Source of the DNA: Planctomycetota bacterium
GTDB lineage: Bacteria; Planctomycetota; UBA1135; UBA2386
DNA length: 64,000 nt
Assembly: GCA_965223545.1 (NCBI GenBank)
Contig: OZ245006.1
Location: forward strand, 4,448,001 to 4,512,000
Reading direction: 5' to 3'
A program made the position numbers and the translations under genes. Shown in pieces: positions 1 to 64,000 of the stretch. Below the pieces are notes generated by a model. It saw only the letters and a program-made list of their open reading frames with translations. It did not search any database and was not told the origin of the DNA. Numbering within the stretch: the first letter of the stretch is position 1; each line of letters opens with the position of its first letter.

Positions 1-203
1 CCGCTCCTTGTTCTGGCAGGCGTGGATCGCCGGTGACCCGGGGGCACCGCAGGGGTTCGCGGCGTCCGCGGGTTTGGCGACGCGCCTCGGCTTCTGAGGC
101 GCCGCAGATCGACATCCGGGTCGCCCCGACCACGGCCTCGGGAAGAACCGGGGGCGGCGCGCGCTTGCGCGCCGCGACCGACGGCGGTACCCCAGCCGGT
201 CGC

Positions 204-1643
204 ATGCATGCTGCCAACCCTCCCGTGAAGCGTCGTCTGGACGAACTCGAGGCCAAGCTCGCCACCGAGAGCCCGATCCTGGTCGACGCGATCAAGGCGT
301 TCCGCCGGCTGGACGCGACCGCGTACGAAATGGGCCTGCTCGACGGGGATGACAGCTACGCGAGCACGATCTCGTGGTGGCCGTGCGTCTCGATTCTCGG
401 CACCTTCTCGGCCGGCAAGTCGAGCTTCGTCAACTACGTCTTGGGCAGCGATCTGCAGCGCACCGGCAACCAGGCCGTGGACGACAAGTTCACCGTGTTG
501 TGCTACAGCCCCGACCCCGAGCCGAAGGTGCTGCCCGGGGTCGCGCTCGACTCGGATCCGCGGTTTCCGTTCTTTCGCATCAGCGAGCAGCTCGATCTGG
601 ATTCGCCGGGCGAAGGCCAGCGCATCGACGCCTACTTGCAGCTCAAGACCTCCAACCACGAGCTGCTCAAGGGGTGCATCCTGATCGACTCTCCCGGCTT
701 CGACGCCGACGCGCAGCGGACCGCGGTGCTGCGCATCGTCGATCACATCATCGATCTGTCCGATCTCGTGCTCGTGTTCTTCGATGCGCGGCGGCCCGAG
801 CCCGGCGCGATGCGCGACACGCTGCGCCACCTCGTGGGCGGCACGGTGCGCCGGCACGACTCGGACAAGTTCGTGTTCGTGCTCAACCAGCTCGACGCCA
901 CCGCGCGCGAGGACAATGCCGAGGAGATCGTCGCCGCCTGGCAGCGGTGTCTCGCCGAGCACGGTCTGACGGCCGGTCGCTTCTACTGCATCTACAACCC
1001 GCAGGCGGCGATGCCGATCGAGGACGCGCAGCTGCGCGCGCGCTACGAGGCCAAGCGCGACCGCGACCTCGGCGAGGTCCTGGAGCGCATCAGCAAGGTC
1101 GAGAACGGCCGTGCCTACCGCATCGTCTCGAGCCTGGGCAAGACCGCGGCCGCGGTCGAGGCCGCGGTGCCGCGTCTCGAAGGCGCGCTCGACCGCTGGC
1201 GCAACCGAGTCCTGGTGCTGGACGGCGTGGTCTTCGGTCTGTTGGGTCTGCTGGCCTTGCTGTTCTGGTGGGGTTCGGAGGCGCCAGTGCGCCAGCGTTG
1301 GCTCGACAGCATCGGCGAGCAGCCGTGGGTCGGGGTGGTCATGGCGGTCGTCGCCTTGGCCGGCCTTTTGTTCGTGCACCTGGCAATCCGCACCGCGGCC
1401 GCCAACGCGGTCGGACGCCGGCTCGGCGCCGACCCGGCCAGCGAGGGGACTGCCGGCAGCGTGCGCCGCGCGTTCGAGCGCAGCACCCGCCCCGGCCGCT
1501 CGATGTTGCTGGGCCGGCCCGCCGGCTGGTCTCGCGCGGCGCAGCGCGGCGTCGCCGAGGTTCGCCAGGTGGCGGCCGACTACGTGCGGCGGCTCAACGA
1601 TCACTTCGCCAGCGCGGGGGCGCAGCAAGAGAGCGAGGCGTGA
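204..1643 (+). CDS. Dynamin/EHD-like GTPase with two C-terminal transmembrane segments
   Basis: P-loop GTFSAGKS, DSPG (G3), NQLD (G4), two hydrophobic segments near the C-terminus. Start moved to ATG 204 because the upstream extension looks non-coding. Confidence 0.8.
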   Translation: MHAANPPVKRRLDELEAKLATESPILVDAIKAFRRLDATAYEMGLLDGDDSYASTISWWPCVSILGTFSAGKSSFVNYVLGSDLQRTGNQAVDDKFTVLCYSPDPEPKVLPGVALDSDPRFPFFRISEQLDLDSPGEGQRIDAYLQLKTSNHELLKGCILIDSPGFDADAQRTAVLRIVDHIIDLSDLVLVFFDARRPEPGAMRDTLRHLVGGTVRRHDSDKFVFVLNQLDATAREDNAEEIVAAWQRCLAEHGLTAGRFYCIYNPQAAMPIEDAQLRARYEAKRDRDLGEVLERISKVENGRAYRIVSSLGKTAAAVEAAVPRLEGALDRWRNRVLVLDGVVFGLLGLLALLFWWGSEAPVRQRWLDSIGEQPWVGVVMAVVALAGLLFVHLAIRTAAANAVGRRLGADPASEGTAGSVRRAFERSTRPGRSMLLGRPAGWSRAAQRGVAEVRQVAADYVRRLNDHFASAGAQQESEA

Positions 1644-2317
1644 GCGCCCAGCGCGGCGCGATCTTCGACTGGGACGGAGTGCTGGTCGATTCGCACGACC
1701 AGCACGAGCGCGCGTGGCGCCAGTTCGCCGGCGATTGCGGCATCGAGCTGCCGGCCAGCTTCATCAAGGACACCTTCGGCATGCGCAACGAGGGCATCCT
1801 GCCGTACCTCGGGTTGGCCGAGCCCGGCGATCGCGACCGCATCGCCACGCTGGCGCTGCGCAAGGAGACGATCTACCGCGAGCTGGCCCAGCGCGAGGGG
1901 TTGCCGCCCCTGCCCGGGGTGCGCTCGTTCTTGGCAGCCCTCGCCGACGCCGGCGTGCCGTGCGTGATCGGCTCGTCGGCGCCGCGCGACAACATCACCC
2001 CGGTGCTGGAGCGCGAGGGGCTGCGCGAGGCGTTCGTCGATCTGGTGGCGGCCGAAGACGTCGAGCGCGGCAAGCCCGATCCCGAGGTGTTCGTCCGCTG
2101 CGCGCAGCGCATCGGTCTGCCGCCGGAGCGGTGTGCGGTCTTCGAGGACGCCCTGGTGGGGGTCGCCGCGGCCCGCGCTGCCGGCTGCGTGGTCGTCGCG
2201 GTGACCAACACGCATCCCGCCGCCTCGTTCACCGACGTCGACCACGTGCTGGATGGGTTGCAAGGCATGGACGCCGCGCGCTTCGCGCGCCTGTTCGACG
2301 CCGGTCCGCTATCGTGA
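1640..2317 (+). CDS. HAD family phosphatase (beta-phosphoglucomutase-like)
   Basis: FDWDGVLVDS motif I, GKPDP, FED motif. GTG start overlaps the upstream TGA (GTGA). Confidence 0.9.
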   Translation: MSAQRGAIFDWDGVLVDSHDQHERAWRQFAGDCGIELPASFIKDTFGMRNEGILPYLGLAEPGDRDRIATLALRKETIYRELAQREGLPPLPGVRSFLAALADAGVPCVIGSSAPRDNITPVLEREGLREAFVDLVAAEDVERGKPDPEVFVRCAQRIGLPPERCAVFEDALVGVAAARAAGCVVVAVTNTHPAASFTDVDHVLDGLQGMDAARFARLFDAGPLS

Positions 2318-2323
2318 GTGGTC

Positions 2324-2746
2324 ATGGCCGAGACCACCGCGACCTGTCTGTGCGGAAGCGTCGAGCTCCGCATCGCGCTGCCACCCAAGTGGGTCGGACA
2401 CTGCCACTGCGTCAACTGCCGGCGCGCGCAAGGTGCCGGTGTCTGGACCTACGCCACGTTCACCCCTGACGCGGTCCGCGTCGCCCGCGGCGCCGGCGAG
2501 CTCACGCGCTATCAGTCCGACACGCAGGCCACGCGCCAGTTTTGCCGGCGCTGCGGCAGCACCCTCACCTACGAGTCGCCGCGCTGGCCGAACACCATCG
2601 ACGTCTCGGTGGGTTGCGTCGACGGCGACCTGGGCGTGGCTCCGTCGAAGCACATGTATGCGGACCGCAGTCCGCAGTGGTGTCCGATCCTCGACGACTT
2701 GCCCCGGTACGGCGGCAGCCACAGCGAGCAGCGCATGGACGGTTAA
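2324..2746 (+). CDS. GFA family (CENP-V-like Zn-binding) protein
   Basis: CLCG, CHCVNCRR and FCRRCGS motifs. Confidence 0.9.
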   Translation: MAETTATCLCGSVELRIALPPKWVGHCHCVNCRRAQGAGVWTYATFTPDAVRVARGAGELTRYQSDTQATRQFCRRCGSTLTYESPRWPNTIDVSVGCVDGDLGVAPSKHMYADRSPQWCPILDDLPRYGGSHSEQRMDG

Positions 2747-2828
2747 CCGAGTTGGTGTTGCAGGGCGGAGACACATCGTGTTTCGAAGCCGATTCCAGTA
2801 CCTCGCCACGACCGTCTCGCTGTTCGTG

Positions 2829-5288
2829 ATGGTTGCGGCCTCCGGCCCGCTTCCGGCGCAGCTGCAGTCGGCGGTCGCACAGCATCGGAGCGTCGATGCA
2901 CGCCGGTGCTTGCCGAGCCACTTCGTCGCCAACGCCGGGCAGTGGCACTCGGACGTCCACTACGCAATCCGGACGCAGGGCATGGTGATCGGCGCCTGCC
3001 AGTCGTCGCTACTGCTCCGATTCCCACAGGGCGATCGCGGTCGCGAGCTGCGCCTGTCATTCCGTGGGGCCGCCCCGGACTGCCGCCTCGAGAGCGAGGG
3101 CTTGGCCCGCGAGCGCTTGTCCTTCGTGTTGGGGGACGACCCCGCGCGGTGGCGCCACGATGTGCGCTCGTACGAGTCGTTGCGGTGGCGCGGGGTGTAC
3201 GACGGGATCGACGCGGTGCTGCGCAGGGCCGCCGATGGGCAAGTGCACTACGACTTCGTCTTGCAGCCAGGGGTCGACGCCAGCCGGATCGTGGTGGACT
3301 GCAGCGGCGGGCTGGCGCTTCGCATCGCCGAGAACGGAGACCTGCGCGTCGTGGCGCCCGGTGGCGAGCTGCGCCACTCCGCTCCCGTCGCTTGGGAGGA
3401 GCACGATGGGGTCTCTCGCCCGGTGCCGTGCCGGTTTCGCGTGCTCGGTGGCCACTCGTTCGGCTTCGAAGTCGAGGCGCAGCGGGGCCCCGGCACGCTG
3501 ACCATCGACCCCGGCCTGACTTGGTCCAGCTATTACGGAGGCGGCCAAGACGAGTTCGCCGAGGACGTTGCGTGGGGCCCCGGCGGCAGTGTCGTCGTGG
3601 TGGGGCGGACGTCGTCTGCGGGATTGTTCGCGACCGCGGGAGCCTACGACCCGAGCCACAACGGCGGCGAGGACGTCTTCCTCGCGCAGCTGGACGCCGC
3701 CGGGCGATTGCAGGCCGCGACGTTTCTGGGCGGGAAAGGCGACGACCGTCCGAGTGCCGTCGTAGTGGATCCATCGGGGGGTGCAGTCGTCGTGGGGTGG
3801 ACCTTCAGCAGTGACTTTCCGACGACGCCCAACGCCTTCGACCGCACTGCGAACGCCGGATTCGACGCCTTCGTGGCGCGCTTGGCACCAGCGGCGCGCG
3901 GCCTCTTGCAGGCGACCTATCTGGGCGGCTCGTTTCACGACTACGCCACCGATGTGGAGCTCGAAGCCGATGGCAGCCTCGTTGTCGTTGGCCTGACGAG
4001 ATCCGGGGACTTCCCGACAACGCCGTTTGTCTCGCAGGCCTCGATGCAGGGGAAGCAGGATGGTTTTGTCACCAAGCTCGCGGCGGGCGGTGGCGCGCTG
4101 TCCTTCTCGACGTTCCTCGGCGGGAGCGGAACCGACACCTGCGATTCGGTCGGTATCGACTCGGTCGGTCGTGTCACCGTGGGGGGCACGACCACGTCGA
4201 ACGACTACCCGGTCACTTCCGGCGCCTACAGTACCGCCCTCTCGGGTCCCTCTGACTGCGTTGTGGTGCAGTTGGCCCCAAGCGGATCTTCAGCGGTCTT
4301 CGCCACCTACTTTGGCGGCGATGGGCAAGAGTGGTTGTCGGGACTCGAGATCGACGGCGCGGGCGCGCTGGTGATCGCGGGGCACACCACCTCCTCTGGG
4401 CTCGCCACCCCCGGCGCATTCGATCCCAGCTTGAACGGAGTGTCCGACGGCTTCGTCGCGAAGCTGAACGCGCAAGCGACGGCGGTCCAGTTCGCGACCT
4501 ACTTGGGAGGTGGAGGGCCGGAATCGATGCTCGGCCTGGCTCTCACCTCGCGGGGCGAGGCGGTGGTTGTCGGGAGTACGTCTTCGCCCAATTGGCCGAC
4601 GACGCTGGGTTCTCTCCAGCCGGTGATTCCCAGCTTCGCCACCCCGTTTCGAGGCGACGGTTTCGTCACCAAGCTCTCGGACAACGGTGATCGTCTGGTG
4701 TACTCGACGTTCTTGGCGGACCCGGGCGGGGACGCCGTGCGTGGCCTCGACCTGGACGATCTCGATGTGGCCGTTGCGGCGGGAGCCACGGATGGCGCGA
4801 GCTTCCCGGTGACTCCCGGCGCCGCTCAGCCGACGATTGGTGGCGGCTACGATGCCACGATCTCCGTCTTGGACCTGCTGCCAACGGGCGCGACGGCGTT
4901 CGGCTCGTCCAGCCCGGGTTGCGCCGGGCCGCTGCCGATCGGCATCGACTCGTGGCCGGGGGTGGGGACGACCTTCGCGGTGACTTGTGGCAACGCGCCG
5001 CCGCTCGGCGTCGGCGTGGCGTACTTTGGCGCGCTGGGTCTCTCCGCACCCCTACCTGTCGCAGGTATGAACCTGTGGGTCGATCCGAACGGTGCGTGGA
5101 CGCTGCCGATCCCGGCGACGAGCAACGCAGTGGGGGCCGCCGACTTTCCGGTGCGGGTTCCCCAGCGGGCGGGGTTGGTCGGCACCGGCTTCGTCGCGCA
5201 GTTCGTCTGGCTCGATCCAGGTGCTGTGCCGCCGTGTCCGCCGATGGGGGTGTCCGGCTCCAACGGGCTCAGTCTGGTCTTGCAGTAG
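2829..5288 (+). CDS. Secreted SBBP-repeat beta-propeller protein with shared C-terminal module
   Basis: FVANAGQW N-domain, IDP linker, repeated (S/A)T(F/Y)LGG...D and D(G/A)FV(T/A)KL units. Start uncertain (2778-2829). Confidence 0.8.
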   Translation: MVAASGPLPAQLQSAVAQHRSVDARRCLPSHFVANAGQWHSDVHYAIRTQGMVIGACQSSLLLRFPQGDRGRELRLSFRGAAPDCRLESEGLARERLSFVLGDDPARWRHDVRSYESLRWRGVYDGIDAVLRRAADGQVHYDFVLQPGVDASRIVVDCSGGLALRIAENGDLRVVAPGGELRHSAPVAWEEHDGVSRPVPCRFRVLGGHSFGFEVEAQRGPGTLTIDPGLTWSSYYGGGQDEFAEDVAWGPGGSVVVVGRTSSAGLFATAGAYDPSHNGGEDVFLAQLDAAGRLQAATFLGGKGDDRPSAVVVDPSGGAVVVGWTFSSDFPTTPNAFDRTANAGFDAFVARLAPAARGLLQATYLGGSFHDYATDVELEADGSLVVVGLTRSGDFPTTPFVSQASMQGKQDGFVTKLAAGGGALSFSTFLGGSGTDTCDSVGIDSVGRVTVGGTTTSNDYPVTSGAYSTALSGPSDCVVVQLAPSGSSAVFATYFGGDGQEWLSGLEIDGAGALVIAGHTTSSGLATPGAFDPSLNGVSDGFVAKLNAQATAVQFATYLGGGGPESMLGLALTSRGEAVVVGSTSSPNWPTTLGSLQPVIPSFATPFRGDGFVTKLSDNGDRLVYSTFLADPGGDAVRGLDLDDLDVAVAAGATDGASFPVTPGAAQPTIGGGYDATISVLDLLPTGATAFGSSSPGCAGPLPIGIDSWPGVGTTFAVTCGNAPPLGVGVAYFGALGLSAPLPVAGMNLWVDPNGAWTLPIPATSNAVGAADFPVRVPQRAGLVGTGFVAQFVWLDPGAVPPCPPMGVSGSNGLSLVLQ

Positions 5289-5290
5289 CC

Positions 5291-5505
5291 GGCCCCGCGC
5301 GCTCAACGCGGCCAGGGCCGCAACCAACCCGGAGCGGGCCGTCGACCGGAGCGGAGCCAGCGATTCCAGCGGTGCCGGACGGCCGCGCTGAGCGCAGACG
5401 CCAGTGTTGCTTTCGAGCGCCCGGGAGTTGCGGTACCGAAGTGCTGACGACAGCGGGCTTCGGAAAGGTTGTCGCCGCGCGAAGATTCTCGGCCCCGCGC
5501 GCTCA
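5291..5505 (-). repeat. Dispersed ~200-bp hairpin repeat, copy 1
   Basis: Reverse complement aligns with 11190-11398, including a 26-nt identical block GAATCTTCGCGCGGCGACAACCTTTC. 15-bp direct repeat GGCCCCGCGCGCTCA at 5291-5305 and 5491-5505. Confidence 0.85.
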
Positions 5506-6699
5506 CAGCACTTGCCAAGAGCAACACGCGACCCCCTCGCGCCGAAACGACTGATCCCCGGCGTAGAACAGCGCGGCCGGCCGATCGGGGTCGCCCGCCA
5601 GCCGCCGCCAGTAATGCAGTCCGGCGAAGAAGTCGGCCGCGATCGTCTGCCCCGATTTAATCTCGACGGGGATCGGATGCGGACCCTCGTCGATGAGCAC
5701 GTCGACCTCGTGACCGGTCGAGTCGCGCCAGAACCAGAGTCGAGGCTCCTGCCCGGCGTGGCAGTAGCTCTTGTAGAGCTCGGAGACGACGAAACTCTCG
5801 AACACGGCGCCGCGCGACGAGTGATGGCGCAGCTCGTCGGGCGTGCGGATGCCGAGCAGGAAACAGAGCAGGCCAGTATCGAGAAAGTAGAGTTTGGGGC
5901 TGCGGATCAGGCGCTTGTTGAAGCTCTGGTGGTGGGGTCGCAGTAGGAAAACGACGAAGCTCGCCTCGAGGACCGACAGCCATCGCTTTGCCGTCGTGTG
6001 GGTGATGCCGCAGTCGTTGCCCAGGGCCGTCAGGTTGAGGAGCTGGCCGTTGCGGCCCGCGCACAGGAGCACGAAGCGGTGAAATGCTTCGAGGTCGCCA
6101 ACGTTGACCAGCTCGCGGACGTCTCGCTCGACGTAGGTGCGGTGGTAGTCGCGCAGCCACGGCTGGGGGTCGAGCCCCTTGTCGTGGATGCGCGGGTACA
6201 AGCCGCGAAACAGCACGTCGAGAAACGCTTCGTCGAACGACCTGCCCGCTCCGGGCATGCGGTGGCCGATCGACGCGGGCGCCAGAGGCTTGCGTCCGGC
6301 GAGCTCGCTGAGGGAGAACGGCAAGAGGTGGAAGATCGCCGTGCGGCCGGCGAGCGACTGCGAGATGCTCCGGGACAGCAAGAAGTTCTGCGACCCGGTG
6401 AGCACGTAGCGACCGGGACGGTCGGCCTCGTCGACGCGCGTTTGGATGTACGAGAACAGGTCGGGTGCGCGCTGTGCCTCGTCGAGGATGACGCCACCGC
6501 GGAACTGGTCCAGAAAGCCGCGGGGATCGGTGGTCGCGTAGTCTCGCGTGTCGGGTTCTTCGAGCGAGACGTAGTCGTGCTGGCCGAACGTAGCGCGGGC
6601 CAAGGTCGTCTTGCCTGATTGGCGCGGTCCGGTCAGCGTGACCACCGGCTGCTGGCTGGCTGCCTTGCGGAGGGCGGTCCGAAGCTCGCGCTGGATCAC
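5503..6699 (-). CDS. AAA_14 / DUF4143 ATP-binding protein
   Basis: GPRQSGKT Walker A, ILDEAQ Walker B, LTGSQ, PKLYFLDTGL, and a C-terminal EVD...PVEIK nuclease-like motif. GTG start at 6699. Confidence 0.9.
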   Translation of the reverse strand: MIQRELRTALRKAASQQPVVTLTGPRQSGKTTLARATFGQHDYVSLEEPDTRDYATTDPRGFLDQFRGGVILDEAQRAPDLFSYIQTRVDEADRPGRYVLTGSQNFLLSRSISQSLAGRTAIFHLLPFSLSELAGRKPLAPASIGHRMPGAGRSFDEAFLDVLFRGLYPRIHDKGLDPQPWLRDYHRTYVERDVRELVNVGDLEAFHRFVLLCAGRNGQLLNLTALGNDCGITHTTAKRWLSVLEASFVVFLLRPHHQSFNKRLIRSPKLYFLDTGLLCFLLGIRTPDELRHHSSRGAVFESFVVSELYKSYCHAGQEPRLWFWRDSTGHEVDVLIDEGPHPIPVEIKSGQTIAADFFAGLHYWRRLAGDPDRPAALFYAGDQSFRREGVACCSWQVL

Positions 6700-6711
6700 G
6701 GTGGGATCGTA

Positions 6712-6738
6712 CAGATTGAATATCTGAAATTCAATCTG
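6712..6738. promoter_or_regulatory. AT-rich palindrome upstream of the DUF4143 ATPase (putative operator)
   Basis: CAGATTGAAT-N7-ATTCAATCTG, perfect 10-bp arms, 12 nt upstream of the start codon. Confidence 0.55.
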
Positions 6739-6810
6739 CAAGATCTCCAAGGGCCCACCCCCAGCCCCCGCCCCGGGGCCGGTTCGCGCCTGCTGCCGGC
6801 CCGCAGCCGG

Positions 6811-7908
6811 TCAGCTGCCGGCGCGGCTCGGGACCGGCCGCCGCGGCCGCTGCTCGAGCGCCTTCTCGAAGATGCTCTTGTTGTGCGCGTGCAAGAACGC
6901 GTCGCGCGGGTCGACGATGTTGCTGACCACCAGGTCGCGCAGAGCGTCGTCCAGGGTGTGCATGCCGTGGCTGCGGCCACTCTGCATCACGTTGGCGAGG
7001 TCTTGGGTCTTGCCCTCGCGGATGATGTTGCTCACCGCCGGGGTCGAGATCAGGACCTCGGTGGCGGGCACGCGACCGCCGACGTCGCGGCGGGGCAGCA
7101 GCACCTGGCTAATGATGCCGGCGAGACACTGGGACAGCATGGTCCGCACCTGCGGTTGCTCGGACGGCGGGAACACGTCGATGATGCGGTCGATCGAGTC
7201 GGTGGCGCCGTTGGTGTGCAGCGTGGCGAACACCAGCATGCCGAGCTCGGCCGCCGTCAGGGCGCGGCGGATGCTCTCCAGGTCGCGCAGCTCGCCGATC
7301 AGCAGGACGTCGGGGTCCTCGCGCGTCGCATCGATGATGCCGGTCTCGAAGTCGACGATGTCGTAGTGCATCCCGCGCTGGTGGATGATCGAGCGCTTGG
7401 GCGTGTGCAAGAACTCGATCGGGTCCTCGAGCGTGATGATGTGCTTGCGGTATTGATCGTTGATCGCGTCGATGATCGCGGCCTGGGTCGAGGTCTTGCC
7501 GGAGCCCGTCGCGCCGGTGACCAGCACCATTCCGCGGTGCATGTGGGCGAAGTCGTTGAGCGACGAGGGCAGCCCGAGCTGGCTCAGCGACGGCACCTTG
7601 GCCGGAATGCTGCGGAACACGACCGCCGGGCCCCAGTGGTCGTGGAAGTAGTTGCAGCGAAAGCGGCCGAGGGTCGGGTTGCCGTAGGCGAAGTCGAGCT
7701 CCTTGCGCCGCTCGAGACACTCGAGCTGGTCGGGGGTCAGGATGCCGCGCACCAGGTGGGTGATGATCTCGGCGGTCAGCGGCTTCATCTGCTGCTCGCG
7801 CACCAGGTCGCCGTCGATCCGAAAGCGCGGCTCGGTGCCAACCCGCAAGTGCAGATCGGAAGCACCGACCTCGTTCATCCTTTGAAACAGCTTGTCGATT
7901 TGCGGCAT
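6811..7908 (-). CDS. pilT: PilT/PilU family type IV pilus retraction ATPase
   Basis: ASDLHL, GATGSGKT, TLEDPIE, REDPDV..IGELRD, ATLHT, AVSNIIRE. Confidence 0.9.
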   Translation of the reverse strand: MPQIDKLFQRMNEVGASDLHLRVGTEPRFRIDGDLVREQQMKPLTAEIITHLVRGILTPDQLECLERRKELDFAYGNPTLGRFRCNYFHDHWGPAVVFRSIPAKVPSLSQLGLPSSLNDFAHMHRGMVLVTGATGSGKTSTQAAIIDAINDQYRKHIITLEDPIEFLHTPKRSIIHQRGMHYDIVDFETGIIDATREDPDVLLIGELRDLESIRRALTAAELGMLVFATLHTNGATDSIDRIIDVFPPSEQPQVRTMLSQCLAGIISQVLLPRRDVGGRVPATEVLISTPAVSNIIREGKTQDLANVMQSGRSHGMHTLDDALRDLVVSNIVDPRDAFLHAHNKSIFEKALEQRPRRPVPSRAGS

Positions 7909-7953
7909 CGTCTCACCTATCCCGAGGGCGCCCCTGGTTCTTCCAAAACAGCT

Positions 7954-9252
7954 CTAGGCGGGCGCCATGAAGCGTGCGCGGTCGGCGGCGCGCGTCAGCG
8001 CGTCTTCGACCGTGATCTGGTTGTCGGCGATCAGCTTGAGCAGGCTGTCGTCCATCAAGTGCGAGCCGGCGCTCTTGTTCATCTGCATCACCATCGGGAT
8101 CTGCCACTCGCGGGCTTCGCGGATGAGATTGGAGATCGCCGCGTTGACGATCATCACCTCGGTGGCCAAGCACCGACCGGTGCCCTCGATGTTGGGTACC
8201 AGCTCCTGGCAGATCACCGCGCGCAGCACGCCGGCGAGCATGGTGCGCACGTGCGCGCGCTTCTCGGCCGGAAACTGGTCGATGATGCGGACCACCGTGC
8301 TGTGCGCGTTGCGCGTGTGCAGCGTGCCGAACACCAAGTGGCCGGTCTCGGCCGCGGTCAACGCGGTGGCGACCGTCTCCGGATCGCGCATCTCGCCGAC
8401 CACGATGACGTCCGGGTCCTCGCGCAGAACCGAGCGCAGCGCGTCGGAGAACGAGCCGTTGACGGTCGACAGATCGCGCTGCGTGACCAGGCCCTGGTCG
8501 CTCTTGAACACGCTCTCGATCGGGTCCTCGAGGGTGATCACGTGCCGCTGCGACGTGCGGTTGACGAGGTCGATCAGTGCGGTCAGCGTGGTCGACTTGC
8601 CCGATCCGGTGGTGCCGGTGATCAGCACCAGCCCGGTCTTGTAGTCCGCCATGCTGCGCAGATTGGCGGGCAGACCGAGCGACTCGGCGGTGGCGACTTC
8701 GCCCGGCAGCACGCGGAACACCGCGCCGATGCCGCCGAAGTGGCGGAAGACGTTGACGCGAAAGCGGCCGATCTCGCCAAGATCGATCGCGGTGTCCACT
8801 GACTTGCGCTCGTAGTAGTTCTCGATGTCGGTCTTCTGCAGCAGGCCGAAGATCATCTCCTGGCACTGCTTCAGATCGAGCGCCACCATCGGCAGCTCGG
8901 ACAGCTTGCCGTTGAGCCGGACCGTGGGCGGCTTGCCAGACGAAAGGTAGAGATCGGAGGCGCCGAGGCGGCGCGCCACCTCGAGGTACTCACGCACACC
9001 GCCCTGCTCCAGATAGCTGCCGAGCTCGCCGCTCGACATCTCGAGCTTCGAGCTCTTGGGGTCCAGGCTCTGGCGTTGCGCCGAGAGCACGCGCTGCAGG
9101 AGCTTCTCGGAGATCAGCCCCTCGTCGAGCAGGATTTTGCCCAGCGGCACCGGCGCGCTGCTCTGCTCCTGGATCTTCAAGCAGCGCCGCAGGTCATCCT
9201 CGGTGATGACGTGGAAGTTGGTCAGGATCTGGCCAAGCAGTCGTTGTTGCAT
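7954..9252 (-). CDS. pilT: PilT/PilU family ATPase with N-terminal MshEN-like domain
   Basis: GTTGSGKS, LEDPIE, LREDPDV, GTLHT, AISNLIRE. The N-terminus has two LG.IL....I....L...L..Q repeats. ATG start at 9252. Confidence 0.85.
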   Translation of the reverse strand: MQQRLLGQILTNFHVITEDDLRRCLKIQEQSSAPVPLGKILLDEGLISEKLLQRVLSAQRQSLDPKSSKLEMSSGELGSYLEQGGVREYLEVARRLGASDLYLSSGKPPTVRLNGKLSELPMVALDLKQCQEMIFGLLQKTDIENYYERKSVDTAIDLGEIGRFRVNVFRHFGGIGAVFRVLPGEVATAESLGLPANLRSMADYKTGLVLITGTTGSGKSTTLTALIDLVNRTSQRHVITLEDPIESVFKSDQGLVTQRDLSTVNGSFSDALRSVLREDPDVIVVGEMRDPETVATALTAAETGHLVFGTLHTRNAHSTVVRIIDQFPAEKRAHVRTMLAGVLRAVICQELVPNIEGTGRCLATEVMIVNAAISNLIREAREWQIPMVMQMNKSAGSHLMDDSLLKLIADNQITVEDALTRAADRARFMAPA

Positions 9253-9427
9253 GACGGGCGGCTCGCGTCCGGTCCTCGGTCTTCGCGGGCAGCCCTCACC
9301 AGCTCCCCGTCCTTTCTGATCCTCGGCAATCGCGAGCGGCCGACCGTAGAGCGGACCCAGCAAACCTCGGTGCGCACGGGGTTGGCGTTGCCAATCCAGT
9401 GCTCCAGTCCGAGACTCTCGCACCGCC

Positions 9428-10351
9428 ATGCCCGACTGGATCCTGCACATCGCGGCCGCCCGCTTGGCCGCGCGGCCGCGGCGCGTCTGGGATCCGAGGT
9501 GGCTGTTCTTGGGCGCGGTGCTGCCGGACGCGCTGCCCCGGTGCTTCTCGATGGCGATGCACTACGCACCACCGCTGCGGGAGCTGAGCTCGGTCTGGCT
9601 CGGCCTGTACGTCGCGTTCTTGCACACTCCGGTGTCGGTGGCGTTGTTGGTCGTCGCCCTGGTGGCGATCGCGGCGGACCGGCGTGCGGCGCTCTGTGGC
9701 TTGCTGGTCGGCGCGGCGACGCACTTCCTGTTGGACCTGCTGCAATGCTCCTGGGGTGGCGGCACGAGCCTGCTGTACCCCGTCGATCTGACGCCCTTCA
9801 GCTGGCAGGTCGGCTGGTACGACAGCGGTCCCACCTACGCGGCGCTCGGGTTGGCGACGGTCTACCTGGTGCTGCTGGCGGTGCGGGGCGGCTGGCCGGT
9901 CGACCGCGCGCTCGCGTTCTCGCCGCCGCGCCTCGCGGCCGCCGGCATCGCCGCGGTCGCTTGTCTGGTGCTGCCCCTGGCCACGCTGCAGCGTGCTGCC
10001 GACATGGACCTGGGCAATGCCCAACTCGGGCTCGCACCGGAACGCCTCGTCGGCCGAGCCCTGGCAATCGCGGTCACCCCGGTGCTGCGCGCCGAGGACG
10101 GCGGCTTCGTCATCGATCGGGCCGACCGCGAGTTCCTGGTGCAGGCAGGCGAAGTGGGCGTCGAGGCTGGCGATTTCGTGTCGCTGCGCGGCACCTTCGA
10201 CGGGGAGGTGATCACCGCTTCCGAAGTCTTCGTCCACCGCTACGGTGTCAAGGTCGTCGCGTCACTGCTCGGCGCGGTGTTTCTCATCCTGGTGTGGTGG
10301 CCCGGCCTGCGTTCCCAGTGGAGGGCGCGGGTGGGCCGAGAGGTCCGTTGA
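9428..10351 (+). CDS. Metal-dependent hydrolase-like membrane protein (YdjM-like)
   Basis: N-terminal His, GAVLPD, LHTP, THFLLD motifs and multiple hydrophobic helices. Confidence 0.7.
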   Translation: MPDWILHIAAARLAARPRRVWDPRWLFLGAVLPDALPRCFSMAMHYAPPLRELSSVWLGLYVAFLHTPVSVALLVVALVAIAADRRAALCGLLVGAATHFLLDLLQCSWGGGTSLLYPVDLTPFSWQVGWYDSGPTYAALGLATVYLVLLAVRGGWPVDRALAFSPPRLAAAGIAAVACLVLPLATLQRAADMDLGNAQLGLAPERLVGRALAIAVTPVLRAEDGGFVIDRADREFLVQAGEVGVEAGDFVSLRGTFDGEVITASEVFVHRYGVKVVASLLGAVFLILVWWPGLRSQWRARVGREVR

Positions 10352-10352
10352 G

Positions 10353-11192
10353 ATGGAACGAGAGGATTCTCCGTCGGCAGAAACGGCCGAGGCATGGCTG
10401 CACGATGCCGTCGAGGCCTTCGAGACCGGCGATGTCGAGCGCGCCGAGCGACTGGCGGCGGAGCTGGTCGGCCGGTGTCGAAGTCGTCCGGAGCACGCCG
10501 ACGTCGTGCGCGAAGCCGAGACGCTACTGCTCGGCGTCGACATCGAGCTGCGCCGCGACGACGCGGCGCTGGCCCGGATCGAGGCGATGCGGGCGGCCGC
10601 GGGCACCGACGACCACGTCGATCTGCTCGAGGGTCGATTGCAGATGATGCGCTGGCAGATCGACGCCGCCGCGTCGACCTTCGACGCGATCGACGACGAC
10701 TCCGAGCTCGCCGCCGACGTCTACTACCACCGGGCCATCATCGCCGAGTTGCGCGGTGATCTCACGCTCGCCGATCGGCATTACGAGCGCGCGACCGCTC
10801 TGGACGCGGACGCCTGCCCCGCACCGGTGCGCATGCCCGATGACGAGGCGCTGGGGATGTTGCGGGAGATCGTCGCTGCGTTTCCGCCGGACTTGGCGGC
10901 GGCGCTCGACAACGTTTCGATCGAGCTCGCGCCGATGCCGGACGCGGCGATCGATGGCGGACCGGATACGGACCCGCTCGTCTTGGGGCTGTATGCGGGC
11001 GCGCCGATCGGCGAGTCGGTGGACGCGCCGTTGTCGATGCCGGGCTCGGTGCGGATCTTCAAGCGCAACATCGAGCGCGTCGCCGCCGACCGCGAGGCCC
11101 TTTTGGAGGAGCTGCGCATCACCCTGCTGCACGAAGTCGGCCACCACTTGGGCTGGGACGAGGATGACCTCGAGGCGCGCGGGCTGGCATGA
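10353..11192 (+). CDS. TPR-like repeats plus minimal zincin metallopeptidase domain
   Basis: Helical repeat N-terminus; LGLY.G and ITLLHEVGHHLG..EDDL at the C-terminus. Confidence 0.85.
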   Translation: MEREDSPSAETAEAWLHDAVEAFETGDVERAERLAAELVGRCRSRPEHADVVREAETLLLGVDIELRRDDAALARIEAMRAAAGTDDHVDLLEGRLQMMRWQIDAAASTFDAIDDDSELAADVYYHRAIIAELRGDLTLADRHYERATALDADACPAPVRMPDDEALGMLREIVAAFPPDLAAALDNVSIELAPMPDAAIDGGPDTDPLVLGLYAGAPIGESVDAPLSMPGSVRIFKRNIERVAADREALLEELRITLLHEVGHHLGWDEDDLEARGLA

Positions 11193-11398
11193 GCCTCAGG
11201 GTCCGCGAATCTTCGCGCGGCGACAACCTTTCGGAAGGCTCGATGCCGCTCGAACTTCGACAACGCAGCTCCCGGAGGCTCGAAGACAACACTGGCCTCT
11301 GGGCTCAGCGCGGCCGCCGGCGACCGCGGGACTTGCGACCGACGCTCGGGTCGCGGAACGCTCTGTGTTTGGTTGCGGCCTCGGCCGCGCTGAGCCCA
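11190..11398 (+). repeat. Dispersed ~200-bp hairpin repeat, copy 2
   Basis: Aligns with the reverse complement of 5291-5505. Perfect 17-bp inverted repeat at 11300-11316 / 11382-11398. Confidence 0.85.
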
Positions 11399-11458
11399 CT
11401 TTCGGCGGGCAAAACGACGATGATAGGATGACTGCCGTTCCAGCCCCGCCCGAGCGTC

Positions 11459-14400
11459 TTGTCCGTCGATCACGGTTCCGACTTCCCCGGTTCTGACCGC
11501 CCCGTGGCCAGCGCCGCGCATCGCCGTTTGCGCGTCGCGTCGAGGCTGGTCCTGCTCGGTGTGCTCGCCGGCGCCCCGATGGCGCAGGAGCCCGTCGACG
11601 AGGAATACTACGAACGTCGCGTGCGTCCCCTGCTGGCCGAGCGGTGCGTGCGCTGCCATGGCGAGGCCAAGCAGAAGTCGCGGTTGCGCGTCGATTCCAT
11701 CGACGCGTTGCTGGCCGGCGGTGAGCGCGGGCCGGCGCTTGCGCCGCACGATGCCGAAGGCAGTCGCTTGGTGCAGGTCGTGCGCTATGGCGACGAGCTG
11801 CAGATGCCGCCGCGCGGCAAGCTCGCGCCGGACGAGATCGAGACGATCGAGCGCTGGGTCGCCGCCGGCGCGCCCGGGCCGCGCGGAGTCGGCGAGTTGG
11901 CGGCGAAGCCGCAGTTCGACTTGCAGCAACGCCGGCGAGAGCACTGGGCCTTCGCGCCGATCCAGGATCCACCGGTGCCGGCGTCGAGCACCGGCTGGGT
12001 CCGGGACCCGGTCGACGCGTTCGTCGAGCGCGCCTTGCAGCGGGCGGAGCTCGCCCCGGCGGCGCCGGCCGATCGCGCGACGCTGTTGCGCCGCGCGTGG
12101 TTCGACGTGGTCGGCTTGCCGCCGCCGGTCGAAGCGCTGGAACGGTTCCTCGCCGACCAGAGCGCGCACGCGTGGCGCGCCGCCGTCGACGAGCTGCTCG
12201 CGATGCCGCAGTTCGGCGAGCGCTGGGCGCGGCACTGGCTCGACCTGATGCGCTACGGCGAGAGCCGCGGCCACGAGTTCGACTACATCCTGCCCAACGC
12301 GTACCAGTATCGCGACTACGTCGTGCGCGCGCTCAACGACGACGTCGGCTACGACCAGTTCTTGGTCGAACACGTGGCGGGCGATCTGCTCGACGAGCCC
12401 CGGTTGAACCCGGAGACCGGCGCCAACGAATCGGTGCTGGCGACCGGCTTCTGGTATCTCGGCGAGGAAGTGCACTCGCCGGTGGATCCGCGCGCCGACG
12501 AGGCGGACCGCATCGACAACAAGATCGACGTCTTCTCCAAGGCGTTCTTGGGGCTGACAGTGGCGTGTGCCCGCTGCCACGACCACAAGTTCGACGCGAT
12601 CTCGACGCGCGACTACTACGCGCTATCGGGATACCTGCTCAGCTCGAGCTACCGCCAGGTGCGGTTCGAGAGCATGCCGCACAACGGATCCGTGGCGGCG
12701 GAGCTGGAGGCACTCGAGCGCGAGCACCGCGGCGATGTCATGGCCGCGGTCGCAGCGGCGATGCGCAACCCGACGCGTGACGCGGCGGACTACCTGCTCG
12801 CGGCCGGCGCGGTGTCGGTGCCGGGTCCGGGCGCCGGCGGATCGGTCTCGGCCGACCGCGGCGTGCCGGTTGGAAACGCGCCTCCGCTGGCGTTCGACGT
12901 CGTCTTCGAGGACTTCGAGCAGCCGCTGCGCGAACGGGGTTGGCACGTCGAGGGCACCGCGTTCGGCGAGGGGGCGACGCCGATCCAAGAGCTGGCCCCG
13001 CACGTGCGTGGTGTGAAGGCGCGCGGCGAGGGCGTGGCGCACGGGCACGGCGCCGTGCCGGTGGGTAGCTCGGCGGAGCGCGATCGCCACGTCGGCCGGC
13101 TGCTGAGTCCCGCGTTCCGCATCGACCGCGATTACGTGCACCTGCTGGTGGGCGGCGGTGAGCATCCCGGACTGGCCTGCGTCAACGTCCTCGTCGACGG
13201 CGCGCCGGTTGCCACGGTGACCGGGCACAACGCTACCCGCATGCGCCCGGCACGCCTCGATCTGCGGACCTGGCGCGGCCGTGAGGCGCGCATCGAGATC
13301 GTCGATCGCGCGATCTTCGGCTGGGGTCACATCAGCGTCGATCAGATCGTGTTCGCCGACGAGTCGAGGGCGACGGCGCTCGATGCCACGCTTGCGCTCG
13401 CCGACGGCGTGGCGTGGAGCGCGGCGGCCAGCGAGGTCGCCGCGCAGCGCGGCTTGGACCCGCGGCGGCTGGCGGCCTGGGTGGGTGCGCTCTGGCAGGC
13501 CGAGCGCGACCCGGCGCACCCCCTGCGGGCGTGGGTTGCCGACGCCGTGGGGCCGCGGCCGGCGTCGGCCCAGCCGTCGCGTTCCGCGCGCGCCGGCACC
13601 CGCACGGTCGTCGACTACGGCGCGTTGCCGCGCGGCCACTGGCTGCAGGACGGCTACACGTTCGGCCCCGGGCCCAAGCGGGCCGGCGACCCGCGCTGGT
13701 CGACGGACCCCGCGGCCCCGCTGCGCGGCATCGTCGCGGTGGCGGCGGCGGAGCAGGACCCCGCTTGGCAGGGCCTGCGGCTGGCGCCGAATGCCGACAG
13801 GCCGCCGGGCGAGTGGCATTGGGTGCAGTCGGGGCGGATGCTGCGCACGCCGACCTTCGTCATCGACGGCGACAAGCTCGCCTACCGCGTGCGCGGCGCC
13901 GGCCACGCGGCGGTGATCGTCGACGGCCACCGCATGTTCGCCGGACCACTGCACGTCGAGCTGCTGCGCGATTGGCCCGACGCGGCCGGCTATCGGTGGG
14001 TCGAGCACGACGTCGCCGCCTACCGCGGGCACCGGGCGTACGTCGAGTTCAGCCCTTCGTCGGACGAGTCTTCGCACGCTCTGTTCATCGCCGAGGTCGT
14101 CTGTGGGGACGGTGCCCCTGCCGAGCGGGTGGAGGACAACCTCTGGTCGCCGGCACTGCTGGCGGGCAATCCGTCGCGGGCCGAGCTCGCCCGGCGCTAC
14201 GCCGAACGGTGGCGCGAGGCGGTCGAGGCGCTCGGTCGCGATCGACTCGCGGACGCCGGAGAGGCGGTGGTCGGCATGGCGGCGTGGATGTGCGGCGCGG
14301 AGGGCTTGTTTGCCCCGGACGCGCCGTCTCGGCAGGCCTTGGTGGCGCGGAGTCGGGAGTTCTGCGCGCGGCGCGCGGCGTTGATCGACTCGATCCAGCG

Positions 14401-15430
14401 GGAGTCGCACACCGCGATCGCGGTGTTGGATGGCACGGGCATCGACGAGCACGTGTTGATTCGCGGCGATGCGGGTTCGCCGGGCGAGCTCGTGCCACGC
14501 CGCTCGCTCGAGGCGTTCGGCGGTGCCGCTGCGGTGCCGCGCGAGACCGGCAGCGGGCGCCTGGAGCTAGCGCGCAGCTTGGTCGAACCCAAGAACCCGC
14601 TCGTCGCGCGGGTCGCGGTCAACCGAGTCTGGCACCACCTGTTCGGCCGGGGGCTGGTGCCTTCGGTCGACAACTTCGGCGTGCTCGGCGTAGAGTGCTC
14701 TCATCCCGAGTTGTTGGACCATCTGGCTCAGCGCTTCGTGCGCGACGGCTGGTCGATCCGCCGCCTGCTGCGCCGGCTGCTGTTGTCGTCGACGTATCGG
14801 ATGGCGTCCACGGCGAATGCCGACGCCGAGCGTGTCGATCCGACCAACCGCTTGCTGCACCGCGCCAACGTCCGGCGCCTGAGCGCGGAGGCGATTCGCG
14901 ATGCGATGCTGGCGGTGTCGGGTTCGTTGAGTGACGAGATGGGGGGCAAGAGCGTGCCGCTGCACCTGACGCCCTTCATGGACGGGCGCGGCCGGCCCGA
15001 GAGCGGGCCGCTCGACGGCGAGGGGCGTCGCAGCTTGTACCTGGCCGTGCGCCGCAACTTTCTGTCGCCGATGTTCCTGGCGTTCGACTTCCCGATTCCG
15101 TTCACTGCCCGCGGGCGCCGGGATGTCACCAACGTGCCCGCTCAGGCTCTGACGCTGATGAACAGCCCGCTGGTGACCGAGCTGGCGGCGCGTTGGGCGG
15201 CGCGCGCGGAGGCGGCGCCGGTGGACGAAGCGGCGCGCATCCGGATGCTGTATCGCCAGGCGTTGTCGCGCGCGCCCACGCAGCGGGAGTCGGCGGCGGC
15301 GCGGCGGTTTCTCGCGCAACAGCGCGCGGCCCGCGCCGCGGCGGACCCCGATGGCGATGCGCCCTCATCGCCGTGGCCCGACCTGTGCCACGTGTTGTTC
15401 AACCTGAAGGACTTCATCTACGTTCGCTGA
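11459..15430 (+). CDS. PSD1 / planctomycete cytochrome c domain protein (DUF1549, DUF1553)
   Basis: CVRCH, MPP, HWAF, GERWARHWLD, CARCHDHKFD, NRVWHHLFGRG, SHPELLD, PAQALTLMN. Start uncertain. Confidence 0.92.
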   Translation: MSVDHGSDFPGSDRPVASAAHRRLRVASRLVLLGVLAGAPMAQEPVDEEYYERRVRPLLAERCVRCHGEAKQKSRLRVDSIDALLAGGERGPALAPHDAEGSRLVQVVRYGDELQMPPRGKLAPDEIETIERWVAAGAPGPRGVGELAAKPQFDLQQRRREHWAFAPIQDPPVPASSTGWVRDPVDAFVERALQRAELAPAAPADRATLLRRAWFDVVGLPPPVEALERFLADQSAHAWRAAVDELLAMPQFGERWARHWLDLMRYGESRGHEFDYILPNAYQYRDYVVRALNDDVGYDQFLVEHVAGDLLDEPRLNPETGANESVLATGFWYLGEEVHSPVDPRADEADRIDNKIDVFSKAFLGLTVACARCHDHKFDAISTRDYYALSGYLLSSSYRQVRFESMPHNGSVAAELEALEREHRGDVMAAVAAAMRNPTRDAADYLLAAGAVSVPGPGAGGSVSADRGVPVGNAPPLAFDVVFEDFEQPLRERGWHVEGTAFGEGATPIQELAPHVRGVKARGEGVAHGHGAVPVGSSAERDRHVGRLLSPAFRIDRDYVHLLVGGGEHPGLACVNVLVDGAPVATVTGHNATRMRPARLDLRTWRGREARIEIVDRAIFGWGHISVDQIVFADESRATALDATLALADGVAWSAAASEVAAQRGLDPRRLAAWVGALWQAERDPAHPLRAWVADAVGPRPASAQPSRSARAGTRTVVDYGALPRGHWLQDGYTFGPGPKRAGDPRWSTDPAAPLRGIVAVAAAEQDPAWQGLRLAPNADRPPGEWHWVQSGRMLRTPTFVIDGDKLAYRVRGAGHAAVIVDGHRMFAGPLHVELLRDWPDAAGYRWVEHDVAAYRGHRAYVEFSPSSDESSHALFIAEVVCGDGAPAERVEDNLWSPALLAGNPSRAELARRYAERWREAVEALGRDRLADAGEAVVGMAAWMCGAEGLFAPDAPSRQALVARSREFCARRAALIDSIQRESHTAIAVLDGTGIDEHVLIRGDAGSPGELVPRRSLEAFGGAAAVPRETGSGRLELARSLVEPKNPLVARVAVNRVWHHLFGRGLVPSVDNFGVLGVECSHPELLDHLAQRFVRDGWSIRRLLRRLLLSSTYRMASTANADAERVDPTNRLLHRANVRRLSAEAIRDAMLAVSGSLSDEMGGKSVPLHLTPFMDGRGRPESGPLDGEGRRSLYLAVRRNFLSPMFLAFDFPIPFTARGRRDVTNVPAQALTLMNSPLVTELAARWAARAEAAPVDEAARIRMLYRQALSRAPTQRESAAARRFLAQQRAARAAADPDGDAPSSPWPDLCHVLFNLKDFIYVR

Positions 15431-15437
15431 CGACCGC

Positions 15438-16862
15438 ATGCCGCGCTCCGATTTCGAACCACCGCCCGGCGACCGCGTCTTGTGGACGCGGCGCCAGATG
15501 CTACAGCGGGTCACCAATGGCTTCGGTGCGCTGGCGCTCGGCGGGATCCTGGCCGAGGAGAGTCGGGCGGGCGTGGGCGGCGGCCGGGCGCCGCACTTTC
15601 GGCCGCGCGCGAACAGCGTGATCTTCCTCTACATGGATGGTGCGCCGTCGCAGGTGGACACCTTCGATCCAAAGCCGCGGCTCGAGAAGGAGAACGGCCA
15701 GCCGATCGGCATCGACGTGCCGCCGACCCAGTTCGACGACGTCGGCGGGGTGCTGATGTCGCCGTGGAAGTTCCGCCAGCACGGTGAGAGTGGACTGTGG
15801 GTCAGCGATCTGTTTCCGAACCTCGCCCGCTGCGTGGACAAGCTGGCGATGATCCACTCGATGGTGTCCAAGTTCCCCGAGCACACCAACGCCAACTACT
15901 TCTTGCACACTGGCCACGGCCAGCAGGGGCGGCCGAGCTTGGGGTCGTGGTTGACCTACGGCCTGGGCAGCGCGTCGCGGCAGCTGCCGGGGTTCGTCGT
16001 GCTCAACGGCGGGCTGATCCCGCCGGGCGGACTCGACAACTTCAACAGCGGCTTCTTGCCGGCGGCGTTCCAGGGGTCGGTCTTCCGCGGCGAAGGCGAG
16101 CCGGTGGCCAACATTCGTCCCCGCGAGGCGACGCCGGAGCTGCAGCGCAACAAGCTGGCGTTGTTGGACGAGCTCGATCGAGAGGGGTTGGAGCAGCGCG
16201 GCAGCCACGACGCGCTGGAGGCGGCGATCCACAACTACGAGCTGGCGTTTCGCATGCAGGCGGCCGTGCCCGAGCTGGTCGACCTGCGCGGCGAGTCGGC
16301 GGCGACGCGCCGCCACTACGGCCTCGAGGATGCGTATGCTCCGACCCGCACCTACGGCACGCTGTGTTTGTTGGCGCGTCGGTTGGTGGAGCGCGGCGTG
16401 CGGTTCGTCGAGGTGACCTGTCCCAAGCTGGCGGCCGACCGCTGGGACCAGCACTCCAACCTGCGCGCCGGACACCTGCGCAACGCGCGGGCGGTCGATC
16501 AACCGATCGCCGCTTTGTTGACCGATCTGCAGGCGCGCGGGTTGCTCGATTCGACCGTCGTGGTGTGGGGCGGCGAGTTCGGCCGGACCCCGATGGCGCA
16601 GGGACGCGATGGCCGCGACCACAACCCGCACGGCTTCACCATGTGGTTGGCGGGCGGCGGAGTGCGCGGCGGGGTCCGCTACGGAGCCACCGATGACTAC
16701 GGCTACTTCGCGGTGGAGAACAAGGTCGAGATCCACGACCTGCACGCCACGCTGATGCACCTTCTCGGCATCGACCACGAGCGGTTGACCTACCGCTTCA
16801 GCGGCCGTGACATGCGGCTGACCGACGTCCACGGCCACGTGCTCACCGATCTGCTCGCGTAG
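15438..16862 (+). CDS. DUF1501 family protein
   Basis: Tat-like TRRQML, SQVDTFDPKP, ARRLVERGVRFV, WDQH, GEFGRTP, GRDHNP. Typical partner of PSD1 genes. Confidence 0.92.
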   Translation: MPRSDFEPPPGDRVLWTRRQMLQRVTNGFGALALGGILAEESRAGVGGGRAPHFRPRANSVIFLYMDGAPSQVDTFDPKPRLEKENGQPIGIDVPPTQFDDVGGVLMSPWKFRQHGESGLWVSDLFPNLARCVDKLAMIHSMVSKFPEHTNANYFLHTGHGQQGRPSLGSWLTYGLGSASRQLPGFVVLNGGLIPPGGLDNFNSGFLPAAFQGSVFRGEGEPVANIRPREATPELQRNKLALLDELDREGLEQRGSHDALEAAIHNYELAFRMQAAVPELVDLRGESAATRRHYGLEDAYAPTRTYGTLCLLARRLVERGVRFVEVTCPKLAADRWDQHSNLRAGHLRNARAVDQPIAALLTDLQARGLLDSTVVVWGGEFGRTPMAQGRDGRDHNPHGFTMWLAGGGVRGGVRYGATDDYGYFAVENKVEIHDLHATLMHLLGIDHERLTYRFSGRDMRLTDVHGHVLTDLLA

Positions 16863-17042
16863 GCGGGCCCCCTCGGCGTCGGCAATCCTTCCGTGGCGGC
16901 CTTCCGTGGCGGGGATTTCCCGGTGGCGCCGGGCCGTTACGGAGCGGCGGGCCGTCAGCTAGGATACCGAGTCCTGCCCATCCTCCAGCAAGAGGTGGCC
17001 CCCCTGAGTCCCCTGGGATCTGCCGCCGAGGAAACGCACCGC

Positions 17043-18446
17043 ATGAATGCAGCCTTCAAGTCTGTCTCTCTGTCCATCGTGGGCGCAGTTGTCGCCGTGG
17101 CCGGAGCCACCGCGCAAAGCTCGTTGCACATGGAGAAGATCTCCACGGTGCCGTTCGCGCCGTGCTCGGTCGGCGACATCTGGGCGATGGGCGACACGAT
17201 GCTCGTCGCGCGTCGATGGGCCGGCTTCTCACTGGTCGACGTCAGCGACCCAGCCAACCCGGTCAGCACGGACGTGACGCCGCCCGGCTATCCCGTCTTC
17301 CAGAGCAGCTACGGCGTTGGCGACATCAAGTCGGATGGTCGCTACGTCTACGCCACCGACGAGGCCACCGGCGAAGGCCTGTTCATCTACGACGCGCAGG
17401 ACCCCAAGAACCCGGTCCTGGTCAGCACGCTGGGCCGGATCGGGTTCCGCAGCAGCTGCCACAACTGCTGGGTCGACGTCGAGGCCAAGACGCTCTACAC
17501 GACCACCGGCGACGTCTACGACGTCAGCAACCCGGCCAGTCCGCGTTGGCTGTCGCGCATCGCCTCCGGTCACGACGTGGTCGTGATCAACGGCCGTGCG
17601 TACGTGTCGGAGTGGAGTTCGGGAATCGGCATCTACGACGTCTCCACGCCGATGGTGCCGCGCCGCATCGGCAGCCAGAACTACTCCAACTCGGCGACCC
17701 ACAACATGTGGCCGTCGAAGGATGGCCGCCACCTGTTCACCACCGACGAGAACCTCGTCGGCAGCACCGGCGGCTCGGTGCGGGTCTGGGACATCTCCAA
17801 CCTGTCCAGCATGACGCAGGTGGGCTCCTACAAGACGGGTGCCACCGGGTCGGTGGTGCACAACGTGCACGTGCACGGCGACCTGTTGTACGTGTCGTAC
17901 TACAAGGAAGGCGTCCGCGTGGTGGACATCTCCAACCCGGCGACGCCAGTGGAGATCGCGCACTTCGACACGTTCGTCGGCAACGGGGGCGGGTGTTTCC
18001 TGGCACAGAACGGTTGGGGCGCCGAGTACGCCGGCATCTGGGGCGTCTACCCGTTCGGCCTCGACAAGGTGCTGGTCAGCGACATGGAGCAAGGGGCACA
18101 CATCCTGCGCCTGCGCGTCATCGACCAGACTTTCAGCGTGACGCCCTCGCCGGTGCAGCCGGGCACTGCACTCCAGCTCAACCTCAGCTATCAGAACGTG
18201 TCGTCCACTCCGTTGCCGGGCTTCGGCATCGCCCTGCTCAGCGGCATCAACGGCGTGCCGGCGGCGCTGCCCCTGATCATCGACCTCGCCAACGTGGCGC
18301 CGTCGCAGACCGTCAACAAGACGCTCAACATCCCGGTGCCGCTCGGTCTGCCGTCCGGCCTGACGATCGACTTCACCGGGTTCTCCGGATTGTCGTCGCC
18401 GCTGACCGTGACCGAGACCATTCCGGTGCAGGTCACCGTCCAGTAG
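17043..18446 (+). CDS. Secreted LVIVD-repeat beta-propeller protein
   Basis: Signal peptide; repeated (L/V)VD(V/I)S(D/N)PA.P units; HN motifs. Confidence 0.8.
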   Translation: MNAAFKSVSLSIVGAVVAVAGATAQSSLHMEKISTVPFAPCSVGDIWAMGDTMLVARRWAGFSLVDVSDPANPVSTDVTPPGYPVFQSSYGVGDIKSDGRYVYATDEATGEGLFIYDAQDPKNPVLVSTLGRIGFRSSCHNCWVDVEAKTLYTTTGDVYDVSNPASPRWLSRIASGHDVVVINGRAYVSEWSSGIGIYDVSTPMVPRRIGSQNYSNSATHNMWPSKDGRHLFTTDENLVGSTGGSVRVWDISNLSSMTQVGSYKTGATGSVVHNVHVHGDLLYVSYYKEGVRVVDISNPATPVEIAHFDTFVGNGGGCFLAQNGWGAEYAGIWGVYPFGLDKVLVSDMEQGAHILRLRVIDQTFSVTPSPVQPGTALQLNLSYQNVSSTPLPGFGIALLSGINGVPAALPLIIDLANVAPSQTVNKTLNIPVPLGLPSGLTIDFTGFSGLSSPLTVTETIPVQVTVQ

Positions 18447-19488
18447 ACGGCGCGTCTTTCGGCGCAGCGGCCGGCCGCGACAGGGCGCGCAAGAACGCGA
18501 CCAGGTTCGCGCGCTCGGTCGCCGACAGCTCGATCGGCTGCATGTCCGGGTCGAGGTGTTCGTTCGCGCGGCCGCCGTCGGCGTAGAACTGCACCACGTC
18601 CTCGAGCGTCGCCAAACTGCCGTCGTGCATGTAGGGCGCGGTCTCCTCCAGCATGCGCAGCGTCGGCGTCTTGAACTTGCCGCGGTCGGCGGGGTCTCCG
18701 GTCACGGCGAGCCTGCCCTCCTCGGCGACTCCGCCGTTGACCCCGACGCCAGTGTTGTGGAAGCCCTCGTCGGAGAGGTTGGCGCCCGAGTGGCAGCGCC
18801 AGCAGCGGCCCTTGCTCTCGTAGATCCACAGACCGGCCTTCTCCGCGGCGTTCAGTGCCGTCGATGCCCCGCCCTGGAAGCGGTCGACCGGACTGTCGCC
18901 GGCGAGTAGCCCACGGACGAAGCTGGCGAGTGCGCGGGCGAGCGTCGTGCGCGTCGGCGGTTCGCCAAATGTCTCCTCGAACGCGGCGCGGTAGTCGGCG
19001 TCGTCGGCGAGCCGCGCGACCGCGGTGTCGACCGGGAGGTCCATCTCGTTGGGATCCGAGATCGGCAGCAGAACCTGCTGCTCCAGGGTCTCGGCGGCGC
19101 CGTCCCACCGGTGTGCCGTGCCGAAGCCGCGGTTGTACAGCGTCGGCGCATCGCGGAGCGCGCGCCGACCTCGCACCCCGAGCGGCCGCGCCTCGGTGCT
19201 GGCGAAGCCGTGCTTGGGGTCGTGGCAGGAGGCGCAGGCCACCGTCCGGTCGATCGACAGCACCGGGTCGAAGAACAGACGCCGGCCGAGCGCAAAGGCC
19301 TCGGCGGTCAGTGGGTTGTCCGCCGGTGCGGGGATTTCCGCCGGCAGTCCGAAGGGCACCGCCGTTGGGAACGCGTCGGGTCCCAGGGTGTCCTCGACCA
19401 ATGCTGGGGCCAAGGGTGGGGTCTGCGCGACTGCCGGCATGGCGGCGGCCAGCGCGACGGCGATGACGACGATGCGCGCGTTCTGCAC
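18433..19488 (-). CDS. Di-heme cytochrome c peroxidase (MauG/CCP family)
   Basis: CASCH and CWRCH heme sites, LGRRLFFDPVLS, FKTPTLR, APYMHDG. Confidence 0.92.
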   Translation of the reverse strand: MQNARIVVIAVALAAAMPAVAQTPPLAPALVEDTLGPDAFPTAVPFGLPAEIPAPADNPLTAEAFALGRRLFFDPVLSIDRTVACASCHDPKHGFASTEARPLGVRGRRALRDAPTLYNRGFGTAHRWDGAAETLEQQVLLPISDPNEMDLPVDTAVARLADDADYRAAFEETFGEPPTRTTLARALASFVRGLLAGDSPVDRFQGGASTALNAAEKAGLWIYESKGRCWRCHSGANLSDEGFHNTGVGVNGGVAEEGRLAVTGDPADRGKFKTPTLRMLEETAPYMHDGSLATLEDVVQFYADGGRANEHLDPDMQPIELSATERANLVAFLRALSRPAAAPKDAPSTGR

Positions 19489-19536
19489 GCTCTCGGTGTA
19501 CGGGCTGGTTTGGTGCGCCGCAACCCGGCGGGCGAA

Positions 19537-20511
19537 CTACCGCGGCGACGCCGCCGGCATCTCCACCGGCGCACCGATGCGCTCCACGCGCAGGCCATTT
19601 CGGGCGAGGAGCTGCAGGACGCCGTCCGGACCCGGGCAATGCGCCGCACCGATGGCGAAGAAGAAGCGCCGGTGCTGGTGCAGGCGGACCTTCTGCAGGA
19701 TCCGCTGTGCCATGCGGCGGTTGCGGTCGGTGAGCAGGGCCTTGCTGAGCCTCTGGCGCAGACCCGGCGTCGTGTCGGCGATGCTGTAGCGCTCGACGGC
19801 GCGGACCAGCTCATCGGCGTCGCCGGCCAGGTAGAGCTCGACGAGGTCGTCCACCGGATTGCGTCCCTCGGCGGCGAGTCGATCGAGGAGGTCGAGCATC
19901 CCCTCCAGCATCGTGACTTGCTCTTGCGTCGAGAACGTGTCGAACACCGAGGTCTGCTCGGCGACCGTCTCGAGGGCATCGAGAGTGCGCCCCAACTCAC
20001 GCGCGCGCCGCACCAACAGCTGGTCCAAGACGTCCGCCCCGGCGTCTTGTCGCGCATCCAGCGCGCCGAGTGTCAGCATGACGGCCCACACCTTCAGCCG
20101 GTGCAGGCGCGAGGCGGGGAATCCCCGACGCCGCGCGTACTCCTCGGCGCGGTCCAGCAACGGCGCGGGCAGCAGATCGCGCAGTGATTGCCCTCCGCTG
20201 AGCTGCATCGAGCGCGCCATCTCCATCATCGACGACGGCGACAGCGACACCTCGGTCAGCAGCGCGTCACTCTCGACGAGCGCCTGCGTGACTTGCCGCG
20301 GCAGGGCGGTGACGCGGGGGTCGGCGACGTGGATCGTCCCGTACACGTAGAACGGGCGCCCGCCGGTGTCCACGCGCCAGAGCAGTGGATGTGCCGTCGA
20401 CGTCGATTCTGCACCGCCACAACCGGCGAGGAGCAGCGCCACGCACGCGATGCCGGCTCCGATCGGGCCAGCGTTCGATCGCCGTCGCGGTGCTCGTCCA
20501 TGGGTGCGCAT
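19537..20511 (-). CDS. TraB/GumN family lipoprotein
   Basis: LAGC lipobox, LLWRV..YVYGTIHV, LETV.EQ, DRNRRM, FFAIGAAH. Confidence 0.85.
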   Translation of the reverse strand: MRTHGRAPRRRSNAGPIGAGIACVALLLAGCGGAESTSTAHPLLWRVDTGGRPFYVYGTIHVADPRVTALPRQVTQALVESDALLTEVSLSPSSMMEMARSMQLSGGQSLRDLLPAPLLDRAEEYARRRGFPASRLHRLKVWAVMLTLGALDARQDAGADVLDQLLVRRARELGRTLDALETVAEQTSVFDTFSTQEQVTMLEGMLDLLDRLAAEGRNPVDDLVELYLAGDADELVRAVERYSIADTTPGLRQRLSKALLTDRNRRMAQRILQKVRLHQHRRFFFAIGAAHCPGPDGVLQLLARNGLRVERIGAPVEMPAASPR

Positions 20512-20635
20512 TGGTGGGCCATCGGCACCGCGCTGCGCGCGCGTTGAGTGCTGCGTGCGCCTGGCGGAGGCTCGATTCGAGACCGCTCCGGAGCCGTCGA
20601 TGGCGGCGGCGGTTGACCGTCGCCCCGTGCGCGTG

Positions 20636-21172
20636 TCATTGCTCGAGCTCGACGCCCAATCCGTCCGCGATCCGGTTGACGTAGGCGTAGTAGGCCGCCA
20701 CTTCGCAGATCCCAAGGATGTCGGCGTCGGCAAAGCCGGCGTCGCGCAGCCGATGCACGTGGCCCGCCTTCACGCCCGCCGGCGTGAGAGTCAAGACCTC
20801 CACGTAGTCGAGCATCGCCTGCCGTCGCGCCGACAGACCGGCGCCACGCCAGTCGTGCTCGATGCGCTCCAGCAGCGCGTCGTCACCGAGCAGGCGGCGC
20901 AGACCGCGCCGGTGGTGCTCGATTCAGTAGTGGCAGCCGTTGGCGCGGCTGACGACGAGCGCGATCAGCTCGCGATCCACCTTGCGCAGACTTGGCGTGC
21001 CACGCATGACCGCGCGGTACAGCTCGAAGTGCGCGCGCAACCCGGCCGGGTGCAGCGAGTGGATCGACATGATGTGATCGAGCTGGCCGGTCTCGGGATC
21101 GGCGACCCGTGCGTACAGGTCGCGGAGCTCGGGGTCGGCATCATCAGCGGAAACCGTCGCAATCCACGCCAT
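20636..21172 (-). CDS. AhpD/CMD-like peroxidase-related selenoprotein (UGA at codon 83, CHYU)
   Basis: The ORF stops at CHY-TGA (20926-20924), but the same frame continues with family-typical IEHHRRGLRRLL...AMLDYVEVLTLTP...LRDAGF.DADI..ICEVAAYYAYVNRIADGLG to TGA at 20638-20636. Confidence 0.85.
20885..20923 (-). promoter_or_regulatory. Putative bacterial SECIS hairpin
   Basis: Directly after the UGA: ATCGAGCA-CCAC-CGGCGC-GGTCT-GCGCCG-CC-TGCTCGGT. Two stems with a G-containing apical loop. Confidence 0.7.
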
Positions 21173-21262
21173 GCCCCTCATCGAAGCCCGCGGCCGCCGA
21201 TTCGCCAAGGGGCGCCGAGAGTCGCGTGGAGAGGTGGCTTCTACGCTCTACGCCGCCGGAGG

Positions 21263-21342
21263 GCGGCCGTCGGGCCCCGCTGGAGTCGCGGGCGCCATTC
21301 CTATCGCGGCCCGCTCCGTGTTTGGTTGCGGCCTCGGCCGCG
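21263..21342 (+). repeat. Partial copy (3' half) of the 200-bp repeat
   Basis: GCGGCCGTCGGGCCCCGCTGGAGTCGC...GTGTTTGGTTGCGGCCTCGGCCGCG matches copies 1 and 2. Confidence 0.75.
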
Positions 21343-21475
21343 ATGCGCGTCATGGCGAGCGAATTGGGTTCCGGTTTTGCCGCGGCCTGCCGCTAGTGCC
21401 CAGTGCGTGACGGCGAGCTAGGCCTCGCCCCGTGCGCACGACCAGTCCCATCTCCACAAACGAACGGAACGTCCC

Positions 21476-21883
21476 ATGTTGCAAGCAAGACGCATTGCTC
21501 TCTTCTTGGCCGGTGCCATGAGCACGCTGATCTTCTTCTCCGGCACCGCATCCGCGCAGCCGGGAAACAAGTTGCTCATCGACTGCACGGCGACAACGGC
21601 CGGCGCGCCTTACCCCAAACTCTCGATCTGGATTCAGCCGACCTACGCGAACGTCCAGTTCAGCGATCCCCACGGCAACGTCGCCATCGAGTTGCACGAC
21701 CTCCCAACCTGGGTGGAGGACGACATCATCAACGCATTTGCGAGCTTCACCAATGCCGAGGGGCAGCCGACGCAGATCACGATGGCCATGGACATCGCGA
21801 AGGGGATTGTGTACGTGATGATCGCGGACCAACACGGCGTGCGCTACGACCAGTACAAGATCGACAGCATCCGGCAAATCTGA
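21476..21883 (+). CDS. Hypothetical secreted protein
   Basis: Signal peptide ending TASA-Q; protein-like composition; no recognised family. Confidence 0.7.
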   Translation: MLQARRIALFLAGAMSTLIFFSGTASAQPGNKLLIDCTATTAGAPYPKLSIWIQPTYANVQFSDPHGNVAIELHDLPTWVEDDIINAFASFTNAEGQPTQITMAMDIAKGIVYVMIADQHGVRYDQYKIDSIRQI

Positions 21884-21942
21884 GGCTCCAAGACAACACT
21901 GGCGTCTGTGCTCAGCGCGGCCGTCGGGCACCGCTGAAAATC
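21882..21942 (+). repeat. Partial copy (middle) of the 200-bp repeat
   Basis: GAGGCTCCAAGACAACACTGGCGTCTGTGCTCAGCGCGGCCGTCGGGCACCGCTG matches copies 1 and 2. Confidence 0.75.
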
Positions 21943-21981
21943 TGCGGTGGGCGGTGCTTCGGCGGCGCACGACCCCGGTCG

Positions 21982-22077
21982 TTACGCCCGCGTCGGATAT
22001 TGGCCGTGCAGCGCGATGATGAAGCGGACCTCGGTGAAGGCCTGCTCTTTCGGCTCGGCGTCCGCGGTCGCGTTGGC
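21982..22077 (-). pseudogene. Orphan 3' end of a tail-collar gene
   Basis: Encodes ANATADAEPKEQAFTEVRFIIALHGQYPTRA*, 25/31 aa identical to the end of 26854-27933. Confidence 0.8.
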
Positions 22078-22099
22078 AAAGCCGACGAGGTCCGGCGGG

Positions 22100-22230
22100 A
22101 GTCTGGAGACGTACGGGTGGGATGGCACGTCCTGGAACATCTTGGAGCCCGCGCGGTGGTTCAGCTCCCGCGGCGACCCATGGTCGCGTACGACACCGCC
22201 CGCCGACGGGTGGTGCTGTACGGCGGGGCA
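22100..22230 (+). pseudogene. Fragment of a kelch-like repeat gene
   Basis: ETYGWDGTSW and AYDTARRRVVLYGG lie in different frames with no start or stop context. Confidence 0.5.
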
Positions 22231-22266
22231 GTCTCCGGCGGTACCCACGGTTCGGCCCCGGACGTC

Positions 22267-23346
22267 TCAGCGCTCGCCGAGGACCAGCGGGCAGGCGTGG
22301 CCGTGCGTTCGGCAGAAGTCCGGCAGTTGGCCGCGGCTCAGCGCTCGGCGCATGCCGCGCATCACCGCGCCGTTCCAAACCTCCGCGATGGAATGCTGCG
22401 AAGGGTGGCCGATGCCGCGCTTGAGGAAGACGCAGGGCGTGTAGATGTCGTGCTGCGGCCGTACGCACAGGAACTTCCATGGGAACAGGCACGGGATGTC
22501 GCTCCCCTGCTCTGACTGCTCGGCGATGAACGAATGCTCGGCGTCCCACTGGTAGTGGATCTCGAGGCCCGCCAGCGCGGGGTCCTGTTGGGCCTGGCGC
22601 TGCAGCGCGCGGTAGTCCTCGAGCGCCAGCCGCTGCTCTTCGTAGTCGAAGGCGTGACCGAAGTTGTCCACTGCGTAGCCGTCGGCTTCGAGGTCGAACA
22701 AGTGCCGCAGCATGACGCGCTGCGCGCCCATGGCCGACACCCACCGCAAGAACGGGAGCGTCTCGTGGCGGTTGCAGCGCATCACGATGAAGCTCGGTAC
22801 CAGCGGCAGGCGCGTGTGCGGGGCCAGCTCATGGTGCAAATCGACGAAGCGGCTCAGGTTGCGCACGAGAGTGTGGAAGTCGCGCCCGTGTAGCTTGTGG
22901 TAGGTCTCGGCGGTGGCAGCGTTCACCGATACCGCCATGTCCACGTGCTCGGCGTGCCGCAGCAAGAAGCGCGCCCGCCGCTCGTCGAGCAGCAAGCCGT
23001 TGCTGGTGAAGCCGAATGCGACTCCGGCCGCCGCCAGCGCGGCGATGGTCTCCTCGAAGCGCGGGTAGAGCATCGGCTCGCCGTAGCTGCAGTCGTTCAC
23101 GCGGCGCGCGCGCAACAGGTCTGGCCAAATGCGGTCCCGGACCTCGTCCTCGAGGTGGCCGTGCTCCCGATACCCGGCTTCGTTCTTGCCGGTGCAAAAT
23201 GTGCAGGCCGGGCGCACGTTGCAGCGGTCGGTGAACTCGAGATTGACGGTCTGCGGCGCGGACTGCAGGCGGGTGCGTCGCCGGTCGATCTCCTCGGCCA
23301 GGCTGAGGCGGCGCAGGCGCGGGATCCAAGCCGGCATGTGGGTCAC
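22267..23346 (-). CDS. Radical SAM protein with SPASM/twitch domain and atypical CX5CX2C motif
   Basis: CNVRPACTFC, YGEPM, TSNGLLL, C-terminal CLFPW...PC..IG...SIAEVWNG...C....CP. GGAGG RBS and GTGA overlap with the upstream gene. Confidence 0.85.
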   Translation of the reverse strand: MTHMPAWIPRLRRLSLAEEIDRRRTRLQSAPQTVNLEFTDRCNVRPACTFCTGKNEAGYREHGHLEDEVRDRIWPDLLRARRVNDCSYGEPMLYPRFEETIAALAAAGVAFGFTSNGLLLDERRARFLLRHAEHVDMAVSVNAATAETYHKLHGRDFHTLVRNLSRFVDLHHELAPHTRLPLVPSFIVMRCNRHETLPFLRWVSAMGAQRVMLRHLFDLEADGYAVDNFGHAFDYEEQRLALEDYRALQRQAQQDPALAGLEIHYQWDAEHSFIAEQSEQGSDIPCLFPWKFLCVRPQHDIYTPCVFLKRGIGHPSQHSIAEVWNGAVMRGMRRALSRGQLPDFCRTHGHACPLVLGER

Positions 23347-25025
23347 TCCTCCAGGACGTCGGGAATCTCGCAAGCGCGGTGCAGGGAGTCGGTGGCGAGG
23401 GCCGTGGCAAGGGTCCGCAGCGCGCGGTCGAAGGCCGCGATGACGCGGTCGGTGGCAGTGGCGTCGTGCGCTCGGCTCAGCAGCACGTAGCCCTTGTGGC
23501 TGATCACCCCCTGCCGCGCCAGCTCTTGCTGGAGCAGAGTGCGGCAGGGCACGCGCGGGAACGTCGGGTCATCGGTGAGGAAGCCGAGGTACATGCGGTG
23601 CGGCGGCCCGACCAAGCCCGCCGGCAGGTCGACGGCCGCGCTCGTGGCGGCCACGGCGGCGCGGAGGCGCTCGGCCTGCACGGTGAGCGCTGGCGCGACG
23701 GGCTGGGTGCGGTAGACCTCTAGCGCTGCGCGCGCGGCGGCAAACGCGTGCACTTCTCCCTTGTTGGTCGGGGCGTAGAAGATCTGGCCCACGTGGCGGG
23801 CCAAGAGGTCGCCGCGCGCGCCGAGCGCGGCGAGCGGTAGACCTGCGGCAAGTGCCTTGCCCAAGCACGTGATGTCGGGCTCGACTCCGTAGGCCACCTG
23901 CGCGCTGCCGTCGCGGTAGCGGAAGCCGGTCATGATCTCGTCGAACACCAACTTGGCGCTGTGCCGCGCGGCGAGATCGGCGGCGCAGCGCAGGTACTCA
24001 CCGTCGCGCTCGTGCTGCGGGTCGTCGAAGTGCACGGCGGTTGCGGCGGGCTCGAGCACGACCGCGGCGAGGTCGTCGGCGTGGCGCGCCACTGCGGTCT
24101 GCAACGCCTCGTGGTCGAGGTAGGGCAACTGCAGTGCGTAGGGCTCCGACCATGGGATGCCGGTGGCGTGCATGCCGCGGCCAGCGGCGTTCCAGTCCTG
24201 CCAGCCGTGGTAGCCGGCGAACAACACCGTGCGGCGACCGGTGGCGACGCGCGCCAGGCGCACTGCCCAGGTCGTCACGTCGGAGCCGTTCTTGCCGAAC
24301 AGCACTTGGTCGATGGCGGGGAACATCGCGCAGAGCTCTGCGGCGACCTCGATCTCGAGTCGATGGGTCAGCGACAGCACGCCGGCGTGGGGCAGCACTG
24401 CGCGCAGGGCGGCGGTGACCTCGGGGGCGCCATAGCCGAGCAAGTTGCAGCCCCAGCCCATGTGTACGTCGAGGTAGCGGCGGCCGTCGACGTCGATGAG
24501 TTCGCACCCTGACGCTCGTTCCGCGAACAGCGGATAGAGATCGCCGTCGCGCCCGCGGTGCACGCCTTGGCCCGGGGAGAAGAACCAAGCGTCGTGCCGG
24601 CTGGCGAGGCGTTGCAGGTCGGAAGTGCGCGAGGCTTCGGGCGCCACGAGGTCGACCTCACAGCGCAGCGGCTCGGTGCCGCAGGAGGAGAACCAGCGCA
24701 CGCCGCTGAGCATCAGGTCGAAGCGCAGGGCGCAGCGCTCGGTAGTGGGCAGCCGCACTGGAATGGCGAAGGTTGTACGCTCGCCGGGCGCGACCGAGGG
24801 AGTCGGCAGCCAGCCGGTGGCGACCAGGGCGTCGTCGACGTAGAGCGAGAGCGCGACAGGATGACCGTCGTCGGGCTCGCGTTGCCAGACTCTGCTGCCG
24901 GTGTTGCGCACCGTCACGCGCACCGACAGCAGCGCCCCTTGCTCGGCCTGCACGGGCGCGGTGTGGTCCTCGTACTCGGCGGCCAGGGTGGGCCCGGCGA
25001 AGTGTCGCTTGAGTAGGCGGATCAA
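23343..25025 (-). CDS. Class III aminotransferase (GSA-AM-like) with N-terminal Ig-like domain
   Basis: DVDGRRYLD, FGKNGSD, GYHGWQD, FDEIMTGFR, LGKALA. N-terminal VRVTVRNTGSRVW beta-sandwich. TTG start after GGAGG overlaps the AKR stop. Confidence 0.85.
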   Translation of the reverse strand: MIRLLKRHFAGPTLAAEYEDHTAPVQAEQGALLSVRVTVRNTGSRVWQREPDDGHPVALSLYVDDALVATGWLPTPSVAPGERTTFAIPVRLPTTERCALRFDLMLSGVRWFSSCGTEPLRCEVDLVAPEASRTSDLQRLASRHDAWFFSPGQGVHRGRDGDLYPLFAERASGCELIDVDGRRYLDVHMGWGCNLLGYGAPEVTAALRAVLPHAGVLSLTHRLEIEVAAELCAMFPAIDQVLFGKNGSDVTTWAVRLARVATGRRTVLFAGYHGWQDWNAAGRGMHATGIPWSEPYALQLPYLDHEALQTAVARHADDLAAVVLEPAATAVHFDDPQHERDGEYLRCAADLAARHSAKLVFDEIMTGFRYRDGSAQVAYGVEPDITCLGKALAAGLPLAALGARGDLLARHVGQIFYAPTNKGEVHAFAAARAALEVYRTQPVAPALTVQAERLRAAVAATSAAVDLPAGLVGPPHRMYLGFLTDDPTFPRVPCRTLLQQELARQGVISHKGYVLLSRAHDATATDRVIAAFDRALRTLATALATDSLHRACEIPDVLEE

Positions 25026-26602
25026 GAGACCTCCACGCCTTGTCGCAGGAGTGTCAGCCGGGACCTGCGGCGGAAGCGGCGGCCGGGAAAGACCAGGTCG
25101 ACCCGGAGCTCGTGCAGGCCGCGGCGCGCGGTCGGCAGCTCGACAGCGAAGTGACACTGGCCGGTTGGCGGCACGTCGTGGCGCAGTCGGGCGCGCGCCC
25201 GCAGCCGGCCCGGCAGCGAGACCACCAGCTCCGGCCGCGGGCCGGTGTCCGGGGCGTGCCACGTGAGCGTGCCGGTGTTGCGCACTTGGCAGCGCAGCAC
25301 CGGGCGTGCGTCGTCGCGAGCGCGGGCTGGAATCTCGCGCGTCACCAGCTTCGCCGCCAGTGGCCGGCCGGTGATCCAGTCTTCGCGCCGGTCGTTGCGG
25401 TCGGCGACGGCGCCGGCGTCGCGCAGCACCAGCATCTTGCGGTGGATCGCGCGCAGCTCGCGCGGGATGTCGATGCCGGCCGGGCAACCGCAGGTCGGCG
25501 CGGTGCAGGTGTCGCACGGCAGTTCGTCGTCGGCCAGCAGGCGGAAGTACTGCAAGTTGCCGGACACCTCGTAGGGCGCGGTGGGGTAGAGCGCGTGATA
25601 GGCGGCGCGGAACAGGAACGACACCGGCAGGCGGTGGCGGCAGAGGTCGTCGCAGTGGCCACACCGGCTGCACAGCACCTGCCGCAGGTCCGCGGCCTGC
25701 GCCGCGACCTGTTCGCGGCACGCGGCGCAGTGGGCGGAGCTGCTTCTCAGCACGCGGGCGTTCTGCTCGACTTCCTCGACCGACGCCATGCCGACCACGA
25801 TGGCGTCGACCGCGGGGTCCGCGAGCGCGGCGGCGAGGACGTCGTCGGCACCGGGTACCGGCGGCAGCTGTTCGCGGTAGGGGTGGCCGGGAAACGCGCG
25901 TCCCGCGCAGAGCAGGCCACCGGCGAGTACCTTCATCGCGAGCACACCGACGTCGCGGGCGCGCGCCGCCGGCAGCACTTCGGTAGCCGTGCGGCGCAGG
26001 TCCTCGAAGCCATACGGCTTCTGCAACGGCACCGGCGGTTGTTCGAGCTGCCACACGGTCTCCGGGCGAAACGTGATCAAGTGGAAGCCCAGCGGGTTGT
26101 GCGCGACCATGAGCACGTCGAACACGTCGCGCTCGAGCAGTGCGAGCATCTGCTCCGGCGTGCCGTGCTCGCTGGCGAGCAGTGCGCCGATGCGTCCCTG
26201 CGCACGGAGTTCGGTCAAGTACGCGACGGTGCCGCGCGGCCCCCAGACGTCGAAGCCGAATGCCTCCTGTTCGGCGACTGCGGCGAGTCCGCACAGGCTG
26301 ATGCGGTCGGTGCCGAGCCGCTTGCAGGCGCTCTCGAACTGCTGCTCCACATCGGGGCGGTTGCCGCCGAGCTGCAACGACACGTGGACTCGATCGCGGT
26401 CGCCGAATGCGCTCAGGGCCTCGCCGACGAGAGTGTCGGCGCCCTCGTAATCGGGGGCCGTGTTGACGTGATTGATACCGGCCTCGAAGGCGCGCACCAG
26501 CGTCGCGACAGCCTGCTTGGCGGGGACGCGACGCAGCTGCGTGGTGCCGACCCCGATTGCGGAAACCCGTATCCCGCTCCGACCCAAACGCCGGATGTGC
26601 AT
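25022..26602 (-). CDS. Aldo/keto reductase with 4Fe-4S dicluster-like and C-terminal Ig-like domains
   Basis: RRLGRSGIRVSAIGVG, GINHVNTAPDY, AMKVLAGG, CSRCGHCDDLC, CDTC....C.CP.GIDIP, VRNTGTLTW. ATG start at 26602. Confidence 0.85.
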   Translation of the reverse strand: MHIRRLGRSGIRVSAIGVGTTQLRRVPAKQAVATLVRAFEAGINHVNTAPDYEGADTLVGEALSAFGDRDRVHVSLQLGGNRPDVEQQFESACKRLGTDRISLCGLAAVAEQEAFGFDVWGPRGTVAYLTELRAQGRIGALLASEHGTPEQMLALLERDVFDVLMVAHNPLGFHLITFRPETVWQLEQPPVPLQKPYGFEDLRRTATEVLPAARARDVGVLAMKVLAGGLLCAGRAFPGHPYREQLPPVPGADDVLAAALADPAVDAIVVGMASVEEVEQNARVLRSSSAHCAACREQVAAQAADLRQVLCSRCGHCDDLCRHRLPVSFLFRAAYHALYPTAPYEVSGNLQYFRLLADDELPCDTCTAPTCGCPAGIDIPRELRAIHRKMLVLRDAGAVADRNDRREDWITGRPLAAKLVTREIPARARDDARPVLRCQVRNTGTLTWHAPDTGPRPELVVSLPGRLRARARLRHDVPPTGQCHFAVELPTARRGLHELRVDLVFPGRRFRRRSRLTLLRQGVEVS

Positions 26603-26690
26603 GGTCCGACGGATAGTCGAGGGGTGGAGTGGCGTCACCCCGATTTCATGGTCGGTCCGCGGCCGACGCCTGGTGCGCCACAGTTGGTGT

Positions 26691-26857
26691 CTAGCAGGCC
26701 GTTGAGAAAGTGCTTCGTCTCGCAATCCGGTGATTCTCGATGCAGGTCGGCTCGCGAAAACGCAGGCGAATCGGTGGATTCGGCGAGGCTTTCGCGTGCC
26801 GAGCTGCGCGGGAGGCACCGGGTGGCGTGGCGAATGACTTTTTCAACGGACTGCTAG
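26691..26857. mobile_element. MITE with terminal inverted repeats and CTAG ends
   Basis: Left CTAGCAGGCCGTTGAGAAAGT versus right-end reverse complement CTAGCAGTCCGTTGAAAAAGT (19/21). No internal transposase. Confidence 0.8.
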
Positions 26858-27933
26858 GTGCGGACCGGGAACTGGCCGTCCAGTGCGATGATGAAACGGA
26901 CCTCGGTGAAGGCCTTGTCTTTTGGCTCGGCGTCCGCGGTCGCGTTGGCCACTCCGGCACGCGCCATCCCGGGCGAGACCCCCGGATGGACCGGAGCACG
27001 ACCGCGCAGGTCGGGGATGCCGAACGTCATCCGTCCGTCCCCGCCGTAGCCCACGCCGAGCACCGAAAACAGCGTCGAGTGCTGCGTCACCGAGAGCAAT
27101 TGCCCCTCGCAGAAGGCCCAGCCTTTCGGCGCAAACGTGCCAGCGAACATTCGAATCTCACCAATCACGGGCATGTCGTCGTCGTCCTCCAAACTCGGGA
27201 CCAGGCGTTCTCGTCGGGCGTCGGTGTGGTCTTCGGCGCGGCCGGTGACGCAGAGCCGCACGCGCAGCCGGGTGGCCGCGTCTTCGCCCGGGATGGGCGG
27301 AAACTCGAGTTCGACATCGGACTCGCGGTCGATCTCGGCAGTCGACGTCGGTTCGCTCGGGTGGTTCAACCACACCGGTCGAGATTGCGGGTTGCCCGCA
27401 GCTCGACTCTCGAGCTCGATGAGTGATCCGTACCATACGCGCCCTTCCGCGCCGGCTGGCACGCTCTCGATCGCGAACACCGGCGGCTCGGAGCCGGCGT
27501 CGGATCGCACGAGTTGGCCGTCCTTCAGCTCGAGTGCTTCGCCCTCGCTGTCGCGAATCACGACCATGCACCCGTATTGGGCGGGTTCGATGACGTCGAC
27601 CGTCATCTCGATCGCCTTGCTGTCGTTGAGCGTCGGCGCGTCGGGATCGTCCAAGTACAGCCGTCCCTCGCGCAGCTGCGTCGAGGAGTGGAGATCACCT
27701 TTGGTCTCGAGCAGGCAGCGCGGTGGCGTGCGGCGCTTCCCATCGAGCGTTTCGAAGGTCAATCTCTCGCGGTGGACGACCACGCCTTCTTGCCACGAGC
27801 TGCACGGCGCGATCCGCAAGCGGGGGGCGGAGTCGGGGGCAGGCTTTAGCTCGCCGTTCTCTTCGATGTCGTACGCGGTACCGTCTGCGCCGCGCAGTAC
27901 GACGACCGAACCGAAGAGCAGCGACAGGCTCAC
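26854..27933 (-). CDS. Protein with C-terminal phage tail-collar (MdpB-like) domain
   Basis: IGEIRMFAGTFAPKGWAFCEGQLL...LFSVLG..YGGDG..TFGIPDLRGR and terminal FIIAL.G.FP. GTG start overlaps the upstream TGA. Confidence 0.8.
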   Translation of the reverse strand: MSLSLLFGSVVVLRGADGTAYDIEENGELKPAPDSAPRLRIAPCSSWQEGVVVHRERLTFETLDGKRRTPPRCLLETKGDLHSSTQLREGRLYLDDPDAPTLNDSKAIEMTVDVIEPAQYGCMVVIRDSEGEALELKDGQLVRSDAGSEPPVFAIESVPAGAEGRVWYGSLIELESRAAGNPQSRPVWLNHPSEPTSTAEIDRESDVELEFPPIPGEDAATRLRVRLCVTGRAEDHTDARRERLVPSLEDDDDMPVIGEIRMFAGTFAPKGWAFCEGQLLSVTQHSTLFSVLGVGYGGDGRMTFGIPDLRGRAPVHPGVSPGMARAGVANATADAEPKDKAFTEVRFIIALDGQFPVRT

Positions 27934-28262
27934 GGGGCGTCGTCCCCGCGCTCGAGGCCCGTTTCTGTATCGGTTCCTTTTAGCATCAGGGTGTTCGCTG
28001 CGGCCACCGCCCGCGCGGCCGCCTCGGCAGCTGCCTGCGCCTGTTGGATCTGTCCCGCGGCCGCCACCAGGGCTTGCTCCGCGGTGATCTGCGTCGCGGG
28101 AGTGCCTGGCAGGGCGGCCGCCGCGGCGGTCGCCTGCGCTTGGTGGATTTGTCCCATCGCGGTCGCGAGTGCCTGCTGTGTGTTCGCCTGCGCCTCGCGC
28201 AACGTGTTGGCCATCTCTTGCATGAGAGCAATCGGGTCGAGGGGTGCTTGTTCGCTGGGCAT
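27930..28262 (-). CDS. Small Ala/Gln-rich helical protein with internal duplication
   Basis: GGAGG RBS. Repeats QALATAMGQIHQAQATAAAAA and QALVAAAGQIQQAQAAAEAAA. Stop is coupled to the tail-collar gene start. Confidence 0.7.
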   Translation of the reverse strand: MPSEQAPLDPIALMQEMANTLREAQANTQQALATAMGQIHQAQATAAAAALPGTPATQITAEQALVAAAGQIQQAQAAAEAAARAVAAANTLMLKGTDTETGLERGDDAP

Positions 28263-28386
28263 CGGGTCCTCCGTCTGGAGGAGAAGGCGCGCGAGCGTAC
28301 GGCCTCACGCCCTGTCACACCACAGCGTTGCGCGGTAGAGAACCACCCGCCCGCGCGTCCCTTCTGCAATTGCTTCCGTACCATCT

Positions 28387-29921
28387 TCACCAGAGTGCGG
28401 CCCGCGGCGCGCTGCGGTCCTGCTCGCGCAACCGGAGCAACAGAGAGCGCATGTCTGCCACGACTTCGGGATGCTCGGCGCACACGTTGTTCTGCTGACT
28501 CGGATCCCTCGCGAGGTCGTAGAGCGCGTGCGGGTGTGGATTCGCGGAAGTCTCTTGTGTCGGCAGGTACCACTCGGGGACTCGCGTGTGCGCGCCGTCC
28601 CGGGCGTCGAGATACAGCCAGTCGCCACGGCGTACGGCCCACGTGTCGGCGAATGTGTTGTGCACGAGGTGTGGCCGCACGGCACCGGTCTCGCCCCGCC
28701 AATGCCGCAGTAGGTCGAAGCTGTCCTCGGCGGCGTCCGCCGGCAGCCGAAAGCCGACGATGCCCGCCAACGTCGCCATCAGGTCGGTTTGGCAGATCAG
28801 CGCGTTGCTGGTCGTGCCCGTGCGCACTACGCCTGGCCAACGGACCAAGAATGGCACGCGGTGGCCGCCCTCGAACACGTCGCGTTTCAGGCCACGGAGG
28901 TGGCCCATGCTGCGATGGCCGAAGCGGCGGACTCGCTCGTACGCGTAGTGTTCCGGACCGTTGTCGGAAGTGAACACGACAATCGTGTTCTCGGAGGCGC
29001 CGATTGACTCGAGCGCGCGCAGCACCGCGCCGACCGCGGCATCGGTCTGGGCGACGAAGTCGCCGTAAGGGCCGGCCGCGCTGGTGCCAGCAAAGTCTGC
29101 GGTGGGCACGATCGGCGTGTGCGGGGCGGTGAACGGAAGGTAGAGGAAGAACGGGCGGCGATCGCCCTTGCGCTCGTGCAACCAGGCCACGGCGCGCCGG
29201 GTCAACTCGGGCATCACGGCGTCGAGCCGCCAGCCGCGCGCCATCGGTCCCGGCCGGCATTCGGCCGACCCTTCTGTTGGTTGTGGCGCGACGGCCAGCG
29301 ATTCGGTGGGCGCGACCACGACCCGGTCGTCCTCGATCCACGTGTAGGGCGGGAAGTTCGGCACGTCGTCACCGAAGTAGTGATCGAAGCCGTGCGCCAG
29401 GGGGCCGCCCGGGATTGGGCGGTTCCAGTCGAACGCTTCGGCGGCGAAGCCGCGACCGGGCAGTGGCTCCGCGTCGGCGCGCCGGATCGCGGTCCAGTCC
29501 CAACCGAGATGCCACTTGCCGATGCACGCCGTGCGATATCCGCGCGCCTGCAGCATCTCGGCCAGCGTGAGCCGTTCTGGATCGAACACCGAGCCGCCGA
29601 ACGGTCTGACGATCCCGTGGAACTTGCGCCAGTGGTGTCTGCCCGTGAGGAGGGCGTAGCGGCTCGGTGTGCAGATCCCCGAGGAGCTGTGCGCGTCGAC
29701 GCACCGCATTCCCTGGCGGGCGAGTGCATCGATGTGCGGGGTGGGGATCTTCGAGGTCGGCGCGTAGCAGCCGAGGTCGCCGTAGCCGAGGTCGTCGGCG
29801 TAGAGCACGACGATGTTTGGTCGACCCGGCGTCGTTGGTCCGCGACCCCGCAGGAAGCGAGGGCGAATCCCAGCGCGACGGCCAGTATGCGTCCTCGACC
29901 GTGACTGCGACGTTCGATCAC
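28387..29921 (-). pseudogene. Arylsulfatase, apparently frameshifted near the N-terminus
   Basis: PNIVVLYADDLGYGD, CTPSRYALLTG, GKWHLG, SDNG. The lipoprotein signal (ILAVALGFALASC) is in a different frame from the catalytic domain. Confidence 0.7.
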
Positions 29922-29946
29922 GGACCGATAGACTATCCGACCCACC

Positions 29947-30906
29947 ATGGACGAGGTCGCGATCACCGCCGATGACGATGGCATCCGGCTCGACCGCTGG
30001 TTTCGTCGCCATCGGCCGGAGGTGAAGCACGGCGAATTGCAGCGCATGTTGCGCACCAAGCTGGTGCGCGTCGACGGGGAGCGGGCGGAGGCGGGCACCC
30101 GGCTGTCGGCGGGGCAGACGCTGCGGTTACCGCCGCGCCTGGTGTCCACGCGAGCGCCGCGCGCGGCGGCGCGCCACGGTCAGCACGCGCTCTCCGTCCT
30201 CGTGGAAGACGCCGAGATCATGGTTGTCGACAAGCCCCGCGGCATCGCGGTGCAGGGTGGCACCGGCGTGCAGCAGTGTCTCGTCGACGCGCTGCCCCCC
30301 GGCGCGCACCCGGTGCACCGCCTCGATCGGCACACCTCGGGCGCGCTGTTGGTCGCGAAGACACCGGCGGCGCGGGCCCATCTGTCCGCGGAGCTGCGCG
30401 CGCAGCGCGTGCGCAAGGTGTATCTCGCGTTGTTGGTCGGTGTGCCCGATCCACCGGAGGGGGTCATCGACTTGCCCCTGGCAGTCAGTGGCGAGGTCGA
30501 GCGGACGCAACCAGATCCCGACGGCCGGCCGGCGCGGACGCGGTTCCGGGTCTTTGCCGCTGCCGCCGATCCAGGGTGGGCGTGGGTGCTGCTGAGTCCG
30601 TTGACCGGGCGCAAGCATCAGCTGCGCGCGCACCTGGCCGCGCGCGGCTGGCCCGTGGCGGCGGACGGTAAGTACGGCGGCGCCCGGGCGCACCGATTGG
30701 CTGGGGTGGTGGGACGCGATCTGCTGTTGCACGCGTGGCAGATCGGCTGGACGGATCGGCACGGGTCTGAGCGCGTGGCGGTTGCGCCGTTGCCAGCGCA
30801 CATCCGGCGCGCGGCGGCCGCGACGGCGCTCGACGAGGAGGCGGCGCGTGCGGCGGCCGACACCTGGGTGCGGCCACCGGGGATCGCGGACTCCGATCGC
30901 GATTGA
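29947..30906 (+). CDS. RluA family pseudouridine synthase with S4 domain (RluC-like)
   Basis: RLDRWF S4 start, DKPRGIAVQGG, HRLDRHTSG, TGRKHQLRAH, LLHAW. Confidence 0.92.
   Translation: MDEVAITADDDGIRLDRWFRRHRPEVKHGELQRMLRTKLVRVDGERAEAGTRLSAGQTLRLPPRLVSTRAPRAAARHGQHALSVLVEDAEIMVVDKPRGIAVQGGTGVQQCLVDALPPGAHPVHRLDRHTSGALLVAKTPAARAHLSAELRAQRVRKVYLALLVGVPDPPEGVIDLPLAVSGEVERTQPDPDGRPARTRFRVFAAAADPGWAWVLLSPLTGRKHQLRAHLAARGWPVAADGKYGGARAHRLAGVVGRDLLLHAWQIGWTDRHGSERVAVAPLPAHIRRAAAATALDEEAARAAADTWVRPPGIADSDRD
30744..30901 (+). repeat. Left copy of 158-bp direct repeat (attL-like)
   Basis: Matches 37819-37976 with 3 mismatches. Confidence 0.95.
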
Positions 30907-30916
30907 TCTGCGGGCT

Positions 30917-33163
30917 CTACTGGATCGTGATCTTGATGGCCGTCGACAGGTCGAGTCCCGAGGCACAAGCCGCTCCGCCCGTGACCGCCCACTGCAGGTA
31001 CAGCGATTGCCCGACCAGCACCGGATTCGGTGGAATGGCAAGCGGAAGCAGCGCATTCCCATCGCTATCCGTAGTCGCGGGGCTCGCCACCGCGGTGCTC
31101 GTGTCTACGTGGACCACGCACGGACCGCACGCGAACGCGGCAGACTGCGCTGCGACCAACGCGGCGACGACCCTTTGCGGGCGCCCGTCACGCAGGCGGA
31201 GCGCGAACCCGTTGTTTCCATTGCGGACGCACGCCGCGGTCGCCCAGCCGCCGCGCCCACAGCCACCGCCGACTTGTTCGACCACACCGTCGTCGGAGCG
31301 GAACAATCGGATCGTGCGCTCGTTGGCGACGACGAGGGCCTGCTCGCTTCCGCCGCTTGCCGGTAGCCGCCCGACGGCAGTCGGTGTTCTTGCGGTTCGA
31401 GGTGAGTGCGATTGGACGAGGAACGGGCCCTCGCAGGGCGCGCAGTTGAATGGGTCAACCGAGACCAGCTGTGCGTTGTCGCCTCCGTCCAGATAGCCGA
31501 TCAAGAACGAGCCGTCCATGAATGCCACAGAAGCGACCGGAGTTTCGAGAGCACCGCGAAGGCACGCATCCGGTTGGGGGGGTGTTACCGTGCCCAAGAC
31601 GTGCTCGCGACCAAAGCGCAGCGTTTGCGCCGTCGAGGTCCACTGCGCTGAACGAAAGACGAGTTCGCCCGTCGGCGAGAGATATGTCAGCAGCCAATGC
31701 CTGCCGTCGCCAGCCACTTCGATGCGGCTTCCAGTAGTACCTCCGGGGCCGACGGGTCCACGATAGAGCAGCTGCATCGATCGATCGACGACCGCACACT
31801 GCAGCTGGCCCTGGTACCTCCAAGCGACCAGGTGGCGTTGTCCGATCCCGTCGGATTTTGAGATAGAGATTCCCGCCCCGAGGTCGACCGAGCCCAGTGT
31901 GACGGTTCTCGCGTAGGTCGCCGCTCCAGCAGCGTCGACCAGAAACTGATCCACGCGGGCAACGGGCAGGGCGGGATCGGTGATTACCGTGTACGCCACG
32001 GTCGCGGCGTTACCGGCGCCGTCGGTGGTTCCGCCGATGTCTACGACCTCGACGAGGTCGCCGGGCGCGGGCCAGAATCCCGGACGGATCTCACCGGTCC
32101 CCGAGTCGCCTTTGAGCACCGAGCCGTTGACGGATGCCCAGTAGTAGGGGGTCATGGGAAGCATCAGGCCCATTGGACTCACGGTCACGAAGTAGCCGGA
32201 GCCTGATACGTGCGCGATCTGTGGCAGAAGATCCCTGGTCCCTCCCCCGTTCCCCAATCGTAGCTGGAACCCCGAAAACGACGCCGTGATAGGATCGAAG
32301 TAGCGTGCCCAGCTGATCAAAGATGGTCCGGACGAGTAAAAGTTCGTGCACTCGTTCCAGGCGATGCAATAGCGCTGCGATGGCGCGTTCGCGGCGATAT
32401 CGAACGTCTGCCCGAAGTAGCCAGGCGAAACGGGAGTGCCGACCGGGCCGCTGATCAGGGGGTCCACGACCAACGGTAGGAGTGGTTCGGTGAGCGCGGA
32501 ATCGTCTACCCGAATGACGAATCCCTCTTGGTCGAACTCGATGGTGCTCGGAACATCGTCACCCCGAGCGTCGTACGCCAGCACGCCGCCAATTCGCAAG
32601 AAGGGCCCCGTCACGCCACCGAACCGGATCCCATCCGGCTCGGGGGTCCCGGGTGCGTTCGCCGCAGCCCGCATTCGGATGACGAGGTCACCCGATCCTT
32701 CAGGAAGTCTATTGAAGACGAAGCTCTGCTTGACGCCTTCGTGCCGCAGTTCGTAGGTCTCTTCGCACAAGTTTCGATCGTACACCACCGTTGCCTCGTC
32801 CCTGAGGAATGGCATGCTGGGTGCCGCGCTGGACCAGGTACCGTCAGTGCGTCCGATTCCACCGAAAACTAGGGTTATTCGGCGGCAGTCGTCTGCCCCG
32901 GGGGTCACGACGATGACGGACTCTTTGCCGAACCGCGCGCGTAAGCCGGGGCACATGGCGTAAACCGCGTCTCTGGCCCAAGATGCTGCTGGTGAATCGA
33001 GGTCGACCGCAACAAGTGACGAATACGCAGAACCTTGTTGTGCGGTCGCTGGGCGTTGCCCAATGCCGATTAAGAAAACAGACAGAGCGCAGAAAATCTG
33101 TAAGCGAGAGCCTCTGGCCACTGGCTGTGGGATCCTTGCAACGGTGCTACGGGTGGTCGACAT
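30917..33163 (-). CDS. Large secreted protein with shared C-terminal module
   Basis: Signal-like N-terminus, EETYELRHEGVKQSFVF...VVDP N-domain, C-terminal GGGC...LAIPPNPVLVGQSLYLQW...LS.AIKITIQ. Start uncertain. Confidence 0.7.
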   Translation of the reverse strand: MSTTRSTVARIPQPVARGSRLQIFCALSVFLIGIGQRPATAQQGSAYSSLVAVDLDSPAASWARDAVYAMCPGLRARFGKESVIVVTPGADDCRRITLVFGGIGRTDGTWSSAAPSMPFLRDEATVVYDRNLCEETYELRHEGVKQSFVFNRLPEGSGDLVIRMRAAANAPGTPEPDGIRFGGVTGPFLRIGGVLAYDARGDDVPSTIEFDQEGFVIRVDDSALTEPLLPLVVDPLISGPVGTPVSPGYFGQTFDIAANAPSQRYCIAWNECTNFYSSGPSLISWARYFDPITASFSGFQLRLGNGGGTRDLLPQIAHVSGSGYFVTVSPMGLMLPMTPYYWASVNGSVLKGDSGTGEIRPGFWPAPGDLVEVVDIGGTTDGAGNAATVAYTVITDPALPVARVDQFLVDAAGAATYARTVTLGSVDLGAGISISKSDGIGQRHLVAWRYQGQLQCAVVDRSMQLLYRGPVGPGGTTGSRIEVAGDGRHWLLTYLSPTGELVFRSAQWTSTAQTLRFGREHVLGTVTPPQPDACLRGALETPVASVAFMDGSFLIGYLDGGDNAQLVSVDPFNCAPCEGPFLVQSHSPRTARTPTAVGRLPASGGSEQALVVANERTIRLFRSDDGVVEQVGGGCGRGGWATAACVRNGNNGFALRLRDGRPQRVVAALVAAQSAAFACGPCVVHVDTSTAVASPATTDSDGNALLPLAIPPNPVLVGQSLYLQWAVTGGAACASGLDLSTAIKITIQ

Positions 33164-34363
33164 TGATAAAGGTCCTTGCAATGTTTGCTTCGGCGATAGG
33201 AGGGCCGTTCAAGTTGGTTGGCGTGAAAGCTGTTGCCTGAACAAGGCACACATTCCTAACTTTGAGTGGAACGTCCCCTGGAAACAGAAACGGTGGGTCT
33301 CCTGTGGGTGACGCACTTGGACCCAGCCAAACCCTCCAAGTGTTCTGGGGCGGGAGTAGGGTTGCGCTTCGAAGACAAGTGAGACCACCTTCGGCTCCTG
33401 CGAGAATCTCAACCTCAACCCGCTCAATCCCGTCGAAGTTGCTACAGCCCACTGCCGGGTCGGCAGCCGTCACGGTGATGTCAATGTATCCGCCTGTCAA
33501 GAGAGCGTTGGGGGCGGAAGGTGCGGCAGGCGTCGCGGAGACACTCACTTGGGGGATGTGATCTGTTGACTGCAACGCGGTCGGATCGTAGGTGACTGCA
33601 ACCGCATATGTCCCCGTTGCAGGCGTGATTCCGAGGGCAGCGATCGTTATGCCGCCAGAATACTCGGGAAACGGGTCAGACAATGTTTCGCCAGTGTCCA
33701 GGGTCGCGTCTTCGTGATCGAAGAGGCTGACAATATCGTCGCCAAACAATAGTGAGGCTGTCCGGTTTCCGGCCCGCAGCTTGTTGCCCAGAGACACGCA
33801 CACGCCGGAATCCGCTTGATGTGGGGGCGCCAACAGTGGCTCCATAGTTCTCCAAAACACCCAGTACGATTCCGCTGCAATGATGGGGTCGTTCGGAAAG
33901 CAGCGGCGCTTCACTGAGATAGACACACGGCGCCGCGGAATCTCGATCGCATGAAATGTCTGAGGAGGCGCCATCGCCGGATCGCTCTCGTAGGGACGCA
34001 ACTCAACTGTTCTGGTGACAGGCCCAGTGGCACCGGCGACTGGCCCCATCGTGATGACGTCAAGATCAGATAGCCACCCCTGCTGCAGCTTGCGGACTGG
34101 ACCGACATGGGTATCAATTCGCGCCGGGAAATAACCTAGTCCGCTCGGGCCGTATGCGCTGTCGACACGCGGCTGCGTCGCAGAATTGGCAAAGCCACCC
34201 ACTTGAAACCCCATGTAATCGTACAGGTCAGCATACACGCAGCTGCCCTGGAATGCTGTCCGCGGCAATGGCCCGCACATTGTGTACGTGTTCTGGGATG
34301 GATCATATGACAACACTGGGGGTGAGCCGCCACAAGGACCGGGCACTCCAATGCCCATACAAG
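33147..34363 (-). pseudogene. 3' part of IS-interrupted M11-like metallopeptidase
   Basis: YADLYDYMG Met-turn-like motif. Joins 35986-36610 in frame once the IS and one target duplication are removed. Confidence 0.75.
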
Positions 34364-34371
34364 TCGTCGGG

Positions 34372-35985
34372 GGGTGTGGATCCGCTATTGAGCAACTCGA
34401 TCATGCGGCCACCTTCACGGCGGTACGTCGGGTTTCGTGGAGCTTGTGCATCGCTTGATCCCAACGGTCGCTGAGCGGCAGAGCACGCAGGCGGAGGACG
34501 TGTTCGCCGGTCGTCGACTTCCAGCGCGATCCGGCGCGTTTCATACGCACGGCCACGAGTGTCTTGCAGGTGGCCTCGACAGCTCCGCTGCCAATTGGCA
34601 GACCAAGGCGCAGCGATCTGGCGAACCGCATGCGCTCGGCGTGGTTTTCGAAATAGGTGATGGCCTCATGGACGGGCCGCTTCGAGTCCCGCCAAGTATC
34701 CTCGAGGCCGGAACCGCGCAGTTCGGCGCGGATCTCTTCGGCTGCGCTGTTCGCGCAGCGCAATCGAACGCGCCAACGGTGCAACTCCGACTTGGCGCCG
34801 TCTGCACCGAAGATCACCTCGGCGGCCGGCGCCAGCTTCTCGACCACGTGCCAGAAGTCGATGCCTTGCTCGACGTTGCCGAACACCGCGGCGGGGAAGT
34901 GAGTGTGGAGCAGGTTGCACATCTCGTGGGCACCGTCGGACAGCAGCTTCACTCGCAGGTCCGGGCTCTTCTGCAACAGCCTGTACGCCTCGCCGGCGAT
35001 CTGAGCGAACCACAGGTCGACGTCGCTTTCCGGCATGCACCCGTACCGGAGCGTGTGCAGGCTCGCCCCTTCGGCGTCGTGCAAAGTGATCGTTGCGCAG
35101 TAGGCCATCCGGAAGTTCCGGTCTACGGGCCGCTTTGGCGCGTCCTTGCGCGGTCGGCCCGCCCGACGCTTCGCGGCCTCTTCCATCGGCACGGACACGC
35201 GGTCGACTGCCACGCTCATGGCGACGGCTTCCGCTGGCACGTCGAACTCCTGCGTGAGCATGTCCTCGATGTCCGCGTGTTCGCGAAGCCAGTGCTCGCC
35301 GACATGGTGCGCGACGCGCTCGAAGCTGGCCCGCGAATAGGGAAACCGACCTGTCTGGCGGGCAGCATCCGCCGCATCGCGCGACGGGCCGCGCTGAATG
35401 TCGTTCGCCATGCACTGGGCGGTGAGAGGAAGCCAACCGCGGCCGTAGGCACCGGTTCGCAGCTTGATCGGGTCGAGGATCGGTCCGTTGCGCACGCCGA
35501 CTTGGCGATAGACGGTGCGCTCGACTTTGACCTCGCCCGCCATCGTGAAGTACGTGCCCGGCGTGCGCCGGAAACTGGCGTAGAGAGCGCCTCGGACCCG
35601 GATCCGTGGCGCGTCGACGTCGAGGGCGCGAAGCACCTCCGCGTGCGCTGCCCGCTCGACCGCGGCGGTCTGCTTGGCGATCGCCCTCTCCGTGTCCGCG
35701 TAGTCCACCGCGTGACCGCCGCGGCTCGACACCGCCGCCGCCACCGTTGCGTCGACCAGGCTCTGCATCGACTCGGCGAGCCCCTTGTGCTCAACTGGCA
35801 CCTTCACGAGGACGTACCCTCGTGAAGCGCCCCTCCCAGGACGCTGGTGTTGCATCCTGTATCCGATAGGGAGGGGCGCATGCTTGTACAAGTGTCTTCT
35901 ACACAAATACTTGCGGCGAGCCAGCCTGCGACCACCAGATCTCGGGTGCGATCACGCTGCTCCGCTCAATGCCGGAGCCACACCC
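34372..35985 (-). mobile_element. Complete IS element, ISKra4/ISLre2-like
   Basis: 22-bp TIR GGGTGTGG(A/C)TCCG(CT/GC)ATTGAGC; 8-bp TSD TCGTCGGG at 34364-34371 and 35986-35993. Confidence 0.92.
34401..35855 (-). CDS. DDE transposase (ISKra4/UPF0236-like)
   Basis: VAVDRV, LSDGA, DFWHVVEKL, LPIGSGAVEATCK...RMKRAGSRW. Start uncertain. Confidence 0.88.
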   Translation of the reverse strand: MQHQRPGRGASRGYVLVKVPVEHKGLAESMQSLVDATVAAAVSSRGGHAVDYADTERAIAKQTAAVERAAHAEVLRALDVDAPRIRVRGALYASFRRTPGTYFTMAGEVKVERTVYRQVGVRNGPILDPIKLRTGAYGRGWLPLTAQCMANDIQRGPSRDAADAARQTGRFPYSRASFERVAHHVGEHWLREHADIEDMLTQEFDVPAEAVAMSVAVDRVSVPMEEAAKRRAGRPRKDAPKRPVDRNFRMAYCATITLHDAEGASLHTLRYGCMPESDVDLWFAQIAGEAYRLLQKSPDLRVKLLSDGAHEMCNLLHTHFPAAVFGNVEQGIDFWHVVEKLAPAAEVIFGADGAKSELHRWRVRLRCANSAAEEIRAELRGSGLEDTWRDSKRPVHEAITYFENHAERMRFARSLRLGLPIGSGAVEATCKTLVAVRMKRAGSRWKSTTGEHVLRLRALPLSDRWDQAMHKLHETRRTAVKVAA

Positions 35986-36610
35986 TCGTCGGGTAGCAGG
36001 CAGCATTGCTTCCAGATGTCGGACAGGCTCCCGTGTACGGGAACGCGTTCGCGTGCGCGGCCAGGAAAGTGTGACCCCATTCATGAAAGGGCCCGAGGAC
36101 TCTTCCCCCGTTTGCAGACACCCAGGCGAAGGCGCCAATATTGGTGGGGCCCGCGAAGTTCTTAAGTAGCTTGGAAGAGTACACGGCGACCAGATCAAAC
36201 GTCGTCAAGTCAATTGGAGGACTGGCGCTTGCTGCGGCAGAAATAACGTCTGATATCACGACTATGCCGCGATCGTGATGCGGATGGGCCGCGAGGTACG
36301 TCTGGTAATAGTTGACCGAGTTGGGTAGCACTACGTCCACATAACTTGCTACCGACAGCGAGTACTTGCCCCATGAGTTGCTTTGCGCAAGGCCTGGCAG
36401 CTCTTGTTCGATCTCTTGAATTTCTGCAACGGAGGGCGTGAACGAGGGTTCATCGCTGGCGCGTACGCGGGCAATGATTGCGCTATGGACGAGCTGTCCA
36501 GAGCTGGCGACGCGCGATGGTCTGTTGCCATCTGGCAAGGTAGGACAGCGTGGTGGCCACTGTGGAGTGGCTACAAGAAGGAGCACGGCGGAAGGTAGAA
36601 TCGCAAACAT
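35986..36610 (-). pseudogene. 5' part of IS-interrupted secreted M11-like metallopeptidase
   Basis: Signal peptide, NSWGK, HEWGHTFLAAHAN zinc motif. Confidence 0.75.
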
Positions 36611-36959
36611 GTCAACCAGGCTCGGGAGGAGCAAGAAAACGTGCCGTCGGAAGGGGACTCGTACCGACGATGTACGATATCGGTGGGCCACGTGCTGTCA
36701 AGGGGGGCGACGCGGGTCGACGGTGTTGCGGTGCAAGCACAATGGCGGGGATCGAGCGTTCCGGTTGCACGTTCCGTGTCAGCGGGATCGGCGACGGAGA
36801 CGCGCTGACGAGGGCGAAGATCGGCGGGCTTGATCGCCGGGTCGCATCCGCGAAGTAGGATCCGCGGCCAGCTCCTTCCTCCCGCCAAGAGAGAAGCCCA
36901 CGGTGGTGGATCACCGTGGGCCTCGCACTTCGTGCCGCCATCTGGATTAGTAAGCCGGG

Positions 36960-37350
36960 TCGGCGACACGCCGCTGATAGCACACTCACCATCGAGCATC
37001 GTGCCGCTAGATCTCTGGATCCGATGGTGCTCGATCTCGTCACCAGACCAAGCGACGACGCGATCGCGTTGCGAGCCCGGCCTGGTGACGCCGACGGCCA
37101 TTCCAACCAGCGGCCCGATCTCGGTGCCCGCGTCCTCGAAGTGCTTACCCGAGCGCGTGAGCCGCTGTCGCGCAGTGCGCTGCGCGAGCGGCTTCGCGTG
37201 AACAACAAGCGGCTCGGCGATGCTCTTGCGGAGCTCGCCGGCGCCAACCTCGTCACGCACCCCGGCGCCGGGTGGTCGCCGGTGTGCGTCGAGATGAGTC
37301 CTGGTGAAACGGAGGCAGGCTCTGCAGAGGTGCATCCTGCCAAGGGATAG
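36960..37350 (+). pseudogene. C-terminal fragment resembling AAA/RecA-like ATPases of integrative elements (winged-helix tail)
   Basis: LTIEHRAA...RVLEVL...PLSRSALRERLRVNNKRLGDAL...GW. No Walker motifs remain. Recognised from memory only. Confidence 0.45.
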
Positions 37351-37518
37351 CCAGGCCGACGGGCGCAACGATGTTGCCGAGAAGCCCTCGGCGGTCGAAG
37401 GCCGTTCGAGGGCTTCCTTTTGTACCGGGGCGCTCACGCACATCGGACACCCCGAGGCCATGCCTCACAAAACCTCGGGGCGAAGCCCCGTCCTCGGTGA
37501 CCGACGGACTGCGTTGAC

Positions 37519-37562
37519 CGTTCCGTTCCGGTGATCCCCAGCGGGCGCGCCGGAACGGAACG
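37519..37562. repeat. 13-bp perfect inverted repeat built from GGAAC units
   Basis: CGTTCCGTTCCGG-N18-CCGGAACGGAACG. Confidence 0.8.
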
Positions 37563-37818
37563 CGGAACGGTGTCGGTGGCTGGGCTTCGCTGCCAACTTC
37601 AGTGAAACGAGATGCGGCCTTGGGCTTGCACCGCAACAGGCGGGCGGTCCTGAAGGCTCTCCGAGAACCCTTGAACCGCTTCAAGCTTCGAGTTGACAAA
37701 TGAATCATGTGGCGAATTGAGTCAAACCGCTGCTGCCGGCTGATCATGCCAAACTGATCATTAATGGCCTCGTCCACCGTGTGGAGTTTCTCTTTGAGCG
37801 TTGATTGAGTGCTTCGTG

Positions 37819-37976
37819 CGGCTGGGCGGATCGGCACGGGCCTGAGCGCGTGGCGGTTGCGCCGTTGCCGGCGCACATCCGGCGCGCGGCGGCCGCGACG
37901 GCGCTCGACGAGGAGGCGGCGCGTGCGGCGGCCGACACCTGGGTGCGGCCACCGGGGATCGCGGACTCCGATCGCG
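37819..37976 (+). repeat. Right copy of 158-bp direct repeat (displaced original RluA-gene 3' end)
   Basis: Ends GATCGCGTATGA; the in-frame TGA overlaps the ATG of the next gene. Confidence 0.95.
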
Positions 37977-37977
37977 T

Positions 37978-39399
37978 ATGATCCCCCGCTTTCGGGAACG
38001 CATGCATCGAACCACTGGGATGGCCGTGCTCTGCATGGCGGTGGTCGTCGCGCCGCTCGCGGCGCAGAACGCCAAGCAGCGGCAGGGGTTTCGGACCGCG
38101 GTGGTCAAGACGTTCGCGGAGAACGCGCAGCGTCACATCCGGCTCGGCAGCTGGGCGCGCAAGCAGGGTTTGGTAGCGCAGGCAACCAGTCAGTTCTTGC
38201 GCGCGAAGGAGGTCGGGCGCGGACACAACCCCGGGGCCGATTGGCTGATTCGCACCATGCGCGGGCTCGGCGATGCGTTCTGGCGTGGCGAGCACAAGCG
38301 CCCGAGCAAGGGCCTGCTGCGCAGCTTCGACAAGCGCGCACGCAACGTCGAGAGCAGCAACCGCAAGGACTGCTTCTCGCTGGCGAAGAGAGCCGTAGCG
38401 ATCGGTCTGACCGACGACGCCGTGCGCTACTACGCCGAGCTGCTGCGCGACAGCGAGAAGCGCGAGGAGCGCAAGAACGGCGATCTCGCGGTCGACGACG
38501 GCGTGATCCCCGGCGAGCTGCTGGCGGCCATCGAGCAGCTGCCGGCAAAGGAGGAGGTCGAAGCGACCGCCGCTCCGTTGCGCGGGTTGGATGCTCGGTT
38601 GGCCGTCCTCGAGGGGATTGTCGAGGTCGGCGACGACCTGGTGCGCGTGCGGGTGCAGGGCGACGAAGCGCTCGCCGCCGAGTTGCACGCGCTGTGCCTG
38701 GCGGCGTTGCCTCTGCTGGAAGAGCGGATCGAAGGCGCGCCGACGCGTCGGCTCGAGGTCGTCGTGTTTGGCGAGCGCGCGCAGTTCCGCGAGTTCTTGA
38801 CGGACCTCGGTTACGGCCACGCCGAAGCGCATGGCGTCATGGACCCCGGGACGTTCGCCGCGCTGACCTTTGCCGACCAGGAGCCGCACGAGCTGCGCGC
38901 GGTCGTGCTGCACGAGCTCGCCCACCTCTACGACTTCGGCGTCGCGCCGTGTGTTTGGCCCAGCTGGTATGCCGAGGGGTTTGCCGAGAGCTTCGGCGGC
39001 ATCGGCACGTTCCGCTGGGACGGGGAGCTGCTCAAGCTCGGCGCGCCGCTGGCGCCGTGGCGGCTGCTGCGCCTGCAGCAGGGGCACGCGTTTGGGTTGC
39101 GCGAGCTGATGGAGCGCAACGCGATGTCGGTGCTCAGCGAGAGCGCCGAGCGCGCGGGGGACTACTACGCGCAGAGCTGGGCGTTCGTCCGCTTCATGCG
39201 CACCGGGGCGGGCGACGACGTTGCCGAATCGTTCCGCGCGTGGGAGCGCCAATGTCGCGGCGCCGCGCTGGGGGCGCGTCCGGGCCATCCGAGGATTCGG
39301 CATGCTGCCGAGGCGCAAGCCGCGTTCGATCGCGTGTTCGGTCCGAAGCTGGCCGAGCTCGGAACGGCATTCGCGGAGTGGTTGCCGACGGTCCGGTAG
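37978..39399 (+). CDS. Secreted protein with HEXXH motif (DUF1570/peptidase MA-like)
   Basis: Signal peptide, VLHELAH, PSWYAEGFAE, YAQSWAFVRF. Confidence 0.75.
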   Translation: MIPRFRERMHRTTGMAVLCMAVVVAPLAAQNAKQRQGFRTAVVKTFAENAQRHIRLGSWARKQGLVAQATSQFLRAKEVGRGHNPGADWLIRTMRGLGDAFWRGEHKRPSKGLLRSFDKRARNVESSNRKDCFSLAKRAVAIGLTDDAVRYYAELLRDSEKREERKNGDLAVDDGVIPGELLAAIEQLPAKEEVEATAAPLRGLDARLAVLEGIVEVGDDLVRVRVQGDEALAAELHALCLAALPLLEERIEGAPTRRLEVVVFGERAQFREFLTDLGYGHAEAHGVMDPGTFAALTFADQEPHELRAVVLHELAHLYDFGVAPCVWPSWYAEGFAESFGGIGTFRWDGELLKLGAPLAPWRLLRLQQGHAFGLRELMERNAMSVLSESAERAGDYYAQSWAFVRFMRTGAGDDVAESFRAWERQCRGAALGARPGHPRIRHAAEAQAAFDRVFGPKLAELGTAFAEWLPTVR

Positions 39400-39613
39400 A
39401 GGCATCCGCCACGCGACCGAGCCGAGACAACAGCGGTACAGTCGCCTGGACTCGCGCTGCGGTTGGCCGAATGCCGAAAGCAATCCAAGGCCGCTGACCC
39501 CAAGGTCGGCCTCGCCGGCCGCGGCCGTCCTCCGTAGAGGCCTGCCCGCGCCTGAGCCAGCTTGCTAGGCTGGCCTGACTCCCTCCTTCAGACCTTCACG
39601 CCGGAGCCCCCCC

Positions 39614-42600
39614 ATGACCCGTTCGATCGCCACTCCGATGCTGCTCGCCGTTCTCGGCGTGTCGCCCGCGCTGCTCGCCCAGGACAGTCCCGTTTTGGAC
39701 GAAGCCGCGGTGGGGGCCTTCGAATGGCGCTGTCTCGGCCCCGCCAACATGAGCGGGCGCATCGTCGCCTTGGCCGTGAACGAGCAGGACCCGTCGACCT
39801 TCTGGGCCGCGACCGCGAGCGGTGGTTTGCTCAAAACCACCAACAACGGCATCACCTACGAACACCAGTTCGATGCGGAGGCCACCGTCGCGATCGGCGA
39901 CGTTTGCGTCGCGCCGTCGGACCCCGAGATCGTGTGGGTCGGCACCGGCGAGAACAACCCACGCAACTCGGTCTCATACGGTGACGGCGTCTACAAGTCG
40001 ACCGACGGTGGCGCGACCTGGAAGAACATGGGGCTGCGCGAGTCGTTCCAGATCGGGCGTATCGCGATCCATCCGACCGATCCCGACGTCGTCTACGTCG
40101 GCGCGCTCGGTCGGCTCTACGGCCCCAACGAAGAGCGCGGTCTGTTCAAGACGACGGACGGCGGCGAGAGCTGGGAGAAGGTTCTGTACGTGGACGAGAA
40201 CACCGGCGTGATCGACATCGCCATGCACCCGTCCGATCCGCAGACGTTGCTCGTCGCCACCTACGAGCGACGCCGCGACGGTTACGACACCAACGATCCG
40301 GCGGTCAAGATCGCGCCTGGCAGCGGGCTGTACCTCACCACGGATGGTGGTGCCACGTTCGAGCGCATCACCGAGGGGTTGCCGACGTGCAACCTGGGAC
40401 GCATCGGGCTCGATTGGTACCGCAAGGATCCGAACATCGTCTACGCGATCGTGGAGAGCGAGAAGATCGGCCAGGCGCGGGACAACGTCGGCTGGACCGG
40501 CATCGAGGCGTCGAATGCGGAGACCGGCGCGCGCGTCGTGCGCATTCCCGAGTCGAGTCCGGCGGCGGAGGCCGGCCTGCAGAAGGACGACATCGTGCTG
40601 TCGGTCAACGGCACCACCGTGCTGAGCGGCGGCGCGCTGCGCGACCAGCTGCTGCAGCACGTGGTCGGTGCGGACGTGAAGCTCGAGGTGGCGCGCGAGG
40701 GTGAGAGCCACACCATCGAGTTCGCGATGATCGCCGAGCCCGAGGAGGAGGAGGACCAGGACGAGGCGCCGCGCCGGCGCCGCGGTGGCGGCCCCCCCTA
40801 CGGCGCCAGCTTGGGCGGGCAACGCCACAACGTGCAAGACCTACAAGGGCCGGACGGCTTCGAGCGCGGCGGCGTCTATCGCTCGGACGACGGCGGACGA
40901 TCGTGGCAGCGCATCAACAGCGTCAACCCGCGCCCGATGTACTTCAGCCAGATCCGGGTCGATCCCAGCGACAACAACCATCTGTACGTGCTCGGAATCA
41001 GCGCGTTCCGCAGTGTCGACGGTGGCGAGACGTTCACCGCCGACGCCAGTCGCGGGGTGCACTCGGACCAGCACGCGCTGTGGATCGATCCGGAGGATGG
41101 GCGCCACATGATCCTCGGCACCGACGGTGGGCTGTACGTCAGCTACGACCGCACCGCCAACTGGGACCACCACAACCACGTGGCCTTGGGCCAGTTCTAT
41201 CACGTCGCCGTCGGCCCGCGCCGTGACTACTGGATCTACGGCGGTCTGCAGGACAACGGCACTTGGGGCGCGCCACACCGCGCCGCGCGCGGCGGCGGGA
41301 CGCGCAACGAGGACTGGATCCGCATCGGTGGTGGCGACGGCTTCTTGGTGGCGATCGACCCCGAGGATCCCGATCAGGTCTACTACGAGAGTCAGAACGG
41401 CGGCACGGCGCGCACTCACTTGCGCACCATGGAGAGTGGCCGCATCCGCCCGCAGGCCCCGCGGGGAACGCGCTACCGCTTCAACTGGCGCACGCCCTTC
41501 CTGCTGTCCCACCACAACTCACGGATCTACTACAACGCCGGCAACCACGTGTTCCGGTCACTCAACCGCGGTGACGACTTGGTGGCGATCTCACCGGAGA
41601 TCACCCGCGGGGACCGGGGCAGCGCAACCGCCCTGGCGGAGTCGTCGCGCGACGCGGGCGTGCTCTACGTCGGCACCGACGACGGAGCGTTGTTCGGCAC
41701 CCGCAACGGCGGCGCCGACTGGACCGACCTGTGGGTGTTGGCGGGCGATTTGACCGAGGACGAGGAGGAGGCTCCCGAGGTCGCCGTCGGCGGTCCACGC
41801 GAAGTCACGGCAACCGACGGCGACGAGGACGGCGAGCCGCTCGGCGCGCTGGTTCCGGCGCCGCGCTGGGTGAGCTCGGTCGAGGCGTCGCGCGCGGTCG
41901 ACGGTCGCGTCTATCTGACCTTGGACGCGCACCGCTCGGACGACGATGATCCCTACGTCTTCGTCTCCGAGAACTACGGCGAGACCTGGCGTTCGCTGCG
42001 CGCCAACCTGCCCCGCGGCTCGACGCGCGTCGTGCGCGAGGATCTGGAGAACCCCGACGTGCTCTACCTGGGCACCGAGTTCGGTCTGTGGGTGTCGCTC
42101 GATCGCGGTGGGCACTGGACACAGTTCCACAACAACCTGCCGACGGTCGCGGTGCACGAGGTCGCGCAGCACGCGACGTCGGGTGAGATCGTGCTCGGCA
42201 CGCACGGCCGCAGCCTGTGGGCGGTGGACGTCACCCCGTTGCGGCAGATGAGCGGCAAGGCGATGGCCGCCGACGCTCATCTGTTCGCGCCCAACGACGT
42301 CGTCTTGTGGCAGCGCCAGCATTCGCGCGGCACGACCGGCGGCGCGCGCGCGTATCGCGCCGACAGCGCCGACGGCGGCGCGGCCGTCTACTACCGGTTG
42401 GCCGAGCGCGCCCGCAGTGTCCGCCTGGAGGTCCGCGATGCGATGGGCAAGACGGTGGCGACGCTCGAGGCGCCGCGTGATGCCGGCTTGCACCGCGTCG
42501 GCTGGAACCTGCGCATCGCCGGCAGTGAGCCGTCGGGTGGAGGCGGTCGGTTCCGCTTCAGCCGCGGCCGGCGCGCCGAGCCGGGCACCTACGTCGTCGA

Positions 42601-42664
42601 GTTGGAGGTCGACGGCGAGACCTTCAGTCGGCCGCTACAGGTCGTGCCGCATCCGGACGAGTAG
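39614..42664 (+). CDS. Secreted VPS10/BNR-repeat glycosyl-hydrolase-like protein with inserted PDZ domain
   Basis: WRCLGPANMSGRI, many S.DGG.TW repeats, SPAAEAGLQKDDIVLSVNG PDZ signature. Confidence 0.88.
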   Translation: MTRSIATPMLLAVLGVSPALLAQDSPVLDEAAVGAFEWRCLGPANMSGRIVALAVNEQDPSTFWAATASGGLLKTTNNGITYEHQFDAEATVAIGDVCVAPSDPEIVWVGTGENNPRNSVSYGDGVYKSTDGGATWKNMGLRESFQIGRIAIHPTDPDVVYVGALGRLYGPNEERGLFKTTDGGESWEKVLYVDENTGVIDIAMHPSDPQTLLVATYERRRDGYDTNDPAVKIAPGSGLYLTTDGGATFERITEGLPTCNLGRIGLDWYRKDPNIVYAIVESEKIGQARDNVGWTGIEASNAETGARVVRIPESSPAAEAGLQKDDIVLSVNGTTVLSGGALRDQLLQHVVGADVKLEVAREGESHTIEFAMIAEPEEEEDQDEAPRRRRGGGPPYGASLGGQRHNVQDLQGPDGFERGGVYRSDDGGRSWQRINSVNPRPMYFSQIRVDPSDNNHLYVLGISAFRSVDGGETFTADASRGVHSDQHALWIDPEDGRHMILGTDGGLYVSYDRTANWDHHNHVALGQFYHVAVGPRRDYWIYGGLQDNGTWGAPHRAARGGGTRNEDWIRIGGGDGFLVAIDPEDPDQVYYESQNGGTARTHLRTMESGRIRPQAPRGTRYRFNWRTPFLLSHHNSRIYYNAGNHVFRSLNRGDDLVAISPEITRGDRGSATALAESSRDAGVLYVGTDDGALFGTRNGGADWTDLWVLAGDLTEDEEEAPEVAVGGPREVTATDGDEDGEPLGALVPAPRWVSSVEASRAVDGRVYLTLDAHRSDDDDPYVFVSENYGETWRSLRANLPRGSTRVVREDLENPDVLYLGTEFGLWVSLDRGGHWTQFHNNLPTVAVHEVAQHATSGEIVLGTHGRSLWAVDVTPLRQMSGKAMAADAHLFAPNDVVLWQRQHSRGTTGGARAYRADSADGGAAVYYRLAERARSVRLEVRDAMGKTVATLEAPRDAGLHRVGWNLRIAGSEPSGGGGRFRFSRGRRAEPGTYVVELEVDGETFSRPLQVVPHPDE

Positions 42665-42684
42665 CGCTACGCGGCGCGGCGGCT

Positions 42685-44247
42685 ATGGTCGGGCGGATGG
42701 CCTTCGTCCGATCCATGCTCGCCGTCGTGTTCGGCTTGGCTGCGGCTCTGCTGCTTGTCGTACCGGCGGACTGCCAGGAATCGGCCGCCCGCCGCGGCCG
42801 CCCGAACATCGTCTTCGTCTTCAGTGACGACCACGCCGCGCACGCGATCTCGGCCTACGGGTCGCGCGTCAACGAGACCCCACACATCGACTCGCTGGCC
42901 CGAGACGGTGTGCTGTTCGCCAACGCGTTCTGCGGCAATGCGATCTGCGGACCGTCGCGCGCGACGGTGCTGACCGGTCTACACAGCCACGCCAACGGCT
43001 TTCGGCAGAACGGCGATACCTTCGACGGCGGCCAGCGCACCTTGCCCAAGATGTTGCGCGCGGCGGGGTACCAAACCGCGATCATCGGCAAGTGGCATCT
43101 CGACACCGACCCCACCGGCTTCGATCACTGGGACGTGCTGCCCGGTCAGGGGGCCTACTACAACCCCGACTTCATCAGCGCCGGAGGCCGGCGCAGGGAG
43201 CAGGGCTACTGCACCGAGGTGACGACGCGGCTGGCGATCGAGTGGCTGGAGCAGCGAGATCCCGACCGGCCGTTTCTGCTGATGTGCCAGCACAAGGCGC
43301 CGCACCGGTCCTGGCAGCCGGGTCCGCGCGAGCTCGAGCTGTACCGGGGTGTGCGGTTCCCGGAGCCGCCGACTCTGTTCGACGACTACGCCGGGCGCGG
43401 CAAGGCGGCGCGGGCGCAGGAGATGGAGATCGACCGCCACATGTATCTCGCCTACGACCTGATGTGTCCGGTGGGCGAAGACGAGCGCTACCGCCGTAGC
43501 CACGACGCGTTCTTGGCGCGCCTCACAAAGGCCCAGCGCGAGCAGTGGGACGCCGCCTTCGGCGCGGAGAACGCGGCGTTTCGCGCCGCCAAGCTGAGCG
43601 GTCGCGACCTCGTGCGGTGGAAGTACCAGCGCTACCTCCGCAACTACCTGCGCTGCGTCGCCGGCGTGGACCGCAGTGTCGGCGAGCTGCTGCAGTGGTT
43701 GGAGGAGGCTGGCCTCGCCGACAACACGATCGTCGTGTACTCGTCCGACCAGGGGTTCTTCCTCGGCGATCACGGGTGGTACGACAAGCGATGGATGTAC
43801 GAGGAGTCGATGCGCATGCCGCTGCTGGTGCGGTGGCCCGGCGTCGCGCGTGCCGGCCATCGTTGCGAGGAGCTGGTGCAGAACATCGACTTCGCGCCCA
43901 CGCTGCTCGACGCGGCGGGCGTCGCGGTGCCGGCCGACATGCACGGCGTCAGCGCGTTGCCGCTGCTGCGCGGCGAGTCACCCGAGGACTGGCGCCAGAG
44001 CGTCTACTACCGCTACTACGAGGGGCAGGCGGAGCACAACGTCGGCCGCCACGAGGGGGTGCGGACGACGACGCACAAGCTGATCTGGTACTCCGACCCC
44101 GAAAACGCCTACTGGGAGCTGTTCGATCTGGTGGCCGATCCGGACGAGCTGCGCAACGTCTACGGCGACTCGCGCTACGCTGAGGTCGTCGAGGAGCTGA
44201 CCGCCGAGCTGGCGCGGCTGAAGGAGCAGTACGGCGTCGAGGGCTGA
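42685..44247 (+). CDS. Sulfatase
   Basis: PNIVFVFSDDH, CGPSRATVLTG, GKWHL, SDQGFFLGDHGWYDKR. Confidence 0.93.
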   Translation: MVGRMAFVRSMLAVVFGLAAALLLVVPADCQESAARRGRPNIVFVFSDDHAAHAISAYGSRVNETPHIDSLARDGVLFANAFCGNAICGPSRATVLTGLHSHANGFRQNGDTFDGGQRTLPKMLRAAGYQTAIIGKWHLDTDPTGFDHWDVLPGQGAYYNPDFISAGGRRREQGYCTEVTTRLAIEWLEQRDPDRPFLLMCQHKAPHRSWQPGPRELELYRGVRFPEPPTLFDDYAGRGKAARAQEMEIDRHMYLAYDLMCPVGEDERYRRSHDAFLARLTKAQREQWDAAFGAENAAFRAAKLSGRDLVRWKYQRYLRNYLRCVAGVDRSVGELLQWLEEAGLADNTIVVYSSDQGFFLGDHGWYDKRWMYEESMRMPLLVRWPGVARAGHRCEELVQNIDFAPTLLDAAGVAVPADMHGVSALPLLRGESPEDWRQSVYYRYYEGQAEHNVGRHEGVRTTTHKLIWYSDPENAYWELFDLVADPDELRNVYGDSRYAEVVEELTAELARLKEQYGVEG

Positions 44248-44269
44248 CGCTGGTCGAGCCCGCGCCGCT

Positions 44270-45691
44270 TCAGCACTCGGGAACACGCACCGAGATGTTG
44301 GTCGCCAGCCCGCCCTGCGAGGTCTCCTTGTACTTGAGGCTCATGTCGCGCGCGACTTCGCTCATCGTGCGGATGACTTCGTCCAAGCTGACCTTGGCGT
44401 CGGCCGGGTTGCTGGCCGAGGCGAGCTCGGCGGCGTTGATCGCCTTGACCGCACCCATCGAGTTGCGCTCGATGCACGGAATCTGCACCAGGCCGCCGAC
44501 CGGGTCGCAGGTCATGCCGAGGTGGTGCTCCATGGCGATCTCGGCGGCGGCCAAGGCCTGCGGCACGCTGCCGCCGCGCGCCTCACAGAGGGCGGCGGCC
44601 GCCATCGCCGACGAGACTCCGATCTCCGCCTGGCAGCCGCCGAGGGCCGCCGAGATCGTGGCGCCCTTCTTGAAAAGGGCTCCGATCTCACCGCTGACCA
44701 GCAGGAAGTCGACGATGCCGTCGTCGTCGACCGCGTCGGTGGCGAAGCAGAGGTGATACATCAAGACCGCGGGGATCACGCCGGCGGCACCGTTGGTCGG
44801 CGCGGTCACCACTCGGCCCAGGGCGGCGTTCTGCTCGTTGACCGCCAGCGCGAAGCAGCTGATCCACTGCATCACCTCGCGGAAGTCGGCGCCGCGCGCG
44901 CGGATCGCGTCGATCCAGTCCTTGGGGTCTGTGTGGGTGGTGTCGCCGAGCAGACGGCGGTTCATCTTCGCGGCGCGGCGCTCGAGACCGAGCCCTCCAG
45001 GCAAGGTCCCAGTGGTGTGGCAACCGTCGAACACCGACTGCTGCATGACCTCCCAGATGCGCAGCATGCCGCGCTCGATGACTTCTCGCGGCGCCCAGGC
45101 CTGCTCGTTGGCGCGGGTCAGCGCCGCGATGGAGAGACCGGTCTGTTCGCAGTGCGCCCGGAGATCGGCCGCGGTCTGCGATGGATACGGCGGCCGCGCG
45201 CGATTCGGCGCGTGCATGCTCTCGCCTTCGGCCAAGATGAAGCCGCCGCCGATCGAGTAGTAGGTCGACTCGATCGAGCCGCCGGCGACGTGCGCGACGC
45301 AGCGCATCCCGTTGGGGTGCTCCGGCAGCTGCTCGTCGCGGTGAAAGTGAATGTCGGTGAAGGGAGTGAACGCCGCCCAGCGATCGCCCGGCATCGGCAC
45401 GCGCTGCTGCGCGGCCAGGGTGTCGATCAGCGTGCCGATTTCGTGCACCGGCACCGTCTCCGGATCGTGGCGGAGCAGCGCGAGGCACACCGCCTTGTCG
45501 GTGCAGTGGCCGCGGCCGGTCAGGGCGAGCGAGCCGTACAGGTGCACCGAAACCCGCTCTACCTCGATGTCCGCGTGCTCGGTCGAAAGCTCGCCGAGCC
45601 AGCGCTGGACCGCCCGCCACGGGCCGAGCGTGTGCGAGCTCGACGGTCCGACGCCGATCTTCAGCATGTCGAAAGCGCTGATGACTTCCAT
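44270..45691 (-). CDS. sdaA: L-serine ammonia-lyase (Fe-S, single chain)
   Basis: KIGVGPSSSHTLGP, YGSLALTG.GH, VTAPTNGAAG, GCQAEIG, HHLGMTCDP..GLVQIPCIERN. ATG start at 45691. Confidence 0.95.
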   Translation of the reverse strand: MEVISAFDMLKIGVGPSSSHTLGPWRAVQRWLGELSTEHADIEVERVSVHLYGSLALTGRGHCTDKAVCLALLRHDPETVPVHEIGTLIDTLAAQQRVPMPGDRWAAFTPFTDIHFHRDEQLPEHPNGMRCVAHVAGGSIESTYYSIGGGFILAEGESMHAPNRARPPYPSQTAADLRAHCEQTGLSIAALTRANEQAWAPREVIERGMLRIWEVMQQSVFDGCHTTGTLPGGLGLERRAAKMNRRLLGDTTHTDPKDWIDAIRARGADFREVMQWISCFALAVNEQNAALGRVVTAPTNGAAGVIPAVLMYHLCFATDAVDDDGIVDFLLVSGEIGALFKKGATISAALGGCQAEIGVSSAMAAAALCEARGGSVPQALAAAEIAMEHHLGMTCDPVGGLVQIPCIERNSMGAVKAINAAELASASNPADAKVSLDEVIRTMSEVARDMSLKYKETSQGGLATNISVRVPEC

Positions 45692-45772
45692 GCGGTGTGG
45701 CCCGGTGGAGACTAAGCTCTGGCGCCAGCGGGCGGGCAGCCTACGCCGGTCTCGCCGTCGAACAAGAGCGCG

Positions 45773-46549
45773 ATGCCCACCGATTTCGTCCAACGGGGCG
45801 ACCCACCTGCCCACCTGGCCTACGACTGGTTCGACGCTGGCGGCCGCGCGCCCGTCTTGGTCTACAGCCACGGCTTGCTCTCGACCCGCCGCGGCGAGCG
45901 CGCCGCGTTGCTCGAGCGATGGTGCGCGGAGCGCGGCTGGAGCCTGCTGCGCTTCGACTACCAGGGGCGCGGCGACTCCTCGGGATCGCTCGCCGACCTG
46001 ACCCTCAGCCGGCAGATCGCCGATCTCGAGGCCGTCCTGGGAGCCCTCCCCGAGGGTGCTCGGCCGGTGGTGCTGGGCTCCAGCTACGGCGGTCTGACCG
46101 CGGCTTGGCACGCCGCGCTGCATCCCGGCACAGTCGCCGCCTGCATCCTCTTGGCGCCGGCATTCGGTTTTGTCCCCGACCTGCTGGCCGAGATGGGACT
46201 TGCCGAGGCGCTGCGCTGGCGCGAGCGCGGCCAGCGCGACTTCGGCCGCGGCCTCGACTTCGAAGTGGACTACGAGCTGGTGCGGGATGCGGCGGCCTAT
46301 CCCGAAGCGCTGCTCGCCACCAGCCTGCGCACGCCGACCCTGATCGCCCACGGCACCGACGACGATGCGGTGCCGGTGGAGCGCAGCCGCGAGTTCGCGC
46401 GCAGGGCGCGTCCAGGAGTCGTGGACTTGCACGTCTTCAGCGGCGCCGACCACATCCTGCACGTCCAGATGATGGAGGTGCTGGCGATGGTCGAGCCGTT
46501 CGCGGCCCGCGTGGGCGGCCTCGATCACACGTCGAAGCGCATCACGTAG
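45773..46549 (+). CDS. Alpha/beta hydrolase
   Basis: HG, RFDYQGRGDS, GSSYGG nucleophile elbow, HGTDDDAVP, GADH. Confidence 0.9.
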   Translation: MPTDFVQRGDPPAHLAYDWFDAGGRAPVLVYSHGLLSTRRGERAALLERWCAERGWSLLRFDYQGRGDSSGSLADLTLSRQIADLEAVLGALPEGARPVVLGSSYGGLTAAWHAALHPGTVAACILLAPAFGFVPDLLAEMGLAEALRWRERGQRDFGRGLDFEVDYELVRDAAAYPEALLATSLRTPTLIAHGTDDDAVPVERSREFARRARPGVVDLHVFSGADHILHVQMMEVLAMVEPFAARVGGLDHTSKRIT

Positions 46550-47604
46550 CCGGCCGACTTGAGCACGGTGCCGGTCGGGCCGGTCGAGCTGTCGTTGTAG
46601 ACGGTGCCGACCGGAATGCTCGGGTACGGAGCGACGACGTGGTGCTCGGCGGCGTTGCTGAGGACGACGCCCCACGGGTTTGCCGCCGCGTCGGGTTGCA
46701 GAACCTGGCCGAACAGCGAGGCGCCGTTGCTGGCGGTGGTCACCGGCACGCTGAGGTTCCAGCTCACCTGCCCGTTGCTGTTGGTGAAGCCGGGGATCTG
46801 CACGACGATGTCGGTGTAGAGCCGGCAGGTCCCGGACGGGGCGCCGGCCGTGTTCGGTAGGGCGAACGGCAGCGGCAGTCCGCTGAAGCTCGTGTTGCTG
46901 CCGCCGATGATCAACCCGACGAGCTGGTTGGCGTCGAGACGCTGTCCGTTGTAGCTGAGGGTCACCGTGTTTGCCGACCAGTTCGATGACGAACTCGGGT
47001 TCAGGACGACGGTCCCACCGCCACTCGCCTTTTGGCAGCCGCTGCCGAAGCTCCGGGTCTCGGGCCTGGGATTGGAGGAGGCGAAGCTGACGAAGTCGAA
47101 GTTGTAGTTCGTGCTGTTGGTGCGTGTGATCACCTGGATCTCGAGGCACAGCGGACCGTTGCCGCCGAAGGCGAAGGGCCGGTTGAAGGGAATTACCAGC
47201 TCGAAGGGCGCCGGAAACCCGTGCACGCGGGCGGGTGCGATCTGCGCCAACGCAAAGGTCGTCACCTGGACCTTGTCGGGGCCATGGTTGTTGACGAAGG
47301 TCGCGTCGGGGTTCGCCGCGGTGGTCGCTGCCGTGGACGCGAACACGTTGACGACGAACGTTTGTTGCCCGGACTGGCCGCCGGGGACCTCACCGTCGAG
47401 GCGCAGGGCGACGCCCCGGATCGTGCGCGCGGTGCCCTGCAGCTCGTCGTGGATCGACAACAGCGTCGACGGCGAGCGGGTCGTGCCGATTCCGGAGGCT
47501 CGTCTGCTGGGGGCTTCGGCGTTGGCGAAATGGGCGGGAGAGACGATCTGTTGCTGCGGCGCGAGGCTGGCTGCGGCAAGAAGAATGGTCGAAAGCGTGA
47601 ACAT
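46525..47604 (-). CDS. Secreted protein with shared C-terminal module
   Basis: Signal peptide; FGSGC...GLPLPFAL...C.L..D...LSVP....GASLFGQ...D.AANPWGVVLSNA. Confidence 0.75.
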   Translation of the reverse strand: MFTLSTILLAAASLAPQQQIVSPAHFANAEAPSRRASGIGTTRSPSTLLSIHDELQGTARTIRGVALRLDGEVPGGQSGQQTFVVNVFASTAATTAANPDATFVNNHGPDKVQVTTFALAQIAPARVHGFPAPFELVIPFNRPFAFGGNGPLCLEIQVITRTNSTNYNFDFVSFASSNPRPETRSFGSGCQKASGGGTVVLNPSSSSNWSANTVTLSYNGQRLDANQLVGLIIGGSNTSFSGLPLPFALPNTAGAPSGTCRLYTDIVVQIPGFTNSNGQVSWNLSVPVTTASNGASLFGQVLQPDAAANPWGVVLSNAAEHHVVAPYPSIPVGTVYNDSSTGPTGTVLKSAGYVMRFDV

Positions 47605-47658
47605 CTGGGCTCCTGGTTCGATTCGGTTTCCCTGGACAAACCGGGGCCGGCGGTTCCG

Positions 47659-48516
47659 TTACTGCGCCTTCGGCTTTTTTTCGCTCTGCCCCAGTTTTGG
47701 AGGGGCAGGGGGCTGGCGGCGGTCGGCGGCGTACCGGGCCGGCGGTCTTCCGACCAGGTCGGTGAACGCGCGCGTGAGATGCGCCTGGTCGTAGAACCCC
47801 AATTGCGCTGCCACGGCAGCCAGGTCGACCGGTTCACCGGCCTCCAGCCGTGTGACGACCTCGTGCATCCGGTAGCGCTGGATGACCCACTTGGGCGAGA
47901 CGCCGGCGTAGCGGTGGAACAGCCGTTGGAGTCCCCTGGTAGTCAGGCCGAAGGTCCGCGCCACGGCCACCACGGAGACCGTGTCTCGGTGGTCGGCGAT
48001 GTGCTCGACGATGCGGCACGTCAGCGCTGCGCGCTCGTCGATCGTCGGCTCGAGGGTTTCGATGAGGTGTTCTGCAGCAGCGACTCGTTCGGCGTCGTCA
48101 CCGGCGGCGAGGACTGCGCGTTCGTAGCGAAGGCCTGGTTCGCCCAGAGCTTCCCCGAGCTCGATCCTGTGTCCGTTCAGGGCTGCCGGCGCGTGCCGAT
48201 ACACCGCGGTGAACATCGCGGGGCGGAACTTGATGCCGAACGCGTTGCCGCGCCCCGCGAGCACCTTCATCGACTTACCGGTGCCGATTCCGAACACACC
48301 GGATCGGCCGGCCTCCACGACGAGCTGAACGCAGGGGTGCGGCAAGATCTCCTGCCGGTGCGCGGCGTTGTCCGGCAGGTTCCACCGGACGCTCCAGTAG
48401 CGGTCGACCACGACACCGGCGGCGGCCGAGGGCCGGTAGCGGTCGACCGAGAAGCGCTCGGGACTTCCGTCCGCATGCAGGATGCCGCGCAGATCTTCTG
48501 GAGTGGGATCCGGCAT
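47659..48516 (-). CDS. AraC family transcriptional regulator
   Basis: RGLQRLF.RYAGVSPK, GFYDQAHLTRAF. Confidence 0.92.
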   Translation of the reverse strand: MPDPTPEDLRGILHADGSPERFSVDRYRPSAAAGVVVDRYWSVRWNLPDNAAHRQEILPHPCVQLVVEAGRSGVFGIGTGKSMKVLAGRGNAFGIKFRPAMFTAVYRHAPAALNGHRIELGEALGEPGLRYERAVLAAGDDAERVAAAEHLIETLEPTIDERAALTCRIVEHIADHRDTVSVVAVARTFGLTTRGLQRLFHRYAGVSPKWVIQRYRMHEVVTRLEAGEPVDLAAVAAQLGFYDQAHLTRAFTDLVGRPPARYAADRRQPPAPPKLGQSEKKPKAQ

Positions 48517-48544
48517 GATCGATCCGTCCGCGGCCCATCCTATC

Positions 48545-48946
48545 TCAGTCGGCGAAGCTGCAGCTCAGCTCCACGTGGTACTCCGTCGCGTGCGGCGATT
48601 CGAACGTGCCCGACCCGGTGAGCCCGCGCAGCGCGCCGGTTCCGGCGCCTTCCACTACGACCATGGTCATGCGCGCCACGCCGTCGGCGAACGCGCCCTC
48701 GTGGCGCATCGCGAAGGTGCCCTGCCGGCCGTGCACTGTCCCCTCGATGCGTTCGATGCCGACGAACGTCGCGCTGCCGTCCTCGTGGTGGACCATCAGA
48801 TACTCGAGCGTGGAATCGCCGCTGATGTCACCGCTGTAGGTCTGGCGGCAATGTGCCCGAGTCATTTTCGGCACCGCGCCTTCACCGATGGGATCTTCTT
48901 GCCAGCTGGTGGAGCGAAACGTGGCGCGCGTCGGTCGAGACATCAT
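48545..48946 (-). CDS. DUF3224 family protein
   Basis: YSGDISG.STLEYLM, FVGIERIEG...GRQGTFA.RH, GTGALRGLTGSG. Confidence 0.85.
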   Translation of the reverse strand: MMSRPTRATFRSTSWQEDPIGEGAVPKMTRAHCRQTYSGDISGDSTLEYLMVHHEDGSATFVGIERIEGTVHGRQGTFAMRHEGAFADGVARMTMVVVEGAGTGALRGLTGSGTFESPHATEYHVELSCSFAD

Positions 48947-49057
48947 GGGTCCTCTCGTCAGGTTCTTGGTTCGGGCTGACCGTAGCTTTGCCGTGGAGTC
49001 GGTCTTGGAGAAACGCGACAACTGTCCGAGCAAGATCCGTCGGCGATACGATCCGCG

Positions 49058-49579
49058 GTGATGACTCTCCGTGCTCTTGCCTTGCTGAGCGTTCTGGTAG
49101 CGCCGGCGTGTGTCTGTCCTCCGCTGCCATCGCCGCATCTCGTCGCCCGCACCTACATCGAAGCCGACTACGACCGCGTCTGGCGCGCGTTCACTACGGC
49201 GGAGGGTTACCAGGCGTGGTACTCCACACCGTGCCGAGTGTTCGGCACGGAGCCGGGGGCGGAGTGCGTGTGGGCGGTGGGCGAGCGCGTCACCTACCGC
49301 GGCGAGCTGCGGTCGATCGAGCCCGGCGTCGGGTTGGCGCACACGTTCCGCTTCGTCGGTTTCGGCTTCGAGGAGACCACGCTCGTCGACATCGAAATCG
49401 TGCAGCAGGGCGACGTGGTGTACGTCTGCGTTCAGCACGACTGCTCAAAGGCCCCGGAAACGCGAGCGCTGATCACCGAGGTGGGTTGGTCGAAGTCGTT
49501 GGCGCGCCTCAAGTCTCTGCTCGAGCGCGGAACCCCGATGCCGTGGCCGGAAGGCGTTGCGGGACAACAGGCGCGCTGA
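49058..49579 (+). CDS. SRPBCC (AHSA1-like) domain protein
   Basis: IEA..DRVWRAFT..E...AW and GW...LARLKSLLE. Confidence 0.8.
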   Translation: MMTLRALALLSVLVAPACVCPPLPSPHLVARTYIEADYDRVWRAFTTAEGYQAWYSTPCRVFGTEPGAECVWAVGERVTYRGELRSIEPGVGLAHTFRFVGFGFEETTLVDIEIVQQGDVVYVCVQHDCSKAPETRALITEVGWSKSLARLKSLLERGTPMPWPEGVAGQQAR

Positions 49580-49667
49580 CCGCGTGCAACGCGCTTGCAT
49601 TGACAGATTGCGAGGGACTGGCTAGCGTCCGTCGCTCGGGAATTGTCCCGGAAAGGTGTTCGGGAAA

Positions 49668-52541
49668 ATGCACCACATCCGTGTCTTGGACGGTCTCTTC
49701 GTCGTGACCGTGTCTTGTTCTGCCGCGCTGAGTCAGCAGCCGCTGGCCTCGTTGCAGGGTCCGTTCCTCTTTGGCCAACACGTTGCCGGAGTCGGCGACG
49801 TCAATCGCGATGGCATCTCCGATGTCGCGATCGCGACCCCGGAGACGTTTTCCGTACCGGGCTCGGTGCGCGTCGTTTCCGGCATCGACGGCACCGTTCT
49901 GCACGACCTCACGCGGCCGATCGGCACCGGCTTCGCGGCGTCGATCGCCGGAGTCGGCGACGTCAATGGCGATGGTGCCGCGGACTTGGCGGTCGGTGCG
50001 CCCTTTGCGGATGCGTACTCCGGTGAGTCGATCCCGCAGGCGGGGATGGCCGAAGTGATCTCCGGGGCGGACGGCAGCACACTCCACACCTTCCGTGGGC
50101 AAGCCATGTTCGACCACTTCGGAACTTCGGTTGCCGGTGGCGGCGACGTCGATGGCGATGGCTACGACGACGTGGCGGTCGGCGCACCGCAAGACCATCC
50201 GCGGCTGGGCGGGTTTGGCTACGTTCGCGTCTACTCGGGCAGGGACGGCGGGGTCCTACACACATTGGGTGCCCTCAGCGTCGAAGACGTCGGCATCCGA
50301 TTCGGCCACTCCGTGGCGATCCTCGGTGACGTCGACGGGGACCGTCGGGACGATGTTGCGGTCGGACTGCCAGGGATCGATTTCAAGACGGGCGCGGTTC
50401 GAGTGTTCTCCGGTGCGAACGGCCAGCGGCTGTACGAAGTGCTCGGTGTGCGTCGGCGACAGGCCTACGGACGGCTCTTGAGCGCCGTCGGCGACGCCGA
50501 CGGGGATGGCTTGGCCGACTTGGCGGTTGGCTTTCGACCCGTGTTGAGCCCGTTCGCCGGAGTGCATCTGCTTTCCGGTGCGAACGGTGCGTTTCTGCGC
50601 GGCTTGAGTCCGGTCTTCATGGGGTTTGGCCTCGGCATGCCTCACAGTGTCGCCGGTGTCGGTGACTACGATGGCGATGGCTGCGCCGACGTCGCGGTCG
50701 GCCGCCTCGGCCATGCCGTGGTCTACTCCGGCCGCGATGGCAGCCCGCTGTGTGTGCGTGCGAGCACCATGCCCGGCACCAGCACGGGGTTCGGCACAGC
50801 CGTTGCCAGTGCCGGCGATGTCGACCGCGACGGCTACCCGGACTTGATCATCGGGTCGCCGGGCGAAGGCCCTGGTCGCGGCGGAGCGTACGTCTACCGG
50901 GGCGGCCCGTGCATGCATCGCGAGGTCGGCGCTCTCTCGCCGGCGGCGGGCGGCTCGCTGTTCGGGCGCCGGATCGCGGCTCTCACCGACTGGAATGGCG
51001 ACGGCGTCGCGGAGTACGCGGTCGGAGCGATGCTGGAGTCGAGCCAGGGGCGCACCCGCAATGGGGTCGTCCGTGTCTTTTCCGGCGCGGACAACCGCGA
51101 AGTCCTCTCGCTGCACGGCACGACGAACCACCAGTTCTTCGGATCGGCCGTCGGCAATGCCGGTGACGTGGATGGGGACGGTGTGGGCGACCTCGTCGTC
51201 GGCGCCTACGGCGACCGATCGGCCGGGCTCGATGCCGGCAAGATCGTGGTCTATTCGGGCGCGACCGCCGGCGTGCTGCACGTTGTCGTCGGGAGTGCTC
51301 CCGGAGATCTGCTCGGCTCTGCCGTCGATGGACTGGGAGATGTCGATGGAGATGGGTTTGACGATTTTCTCGCGAGTGCGCGCGGGGCGGGCGCGGGGCG
51401 AGGATCGGTTCGGGTCTACAGCGGTAGGACCGCGGCGCCGCTCTATGCCGTCAACGGCCCGCTGGTCGACCAGGGCCTCGGTACTTCGGCACGAGCCATC
51501 GGTGACTTCGACGGCGATGGGGTCACCGATTTTGGCGCCGGTGCGCCGCAGCTCTTGCCGCAGCCGACCGGACCGGGCTCGGTCCGCGTCTATTCGGGTG
51601 CCACGGGTGCGGTGCTGCGCGTGATCACGGGAGCTGGCTTCGGGAGTGGGTTTGGTCAGTCGCTCGCGGGCGGCGTCGATCTCGACGGCGATGCTGCGCT
51701 GGACCTGGTGATCGGCGCACCCGAGGGCAGCAGGAATGGCGAGGTATGGCTGTTTTCCGGTGGCCCGGCGATCGTGCGGAGGTTGGGCATCGGCGCGGGT
51801 CTCGGCGACCGGTACGGGGCATGGGTCGAGTGCGTCGGCGACGTGGATGGAGACGGAGTCGGCGAGTACGCCGTGGGCGCGCCGTTCGCCGACGTCGCGC
51901 TAGCCGACGGAGTCGTGCTGGCCGACGCTGGTACCGCGTCGATCCTGTCCGTCCACGGCATGGTCGCCGTGCAGACGGTCCAGGGGGCAGCAGCGGACGA
52001 AGGAGTCGGTGCCTCGGTCGCCGCGCTCGGCGACACCAACGGCGACGGCAGCGCGGATTTCGCGGTCGGCGCCCCGAGTGCGTCGCCCAACGGCCCTCAA
52101 TCGGGCGCGGTGCGTATCTTCCAGTCGACGCCGCCGCGTGCCCGCGGCTTCTACGATGCCTACGGCGTGAGTTGCCCCGGATCGAGCGGCACGCTGCCCC
52201 GGGCGAGTGGCGGCGTCGAGCCGCGGCCCGGCATCGCGATCGACGTGGGGCTGCGCGCGGCGCCGGCCGGCATGCCGGCGGTGCTGCTGATCGGCGGTGC
52301 GCGGGCCAGCGTGGGCCTCGCCGCGATCGGCATGCCGGGGTGCGTGCTGGCGACGCAGCCTCTGGCGAGCTTGCCGGGTCTCACCGACGCGACCGGAACC
52401 GCGACGGCGACGCTTGCCGTGCCTGGTTCCCCGTCGCTGGTGGGCGGTGTGGTCGACGTGCAGTGGGCCATTGCCGATGCGCTGGCGAATCCCCTGGGAC
52501 TGGTCGCGAGCCACGGGCTGGAAGCCGTGATCGGCGGCTGA
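49668..52541 (+). CDS. Secreted FG-GAP (integrin-alpha-like) repeat protein with shared C-terminal module
   Basis: About 14 FG..VA..GD.DGDG..D..VGA repeats; tail YGVSC...LAVP..PSLVG....QW...D..ANPLGLVASHGL. Confidence 0.9.
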   Translation: MHHIRVLDGLFVVTVSCSAALSQQPLASLQGPFLFGQHVAGVGDVNRDGISDVAIATPETFSVPGSVRVVSGIDGTVLHDLTRPIGTGFAASIAGVGDVNGDGAADLAVGAPFADAYSGESIPQAGMAEVISGADGSTLHTFRGQAMFDHFGTSVAGGGDVDGDGYDDVAVGAPQDHPRLGGFGYVRVYSGRDGGVLHTLGALSVEDVGIRFGHSVAILGDVDGDRRDDVAVGLPGIDFKTGAVRVFSGANGQRLYEVLGVRRRQAYGRLLSAVGDADGDGLADLAVGFRPVLSPFAGVHLLSGANGAFLRGLSPVFMGFGLGMPHSVAGVGDYDGDGCADVAVGRLGHAVVYSGRDGSPLCVRASTMPGTSTGFGTAVASAGDVDRDGYPDLIIGSPGEGPGRGGAYVYRGGPCMHREVGALSPAAGGSLFGRRIAALTDWNGDGVAEYAVGAMLESSQGRTRNGVVRVFSGADNREVLSLHGTTNHQFFGSAVGNAGDVDGDGVGDLVVGAYGDRSAGLDAGKIVVYSGATAGVLHVVVGSAPGDLLGSAVDGLGDVDGDGFDDFLASARGAGAGRGSVRVYSGRTAAPLYAVNGPLVDQGLGTSARAIGDFDGDGVTDFGAGAPQLLPQPTGPGSVRVYSGATGAVLRVITGAGFGSGFGQSLAGGVDLDGDAALDLVIGAPEGSRNGEVWLFSGGPAIVRRLGIGAGLGDRYGAWVECVGDVDGDGVGEYAVGAPFADVALADGVVLADAGTASILSVHGMVAVQTVQGAAADEGVGASVAALGDTNGDGSADFAVGAPSASPNGPQSGAVRIFQSTPPRARGFYDAYGVSCPGSSGTLPRASGGVEPRPGIAIDVGLRAAPAGMPAVLLIGGARASVGLAAIGMPGCVLATQPLASLPGLTDATGTATATLAVPGSPSLVGGVVDVQWAIADALANPLGLVASHGLEAVIGG

Positions 52542-52611
52542 CGCGCACTCGAGGGCGCCTGGCCTGCGGAGTGGCTTCGGGAGGGCTATGATCGACTGCC
52601 CAGGAGGTCAC

Positions 52612-53922
52612 ATGCCGACTCCCGTGCGCAGCGTGTCGTTCCGTCCCTCCGCGGTCTTCGCCGCGGGTTGTCTCTCCGCCCTCTTCGCCAACCCCGCGGT
52701 GGGCCAGATCCCCGACGGCCACTTGGCGGTCGCGGCGCGCCCCGCCCAGATGCCGGGGGGAATCTGGATCTTCGATCCCCGCGAGCCGGGGCCGGGCTTG
52801 GCGATCTCCGGGCTGGAGCCGGACCTGACCACCGCGGGGGGCGGAGGTGGCGGCGCCAACGCGCTGTTGGTGCGCGACGACGACGGCGCACTCGTGGTCG
52901 GCGAGTGGGGCCGCAACGGCGCGTCGTTGGACGTGCACGTGATCACACTGTCGGGGAGCCGCGTCGTCGTCGACCGGCGCATCTCGCTGGGCGTCGGTGC
53001 GCCGCTCGGGGCCGCCCCGGCAGTGGCCGACATGGACTGGCTGCCCAACGGCGACGTCGTCGTCGCCACGCGCAACCTGCCACCGTCGGCGCTCGGCGGC
53101 ACGCCGCTGGCGATCGTGTCGCTGACCACCGGCGTCGTGACGCCGATTCCGTTGAATCCGCCGCCGTCGTTGTTGGTCGGCTCGGTCGTCTACGACGCGG
53201 CATCGGCGAGTGTGCTGTACGGCACGGTGATCGGCAGCGGCCCCGCGATCTACCGCGTGGCTTTGACCGGTGGGACGCCGCAGCAGGTGTATCCGCTGGT
53301 GGCCGAGGACATGGTGCTGCATCCGGATGGGAGCCTCTATGTCGCCGCCGGCAGCATCGTGCGCGTCGAGCAGCCGTCGGGGGCGTGGCGCGTCGTGGTG
53401 CCCAATCTGCAGACGTTCCACCTGACGGTGGAGCGCGCGACCGGCGCGCTGCAGTTCACCAGCGCATCCGGTGTGCACTGGGCGCCGTCGAGCGGTGGGG
53501 TGCGCAATCTGGCATCGCTGTCCGGGGTCACGCCCACCGACATCGCGTTGCGCTCCGATCCCCGGGTGTACGGCGTTCCCTCGCCGGCGGCCAAGACCGT
53601 GCGCTGGCAGCCAGCGCTCAACGGTGTGCCGCGCCTGGGGACCACGATGCACCTCGAGGTCGCCGTCTCGCCGGCGGGCGGCGCGGCGGGGGTCGTCCTC
53701 GCCGCGCTGGCGCCGGCGGCGATTCCGGTGTTGGGCGGCACCCTGCTGCTCGATCCGGCCACCGTCGTTCCGCTGACCACCATGCCCGCGGCCGGCAGAG
53801 TCGCGCTGCCGATCCCCCAAGCCCCGGCTCTGGTTGCGCGCTCTGTGTACCTCCAGTCGATCCACCCCGACCCGGCCGGGGTCGCCGCATCCGACGGACT
53901 CGCGCTGACGTTCCTGCGGTAG
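52612..53922 (+). CDS. Secreted beta-propeller-like protein with shared C-terminal module
   Basis: Signal peptide after GGAGG; tail YG...PRLG...LPIPQAPALVARSVYLQ...D..GVAASDGLAL. Confidence 0.75.
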   Translation: MPTPVRSVSFRPSAVFAAGCLSALFANPAVGQIPDGHLAVAARPAQMPGGIWIFDPREPGPGLAISGLEPDLTTAGGGGGGANALLVRDDDGALVVGEWGRNGASLDVHVITLSGSRVVVDRRISLGVGAPLGAAPAVADMDWLPNGDVVVATRNLPPSALGGTPLAIVSLTTGVVTPIPLNPPPSLLVGSVVYDAASASVLYGTVIGSGPAIYRVALTGGTPQQVYPLVAEDMVLHPDGSLYVAAGSIVRVEQPSGAWRVVVPNLQTFHLTVERATGALQFTSASGVHWAPSSGGVRNLASLSGVTPTDIALRSDPRVYGVPSPAAKTVRWQPALNGVPRLGTTMHLEVAVSPAGGAAGVVLAALAPAAIPVLGGTLLLDPATVVPLTTMPAAGRVALPIPQAPALVARSVYLQSIHPDPAGVAASDGLALTFLR

Positions 53923-53934
53923 CCGCGGTCGCGG

Positions 53935-56900
53935 TCACACCTCGGAGGGTTGGTGCTCGATCGCGATCTGCTTGATCGCGCGCAGGTCGAGCTTGCCGGT
54001 GCCGAGGATCGGCAGCGCCTCGACCTGCACGAAGTCGTCGGCCTTGGGCACGAACAAGTTGGGCAGACCGGCGGCGCCGAGGTCTTGCAGCACGGTCGGG
54101 ATCTCCCGCGCCGCCAATGTGTGCAGCACGACGAGTTTCTCGCCCTTGCGCGCGTCGGGCACGCCGGTCACCGCGAAGGTCGGCTCGGTGCGTCCGGCGG
54201 CCTCGTGCAGGGCGGTCTCGACCGTGCCGTGCGGCACCATCTCGCCGCCGATCTTCGAGAACCGCGACAGCCGATCGCCGATGTGCACGTAGCCGTCGTC
54301 GTCGACGTGGGCGAGGTCGCCGGTCACGTACCAGCCCTCGCGCAGCACTTGTGCAGTGAGGTCGGGCCGGCCGAGGTAGCCGCGCATGACGTTGGGGCCG
54401 CGCACCAACAGGAGGCCGGTCTCGCCCGGAGGCAGCGCTGCGTGGCTGTCCGGATCGACGACGCGCACGGTGATGCCGGGCAGGGGTTGGCCCACGGACC
54501 CCGGCCGCTGGCCCGCTTGAAAGACGCCGGGGGCGCGGTAGTCCGGTGCGCCGACCGCGATCACCGGCGAGCACTCGGTCGCGCCGTAGCCCTCGAGCGG
54601 GCGGATGCCGAAGCGCTGCTCGAACGCGGTGGCCAAGCGGTCCGGCAGCTTTTCGGCGCCGGTGATCAGCAGCCGGATCGAGCCGAGCTGTCCGGGCTGG
54701 CAGCGGCGCAGATACAGCTGCAAGAACGTCGGCGTCGCCAGCATCGTCGTCACGCGGTAGCGCTCGATCAGCGCCCCGATCGCGGTCGCGTCGAGCGGGT
54801 TGGCGTGGAACACCAGCGCCATGCCGCGCCGCAGCGCGAACCACAAGCTCATCTTGCCGAAGGAGTGGAACAGCGGCAGGATGCCGAGCAGTCGGTCACC
54901 GCTGGAGACGGGCAGCGACTCGGCCGTGCCATCACCGTTGGCCACCAAGTTGAAGTGCGTCAGCTCGACGCCCTTGGGCTCGCCGGTGCTGCCGCTCGAG
55001 AACAGGACTGCGGCGACGTCGTCGACTTCGACCTTTCGCTCCGCGCCACAGGCGCGTTCGAGCCAGCGCACCGGGGCGAACATCGCCAGCAGCGCCGCGA
55101 AGAGCTTGTTGCCCTTGCCGATCGAGGCGGCGAGATCCTCCGCCATCAGCAGTCGGGCACCGCCTTGGAGCTCGATCTTGGCGAGCTCCAAGAAGCGCGC
55201 ACTGGTGACGATCGTGTCGAGCTCGGCTTGGCGGATGGCGGAGGCGATCGCGGCCGGGCCGGCGGTGTAGTTGAGGTTGACGGCCGTGCGGCCGGCGAGG
55301 GCGGCGGCGATGTTGGTGGCAGCGCCGGCCACGCTCGGTGGTAGCAAGATGCCGACCCGTTCGCTGTTGCCCCAGTCCGACCGCAGCCGTCGGGCGAGGG
55401 CGACCGCTGCCGTGAGCAGGCCGAAGCGCGACACGGAGGGGCGGGTGGCGTCGGCCGCGGCGAGCTTCCACGGCGCCCGGCGCGCACCGCGGACGAACGC
55501 GACGTGCAGCGGTGCGGCGTTGGCCGCGCGCTCCGCCCACGCGTCGGCGGACAAGTCGCGCACCGCCTCGCGCACCGCGCGGCGGTCGCTGTCCGCGCGC
55601 ATCGGCGCGCCGAAGCACACGGTCACCGGCCGCGGCAGGCGCGGAATGCCCCCGCCGCCGCGCTTGGCGGCGAAGCTGAAGACGCTGCCCCACACGCGGT
55701 CGAGGTACAGCGGCACGATCGGCACGTCGCGGCCCTTGACCAGCCGCTCCAGCCCGCGCTGGAACGGCAGCATGCGGCCGGTGCGACTGATCTCGCCCTC
55801 GGCAAAGATGCACACCAGCTCACCGTCGTCGAGGTGCTTGCCGGCGTCCCGCATGGACTGCAGCAAGGCCCGCGGGCTGTCGCCCGCCGCGATCGGCACC
55901 GCGCGCAGCAGCCGCATGAACGGGTGCAGCCAACGGTGGTAGTAGTAGTCCGAGTAGACCAAGAAGCGGATCGGCCGGTGCGTGCTCGCCATGAGCAGCA
56001 GACCGTCGACGAAGGACATGTGGTTGGCGACCAGGAGTCCGCCGCCTTCGGCGGGCACGTTCTCCGCGCCGCGGACCCGCACGCGGTAGAGGGTCGCGCT
56101 CAGCAGAGTGAGCGCGGTGCGCAGACAGGCCTCCGGCAACAGCCATAGCGCCCACGCCGTCGCGGCGGCGACCACCACGGCGGCGGCGGTGAAGATCCCG
56201 GCCGGAGTGAGGCCGAGCATGGTGAACAGCTGCGCTCCCAGCGAGCCGGCGAGGATGCCACCGAAGATCGCACCGTTGGCGACCGCGATCACCGCGCCGC
56301 GCACGCCGGCGGGGGAGAAGAGCTGCAGGGCGGTGTTGAGTGGCACGACGATCAGGCCGCTGCACACGCCGAGCGCGCCCAGCCACGCCGCGGTACCCCA
56401 CGCGCCGGGAGCATACAGACCGAGCACCGCCGAGGCGGCGGCGAGGCCGATGCTGCCCAGCGGGATCCAGCCGAGGTCGAGGCCGCTGCGCGACAGCCGC
56501 CCGACGAGGGCGCTGCCGATGCCGATGCCGACGCCGGAGGCCACCAACAGCTGGCCGGCATGCGACTCGGAGAGGCCGAGGGTCGCGCGGCCGTAGACCA
56601 GGGCGTTTTGGCTGACCAAGCTGGCGATGCCCCAGAAGAGCACCGATCCCGCCACCGTCAGCCGCAGCGTGCGGTCGCGCCAGATCGTGGCAAAGCCATC
56701 GCGACACGCGGTGACCAAGGAGGCGTCGGGGCGCGCTGGCGCGACCCGCGGCACGAACTGGATGGCGACCAGGCCGACCAGCGCCAGCCCGGTCAGCACC
56801 GCGCCGGCGACCCAGGGCTGCGCGCCCGACTGCTCGAGCAGCATGCCACCCGCGGCGGTGCCGAGGATGATCGCCAAGAACGTCCACAGCTCGAGGACGC

Positions 56901-57354
56901 CGTTGCCGGCGGTCAGCCGTTTTGCCGGCAGGATCTCCGGCAGGATGCTGTACTTGGCGGGGCTGAACAGCGCGCTCTGCGCACCCATCGCCGCCAGCAC
57001 GATCAGCCCGAGCACCCCGCCCTCCGGCTGCAGCCAGAGGGCCGCGGTGCCGGCCGCCATCAGCAGCACCTCGGCGCCCTTGGTCGCGACCAGCACGCTG
57101 CGCTTGCTGAACCGGTCGGCGATCCAAGCCGCGGGCAGCGAGAACAGCATCAGCGGCAGGGTGAACACGACGAACGCCAACGTGGTCTGCGCCTGGGAGG
57201 CAATTTCGAGCTGGAGCGTTCCCTCGCCCAGCTGGCCGGCCAGCGTGCGGATCGCCAGCAACGCCATCAGCAGCTTGATGGCGTTGTCGTTGAACGCGCC
57301 GAAGAACTGAGCGATCAGCAGCCCCGCCAGATTGGCCTTGCCTGGATTGTTCAT
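53935..57354 (-). CDS. aas: Aas-like fusion: MFS transporter, acyltransferase and acyl-ACP synthetase
   Basis: QFFGAFNDN MFS start, NHMSFVD and FAEG acyltransferase motifs, FSSGSTGEPKGV, EGYGATE, SRFSKIGGEMV. ATG start at 57354. Confidence 0.92.
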   Translation of the reverse strand: MNNPGKANLAGLLIAQFFGAFNDNAIKLLMALLAIRTLAGQLGEGTLQLEIASQAQTTLAFVVFTLPLMLFSLPAAWIADRFSKRSVLVATKGAEVLLMAAGTAALWLQPEGGVLGLIVLAAMGAQSALFSPAKYSILPEILPAKRLTAGNGVLELWTFLAIILGTAAGGMLLEQSGAQPWVAGAVLTGLALVGLVAIQFVPRVAPARPDASLVTACRDGFATIWRDRTLRLTVAGSVLFWGIASLVSQNALVYGRATLGLSESHAGQLLVASGVGIGIGSALVGRLSRSGLDLGWIPLGSIGLAAASAVLGLYAPGAWGTAAWLGALGVCSGLIVVPLNTALQLFSPAGVRGAVIAVANGAIFGGILAGSLGAQLFTMLGLTPAGIFTAAAVVVAAATAWALWLLPEACLRTALTLLSATLYRVRVRGAENVPAEGGGLLVANHMSFVDGLLLMASTHRPIRFLVYSDYYYHRWLHPFMRLLRAVPIAAGDSPRALLQSMRDAGKHLDDGELVCIFAEGEISRTGRMLPFQRGLERLVKGRDVPIVPLYLDRVWGSVFSFAAKRGGGGIPRLPRPVTVCFGAPMRADSDRRAVREAVRDLSADAWAERAANAAPLHVAFVRGARRAPWKLAAADATRPSVSRFGLLTAAVALARRLRSDWGNSERVGILLPPSVAGAATNIAAALAGRTAVNLNYTAGPAAIASAIRQAELDTIVTSARFLELAKIELQGGARLLMAEDLAASIGKGNKLFAALLAMFAPVRWLERACGAERKVEVDDVAAVLFSSGSTGEPKGVELTHFNLVANGDGTAESLPVSSGDRLLGILPLFHSFGKMSLWFALRRGMALVFHANPLDATAIGALIERYRVTTMLATPTFLQLYLRRCQPGQLGSIRLLITGAEKLPDRLATAFEQRFGIRPLEGYGATECSPVIAVGAPDYRAPGVFQAGQRPGSVGQPLPGITVRVVDPDSHAALPPGETGLLLVRGPNVMRGYLGRPDLTAQVLREGWYVTGDLAHVDDDGYVHIGDRLSRFSKIGGEMVPHGTVETALHEAAGRTEPTFAVTGVPDARKGEKLVVLHTLAAREIPTVLQDLGAAGLPNLFVPKADDFVQVEALPILGTGKLDLRAIKQIAIEHQPSEV

Positions 57355-57566
57355 CGTGGATCGATCGGAGTGGCTCCCCCGGAGTGGCTTCCCCGGGATG
57401 TCAGCAGTATCGACGCCGGAAGAGCACCGCCCCGACTCATTCCGCCGTGCCATTCGCTAAGCACGGCTAATCGAAGAGCCATCCGTCGACTATACTGCGG
57501 CACGAGTGCCTACAGGCTGGCAAAGCGCCTTGCCACCCTGGTTTCCGGCTCCCTTTGCCCCGCCAC

Positions 57567-58445
57567 ATGATTCAGCTCCATCGTCTCGAAGGCTTCTTCT
57601 GGGTCGCGAAGACCGGCGGCTACGCGCGCGCGGCCCGCGCGTTTCCGTACCCGATCACGCAGCCGGCGGTGCACCAGCAGGTGCGCAAGCTCGAGGACGA
57701 GCTGGGTCTCGAGCTGTTCGAGCGCGTCGCCAAGGACCGCGTGCGGCCGACGCCGGCCGGCCGCGCGCTGATGCAGTTCGTGCAGCCGTTCTTCGAGGGG
57801 CTGCCCGCCGCGCTGCGTGCCGTGCGCGCCGGCGCCGGCGCCGGCGAGCTCGTGGTCTACTGCGAGCCGCTGCTGTTGCGGTTGTTGCTGCCGCGCTGGA
57901 TCAAGCGGATGCAGCGGCGCGCGCCCGACACCTGCATCGACCTGCACGAGCTGCGGGAGATCGACGTTTCGCTGTTGCGCCGCGGCGACGCCGATCTCTT
58001 GGTGTGCTATTTGCCCGAGGTTCCCGACGACATCGCCACGCAGGTGGTGGCCACGCTGCGGCCGTTCTTGGTGGTCTCGGCGGATCACCCGCGCGCCGCC
58101 AACAAGCGGCTGCGGCCGAAGGACCTCGCCGGCGAGCCGTTCGTCGCCTACAACCGAGGCACGGTCGAGCACGACCTGCAGATGGGGGCGCTGGCGGAGT
58201 TCGGCGTGCGGCCCGAGCGGCTCCTGTTCGCCAGCAGCGCCGACGCGATTCTCGGCTTCGTCGCCAGCGGGCTCGGCTACTCGCTGGTGCCGCACCTCTC
58301 GGCGGAAGAGCTGCAGTCGTCCGGGGTGTCGGCGCGCCCGCTGTCCCGGCCCAAGATCGAGTTTCCGATCAGTGCCGCGTGGCGCCGCGACGCGCCGGAG
58401 AACGCGGCGCTCGACTTGGCGCTGGAGACCGCTCCCGGCCGGTAG
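57567..58445 (+). CDS. LysR family transcriptional regulator
   Basis: GGYARAA...ITQPAVHQQVRKLEDELGLELFER HTH. Confidence 0.92.
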   Translation: MIQLHRLEGFFWVAKTGGYARAARAFPYPITQPAVHQQVRKLEDELGLELFERVAKDRVRPTPAGRALMQFVQPFFEGLPAALRAVRAGAGAGELVVYCEPLLLRLLLPRWIKRMQRRAPDTCIDLHELREIDVSLLRRGDADLLVCYLPEVPDDIATQVVATLRPFLVVSADHPRAANKRLRPKDLAGEPFVAYNRGTVEHDLQMGALAEFGVRPERLLFASSADAILGFVASGLGYSLVPHLSAEELQSSGVSARPLSRPKIEFPISAAWRRDAPENAALDLALETAPGR

Positions 58446-58535
58446 ACCCGATTCCGGGGTTTTTCGTGACGCCCTGACACGACCGCGGGTGGAACGCCTG
58501 AAACGGACGCAACCGTCCCCGACCAGGAGTGACCC

Positions 58536-59033
58536 GTGCCAGCCAGCCAACAACCGCATGCCATCGCCGACGGCCCGCCGTGGGCCGCCCCTGCCGAGTT
58601 CGTCGTGCGCAACAGCGGCGACGGACGCGAGCAAGGGGTCTTCGCCGCGCGGTCCTTCTCCCGTTCCAGTCTGGTGGCGAGGATCTCCGGCGTCGTCGTG
58701 CATGCCCGCGGGCTCCACACGCTGCAGATGGGCGAAGGGCTGCACATGTACGACATGGACTTCGCCGGTCTGCTGCTGCACTCGTGCGCACCGAACGTCC
58801 ACGTCGACATGCAGCGCCTCGAGGTCTGGGCCCTGCGGGACATCCGGCCGGGAGAGGCACTGTGCATGGACTACACGACGACCGAGGACGTGCTGCATCG
58901 GCAGTTCCCGTGTCTGTGCGGCGCGCCGGCCTGCCGCCGGTGGATCACCGGCTATAGGGAGCCGATCAATGGCGAGGGTCTGCGCTACCTGCAAGGTGGC
59001 AACCGGGACGGCGCGCTGCGCGATGTGGTGTGA
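58536..59033 (+). CDS. SET-domain methyltransferase (BurB-like candidate Met S-methyltransferase)
   Basis: GVFAAR, LHSCAPN, ALRDIRPGEALCMDY, post-SET CLCGAPACR. AGGAG RBS. Confidence 0.8.
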   Translation: MPASQQPHAIADGPPWAAPAEFVVRNSGDGREQGVFAARSFSRSSLVARISGVVVHARGLHTLQMGEGLHMYDMDFAGLLLHSCAPNVHVDMQRLEVWALRDIRPGEALCMDYTTTEDVLHRQFPCLCGAPACRRWITGYREPINGEGLRYLQGGNRDGALRDVV

Positions 59034-60280
59034 CGGGGATCGCCATGCTGAGCACTCGAACCGAACGCACCGTCGACCGCGCCTGGTGGGCGCGCAGCGA
59101 CCTCCATCACGACTCCGGCGAGCTCTCGTTCGCGGGTCGACGCGTCGCGGACTTGGCGCGATCGGTGGGCACGCCCGCGTTCTTCTACAGCACCCAACGC
59201 GTCGAAGAGAACCTGAGGCGGTTGCACCGCGCGCTGGGTTCGGTGCACCGCCGCTGCCGCGTCTTCTACGCGATCAAGGCCAACCGCTACGCGCCGCTCT
59301 TGACGTGGATGAAGTCGACGGGGCTGTGTGGCGTGGACGTTTGCTCGCCGGGTGAGCTCCGGCACGCTCTGGCGGTCGGGTTTCGGCAAGACGAGATCTC
59401 CTACACTGCTTCCGGAATCGGCAGGGACGAGGTCGGGCTCCTCGGCGCCAACCCCGACGTGCTGGTCAATTGCGACGGGCTGGGCGCGCTGCGCCATCTC
59501 GGCGAGGCCTCCCCGGGGCGCGCGGTCGGCATTCGCATCAACCCGGCGCGCGGCACCGGCTACGGCACCAACCAAAAGCTCCGCTACAGCGGTCGGGCGA
59601 CCACCAAGTTCGGCATCTACCGAGACCAGTTCGACCAGGCGCTGCGCTGTGCCGAGCAGAGTGGCCTGGTGGTGCGGCGCATCCACCTGCATCTGGGTTG
59701 CGGCTACTTGGACGATCAGCTCGACGAGTGGGAGGCCGGCCTCGAGGCATGCCGGTGGTTCGTCGACCGGGTCCCGGGGCTGGAGGCGATCAACCTCGGC
59801 GGCGGGCTGGGAGTGCCGCACCGCGCCGGCGATCGGCCCCTGGACCTCGACCGCTGGGCCGGCGTCGTGCAGCGGTTCGTCGGTGGCCGCGACGTCGAGA
59901 TCCACGTCGAGCCCGGGGACTACGTCGTGAAGGACGCCGGCTTGCTCGGTGTTTCCGTCACCGCCGTGGAGCGCAAGCAGGAGACGGTGTTCGTCACCGT
60001 CGACGCCGGCTTCAACGTCGCCATCGAGCCCGCGTTCTACGGCCTGCCGTGCGAGCCCGTTGCCTGCTCGGCCGGCCCTGTGGCCGACCGCGTCACGATC
60101 GTCGGTCCGATCAACGAGGCGCTCGACGTCTGGGCCGCGGACGTGCCGATGCCTGGCGTCGCCGAGGGCGACGTCATCGCGCTGCTCAACTCTGGCGGCT
60201 ACGCCGCCTCGATGAGCTCCAACCACTGCCTGCGCGCGCGTGCTTGCCAATACCTGCTGTTCGCCGAGGCTCCGAGATGA
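59030..60280 (+). CDS. Fold-III PLP decarboxylase (LysA/DAPDC-like, substrate uncertain)
   Basis: FYAIKAN, S.GEL, TKFG, HLHLG, NLGGG, EPG, GGYAASMSS. INEALD replaces the usual CE(S/T)GD. Confidence 0.88.
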   Translation: MTGIAMLSTRTERTVDRAWWARSDLHHDSGELSFAGRRVADLARSVGTPAFFYSTQRVEENLRRLHRALGSVHRRCRVFYAIKANRYAPLLTWMKSTGLCGVDVCSPGELRHALAVGFRQDEISYTASGIGRDEVGLLGANPDVLVNCDGLGALRHLGEASPGRAVGIRINPARGTGYGTNQKLRYSGRATTKFGIYRDQFDQALRCAEQSGLVVRRIHLHLGCGYLDDQLDEWEAGLEACRWFVDRVPGLEAINLGGGLGVPHRAGDRPLDLDRWAGVVQRFVGGRDVEIHVEPGDYVVKDAGLLGVSVTAVERKQETVFVTVDAGFNVAIEPAFYGLPCEPVACSAGPVADRVTIVGPINEALDVWAADVPMPGVAEGDVIALLNSGGYAASMSSNHCLRARACQYLLFAEAPR

Positions 60281-61689
60281 CAGTGCTAGAACGCGACCCA
60301 CCGGGCGTGGCACGCCGGTGCGCGGACCACGAGATCGTCCGCCGCGACCTCTCCCACGTGCTCCACCCGTGGACCGACTTCTCCAGCCGGGACGACGCGC
60401 CGCTGGTCATCGTCAAGGGCGAGGGCTGTACGGTGGAGGACGCCAATGGCAACCGCTACCTCGACGCCATTGGCGGGATGTGGTGCGTCACCCTGGGCCA
60501 CGGGCGATCCGAGCTGGCCGACGCGATGGCGCAGCAGGCGAGGCAGCTCGCCTACTACACGCCGTTCGGAGCCATGGCCAACGCGCCGGCTGCCGAGCTC
60601 GCGGCCGAGCTGGCCGCCCTGGCTCCCGGCGACCTCAACCGCGTGCACTTCACCACCGGCGGTTCCACCGCGGTCGACTCGGCGATTCGGTTGGCGCACT
60701 ACTACTGGGCGAGCATCGGCCAACCCGCGCGGAAGCACATCATTTCGCGGTTGGACGCGTACCACGGCAGCACCTATCTGACGGCCTCGGTCAGCGGCAA
60801 GCAGTGCGACCGCACGCTCTTCCACTACGAGAGCGAGTTCGTGCACCACGTCAGCTCGCCGAATGCGTACTACCGGCGAGAGCATGCTTCGCCGGCAGAG
60901 CTGTGCGACGCGTTGGTCGCCGAGCTGGAGCAGAAGATCTTGGAGCTGGGTCCGGAGCGGGTGGCGTGCTTCATCGCCGAGCCCATCCTGGCGTCGGGCG
61001 GCGTGATCGTTCCACCGGTCGGCTACCAGCAACGCACGCAGGAGATCTGCCGCCGCTACGGCGTGCTCTACATCAGCGACGAGGTGGTGACCGGCTTCGG
61101 GCGGTTGGGGCACTTCTTCGCTTCCGAGCCCCGCTTCGGGGTCGTGCCGGACATGATCATCACCGCGAAGGGCCTGACGTCGGGCGCGATTCCGCTCGGC
61201 GCCTGCATCGTCTCCGACCGTATCCACGACACGATCGCGGCTGTCGACGATGGCATCTTCACCAACGGGTTCACCTACTCGGGCCACCCCGTGGCCTGCG
61301 CCGTGGCGCGCGCCAACATCGCGGTGATGCAGCGCGAGCGCATCTGCGAGCACGTGCGCGACGTCGGGCCTTACTTCATCCAGCGGCTCGAGGAGCTCCG
61401 GCGCTACGACATCGTCGGCGACGTGCGCGGCGATCATCTCATGGCGTGCATCGTCTGCGATGTCGACGGCCATCCGGACGCGGCCACCGCACGGGACATC
61501 GCGGTCGCCGGCCTGGTCGACGCCCATTGCCAGAAGCGAGGGCTCCTGGTGAGGCCCTACGAGAACTTGTGCATCCTGTCGCCCCCGCTCACCATCGATC
61601 GCGCGACCATCGATGCGATGGTGGATCTCCTGCACGCGTCGATCGCCGCGGCCGAGCGCGACCTCGGTGGCACGGCCCGGCCGAAATGA
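60277..61689 (+). CDS. Class III omega-amine aminotransferase
   Basis: YLDAIGGMWC..LGHG, AYHGS, FIAEP, DEVVTGFGR, AKGLTSG, GFTYSGHP. ATGA overlap with the decarboxylase stop. Confidence 0.92.
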   Translation: MTVLERDPPGVARRCADHEIVRRDLSHVLHPWTDFSSRDDAPLVIVKGEGCTVEDANGNRYLDAIGGMWCVTLGHGRSELADAMAQQARQLAYYTPFGAMANAPAAELAAELAALAPGDLNRVHFTTGGSTAVDSAIRLAHYYWASIGQPARKHIISRLDAYHGSTYLTASVSGKQCDRTLFHYESEFVHHVSSPNAYYRREHASPAELCDALVAELEQKILELGPERVACFIAEPILASGGVIVPPVGYQQRTQEICRRYGVLYISDEVVTGFGRLGHFFASEPRFGVVPDMIITAKGLTSGAIPLGACIVSDRIHDTIAAVDDGIFTNGFTYSGHPVACAVARANIAVMQRERICEHVRDVGPYFIQRLEELRRYDIVGDVRGDHLMACIVCDVDGHPDAATARDIAVAGLVDAHCQKRGLLVRPYENLCILSPPLTIDRATIDAMVDLLHASIAAAERDLGGTARPK

Positions 61690-61696
61690 CTCCGCC

Positions 61697-62089
61697 ATGA
61701 ACAGCAACGAACGCGTCGTCCGAGACTTCATCGCCGCGTGGTCGCGCTTGGACCACGACGAGCTCGCCGCCTACTTCACCGAAGATGGCGTCTACCACAA
61801 CATGCCGCTGGCCCCCGCGATCGGCCGCGACGCGGTCCGCGACCTGATCGAGAGCTTCACGTCGGGCTGGACCGGCACGACGTGGGAGGTGGTCAACGTC
61901 GCGGTTGCGGGCGACCTGGTCATCGCCGAACGGATCGACCACACCCGCGCGGTCGGCAGGTCGGTGGACTTGCCCTGCGTCGGCGTCTTCGAGTTGCAGG
62001 CGGGCAAGATCCGCTGCTGGCGCGACTACTTCGATCTCGACTCGTACCTGCGTGCGATGGAGCCGGCGAGCGACGCCCGCGTGCAGTGA
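61697..62089 (+). CDS. Limonene-1,2-epoxide hydrolase / SnoaL-like protein
   Basis: YHNMP, ERID, GVFE...GKI..WRDYFD. Confidence 0.88.
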   Translation: MNSNERVVRDFIAAWSRLDHDELAAYFTEDGVYHNMPLAPAIGRDAVRDLIESFTSGWTGTTWEVVNVAVAGDLVIAERIDHTRAVGRSVDLPCVGVFELQAGKIRCWRDYFDLDSYLRAMEPASDARVQ

Positions 62090-62192
62090 GGCGCAGTGAG
62101 GGGAGCACTTTTTTGGCTTCCCGCGTGACGCCGGCCACGGTGCTGCGGGTGTGGGGGCACCACTTCTTTTTTCAAACCGAACGAGCCGAACG

Positions 62193-62600
62193 ATGTTGTT
62201 CCCCATCCTGACGATTGCCGGTGGCCTGGTGGCCGCTTCCTCGCTGATCATCGCCCGCAAGCCGAACGCGCAACAGCTGTTCGACAAGGTCGCCCCGTAT
62301 CAGGGATTCCTCGGTGTCGGCCTGTTTGCCGTCGGTGTGTTGTGGGCGATTCGCGTGGTGCCGCACATCGGCGCGATCGCGTCGGCGCCGCTGACTCTTG
62401 GCCTCACCCTCGCCGCCATCGCGCTCGACCTCGGCCTGGGCTTTCTGCTCGGCTACGGCCTGCTCAACAAGTGGCTGCTCTCGAAGAACGAGGCGGCCAA
62501 GGCCAGAGGAGCGGAGATCCTCGCCAAGCTGGCCGTGGTGCAGGTGCCGTTGGGCTGCGCGGCCATGGCGTCGGGGATCGCGGTGCTGGTCGGGTTCTGA
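62193..62600 (+). CDS. Hypothetical membrane protein
   Basis: Four hydrophobic segments; coding-like codon pattern. Confidence 0.7.
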   Translation: MLFPILTIAGGLVAASSLIIARKPNAQQLFDKVAPYQGFLGVGLFAVGVLWAIRVVPHIGAIASAPLTLGLTLAAIALDLGLGFLLGYGLLNKWLLSKNEAAKARGAEILAKLAVVQVPLGCAAMASGIAVLVGF

Positions 62601-62625
62601 CGCGCGTCCCGACTCAGCCCTCCGG

Positions 62626-63516
62626 TCAAGCGGCCGCGGGCGCGGGATCGTAGAACTCGAGCAAGCGCTGCACCCGAGTCTGCGTCGCCGGATGCGTGCG
62701 CAGCCACTCCGGCACCGGCTCGACCTCCGCGTCGGGCAGCCGTTGGCGCCACCGCGTCCAGCGGCGCAGCTGATCGTGAAAGCGCTCGAGCTTGGTCAGT
62801 GCCGAGGCGAGCCCCAGCGGGTCGCTGGTCAGCTGCACCGCGCCGAGGTCGGCGCCGAACTCGCGCATGCGCGAGGCGGCGAAGCGCAGCGCCATCACCG
62901 CCATCGGCGCCGCCGCCAGCAGCGCGAGCGTCAGCCAGCGGACTCCGTCGGCGTCGATCAACAGCGGCAGGCCCAACAGCAGACTGAGGCCGCCGAGCCA
63001 GAACAACGAGTGGGTCAGCTTGGCCGCGGCGTCGAACACCGCCAGCAGCTTCAGGTCGCCATGGGCCAGGTGGCTGACTTCGTGCGCCAACACTCCGATC
63101 AGCTCGCGGTCGTCGAGGTAGCGCAGCAAGCCCTGGGTCACCGCGACGACCGGCTGCTCGGGCGTGCCCATGGCCATGGCGTTGAGATCGCCGCGCGGCA
63201 GCACGAAGACGTGCGGCGGCCGGGGCAGCTCGGCGCGGCGGGCCAGCGTGGTGACGGCGCGCGCCAGGCCGGAGCCGGGGGCGACCGGCTGTGCCCGCAT
63301 CCAGCGCAGCACCAGGCCCAACGGTGCGTGCTGCTTGCTGCCGAGGTAGAGCGCGCTGCCGACGGCGAGGACGATCAGGCCGAAGATGCCCGCGACCAGC
63401 CAGCCCAACAACGCCAACAAGCCGACGACCGCGGCGATCAAGAGCACGGTGCGCAGCGCGTTGCGCCGGCGGTGGCGGCGCAGCACCGCGGGGTCGAACC
63501 GGGGAAGTGAGCGCAC
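62626..63516 (-). CDS. M48 family (HtpX-like) zinc metalloprotease
   Basis: NAMA.G, GVLAHEVSH, SRMREFGAD, THP...R. Start uncertain. Confidence 0.9.
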   Translation of the reverse strand: MRSLPRFDPAVLRRHRRRNALRTVLLIAAVVGLLALLGWLVAGIFGLIVLAVGSALYLGSKQHAPLGLVLRWMRAQPVAPGSGLARAVTTLARRAELPRPPHVFVLPRGDLNAMAMGTPEQPVVAVTQGLLRYLDDRELIGVLAHEVSHLAHGDLKLLAVFDAAAKLTHSLFWLGGLSLLLGLPLLIDADGVRWLTLALLAAAPMAVMALRFAASRMREFGADLGAVQLTSDPLGLASALTKLERFHDQLRRWTRWRQRLPDAEVEPVPEWLRTHPATQTRVQRLLEFYDPAPAAA

Positions 63517-63577
63517 GGCCACAAGAGTGTAGCGACCACGAACGTACCGTGTCTGACTCGATTTTCTCGCTTCGCCC

Positions 63578-64000
63578 TCACCCGCGCCGCCACACCTCAA
63601 CGTCCACCCACCGCCGCGTCACCGCGTCCGCCGCCGCGTGCTCGGGCAGCGTCGCGACGTGCTCGAAGCCGCTGGCGGCGAGCGCCGTGCGCTTCCACGT
63701 CTGGCCCCGGTCACAGTGCGCGACGCAACGCGCGGACGACAGGGGCAGCGCGGCCAACAGCGCCGCCGCCGAAGCGACGAACGCCGGATGGCAGTGGACG
63801 TCGATCGTGCTCAAGCCCGGCCACGGGCCCTCGTCGCTCCGGTGGGCGACGCCGACCACGGCGCGCGGCGTGGTCTTGGCGAGAACGCTGGTCGCCGGCG
63901 GCGCGCCGCCAGCCATGCGCTCGGTGTGATCTTTGAGCATCGCCAAGAATGGACCTTCGCTCATCGCACGGCCGACGAGGCCGCGGCCGAGGCAGCGGAC
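63578..64000 (-). CDS. C-terminal part of a hypothetical, possibly GNAT-like protein; runs off the window edge
   Basis: Open to the window edge; VHCHP and LAASGFEHVATL resemble a GNAT C-terminus. Confidence 0.45.
   Translation of the reverse strand, partial: VRCLGRGLVGRAMSEGPFLAMLKDHTERMAGGAPPATSVLAKTTPRAVVGVAHRSDEGPWPGLSTIDVHCHPAFVASAAALLAALPLSSARCVAHCDRGQTWKRTALAASGFEHVATLPEHAAADAVTRRWVDVEVWRRG

What the first reader, a model, noticed from the sequence alone, without database searches (positions are those of the whole stretch)
58536..61689. Candidate methionine S-methylation (DMSP/sulfonium) operon: SET methyltransferase + decarboxylase + aminotransferase
Seen: three genes coupled by GTGA/ATGA overlaps downstream of a LysR gene: a stand-alone SET/post-SET protein, a LysA-like decarboxylase and an omega-amine transaminase. 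Established: Burkholderia BurB (malleicyprol pathway) is a SET-domain enzyme that converts Met to S-methylmethionine, and bacterial methylation routes to DMSP (bur genes; MmtN pathway of Streptomyces mobaraensis) continue by decarboxylation, transamination and aldehyde oxidation. Inference: this operon encodes the first three steps in pathway order in a probable planctomycete, a group I do not know as BurB-type DMSP producers. No aldehyde dehydrogenase is in the window, so the end product may differ from DMSP.
Basis: partly seen in the sequence, partly recalled or inferred. Interest (0 to 1): 0.85.

Follow-up and report, generated by a model that had tools for sequence, protein, structure and literature searches.

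The report
Planctomycete methionine-to-DMSP operon lacking last enzyme
An uncultured planctomycete carries the first three genes of the Burkholderia route from methionine to the climate-relevant sulfur compound DMSP, without the toxin assembly line, and the same core gene pair turns up in many other bacterial groups although the literature calls the key enzyme Burkholderia-only.

Summary
Observation confirmed; reading largely supported. The three genes are orthologues of BurB (52%), BurI (53%) and BurD (60%) of a Burkholderiaceae bur cluster, each the single top hit in the genome. The SET protein matches the BurB structure at E 4e-42 against 3e-8 for histone SET enzymes. The decarboxylase has BurI motifs, not LysA motifs, and its clade also sits beside the unrelated methionine methylase MmtN. 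Neither this genome nor the one relative with the operon has a BurE-family aldehyde dehydrogenase over cut-off, and this genome has no BurA-type loader. Most likely product: DMSP through a borrowed dehydrogenase (about 0.55); otherwise DMSP-aldehyde decaying to DMS. BurB plus BurI are adjacent in 54 of 80 genome loci from several phyla, while three papers call BurB Burkholderia-only. This scan noted BurB-BurI pairs before on three other genomes. No activity was measured.

The parts
57567..58445 (+). LysR-family regulator; upstream neighbour, link to the operon unsupported
   Evidence: Pfam PF00126+PF03466; best match in G009 only 28% identical and not at the operon
58466..58491 (+). Bipartite promoter-like motif GTGAC-N14-GCGGGTG, possibly for an ECF sigma factor (inferred)
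   Evidence: Same motif and spacing upstream of the operon in L022. Relaxed pattern at this spacing: 6 of 29 genome matches lie upstream of a same-strand gene, against 0-2 at seven other spacings. The motif was defined from these sites, so the test is partly post hoc.
58536..59033 (+). BurB-type SET/post-SET methyltransferase; predicted L-Met S-methyltransferase (Met + SAM to SMM)
   Evidence: PDB 9L4T BurB E 4.2e-42, next hit 3.4e-8; 51.7% over 145 aa to the BurB of the fetched bur cluster; R42, H72, T73, H93, Y124, V130, R133 and three post-SET cysteines kept
59030..60280 (+). BurI-type PLP fold-III decarboxylase; predicted SMM decarboxylase (to DMSP-amine)
   Evidence: 52.8% over 400 aa to BurI; below LysA cut-off, 217.8 vs 297.9 bits, as is BurI at 196.4; BurI-clade motifs and tree
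60277..61689 (+). BurD-type class III aminotransferase (PRK07036); predicted DMSP-amine transaminase (to DMSP-aldehyde)
   Evidence: 60.3% over 448 aa to BurD; over NF005447 cut-off, 700.7 vs 618, as is BurD at 789.9; clade of six pathway-linked enzymes, SH-aLRT 100
61697..62089 (+). Limonene-1,2-epoxide hydrolase-family protein with the YxN, RxD and WRDYFD motifs; fourth gene of the block, role unknown
   Evidence: PF07858; PDB LEH E 1.6e-22; 80% identical at the same position in L022; 2 of 91 family genomes, the same two; no SET or decarboxylase hit in 80 metagenome loci of 51-65% homologues

Best explanation
A free-standing methionine methylation route to a dimethylsulfonium C3 compound. 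The SET enzyme methylates the sulfur of L-Met with SAM to give S-methylmethionine; the fold-III PLP enzyme decarboxylates it to DMSP-amine; the class III transaminase gives DMSP-aldehyde. An unlinked, broad-specificity aldehyde dehydrogenase (best candidate G000:C1:3407936-3409384) then oxidises this to DMSP, kept as a free solute rather than loaded on an NRPS-PKS. Shown here: orthology, gene order, coupling, motifs, absence of BurE- and BurA-type genes. Inferred: every activity. My odds: about 0.85 for the three steps, about 0.55 for DMSP as main end product. The epoxide-hydrolase-like gene is most likely a passenger.
For: Orthology of all three genes to one bur cluster with the gene order of the published pathway, each the unique top hit in G000. 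BurB activity on Met and the roles of BurI, BurD, BurE are published (PMC12542666; PMC7496086). Decarboxylase motifs INEALD, HxGCGYL, EPGD, SxHCxR are shared with BurI and differ from the genome's own LysA-like protein (VCETGD, HxGSQ, EPGR). The same decarboxylase clade lies next to an MmtN homologue on two of four plasmid hits, so two unrelated Met methylases share it. SET-decarboxylase fusions exist (P0028, P0262, P0275, P0276, P0082, P0032). Complete four-gene sets without NRPS occur in Thiorhodococcus (L026, L034) and Desulfobacula (L049). burD and burE knock-outs still made product, possibly through housekeeping enzymes (PMC7496086); plant aldehyde dehydrogenases oxidise DMSP-aldehyde promiscuously (PMC11464771); the Rhodovulum MmtN cluster uses a non-BurE dehydrogenase (36% to BurE), 49% identical over 340 aa to the G000 candidate.
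Against: No assay and no expression data. No BurE-family member over cut-off in G000 (best 491.9 of 615 bits) or G009 (448.2), whereas the three control genomes pass. The candidate dehydrogenase is about 1.1 Mb away and passes no NCBIfam cut-off. BurB binds Met through main-chain atoms, so residue conservation cannot prove the substrate; five of 15 checked positions differ (A44Q, R70G, S88A, M132H, H138L). In the SET tree the protein branches deeply within the BurB group, with support 88 and a long-branch warning. All trees are quick trees. BurB-like proteins also occur without BurI in 26 of 80 loci.
Confidence: 0.6

Rival explanations
1. Same three steps, but the route ends at DMSP-aldehyde, which breaks down to DMS (and, by beta-elimination chemistry, acrolein; recalled). 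The operon is then a direct DMS source, and the epoxide-hydrolase-like protein, sitting where BurE sits in the Desulfobacula cassette, may act on the aldehyde or its breakdown product.
For: No BurE orthologue in either genome. DMSP-aldehyde decays to DMS with a half-life of about 1 h (PMC11464771). The fourth gene is the most conserved of the four (80% vs 65-76%), occurs in the same 2 of 91 family genomes and stays with the block while both flanks differ.
Against: Two related genomes may be one event. Homologues at 51-65% show no SET or decarboxylase neighbour in 80 of 80 metagenome loci, many of them short. The protein keeps ordinary epoxide-hydrolase motifs. G000 has nine aldehyde-dehydrogenase-family matches.
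Confidence: 0.17
2. The working product is DMSP-amine, a sulfonium analogue of a diamine, made by the conserved two-gene core; the transaminase only recycles nitrogen or degrades excess.
For: 50 of the 54 loci with the BurB-BurI pair have no BurD within the fetched DNA (12 of the 54 have under 1.6 kb after the decarboxylase); fusions join only these two enzymes.
Against: Here the BurD orthologue is coupled by an ATGA overlap and groups with transaminases of complete pathways. Housekeeping enzymes can replace BurD (PMC7496086), so two-gene cassettes may still give DMSP.
Confidence: 0.13
3. The SET enzyme methylates a different small substrate (another thioether or selenoether amino acid, or a lysine), and the downstream enzymes process that product.
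For: Deep branch in the SET tree; substitutions near the pocket; the decarboxylase has GPINE where the rest of the clade has G[NH]INE.
Against: All three genes match bur orthologues at 52-60% at once; S88A keeps over 60% activity in BurB and R70, M132 bind by main chain (PMC12542666).
Confidence: 0.07
4. The operon supplies DMSP as starter unit to an unlinked NRPS-PKS, as in malleicyprol synthesis.
For: G000 has many NRPS/PKS genes.
Against: The 12 NRPS-type adenylation domains among 16 BurA-A hits all keep the FD motif that BurA-A lacks, at 29-35% identity; the BurG hit is a 35% generic match and BurC hits are 29-31%.
Confidence: 0.03

Closest known systems
BurB-BurI-BurD-BurE of the Burkholderia thailandensis bur (malleicyprol) cluster (PMC7496086; PDB 9L4T/9L4V, PMC12542666)
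   Same: Orthologues of BurB, BurI and BurD at 52, 53 and 60% (compared with the cluster of genome G231).
   Different: No BurE orthologue, no BurA/F/G assembly line; the three genes are contiguous in pathway order; an epoxide-hydrolase-family gene follows; host is a planctomycete.
MmtN-type bacterial methylation pathway (Streptomyces mobaraensis, Novosphingobium; PMC9135737 passages; PDB 7VVV)
   Same: Same decarboxylase and transaminase clades (Rhodovulum P5 plasmid: 54% and 64%); often free of an NRPS.
   Different: The methylase is a SET protein, not a class I MmtN; no MmtN hit in G000; no linked dehydrogenase.
Free-standing four-gene sets in Thiorhodococcus minor, T. drewsii and a Desulfobacula MAG (L026, L034, L049; found here, not found in the papers searched)
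   Same: SET, BurI-type, BurD-type genes adjacent, no NRPS within the fetched 10 kb flanks.
   Different: They end in a BurE-type dehydrogenase (51-56% to BurE).
Diaminopimelate decarboxylase LysA (database name of these proteins)
   Same: Fold, PLP lysine, 25-30% level similarity.
   Different: Below TIGR01048 cut-off; lacks the CE active-site motif; a LysA-like gene with canonical motifs lies at G000:C1:6991850.

Membership tests
BurB (SET-type Met S-methyltransferase) | Small stand-alone SET/post-SET protein closest to BurB rather than histone SET enzymes | tested here: met
   E 4.2e-42 vs 3.4e-8; 52% to BurB, 39% or less by tblastn to 18 other short SET proteins of relatives
BurB (SET-type Met S-methyltransferase) | SAM- and Met-site residues of the crystal structures | tested here: met
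   10 of 15 positions identical, including H72, H93, Y124, R133; differences mostly at main-chain or variable positions
BurB (SET-type Met S-methyltransferase) | One clade with BurB | tested here: inconclusive
   41-row group with BurB on a long stem, SH-aLRT 88, long-branch warning, quick tree of 50 selected rows
BurB (SET-type Met S-methyltransferase) | Met + SAM to SMM activity | not testable with these tools
   needs assay
BurI (SMM decarboxylase) | Fold-III enzyme in the BurI clade with its motifs | tested here: met
   47-row clade, SH-aLRT 98, quick tree; motifs; 53%
BurI (SMM decarboxylase) | SMM to DMSP-amine activity | not testable with these tools
   needs assay
BurD (DMSP-amine transaminase) | PRK07036 family and clade with BurD | tested here: met
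Complete bur-type DMSP pathway | BurE-type (PRK13473) aldehyde dehydrogenase | tested here: not met
   none over cut-off in G000 (91% complete) or G009 (90%); 3 of 3 controls pass
bur/malleicyprol cluster | BurA NRPS-PKS with DMSP-loading adenylation domain, BurG | tested here: not met
LysA | TIGR01048 cut-off and CE motif | tested here: not met
   217.8 vs 297.9 bits; GPINE in place of GPxCE
Limonene-1,2-epoxide hydrolase | Tyr/Asn water site and Asp-Arg-Asp triad (roles recalled) | tested here: met
   motifs aligned to PDB LEH; activity not tested

The most novel reading that the evidence does not exclude
The BurB-BurI pair is a widespread, overlooked sulfonium route in sediment, soil and freshwater bacteria that DMSP gene surveys miss, and these two planctomycetes run a version without the dehydrogenase in which an epoxide-hydrolase-fold protein acts on the sulfonium aldehyde or amine, releasing DMS straight from methionine.
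Probability: 0.12. Interest if true: 0.85.

Novelty: new variant of a known kind. Interest (0 to 1): 0.57.

Why it matters
DMSP and DMS are major terms in the sulfur cycle, and producers are predicted from marker genes. Three papers state that BurB is confined to Burkholderia and of minor environmental weight (PMC9135737, PMC10989797, PMC13360808). Here BurB-type genes with a BurI partner appear in records labelled Planctomycetota, Thermodesulfobacteriota, Alpha- and Gammaproteobacteria, Myxococcota and Verrucomicrobiota, mostly annotated as lysine methyltransferase and diaminopimelate decarboxylase. If they work as predicted, anoxic-sediment and non-marine bacteria are missing from DMSP/DMS budgets. 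Cultured strains with complete sets (Thiorhodococcus) make this cheap to test. The enzymes and chemistry themselves are known.

Tried and rejected
LysR as operon regulator: not linked in G009; unsupported. Lysine biosynthesis and histone-type methylation: rejected. NRPS starter-unit role: the locus near C1:6.09-6.11 Mb with TauD-like and adenylation genes was inspected and has ordinary FD-type domains. Sigma-70 promoter scan found 0 sites and no terminator between the four genes' neighbours above chance (3 found, 1.9 expected). DMSP lyase family PF16867: 0 of 2 genomes; other lyase families not searched. Sequencing runs: no RNA holder listed; laying four runs gave only scattered short pieces and nothing on habitat or expression. 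The careful decarboxylase tree did not finish; the quick tree was used. A search for DMSP-aldehyde with acrolein found 0 papers. Five Burkholderiaceae genomes were not scored, so its tally (12 of 396) is a floor. No structure prediction or complex prediction was run. The B. thailandensis and S. mobaraensis proteins themselves were not available as stored sequences; G231 orthologues stood in.

Full report
Observation. The three genes are at the stated place: SET 58536-59033, decarboxylase 59030-60280 and aminotransferase 60277-61689, joined by GTGA and ATGA overlaps. A LysR gene precedes them and a 130-aa epoxide-hydrolase-family gene follows 7 nt later. GC content matches the genome (0.67-0.72 vs 0.70). 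The genome G000 is 8.1 Mb in two contigs, 91% complete.

Host and spread among kin. Of 60 relatives, 24 have some short SET match, but only G009 has a close one (67%). Its contig is the Planctomycetota record L022, with all four genes in the same order at 65, 70, 76 and 80% identity but different flanks and no LysR. The decarboxylase orthologue occurs in 2 of 339 genomes of the class and 2 of 401 in a phylum sample, both counts including G000. The block is rare in the phylum.

Identity of the enzymes. The SET protein hits the BurB structure at E 4.2e-42 and histone enzymes at 3.4e-8 or worse. From a Burkholderiaceae search (12 of 396 scored genomes matched) I took genome G231, whose region has the gene series of the bur cluster (gene letters assigned by order and family). 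The window's proteins are 51.7, 52.8 and 60.3% identical to its BurB, BurI and BurD, each the top hit in G000 by a wide margin. Ten of 15 BurB positions named in the structure paper or forming the post-SET motif are identical; S88A is tolerated in BurB and R70 and M132 bind by main chain. The decarboxylase shares INEALD, HxGCGYL and EPGD with BurI, in a 47-row clade with support 98, whereas the genome's LysA-like protein has VCETGD, HxGSQ and EPGR (quick tree of 61 rows). The aminotransferase passes the PRK07036 cut-off like BurD and groups with five other pathway-linked enzymes at support 100. The SET tree is weaker: support 88 with a long-branch warning (50 selected rows).

Independent support for the substrate. 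Two of four plasmid hits to the decarboxylase lie beside an MmtN homologue (PDB 7VVV, E 3.9e-105), a structurally unrelated methionine S-methyltransferase; one of the others lies beside a SET gene and one in a bur-like cluster. Six database proteins fuse the SET domain to this decarboxylase type.

What is missing. No PRK13473 (BurE) member passes cut-off in G000 or G009, while three control genomes do. BurE's best match in G000 is 42%, against 51-56% for the dehydrogenases linked to the Thiorhodococcus and Desulfobacula cassettes. No adenylation domain has the BurA-type loss of the FD motif. The gap is not fatal: burE knock-outs still make product (PMC7496086), plant dehydrogenases oxidise DMSP-aldehyde promiscuously (PMC11464771), and the Rhodovulum cluster uses a non-BurE enzyme that is 49% identical to G000:C1:3407936. 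If the aldehyde is not oxidised it decays to DMS in about an hour.

The fourth gene. It keeps ordinary epoxide-hydrolase motifs, is present in the same 2 of 91 family genomes, and sits where BurE sits in L049. But none of 80 metagenome loci with 51-65% homologues has a SET or decarboxylase hit, though 33 of them are 3 kb or shorter. Two related genomes may be one event, so a passenger is more likely than a recruited enzyme.

Wider picture. A scan of species genomes confirmed 136 BurB-like places and kept the best 80 (the seed pattern would miss BurB itself, so this is a biased floor). In 54 of 80 a BurI-type gene is adjacent; 4 of 80 also have BurD and 3 have BurE. The other 26 are 14 Pseudomonas loci, 10 loci with an ornithine-decarboxylase-like partner (one cut and not profiled), one Pandoraea locus with a Cys/Met lyase and one cut contig. 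Many records are MAGs and some labels may be binning errors (L047 and L048 are nearly identical across two phyla). The decarboxylase search gave 835 clusters at E 1e-60 or better among 8000 scored.

Literature. Read: PMC12542666 (parts 1-3 of 4, all main text), PMC7496086 (parts 1-2 of 3, all main text; supplement by term search), passages of PMC11306096, PMC9135737, PMC13360808, PMC10989797, PMC9359912 and PMC11464771. Liao and Seebeck 2019 was seen only as cited. Seven searches showed no paper on BurB outside Burkholderia or on this route in planctomycetes; most subscription papers are outside the library and most supplements were not seen. The 2026 review says BurB is reported exclusively in B. 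thailandensis. Earlier notes of this scan describe BurB-BurI pairs or fusions in three other genomes; they are unchecked, did not change my reading, and are not counted as support.

Verdict. A real operon of known enzymes in a new host and arrangement: three steps of the BurB route with neither the dehydrogenase nor the toxin assembly line. Three steps about 0.85, DMSP as end product about 0.55. New variant of a known kind; interest 0.57, most of it from the unreported breadth of the BurB-BurI core.

Noticed in passing
L028:10001-11600 and L121-L125, L127-L132: In Pandoraea communis and ten further Burkholderiaceae genomes (11 of 12 hits) a BurB-like gene is coupled to a Cys/Met-metabolism PLP enzyme that passes no NCBIfam cut-off shown: a candidate two-step route Met to SMM to DMS.
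   Followed up: partly
L051, L054, L056, L058, L060, L062, L075, L098; fusion in L093:8337-10007 and P0033: BurB-like genes paired with, or fused to, an ornithine-decarboxylase-like enzyme outside the BurI clade, mostly in Magnetospirillum-like bacteria; the Spartina SMM decarboxylase is compared with ornithine decarboxylases in PMC11464771.
   Followed up: partly
L038:8560-10420 and 13 other Pseudomonas loci: BurB-like gene with no decarboxylase, always after a 389-aa gene with no Pfam or NCBIfam match at the thresholds used and before a convergent carbonic anhydrase.
   Followed up: no
L026:8645-13391, L034, L049:9783-14200: Complete NRPS-free four-gene DMSP sets in two cultured Thiorhodococcus species and a Desulfobacula MAG; in the latter, SAM synthetase and a homocysteine biosynthesis gene lie just upstream.
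   Followed up: partly
window 58466-58491 and 62125-62151: GTGAC-N14/15-GCGGGTG motif before the operon and before the next gene; about seven upstream copies in the genome, several before genes that look secreted. Possible ECF sigma promoter.
   Followed up: partly
L225 (Eleftheria terrae plasmid) and L228 (Rhizobium lusitanum plasmid): bur-like clusters outside Burkholderia: BurG, BurI, BurJ homologues at 68-73% in L225; an MmtN-based cluster with BurA- and BurG-like genes, some apparently frameshifted, in L228.
   Followed up: no
L226:6667-6933 and L228:6688-6942: A small 84-88 aa protein with an N-terminal IDCRGL motif sits between transaminase and decarboxylase in both MmtN-type clusters; TusA-like by recall; not seen in the window's operon.
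   Followed up: no
P0020, P0021, P0098, P0069: BurB-like SET domains in other architectures: eight-repeat proteins of about 1450 aa, the C terminus of a 4765-aa NRPS-like protein, and a fusion to a GTP-cyclohydrolase-like domain (by recall).
   Followed up: no
window 53935-57354 (-): MFS-acyltransferase-acyl-CoA synthetase fusion (Aas/LplT type by recall), divergent from the LysR; a possible LysR target.
   Followed up: no
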